Part shown: positions 1 through 10,914 of the stretch, piece after piece
Layout: each line of letters starts with the position of its first letter
How positions within the stretch are numbered: position 1 is the stretch's first letter
NCBI GenBank assembly: GCA_036679605.1
Contig: JAZDCZ010000325.1
Span: forward strand, 1 to 10,914
From: Gemmatimonadota bacterium
GTDB taxonomy: Bacteria > Gemmatimonadota > Gemmatimonadetes > Gemmatimonadales > GWC2-71-9
Length of the DNA: 10,914 bases
Reading direction: 5' to 3'
Notes under the pieces: generated by a model
Databases searched by the model: none
What the model was told of the DNA's origin: nothing
The model's input: the letters and a program-made list of their open reading frames with translations, nothing else
Translations under genes and position numbers: made by a program

Positions 1-2
1 CG

Positions 3-929
3 TTACTATCGCCCTACGTTCACATCACCCAAGCCGCCGTAGAGCCGGTGGGCGACTCCAAGCCCGAGTGGGAGATCCATGCGCGGTTGGCAGAGTGGAT
101 CGAGAAGCGCGCCCATGCCCGAGGCCTCACCGGTTTTCGAGACCGTGATGGCAATGAGCAACGGTTCGACGACTTTCACCGACGTTTTACGTTCGACGGT
201 CGGTTCGGCAATGATGCTCAATCAGAGGTCGCGAGGGAGGTAGTTCGCAAGACCGAGTTTGTAGACAGCAGCTTCGACGAACTTCGCGAGCACGGCTTCG
301 AACGCGTCAATGGGATCGGCAGCCATCCTTTTAATATAGGCAACGCGACCGACGTTCATGCCGATGCGCCGGTTATCAACCGTGGCCGGCGTCGCCAACA
401 GCCCGGGCCGTGGCCGACTCTGACACGACGAATTCAGTTCTACATCGATCACCCATTTTATCTCGAACTCGGCGAGGAGCTTCCGATGCATAAGGAGCCT
501 CCTCGGCCGGGAGGTGACTATCCGTTGGTTCTGACCGGTGGTCACACCCGTTGGAGCATTCACGCTGGTTGGCGCAATCTGAACCTGTTGCTGCAACTGC
601 AACGCGGAGAGGCTGCGGCTTTTGTTGCTGCTACCGACGCGCGCGAGCGTGATATAACCGATGGCGATACCATTCGTCTGTGGAACGACGTCGGAGAGTT
701 CCGCTTACGGGCCAAGGTGTCGTCGGCCGTGCGTCCTGGCACCGTGATCGTCTATCACGCGTGGGAGGACTATCAGTTCACCGGAGCCAAGGGCTATCGA
801 AATGTTCTGCCGAGTCCCCTTAACCCCATCGAGTTAGCGGGTGGCTACAACCATCTGCGCCCGGTGCCGGCCTCTCTACAGCCGGGGCAGAGCGACCGCG
901 AAACCCGTATTGAAATGGAAAAGGCCTGA
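3..929 (+). CDS. Molybdopterin (bis-MGD) oxidoreductase catalytic alpha subunit, DMSO reductase family type II (EbdA/steroid C25 dehydrogenase/SerA/DdhA-like), C-terminal part; 5'-truncated by the window
   Basis: The frame is open from position 3 (LLSPYVHITQAAVEPVGDSKPEWEI), so the ORF-track start at 48 is not the real start. Motifs typical of the type II DMSOR C-terminus and molybdopterin dinucleotide-binding domain: PWPTLTRRIQFYIDHPFYLELGEELPMHKEPP, YPLVLTGGHTRWSIHAGW, LLQLQRGE, DARERDITDGDTIRLWNDVG, VRPGTVIVYHAWEDYQF, LAGGYNHL. TGA stop at 927-929. Confidence 0.9.
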   Translation, partial: LLSPYVHITQAAVEPVGDSKPEWEIHARLAEWIEKRAHARGLTGFRDRDGNEQRFDDFHRRFTFDGRFGNDAQSEVAREVVRKTEFVDSSFDELREHGFERVNGIGSHPFNIGNATDVHADAPVINRGRRRQQPGPWPTLTRRIQFYIDHPFYLELGEELPMHKEPPRPGGDYPLVLTGGHTRWSIHAGWRNLNLLLQLQRGEAAAFVAATDARERDITDGDTIRLWNDVGEFRLRAKVSSAVRPGTVIVYHAWEDYQFTGAKGYRNVLPSPLNPIELAGGYNHLRPVPASLQPGQSDRETRIEMEKA

Positions 930-1269
930 GGGTGCGAGGTAGGCTTCCCGAACACGGGGGAAGGCCGTCCGTTGATTGGTGCCCGTCGGCACGGCTCGCG
1001 AATGCGAGTTGAAGTCGACGAGCGCGATCACCCATCACAGCGCGGCCACTGCCGCTATCTCACCTCATAACCCGCACAGGTCATCGTCCGCTCCTCTATC
1101 GCGCTGCGGCGATCCGGACAACAGTTCCAAGCAACATGTTGAGGTACGCCCTCGATCCGGAGCGACGGTTCCGGCGATACCGAGCTGAACATCGAGGGGC
1201 GTCCACCATGAGGTTGTACATAGTGCACGCTGTTTTTTCCCCTGCCCACTAGGCCGGACGTTACGCTGG

Positions 1270-3360
1270 TTGGTGAGGCAACCAGTGCGCTTCTCTACTA
1301 CCACACCGAAGACGAGACCGAGTCTTACCGCTACCATTGCCGTGGCCGTGTCGATCGAAGCGTTTCTGGTAATTGGCAAGGCGTTATGGCTTGCTTCGTC
1401 TCTCGGCGTCGGACGCCCGCGTCGTTTCGCTCCGGGTTGGTTTGCAAGGCTGGCCGCCGAGGTTCTACCGCTACCTGTTTGGCTGCGAGCATGGGTTTCT
1501 TCGTGGACGGAGAATCCCAGCGATCTAAGCTGGCCGCCGGCAGTTGCGATGTTCGCTGCCGAGACGCTGCTGGCGGGTATGGCCTTCGGTCTTGTCCTCG
1601 CCGCGGGGACGAGGGTCGCACTCTTGCTTGCCGCTCGCCGGCGTTCGTTGTTGCGAGGGCCGAGGGCCTCCTACGTTGCGGTTTTGGCGACACTGACCGC
1701 CTTGCCGGCTTTCGAGTTCACGGCCTCAATCTACTGGGCCCTGGTCATGGGCGCTGTGGGAAAAGGCTGGCCTTCGGCAACAGCGACATTGGTAAGTCTG
1801 GGCACTACGGTTCCGCTTTGGGGGTTGTTCTTCTTCGTTTCCGGAAGTGTGGTCGCCAGGATGTCGGCAACCCTCAGGCGAAGCTGCACTGGCGTCGTCT
1901 TTGCTGCAGCCCTTGTTGCGATATGCCTGATGGCAGCACCGGTTCTCGAACAGAGAGGACGCCGAGGGGGCGCGCCGGCGTCTACGGACGACGAGGCGCC
2001 GCTAGGAGTTTTGCTCATCTCCATCGATACATTACGTGCCGATCACTTGGGTTGTTACGGATACGAGCGTGAGACCAGTCCGACGCTCGATGGCATTGCT
2101 GCTGAAGGTGTCAGATTTCGCGACATGGTAGCAGCGTCCTCATGGACGCTGCCGACCCATCTCAGCATGTTGACCAGCTTACCTCCCGTGGCTCACGGCG
2201 TCACTCGGGCGGAAAGGGGACGCCTCAATTCCAATATCGTCACACTCGCCGAGGTCTTCCGCGATGCCGGCTATCAGACGGCGGCTTTCGTCGTTTCTGG
2301 ATACATGGATGCCGGATATGGGCACATCCAGGGATTTGAACACTACGACGATTACTCGGCTGTTGTCGCCTGTAAAACTATCTATTCGCGATGTGTTACC
2401 TCGCCGGATCTCATTCCGCAGATCCAGAAATTTTTCACCCGTTGGGATGCAGACGGTAGGCAACGTCCATTTTTTACGTTGGTTCATCTCATGGACGTAC
2501 ACAATGACTATAAACCTCCTCCGCCGTTCGATACGATGTTCGATGACGACTATCGGGGTTCGGTTTCTGGGACGGATCCGCGTTCACTTTTCGCGATGGA
2601 AGAACCCGTCAAGGCTCGCGACCTCGAACATATCGTTTCGCTTTATGACGGAGAAGTCCGCTTCGTCGACAGCTGGATAAAGCGCCTGTTCGATACGATG
2701 CGGAATCTTGGAATTCTCGATCGTACCGTTGTCGCTATTACCGCAGATCACGGCGAGGAGTTCTTGGAACACGGTGGCTGGAACCACAACCGGACGCTTT
2801 ACGATGAGGTTTTACGAGTCCCCCTGCTTCTGCGTTATCCGGCGCGATTGCCGGCTGGATTGGTAGTCGAGGAGACGGCGCAGCACATAGATTTGGCTCC
2901 AACGCTGCTGGCGCTGGCCGGCGTCGACCCGTCAATCGGTTTTGGCCGCGTCGAACCTGCTTCACAATATCCTGCGCGTGACCTTAACGGCGCCATCCTT
3001 CGCGCGCTCGAGAAGGGAGAGGAAGCCGACGCGGAAGTGTTCGCATCTTTGGCCGACACATCTCCCGTCGACACCTCATTTGCCGACCTTTACGGAACGA
3101 TGGTGTCGGTACGTTCGGGCCGTTTCAAGCTCATTCGCTCGCTGGATGGAAGCGTTGATGACCAACTCTACGACCTCAACACCGATCCCGGGGAACAACA
3201 TAACGTGACCGAAAGTTATGGTGACGGTATCCGTAAGATGCTGGCGGCCAAGATCGATCGCTGGAGAGAGCACTGGAAATCTCTAGGCTCTGACGCCGAA
3301 ACGATGAAGCTGAGCAGTGAGCAGCGCGAGCGTCTCAGGGCCCTAGGCTACCTGGACTGA
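1270..3360 (+). CDS. Membrane-anchored sulfatase-like / alkaline phosphatase superfamily protein (about 5 N-terminal TM helices, Thr-type active-site motif)
   Basis: 696-aa ORF. Hydrophobic N-terminal ~225 aa, then a sulfatase-fold domain: VLLISIDTLRADHLGCYGYERETSPTLD, SSWTLPTHLSMLTS, VHLMDVHNDY, YDGEVRFVD, ITADHGEEFLEHG, LYDEVLRVPLLL, HIDLAPTLLALAG, LYDLNTDPGEQHNV, ERLRALGYLD. The start is uncertain (TTG 1270 or GTG 1273, no clear SD). Confidence 0.88.
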   Translation: MVRQPVRFSTTTPKTRPSLTATIAVAVSIEAFLVIGKALWLASSLGVGRPRRFAPGWFARLAAEVLPLPVWLRAWVSSWTENPSDLSWPPAVAMFAAETLLAGMAFGLVLAAGTRVALLLAARRRSLLRGPRASYVAVLATLTALPAFEFTASIYWALVMGAVGKGWPSATATLVSLGTTVPLWGLFFFVSGSVVARMSATLRRSCTGVVFAAALVAICLMAAPVLEQRGRRGGAPASTDDEAPLGVLLISIDTLRADHLGCYGYERETSPTLDGIAAEGVRFRDMVAASSWTLPTHLSMLTSLPPVAHGVTRAERGRLNSNIVTLAEVFRDAGYQTAAFVVSGYMDAGYGHIQGFEHYDDYSAVVACKTIYSRCVTSPDLIPQIQKFFTRWDADGRQRPFFTLVHLMDVHNDYKPPPPFDTMFDDDYRGSVSGTDPRSLFAMEEPVKARDLEHIVSLYDGEVRFVDSWIKRLFDTMRNLGILDRTVVAITADHGEEFLEHGGWNHNRTLYDEVLRVPLLLRYPARLPAGLVVEETAQHIDLAPTLLALAGVDPSIGFGRVEPASQYPARDLNGAILRALEKGEEADAEVFASLADTSPVDTSFADLYGTMVSVRSGRFKLIRSLDGSVDDQLYDLNTDPGEQHNVTESYGDGIRKMLAAKIDRWREHWKSLGSDAETMKLSSEQRERLRALGYLD

Positions 3361-3412
3361 GGGTTCTCGATACGCCGTTGAGATGCGTTGGTCGCGCAAA
3401 CTCGTGCAAACG

Positions 3413-4879
3413 TTAACCGCCGTTGCCGATACGGGGGCTCGTCTCTTGCCCTGTCGACGACGCTGTTCGTAGGGCGGCAAGAAGGGTTCGGGCGTGATCG
3501 ATGAGCGCTCGGTCAACCAGAAGCGCACAGAATCCGTACACGACAAGTGCGATGAGGCCGCGCAACATGGGATCGTCGGTTATCAGCAAGGCCGACGCAC
3601 AAGAGAAAGCGGCGACGAGTAAAGGTCGTACGAACGGGCCGAAAAACGGCAAGGGGCGCACCCTACGTACAGTGAAAAAGTGGGCGACCAACCACACGAC
3701 GAGGGATGCTATCAGCATGGTTGCCGCTGCCCCCGACGCGCCGAAGATGAGAATCGCCGGCCAACCTACGACGACGGTCGCGAGGGCACCGGCAGACTGC
3801 GCGGCAAGTACGAAGCCTTGTCGGTCGGCGGCTATCAAGACCCAGCGCGCATGCCCCGATACGACATGCACGGGCACGGTCCACAGCATCAACTGCAGGG
3901 GAATAGTGGCAGCGGCGAACTCGTTGCCGTAGAGCGTGGTGCAGAATATTCCGGCCAGTAGTCCTCCGATTGTTGCTAATCCAATCCCTCCCCAGGCCAC
4001 GATACGAAACGAAGGCCGAACAAGGGCATCAAAATTGTCCTCACTGCCGGTCTGCATGCGCCTGACCACTGCCGGGAACAAGTTGAAATGATAGAGCCAG
4101 CCGAGTGCGAACAGCGAAAGAACAACTCGATGCGCAGCGCCGTACAATCCGACTGCGTACGTGCCGAGATAGACGGCGAGTATAAGGGTGGGCACGTACT
4201 GTGTTAGAGCCCACACAATCTGGCTCAGCCCGAGCCACCATCCGCGCGCGAATATTCGTCCGACCCCACGTGCTCGTATCCGTATGCGAAACCCGTGGGT
4301 CAGACGCACTCGGGCGACAACGAAAAACAGCGCCAGCAGGGTCGCCGCAGCGACCTCCGCCCGACCGACAGCTACAAGGTCATCGGTGGAGTGCACCATT
4401 AGAAATAATCCGACTACAAAAACCGTGGTTCTCAGAAACTGGCCGAAGGCCACGATCGGCATGCGTTCGAGGCCTTGGAACAGCCACCGATAGGTGGCCG
4501 GCAGAGCTAGGATGGCCAGTGCATAGAGCCGTACTAACTGCTCGCCACTCGGGTCGTCGGCGAAGAACCGGCCCATCCATCCCATGAGAGGCACGGCGAT
4601 ACAGGCGAGGATCGCTCGGGTCAGGAAAATATCGGAGACGAGATCATCAGCGTTCTCGGGCTTGATGGCGATGTCGCGTGCGCCGATCGCACCCGTGCCC
4701 ATCTCGACGGCAATCGTGAAGAACATCGATAGAGCCGTCGCGATTTCTACTGCGCCGTACCCGGCCGGGGCCAGCGTCCGTGCCAGGTATGCGAAACCGA
4801 TGAAGGACACCAGTCGCCCTAGGGCCTCTCCGCCCGACAGCGCTACGAAGTTGCGGATGATACGGGTCGATTGACTCAC
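3413..4879 (-). CDS. wzx: Wzx-like oligosaccharide/polysaccharide flippase (PST/MOP superfamily)
   Basis: 488 aa, hydrophobic throughout with many TM segments. Characteristic N-terminus IIRNFVALSGGEALGRLVSFIGFAYLARTLAPAGYG, plus WLFQGLERM and VGLYGAAHRVV. The GTG start at 4879 overlaps the upstream GT4 TGA stop (GTGA), suggesting translational coupling. Confidence 0.88.
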   Translation of the reverse strand: MSQSTRIIRNFVALSGGEALGRLVSFIGFAYLARTLAPAGYGAVEIATALSMFFTIAVEMGTGAIGARDIAIKPENADDLVSDIFLTRAILACIAVPLMGWMGRFFADDPSGEQLVRLYALAILALPATYRWLFQGLERMPIVAFGQFLRTTVFVVGLFLMVHSTDDLVAVGRAEVAAATLLALFFVVARVRLTHGFRIRIRARGVGRIFARGWWLGLSQIVWALTQYVPTLILAVYLGTYAVGLYGAAHRVVLSLFALGWLYHFNLFPAVVRRMQTGSEDNFDALVRPSFRIVAWGGIGLATIGGLLAGIFCTTLYGNEFAAATIPLQLMLWTVPVHVVSGHARWVLIAADRQGFVLAAQSAGALATVVVGWPAILIFGASGAAATMLIASLVVWLVAHFFTVRRVRPLPFFGPFVRPLLVAAFSCASALLITDDPMLRGLIALVVYGFCALLVDRALIDHARTLLAALRTASSTGQETSPRIGNGG

Positions 4880-6126
4880 GCTGTCTGCAACTCATCCACA
4901 ACCCGCATGCGGCCGCGTCGCCGCGCGATGGAGAGGATCAACTCGAAATACCGGTCGAGTACGACCGACTCGGTCCAGCGAGTTGCGAATACCTTACGCC
5001 CGGCTCGTGCATGCTCGTCGCGTAGATCTGAATCGAGGGTCATCGTGCGAATCGCATGGGCAAATTCATCGTGGTTTTCGAATAGGATTCCACCTCCGGC
5101 TTCGAGCAGTTCCGGCAGGGGACCGAGCCGCCGGGCAATCACCGGTAGCCGATCGCGGAACGCTTCGAGCAACACCATAGGAAATACTTCGTAACACATC
5201 GACGGCAACACTAGTGCTCGAGCGCCGGAATACAGGGAGCGCAATCGTTTCTCGCTAACCTGACCAAGGAACTTGACCTTGGGCAAAGAGTGGGCCTGTC
5301 GGCGAAGTTCGCTTTCCATCGAGCCCGTACCGGCCACCCAAAGTTCAGCGCCGGCATCGGCCCCGAAGTGTGGCATTACATCATGCAATCCTTTGAGCCG
5401 CTCCAGGCGGCCCGCGAACAAGAAGTAGGGGGGCGCGTTTGACGCTACACTCTCGGCATCGGTGGGCATAGGAGTATCAGGAAGAAAGTTGGGAAGAATT
5501 TCGAAATCACGCATGAAGCCCAAGCGTCGATGTTGAGCGGCCGTGAAACGGCTCGGTGCGATAAATTGGTCGACGGCACCCGTGGCGTTCTCTATCATAT
5601 GTGTCGACCGCCACAGTTGTGGTGGTCGGCGATAGTGCAATACGCAACGCAAGCACTGGCGTTCGGTACAAAGCTCACGGTCGTGACGCCAGAGAACGTG
5701 CGTCGGACAGACCAGCCAGTGCTCGTGCGTCGTGTACAACTTGAGTGCATTCCCGTAGCGAAGAATAGCGGGGCCGCCGATCAGCGAAATGTTGTGATAA
5801 TGCACGACGTCGAAACGGCGGGTGGCGAAGATGTCGCGAATAGCGCGTCCGTGCACCAGGGGACGCCCGAGTTGCTGGGTTGCCAAACAGGACAAAGCTC
5901 CCATGCGGCTTCTCATCGGATGTACGGTGACCCCGTTGGGTTCCCGACCCGGAGCGGGTTCGGGTATACTGGACAGAGTGCGATGTGCATCGGCGTCGTG
6001 GATCACGTCGACCTCGTGGCCGCGACGGGCCAGTGCGTGGCTGAGCCGCTGGACCAAAGTCGCATCGCCCCCGAAGTGGTAAGGGGGGTAGAATGTGGTC
6101 ACCATGGCAAATCGCAGAGCGCTCAA
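4876..6126 (-). CDS. Glycosyltransferase family 4 (GT-B fold), about 416 aa
   Basis: N-terminal LRFAMVTTFYPPYHFGG, FDVVHYHN, FIAPSRF, YFLFAGRLERLKG, LWVAGTG, VKFLGQV and the E-x7-E motif EVFPMVLLEA, followed by PVIARRLGPLPEL. I moved the start from the ORF-track 6246 to TTG at 6126: it has an AGGAGG SD 5 nt upstream, matches the usual GT4 N-terminus, and avoids overlapping the deacetylase gene. Confidence 0.9.
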   Translation of the reverse strand: MSALRFAMVTTFYPPYHFGGDATLVQRLSHALARRGHEVDVIHDADAHRTLSSIPEPAPGREPNGVTVHPMRSRMGALSCLATQQLGRPLVHGRAIRDIFATRRFDVVHYHNISLIGGPAILRYGNALKLYTTHEHWLVCPTHVLWRHDRELCTERQCLRCVLHYRRPPQLWRSTHMIENATGAVDQFIAPSRFTAAQHRRLGFMRDFEILPNFLPDTPMPTDAESVASNAPPYFLFAGRLERLKGLHDVMPHFGADAGAELWVAGTGSMESELRRQAHSLPKVKFLGQVSEKRLRSLYSGARALVLPSMCYEVFPMVLLEAFRDRLPVIARRLGPLPELLEAGGGILFENHDEFAHAIRTMTLDSDLRDEHARAGRKVFATRWTESVVLDRYFELILSIARRRGRMRVVDELQTA

Positions 6127-6131
6127 TAGAT

Positions 6132-6137
6132 CCTCCT
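6132..6137 (-). promoter_or_regulatory. Shine-Dalgarno (AGGAGG) for the GT4 gene
   Basis: The + strand CCTCCT at 6132-6137 reads AGGAGG on the - strand, 5 nt before TTG at 6126. Confidence 0.7.
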
Positions 6138-6138
6138 C

Positions 6139-6864
6139 ATGAGGGCCATCCTTACATTCCACAGCATAGACTCTTCCGGCTCCGTTATGTCGGTATCGGC
6201 CGAAGCTTTGCGCAGGCTCATTCGTGCAATCCGCGCCGGCGGCCACCGTGTAGTCGACCTCTATTCACTTCTCGCCGACCCCCGGGAGCCTGACCGTATC
6301 GCTATCACTTTTGATGACGGTCTGCGGTCGGTCCATCGCCAGGCGTTATCTATTCTACGCGAAGAGAATGTGCCTGCTACTCTTTTGCTGACGACGGGCC
6401 ATGTAGGCGGGGATAGTCGTTGGCGAAGCCTACCCGAGGACGGCCCTGTATTTCCCATGTTAAATTGGTCCGAAATCGAGGATTTGCATGCAGCGGGGTG
6501 GAGTATCCAGGCGCACACCGTTCGCCATCCGCACTTGCCCTCTCTGAGCCCTGACGAGATCGAAGCGGAGTTCACTGAATCGAATGACATCATCGAAGCC
6601 AGGCTCGGACGGCGTCCGGTAGTCATGGCCTATCCCTACGGCAGTGTCGACGACACAGCGGCCGAAATCGCCTCGCGTTGTTACGAATTTTCGCTCACTA
6701 CGCGGATGGGGCTCTTGCCCGACGTAATCCGTGACAGGCAGAAGGTGCCGCGTCTCGACGTCTACTACTTCCGTTCCGAGAAGATTCATTGCCATTTTGG
6801 GACGGCGCGGTTTCGCACTTATCTCGCAATACGCATGTTTTTGCGTAAACTGCGCGGGCAATAG
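6139..6864 (+). CDS. Polysaccharide deacetylase, carbohydrate esterase family 4 (NodB homology, PgaB/IcaB-like arrangement)
   Basis: 241 aa with AILTFHSID, IAITFDDG (motif 1), PATLLLTTG, MLNWSEIEDL, IQAHTVRHPHL (metal-binding H-x3-H) and MAYPYG. No obvious signal peptide. Confidence 0.92.
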   Translation: MRAILTFHSIDSSGSVMSVSAEALRRLIRAIRAGGHRVVDLYSLLADPREPDRIAITFDDGLRSVHRQALSILREENVPATLLLTTGHVGGDSRWRSLPEDGPVFPMLNWSEIEDLHAAGWSIQAHTVRHPHLPSLSPDEIEAEFTESNDIIEARLGRRPVVMAYPYGSVDDTAAEIASRCYEFSLTTRMGLLPDVIRDRQKVPRLDVYYFRSEKIHCHFGTARFRTYLAIRMFLRKLRGQ

Positions 6865-6902
6865 TTCGACCGATGCTATCAGTATAACGCCCTGAGAAGC
6901 CG

Positions 6903-9650
6903 TTGAAGATTATCGAACTCAGCGAGAAGGCTGCAAGCGAGGCCTTCGATGAGATCGCCGGAGCTTCGGTCGAGCTTTCGACGATTCTCGATGAGTCGGG
7001 ACGGTATGGCGATGCGAGAGCGGTGAAGTGGGTTGTGCCGGTTACGTCGGGGACGGTGCATCGGATCGAGGGCCTTTGCCTATTGGCCGAGGAGGCCGGG
7101 TACGGTCTAAAATTTGACGTATCGCCCGATCTTACTGAGCGCGAGCGGGCTTTCTTCGATGATATTTTGGGAGCCCGCGCGGACATGGTCACGTCAAAAC
7201 TCGCTCGATTGAATGCGCAGATAAATGCACAATTGCACGAGTACCTGTCGTTTGCGGGCGAGTGTCTGAGGTTTTCGGTACGTATGGGTTTCGCGGCTAT
7301 GAGCAGGCGCCCTGTTCAAGCCGCCCCGTTTCGGAACATCGCCCTGGTCGGCGTCTATGGTTTCGAGCATGTTGGCGATATGGGGATCCTCGGCGGGGTC
7401 CTCCTGCGCATCCATCAGCGCTTCGGCGTGAAAGAAGCACAGCTTTTTAGCTATCGGCCCGATTACACCAGGCGGTTGGCTGCGGGTCTGGACACTCCGG
7501 TTTCTCTCCAGGTGCATTCGATCGAGCCGGCTCTTGCAAAGCGTATTCTAAGGAACGCCGATGCTGTTGTTTGGGCCGGTGGGCCTCTCATGGACCTACC
7601 GCGAGTTCTCATTCGCAATTTGTCGGCGGTGTATTTGATGAAACGGCTCGGCCGTCCATTCCTTCTTGAAGGGATCGGCGTGGGCCCCTTTCGGCGTTCG
7701 TTGAGTCGTTGGGCCGCGCGTCGGATCGTCAGTTCGGCTCAGCACATATCGGTGCGAACCCAAGGCGCAGCCGCGGATCCCGTCCTCGATGGAGTCAATG
7801 TCGATATAGGCCGCGACCCTGCGTTCGATTACCTGGAAACACGCCGGCGCGAACTCAGTCGGCTGAACCCCCGCGAAGCCGAATCGGTGCAAGCCCTTCT
7901 TCGCGGCACCGATGATAGACTGTGTATCGGTCTCAATATACGCAAAATTCGACATTTCTACCGTCAGCAGAGTCCATCTGATTGCGCGTCCATGGAGCGA
8001 CGCTTCATGGATCAGCTCGCCGACGGGCTGACCCGTTTCGCCCACGAATCCTCGAGGCCTGTGTCCTATATCTTCTTCCCGATGAACCTTATTCAGGTAG
8101 GAATGTCGGATCTTGGGGCGGCGTTCAGCCTTCGCCGACACTTGGGTAGCAAAGTCGACCTGCGGATTTGGCAGGCCGATCCCGACGTGGATGACGTGGT
8201 GTTTCTTCTGCGCCGACTGCATATGGCGGTGACGATGCGTTTTCACGCAAGCATTTTTGCACTTTCTCAGGACCTACCGACAATTGGTATCGACTACCAA
8301 GCCGGCGGTAAGGTAGAAAACTTGTTCCAGGATCTCGGTCGGCCGCAGGACGTGTGTAGGATGGAGAGCCTTGATGCGTCCTGGCTTTACAACACCACGG
8401 TACGGGGAGATATTGTGAACGTCGGACATGATCGGATCTTGGCAGGCGAAGTCGTTTTGCTCCGTGGTGCGATGCAACGACACGGAGTATTCGGCGGCAT
8501 GTTGTCTGCCAGTCTCGCGGGCGTTACCAGGGTAGTCGGCAGCGATGTGGCGGATCGCATCGAGAAGGCGGGCATCGAACACATCCACGATCTAGTGCCT
8601 GCGAACCGACTTCCCGGGCTCACGGATGCCGTATACGATGAAATCACGCGTATAGCTCCGGGCATGTTGTCCGAACTAGTGCCGTCGATCTTCCGAGATG
8701 CGCGCAACTTGTATTTCGAGCGTTGTCCGAACGTGCGGTTTCTGATCCCGCACGAGATCACGGTGAAGAATCGACACGATTACGCGGAGTTCATCCGTGC
8801 GCGTGGCGAGGGCAAGATCACGCCACACGGTCCTCACCGAGATAGTTGGCTCGACTGTCCTGCGAACTCGATCAACTTGTGGATTGCTATCGGGCCGGTG
8901 CGTTCGGGTAACGGACTCAGCATCTACGAAAGCGTGTACGGGAGAGAATTCGCGTTTCAGCCGAACGGTGAGCTTCGCCATGGAGAGAATCCCGGACCGG
9001 CATCTAACTACGATATGGATCCGGGCGACATCCTGATTTTCCACGGCGACCATGTCCACGGCTCTGAACTCAATCGCACCGACGAAACCAGACACGTCGT
9101 GAGTTTTCGAATCACCATGGGTCGCCCGACGTTCCCTCGCGATCACCATCATAACTATGTCTCGGATAGGATGAGCAGGGGGCCGTTCAAGGCGTTGGCG
9201 GAGATTCCAGCGCAGCTGCAATGGAGTCGCCTTCGTTATGTAGCCTCGCGGGTCGTCGACAAACTCACGGGTGGAATGCTCGCTCGCGCGGCCCGGGACA
9301 AAGCGGATCCGAAGTCCGGGATAGAGACGGCGGGAGATAATACGAGCTTTGTTGCCGACCGCGATCTCCCCCGGGGCCGCCTGCTTGCTCTTTCCAGCAA
9401 GGTCTGTGTGGCAAGAATGCAGGATGGCAGAGTTCTAGCGTTTGCGCGTCGTTGTCCTCATGAGGGTGGCGATCTCGCCGACGGTAGCATCCGAGACGGA
9501 CAGATTCTTTGCCCTTGGCATAACCTCGCGTTCGATCCGGTAACGGGGGCCACTTCCTGCTCGGCTTTCAGGAACCTGCGTACCTATGCCATCGAGCGCG
9601 AAGGTGAGGGCTGGCGACTATCTGCGGCCACCGGCGAGGGGGCGTCGTAG
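6903..9650 (+). CDS. Multidomain protein: unknown N-terminal ~140 aa + polysaccharide pyruvyltransferase (CsaB/WcaK-like) + PhyH-like Fe(II)/2OG dioxygenase + Rieske [2Fe-2S] domain
   Basis: Uninterrupted 915-codon ORF. Pyruvyltransferase motifs: IALVGVYGFEHVGDMGILGG, ADAVVWAGGPLMD, GIGVGPF, ISVRT, DPAF, IGLNIR, VTMRFHASIFAL, IDYQAGGKVENLF. Dioxygenase motifs: PHRDSW (H645-x-D647), INLWIAI, NGLSIY, MDPGDILIFHGDHVHGSELNRTDETRHVVSFR (distal H719). Rieske motif: C851-P-H-x16-C870-P-W-H. The TTG start at 6903 is uncertain. Confidence 0.85.
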   Translation: MKIIELSEKAASEAFDEIAGASVELSTILDESGRYGDARAVKWVVPVTSGTVHRIEGLCLLAEEAGYGLKFDVSPDLTERERAFFDDILGARADMVTSKLARLNAQINAQLHEYLSFAGECLRFSVRMGFAAMSRRPVQAAPFRNIALVGVYGFEHVGDMGILGGVLLRIHQRFGVKEAQLFSYRPDYTRRLAAGLDTPVSLQVHSIEPALAKRILRNADAVVWAGGPLMDLPRVLIRNLSAVYLMKRLGRPFLLEGIGVGPFRRSLSRWAARRIVSSAQHISVRTQGAAADPVLDGVNVDIGRDPAFDYLETRRRELSRLNPREAESVQALLRGTDDRLCIGLNIRKIRHFYRQQSPSDCASMERRFMDQLADGLTRFAHESSRPVSYIFFPMNLIQVGMSDLGAAFSLRRHLGSKVDLRIWQADPDVDDVVFLLRRLHMAVTMRFHASIFALSQDLPTIGIDYQAGGKVENLFQDLGRPQDVCRMESLDASWLYNTTVRGDIVNVGHDRILAGEVVLLRGAMQRHGVFGGMLSASLAGVTRVVGSDVADRIEKAGIEHIHDLVPANRLPGLTDAVYDEITRIAPGMLSELVPSIFRDARNLYFERCPNVRFLIPHEITVKNRHDYAEFIRARGEGKITPHGPHRDSWLDCPANSINLWIAIGPVRSGNGLSIYESVYGREFAFQPNGELRHGENPGPASNYDMDPGDILIFHGDHVHGSELNRTDETRHVVSFRITMGRPTFPRDHHHNYVSDRMSRGPFKALAEIPAQLQWSRLRYVASRVVDKLTGGMLARAARDKADPKSGIETAGDNTSFVADRDLPRGRLLALSSKVCVARMQDGRVLAFARRCPHEGGDLADGSIRDGQILCPWHNLAFDPVTGATSCSAFRNLRTYAIEREGEGWRLSAATGEGAS

Positions 9651-9704
9651 GCAGATCAACTAGGCGGATTCCGATCCTGCCGGCGGGCGCGTGAGCTGTC
9701 TGGG

Positions 9705-10913
9705 TCAGTAGCGGTAGCTGTCCGTCTTGTACGGTCCTTCGATCGGTACGTCGATATAATCGGCTTGCTCTTGGGTCAGGGTCGTGAGTTTGACGCCGAG
9801 CTTGTCGAGGTGGAGACGCGCAACTTTCTCGTCGAGGTGTTTGGGCAGAACGTACACCTTCTTCTCGTAGCGATCGAGATGCTGTGCCAACTCGATTTGC
9901 GCGAGTGTTTGGTTGGTAAAACTGTTCGACATCACGAAGCTCGGGTGGCCGGTGGCGCAGCCGAGATTGAGCAATCGTCCTTCGGCGAGAATGAGCACGC
10001 TGTGGCCGTCCGGGTGCACCGATGTGCCGGGGGCGAAGGTAAACTTGTCGTACTGAGGTTTGATGTTCGTATGTACGACCTTGCCCTTGGCGATGAGTTT
10101 TTGCAGGTTGGCCATGTCGATTTCGTTGTCGAAGTGTCCAATGTTGCCGACGATCGCGCCGTCTTTCATCCTCGTCATGTGGTCGGCAGTTATGATGTTG
10201 AAGTTGCCGGTGGTGGTAATGTAGAAATCGGCGTAGTCGAGAACGTCATCCAGGGTGAGGACTTGGAATCCTTCCATCGACGCCTGTAGAGCGCAGATAG
10301 GGTCGATCTCGGTGATGACGACGCGCGCGCCCTGGCCACGCAATGACTGAGCGCAGCCTTTCCCTACGTCGCCGTAGCCGCAGACGACGGTGACCTTACC
10401 CGACATCATCACGTCGGTGGCGCGGTTGAGTCCGTCGATCAGCGAGTGGCGACAACCGTAGAGGTTGTCGAATTTACTCTTGGTGACCGAGTCGTTTACG
10501 TTGATAGCCGCGAACAACAGCGTGCCTTCCTTCTCCATCTTGGCAAGCGCCTTGACGCCGGTAGTGGTTTCCTCGGTGACGCCGCGTACTCGTTCGGCTA
10601 CTTTGTGCCAACGTTGGGGTTCTGTCTTGAAGCACTCGGCTAGTTTTTTTAATACCTCTTTGAACTCTACGTTGTCGGTGGTCTCGGGGCCGGGCACCGC
10701 TCCTGTGTTCTCGAACTCATAACCTTTGTGGATGAGTAAAGTCGCATCTCCTCCGTCGTCTACGATCTGATCGGGGCCCGTGCCGCTGCCGAAGTCCAGA
10801 GCACGCTCGGTACACCACCAGTACTCTTGGAGGGTTTCGCCTTTCCAGGCGAAAACAGGAATGCCTGCCGGATTATCGGCGGTGCCGGTCGGTCCCACTG
10901 CTATGGCTGCGGC
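9705..10913 (-). CDS. ahcY: Adenosylhomocysteinase (S-adenosyl-L-homocysteine hydrolase); 5'-truncated by the window
   Basis: The frame is open to the window end ([27 protein letters not shown]). Diagnostic motifs: [106 protein letters not shown], and C-terminal [10 protein letters not shown]. Confidence 0.98.
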
Positions 10914-10914
10914 G

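Follow-up and report, generated by a model that had tools for sequence, protein, structure and literature searches.

Probable overlapping genes for a polysaccharide pyruvyltransferase and an oxygenase–Rieske protein in a Gemmatimonadota contig

Described relatives and the locus

O2-dependent tailoring of sugars or glycolipids is carried out by CMAH, NamH, KdoO and LpxO. CMAH and NamH combine a Rieske domain with a catalytic domain that is not of the 2-oxoglutarate (2OG) type, and KdoO and LpxO are not known to have a Rieske domain. The ketal pyruvyltransferases described to date include CsaB, WcfO, WbbZ and Pvg1p; the motifs published for pyruvyltransferases are NxGD, RxxxS/T and H (PMC10629545).

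The stretch of DNA analysed here (the window) comprises 10 914 nucleotides of a Gemmatimonadota bacterium (assembly GCA_036679605.1, contig JAZDCZ010000325.1). The first-pass annotation described a single gene in it, encoding a bifunctional triple-fusion enzyme with pyruvyltransferase, PhyH-like oxygenase and Rieske domains. On balance, we favour two overlapping genes run together by an assembly gap, with enzymes likely to tailor the same surface-glycan precursor. The second protein would share O2-dependent sugar tailoring with CMAH, NamH, KdoO and LpxO and differs from them in its domain pairing; none of these four was found in the family scans. No paper describing the three-domain architecture or the gene cluster, and no relevant paper on a hydroxypyruvate acetal, was found in a literature search that took in a minority of subscription journals. 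The accessible parts of PMC8615578 and PMC6801904 contained nothing on pyruvyltransferase–oxygenase fusions.

The reading frame and the 10-base junction

As assembled in the window, positions 6903–9650 (forward strand) form a single stop-free frame of 915 amino acids, as first annotated. The H-x-D motif (8835–8843), the distal His (9057), the R-x-x-x-S-F-R strand (9090–9110) and the Rieske motif (9453–9521) were all found where they had been placed. The Pfam scan proposed as a check gave all three families above their cut-offs: PS_pyruv_trans (PF04230) at residues 179–466 (56.6 bits versus 25.3), PhyH at residues 633–732 (29 bits versus 22) and Rieske at residues 829–885 (43.4 bits versus 20.3), the last two in the numbering of the 915-residue frame.

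The junction at 8386..8387 (+) was compared with Logan contigs from eight public runs. Contigs of runs X1 (possibly the source sample) and X2 (depth 5) carry 10 extra bases behind position 8386 that are absent from the window. An X7 contig from a second study (depth 3.1) terminates in the same 10 bases; it stops 10 letters past the junction, without bridging it under a 31-letter rule. The junction is thus covered by three of the eight runs, from two studies, and the 10 bases are present in all three; the contigs of X3, X4, X5, X6 and X8 do not cover it. A frameshift or misassembly near 8380–8415 had been named in the first-pass annotation as what would overturn the single gene, and a 10-base gap lies within that interval.

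The C-termini of homologs agree with the longer form. With the 10 bases restored, the upstream gene (gene 1) ends in the W-L-x-x-x-L of its family, read by hand as W-L-V-Q-R-L, and has its stop codon TGA at 8429–8431. The Leu five residues past the conserved Trp is present in 41 of 46 homologs and is replaced by Phe, Met or Ile in the other five; the window as assembled has Thr at this site. The restored tail is of 18 residues (homolog median 19). Counting the missing bases, gene 1 encodes 512 amino acids, the last 14 codons lying in the shifted frame at 8387–8428.

Without the 10 bases, gene 1 runs on in the reading frame of gene 2, so that two genes read as one in this assembly. The 915-residue frame is very probably two neighbouring overlapping genes that a 10-base deletion has run together. 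The fusion is confined to GCA_036679605.1 and is contradicted by other assemblies of the same DNA; the public 915-residue protein is very probably a false architecture. This protein is on record with one member from one contig, equal to the window in length. No fused relative was present among 18 matches, a search of proteins of 878–2505 residues for fusions returned only the window's own protein and a fusion was seen in none of 111 related loci. The bifunctional enzyme first proposed is accordingly not supported at this locus: the deletion was seen in this assembly alone, and close relatives of the two halves are separate proteins.

The deletion might instead be a real strain allele encoding a working trifunctional protein, a fusion caught at birth, and a true minor allele may have escaped the comparison, which rests on assembled contigs, and these drop rare variants. 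By hand, no microhomology was found flanking the deletion that would account for a slip. Gene 1 loses only its last 17 residues while both halves stay in frame, and the window differs from X1 at two further positions (8099 and 8102), so that it perhaps represents another haplotype. Natural fusions of the same domain order (PPT-PhyH-Rieske) also exist, conserved in a distant clade and 52–58% identical among themselves; the three-domain architecture that was annotated here is genuine there, though probably not at the window locus. Judged by sequence, however, these fusions are not orthologs of the window oxygenase, because they are 32% identical to it and belong to another clade; their transferase part has the canonical N-I-G-D motif and is of another pyruvyltransferase subfamily. 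The deletion is moreover found in one record and in none of the three runs that reach the junction, and it disrupts the final, conserved helix of gene 1. A working trifunctional allele is therefore considered improbable, and the two-gene reading was retained.

The two proteins

Gene 1 (6903..8431, +) was assigned to the WcaK/CsaB-like polysaccharide pyruvyltransferases of GT-B fold from PF04230, its homologs and an AF2 model (pLDDT 92). 15 stand-alone homologs of 504–707 residues were found. The model matched Pvg1p (Z 15.8, rmsd 4.0, 249 residues aligned) and WbbZ (6x1l; Z 13.6, rmsd 3.9, 224 residues aligned), and a UDP-GlcNAc 2-epimerase of the same fold tied with Pvg1p (Z 16.0 versus 15.8). 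Gene 1 thus resembles CsaB, WcfO, WbbZ and Pvg1p in its family, in its modelled fold and in its occurrence in clusters with Wzx. It also keeps their x-G-D, Arg and R-x-H motifs; the G-D, Arg and R-x-H are invariant in 47 sequences of its subfamily. D159, R285 and R446 are the invariant motif counterparts of the acceptor/PEP-binding Asp and both Arg residues (PMC10629545). Unlike these enzymes, the subfamily has H-x-G-D in place of N-x-G-D (47/47) and usually lacks Ser or Thr four residues past the Arg (present in 7/47); gene 1 further differs in an extra N-terminal domain and in being tied to an oxygenase gene. Unlike CsaB itself, it scores below the curated cut-off of the CsaB equivalog model TIGR03609 (92.9 versus 213.1 bits).

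The N-terminal domain (6903..7322, +) is conserved, comprises about 140 residues and lies outside any Pfam family. It is lengthened to about 250–385 residues in some homologs, the short and long forms being related by a profile–profile match (probability 99%). A search against Atlas gave no usable match for it. A radical-SAM remnant was rejected, since hhalign against seven neighbouring radical SAM proteins gave probabilities of only 0.1–0.2%. A 768-residue transferase from one related locus (L105) proved to be a long N-terminal form and not an oxygenase fusion.

Gene 2 (8415..9650, +) encodes 411 residues, with a PhyH-type Fe(II)/2OG oxygenase at residues 1–270 and a C-terminal Rieske [2Fe-2S] ferredoxin domain at residues 309–405 (to 409 in the model), as assigned from homologs and an AF2 model (pLDDT 93.7, pTM 0.92). 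Its first 17 bases lie within the end of gene 1: a Shine–Dalgarno-like GGGGAG (8404–8409) is followed by a 5-base spacer and a GTG start at 8415 (8404..8417, +). The conserved Gly is preceded by 10 residues, versus a homolog median of 24. A search over lengths of 226–720 residues found 220 homologs; the best 120 of these (356–501 residues, all with the Rieske motif) were aligned with the window protein in 121 rows.

From the alignments and PAHX, the Fe ligands (8835..9110, +; numbering of the 915-residue frame) are H645, D647 and H719, the predicted 2OG-binding residues are S721 and R730 (S217 and R226 of gene 2), and R736 is a distal Arg. H645, D647, R730, S734 and R736 are invariant in the 121 rows, H719 is present in 120 and S721 in 119. 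In a wider alignment, H645, D647, H719 and R730 occur in 131/131 sequences and R736 in 130/131. Ser and Arg past the distal His bind 2OG in PAHX, and the H-x-S and Arg of gene 2 align with those of human PAHX (chain 2a1x). The Rieske ligands C851, H853, C870 and H873 (C-x-H...C-x-x-H; 9453..9521, +) are invariant (121/121). The Rieske motif is present in 87 of 108 wider representatives, the 21 without it being distant and possibly including truncated sequences.

Fold matches for the oxygenase included PtlH (Z 16.0, rmsd 3.8, 224 residues aligned) and PAHX (Z 13.9, rmsd 3.7, 208 residues aligned). Gene 2 shares the H-x-D...H triad and the fold (Z 12–16) with PAHX, PtlH, MysH, EctD, SnoN/SnoK and AndA, and differs from PhyH-family oxygenases in carrying a Rieske ferredoxin domain, with identities of 10–20%. 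This domain has the ligands of the Rieske ferredoxins of ring-hydroxylating dioxygenases and matches that of naphthalene dioxygenase (2qpz; Z 13.8, rmsd 2.2, 96 residues); unlike those ferredoxins, it is fused C-terminally to a 2OG-type domain and does not serve a separate Rieske oxygenase. Assignment as the large subunit of a Rieske ring-hydroxylating oxygenase, in which an N-terminal Rieske domain precedes the subunit's own catalytic domain, was rejected, the Rieske domain of gene 2 being C-terminal and its catalytic domain matching 2OG enzymes. TIGR04324 (SpoChoClust_2, the sporadic carbohydrate cluster 2OG-Fe(II) oxygenase) is, by name, likewise a glycan-cluster oxygenase. Its model of 248 positions is too short for a Rieske domain, however, and gene 2 falls far below its cut-off (18.4 bits over 34 residues, cut-off 150); the model matched weakly in 46 of 51 oxygenase-domain sequences. 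No solved structure spanning both domains of gene 2 was present among the matches listed, and the A2 profile gave no match to PDB sequences at E 1. Prediction of a complex of gene 1 with gene 2 scored 0.00 in two runs, which bears neither way.

Gene neighbourhoods and proposed function

Upstream of gene 1 by 38 bases, on the same strand, lies a NodB-like polysaccharide deacetylase gene (6139..6864, +; PF01522; in 17 of 111 related loci). It is preceded by genes for a GT4 glycosyltransferase (4876..6246, −; homology from near 6117; PF00534/PF13439; orthologs in 22 of 111 loci) and a Wzx-type flippase (3413..4879, −; PF01943; orthologs in 35 of 111 loci). Scans for promoters and terminators found no more than chance would give (1 versus 1.6 and 3 versus 3.8 expected, respectively).

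An alignment query of genome contigs retrieved relatives; a single-protein query retrieved none. Loci of 15 kb or more were treated as long and numbered 38 after collapse at 90% identity and 31 at 70%. A pyruvyltransferase lies within 10 kb of the oxygenase in 28/38 and 24/31 of these, respectively, counts which refer to related loci and not to independent samples. Transferase and oxygenase genes are directly adjacent in 14/111 loci, with a 4-base overlap in five. Glycan genes are present in 35 of the 38 long loci, from several phyla, and Wzx, GT4, GT2, GT-C-like and deacetylase genes are recurrent companions. Where a nearby transferase is lacking, the gene 1 subfamily is found elsewhere in the genome in 8/10 cases; it is absent from two of the ten genomes and in pieces in a third. 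In background genomes that are also without the oxygenase, it was found in 0/400 and 0/400. The pairing of the oxygenase–Rieske gene with a pyruvyltransferase in glycan clusters is real. The idea underlying the first-pass annotation is upheld: homologs of the halves keep company in Wzx-containing glycan clusters of several phyla, and the same domain order recurs as a conserved fusion in the distant clade.

Gene 1 and gene 2 quite probably act in the same pathway. Gene 1 would act in the cytoplasm, transferring pyruvate from PEP to a diol of a sugar linked to a lipid or a nucleotide, and gene 2, with Fe(II), 2OG and O2, would hydroxylate a C—H bond of the same sugar or of the pyruvate ketal that it carries; we infer a repeat unit or nucleotide sugar as its substrate. 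Wzx would act last, flipping the decorated unit. Ascorbate returns stray Fe(III) to Fe(II) in 2OG enzymes in vitro, and the Rieske cluster could do the same by passing single electrons to the oxygenase. Plain hydroxylation, with the cluster as iron rescue, is given slightly less than an even chance. A bolder reading, held to be rather unlikely, is a self-reducing Fe/2OG enzyme, with the tethered [2Fe-2S] cluster as physiological donor, that together with its partner pyruvyltransferase makes an undescribed oxidized or epimerized pyruvate-ketal sugar on surface glycans in several phyla. That the oxygenase so regularly accompanies a pyruvyltransferase suggests a surface-glycan decoration not yet reported. 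The two-gene system that remains is compact and testable, and its built-in Rieske cluster allows one to ask directly whether a ferredoxin-type centre can supply electrons to the iron of a 2OG enzyme; where the radical of an Fe/2OG enzyme has to be reduced, the cellular reductant can be unknown, as for AndA in the accessible part of PMC12006828.

Three other functions were weighed against these. Gene 2 might be a radical enzyme of SnoN/AndA type, an epimerase or a rearranging enzyme, that abstracts a sugar hydrogen and then reduces the radical via the Rieske cluster as a built-in stoichiometric reductant. SnoN, SnoK and AndA are among its profile and fold matches, and retention of the Rieske domain in most representatives fits such a role. 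SnoN epimerizes a sugar carbon, and AndA requires reduction of its final radical (PMC12006828, accessible part). The candidate hydrogen donors W145, C148 and Y248 (gene 2 numbering) do not vary among the 121 close homologs, but C148 is kept in only 45 of 131 wider ones. The fold scores do not favour SnoN or AndA, with the hydroxylases PtlH, MysH and PAHX equal or higher, and no ferredoxin reductase was found among 36 neighbour-family representatives scanned, a result that also weighs against the favoured reading; the epimerase or rearranging function is regarded as unlikely. Alternatively, gene 2 might act on a nucleotide sugar of the co-encoded CDP-glucose/C-methyltransferase branch (oxidation of the C-methyl group would be an example) and have no more than its cluster in common with the pyruvyltransferase. 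Of the 38 long loci, 15 encode a glucose-1-phosphate cytidylyltransferase (TIGR02623, above cut-off) and 15 a C-methyltransferase. Both are nevertheless rarer there than the pyruvyltransferase, neither was detected at E 1e-15 in the genome to which the window belongs, and in the cyanobacterial loci and the fused clade the oxygenase is accompanied by pyruvyltransferases of other subfamilies, so that little probability is assigned to this branch. Use by gene 1 of a donor other than PEP, made or matured by gene 2 and giving a non-pyruvate ketal, is suggested by the Asn-to-His replacement and by the extra N-terminal domain of the subfamily; it is the least probable of the three, given the invariant D159, R285 and R446 and the canonical motif of the fused clade.

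In one genome (G001), a frame of 926 codons that matched Rieske was set aside as an unrelated protein. A plasmid search gave one partial match among 72 556 records. Cultured hosts of the family are Parvularcula lutaonensis, Ruegeria meonggei and Sphingomonas daechungensis.

The open frame at 6903–9650

An open frame without a stop runs from 6903 to 9650 (+) and encodes 915 amino acids. The first-pass annotation described it as a triple fusion of a polysaccharide pyruvyltransferase (PPT), a PhyH-like Fe(II)/2OG oxygenase and a Rieske domain. The frame, the iron triad (His645, Asp647 and His719), the distal strand Arg730-x-x-x-Ser-Phe-Arg736 and the four Rieske ligands were all located where it had placed them, and in a Pfam scan PS_pyruv_trans, PhyH and Rieske each scored above their own cutoffs. 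As a conserved feature the fusion did not hold.

All eight listed sequencing runs (X1–X8) were compared at the window as assembled Logan contigs, a form in which rare variants are lost. A 3171-base contig from X1, possibly the source sample, spans 6573–9733 and differs by two letters and by ten bases inserted behind 8386. The identical insertion is present in a 1057-base contig of X2, and in X7, a run belonging to a different study, a contig terminates in the same ten letters; both are shallow (depths of 5.0 and 3.1, respectively). The contigs of X3, X4, X5, X6 and X8 did not reach the junction (8386/8387). Relative to these contigs the window lacks ten bases behind 8386, a frameshift within the stretch 8380–8415, where the first-pass annotation had considered one.

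With the ten bases restored (read by hand), the transferase ends in W-L-V-Q-R-L and reaches a TGA stop at 8429–8431, 18 residues past the Trp; a GGGGAG box (8404–8409) lies upstream of a GTG at 8415. The organism's true layout is therefore two overlapping genes of 512 amino acids (gene 1, 6903–8431) and 411 amino acids (gene 2, 8415–9650), sharing 17 bases. Independently of the runs, the insertion is supported by an alignment of 46 transferase homologues, in which the position five residues after the Trp is Leu in 41 and Phe, Met or Ile in the other five (Thr in the window as assembled) and the tail after the Trp has a median length of 19 residues. The ten-base deletion may have arisen either through a mistake in assembly or as a low-frequency allele.

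The fusion at this locus is private to the window's assembly rather than a genuinely conserved feature: the two halves share one frame in none of 111 related loci (43 from genomes and 68 from metagenomes), and the 915-residue protein is on record with one member from one contig. A whole-protein search (7999 candidates, 503–1602 residues) gave 18 matches, namely the window's own protein, 15 stand-alone transferases and two Rieske-only proteins. The C-terminal 411 residues gave 220 matches (8000 candidates, 226–720 residues), the best 120 of which range from 356 to 501 residues (median 426) and without exception contain the Rieske motif. A profile search among proteins of 878–2505 residues returned the window's protein alone and no fused relative, which is weak evidence.

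Compared with the X1 contig, the window has two synonymous A/G substitutions, at 8099 and 8102, about 290 bases ahead of the deletion. Its letter at 8099 is absent from X1, X2, X3 and X5, so that a minor haplotype may be represented at this point of the assembly. An X3 contig joins 6864 to 9705, omitting 2840 bases with both genes; its short side has only 30 letters and it is possibly an empty site, or noise. The oxygenase or transferase is broken across frames in L053, L057, L099, L123 and G048:C22:118266–119816; with several such split homologous loci, assembly indels in these genes are not rare.

Triple fusions in a distant clade

Genuine PPT–PhyH–Rieske fusions do exist, as judged from assembled sequence records. 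Five of the best 150 oxygenase-family representatives exceed 700 residues, and the Pfam scan covered 31 of these 150. P0196 and P0200 contain PS_pyruv_trans, PhyH and Rieske in that order, P0192 contains PS_pyruv_trans and PhyH (the latter slightly below cutoff) and P0274 has a glycosyltransferase domain ahead of the oxygenase. P0292 (779 residues) aligns end to end with P0196 and P0200 at 52–58% identity, and its cluster has seven members, with NCBI records named Aliidongia sp. A FastTree phylogeny built from 131 oxygenase domains places the triple fusions in a clade (support 1.0) that includes unfused members, and the window's protein, 32% identical to the fusions, in a clade of stand-alone proteins (support 0.999). 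The distant fusions support functional coupling and do not validate the window's fusion. A literature search for the three-domain architecture found no paper. In P0200 (residues 720–742) Asp stands in place of the first Rieske His, so this protein may have a changed cluster or none.

The two proteins

The AlphaFold model of gene 2 has a pLDDT of 93.7 and a pTM of 0.92. The fold of residues 1–270 resembles PhyH-family 2OG enzymes, with matches to PtlH (Z = 16.0, r.m.s.d. 3.8, 224 residues aligned), MysH (Z = 14.0), PAHX (13.9), SnoK (13.1) and AndA (12.6); that of residues 309–405 resembles Rieske ferredoxins (2qpz; Z = 13.8, r.m.s.d. 2.2, 96 residues aligned). In gene-2 numbering, His141, Asp143, His215, Arg108 and Arg226 are invariant in 131 sequences. 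His215-x-Ser217 and Arg226 align with counterparts in human PAHX, which we take to bind 2OG. The family is wide, with 227 representatives (50% identity) reaching E = 1e-30, and three Atlas clusters (90, 372 and 80 members) carry only the automatic names PhyH or PhyH/Rieske. Among 108 representatives whose oxygenase domain is complete, 87 keep the Rieske motif and 21 lack it, some of these being possibly truncated. TIGR04324 matched weakly, far under its cutoff.

The model of gene 1 (pLDDT 92) has a GT-B fold. Its matches include Pvg1p (Z = 15.8), tied with UDP-GlcNAc 2-epimerase (Z = 16.0), and WbbZ (Z = 13.6); Foldseek returned only other GT-B proteins. PMC10629545 describes the pyruvyltransferase motifs NxGD, RxxxS/T and H, with one Asp and two Arg residues tied to acceptor and PEP binding. 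Gly158-Asp159, Arg285, Arg446 and His448 are invariant in 47 gene 1 subfamily sequences, whereas the Asn of the NxGD described there is His in all 47 and Ser at Arg+4 occurs in only seven. The conserved 140-residue N-terminal domain (6903–7322), for which there was no match in Pfam or the Atlas, takes longer forms of about 250–385 residues in some homologues.

Genomic context and proposed tailoring

The two-gene module is real and uncharacterized, and its enzymes are of known kinds. Among 42 loci of at least 15 kb, the close transferase subfamily was found in 26 and a distant subfamily in five more; after collapse at 90% identity, 28 of 38 loci contain a transferase and 35 contain glycan genes. 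Whole-genome searches for ten of the 11 transferase-less long loci located the subfamily elsewhere in eight (once in pieces), with no match in the other two genomes. Neither gene was found in two overlapping samples of 400 genomes each, one drawn from the assembly's class and the other from its phylum. The genes are adjacent on the same strand, in either order, in 14 of 111 loci, with a four-base overlap in five. Judged by record titles, the hosts include Alphaproteobacteria, Gammaproteobacteria, Myxococcota, Acidobacteriota, Gemmatimonadales, Planctomycetota and cyanobacteria, and gene order is strongly shuffled. Recurrent neighbours in the 38 loci, which are mutually related so that counts are non-independent, are a PRK07208-type FAD oxidoreductase (25), Wzx (18), DUF6798 (16), glucose-1-phosphate cytidylyltransferase, C-methyltransferase and GT4 (15 each), a PMT_2 GT-C-like protein (14), a deacetylase (10) and a CmoA-like protein (7).

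With the genes, ligands and co-occurrence observed, we favour two-enzyme tailoring of a cytoplasmic glycan precursor, the substrate, order and electron role being inferred. Gene 1 would transfer pyruvate from PEP as a ketal onto a sugar of the precursor, gene 2 would act on that sugar or on the ketal by Fe/2OG-dependent hydroxylation, its Rieske cluster re-reducing the oxygenase iron, and Wzx would export the precursor after both steps. The main rival is that gene 2 acts as a radical epimerase, for which the Rieske cluster would be the stoichiometric reductant; the passages on AndA and SnoN in PMC12006828 suggest this by analogy.

A module of cytidylyltransferase, FAD oxidoreductase, C-methyltransferase, epimerase and GT2 genes recurs in the same clusters (L018:2555–5687, L018:12655–13365 and similar loci), together with a CmoA-like protein (below cutoff), DUF6798 and a radical SAM/SPASM gene. 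The window's assembly (G000) gave no match to the cytidylyltransferase, C-methyltransferase or DUF6798 at E = 1e-15; its small contigs C379 (2290 bases) and C222 (2219 bases) encode the FAD oxidoreductase and PMT_2-like proteins of the cluster.

The window is the entire contig C252, a tetranucleotide outlier within an assembly of 6.7 Mb (roughly 2–4.6 Mb for listed kin; contamination 6.3%). A second ahcY is present, the copies at 9705–10913 and at G000:C91:32424–33602 (a 181 kb contig) being 67% identical. The contig may come from a co-binned organism, or the cluster may have been acquired recently. The window also holds the terminal part of a type II DMSO-reductase-family α subunit (3–929) and a sulfatase whose N-terminal region is long and hydrophobic (1270–3360); a sulfatase occurs in only one of the 111 related loci and arylsulfotransferases in eight. 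In L002 (G001:C3:51863–55177), a 926-codon open frame apparently combines CDGSH iron–sulfur-like motifs with a Rieske domain and a TPP domain resembling that of pyruvate oxidase.
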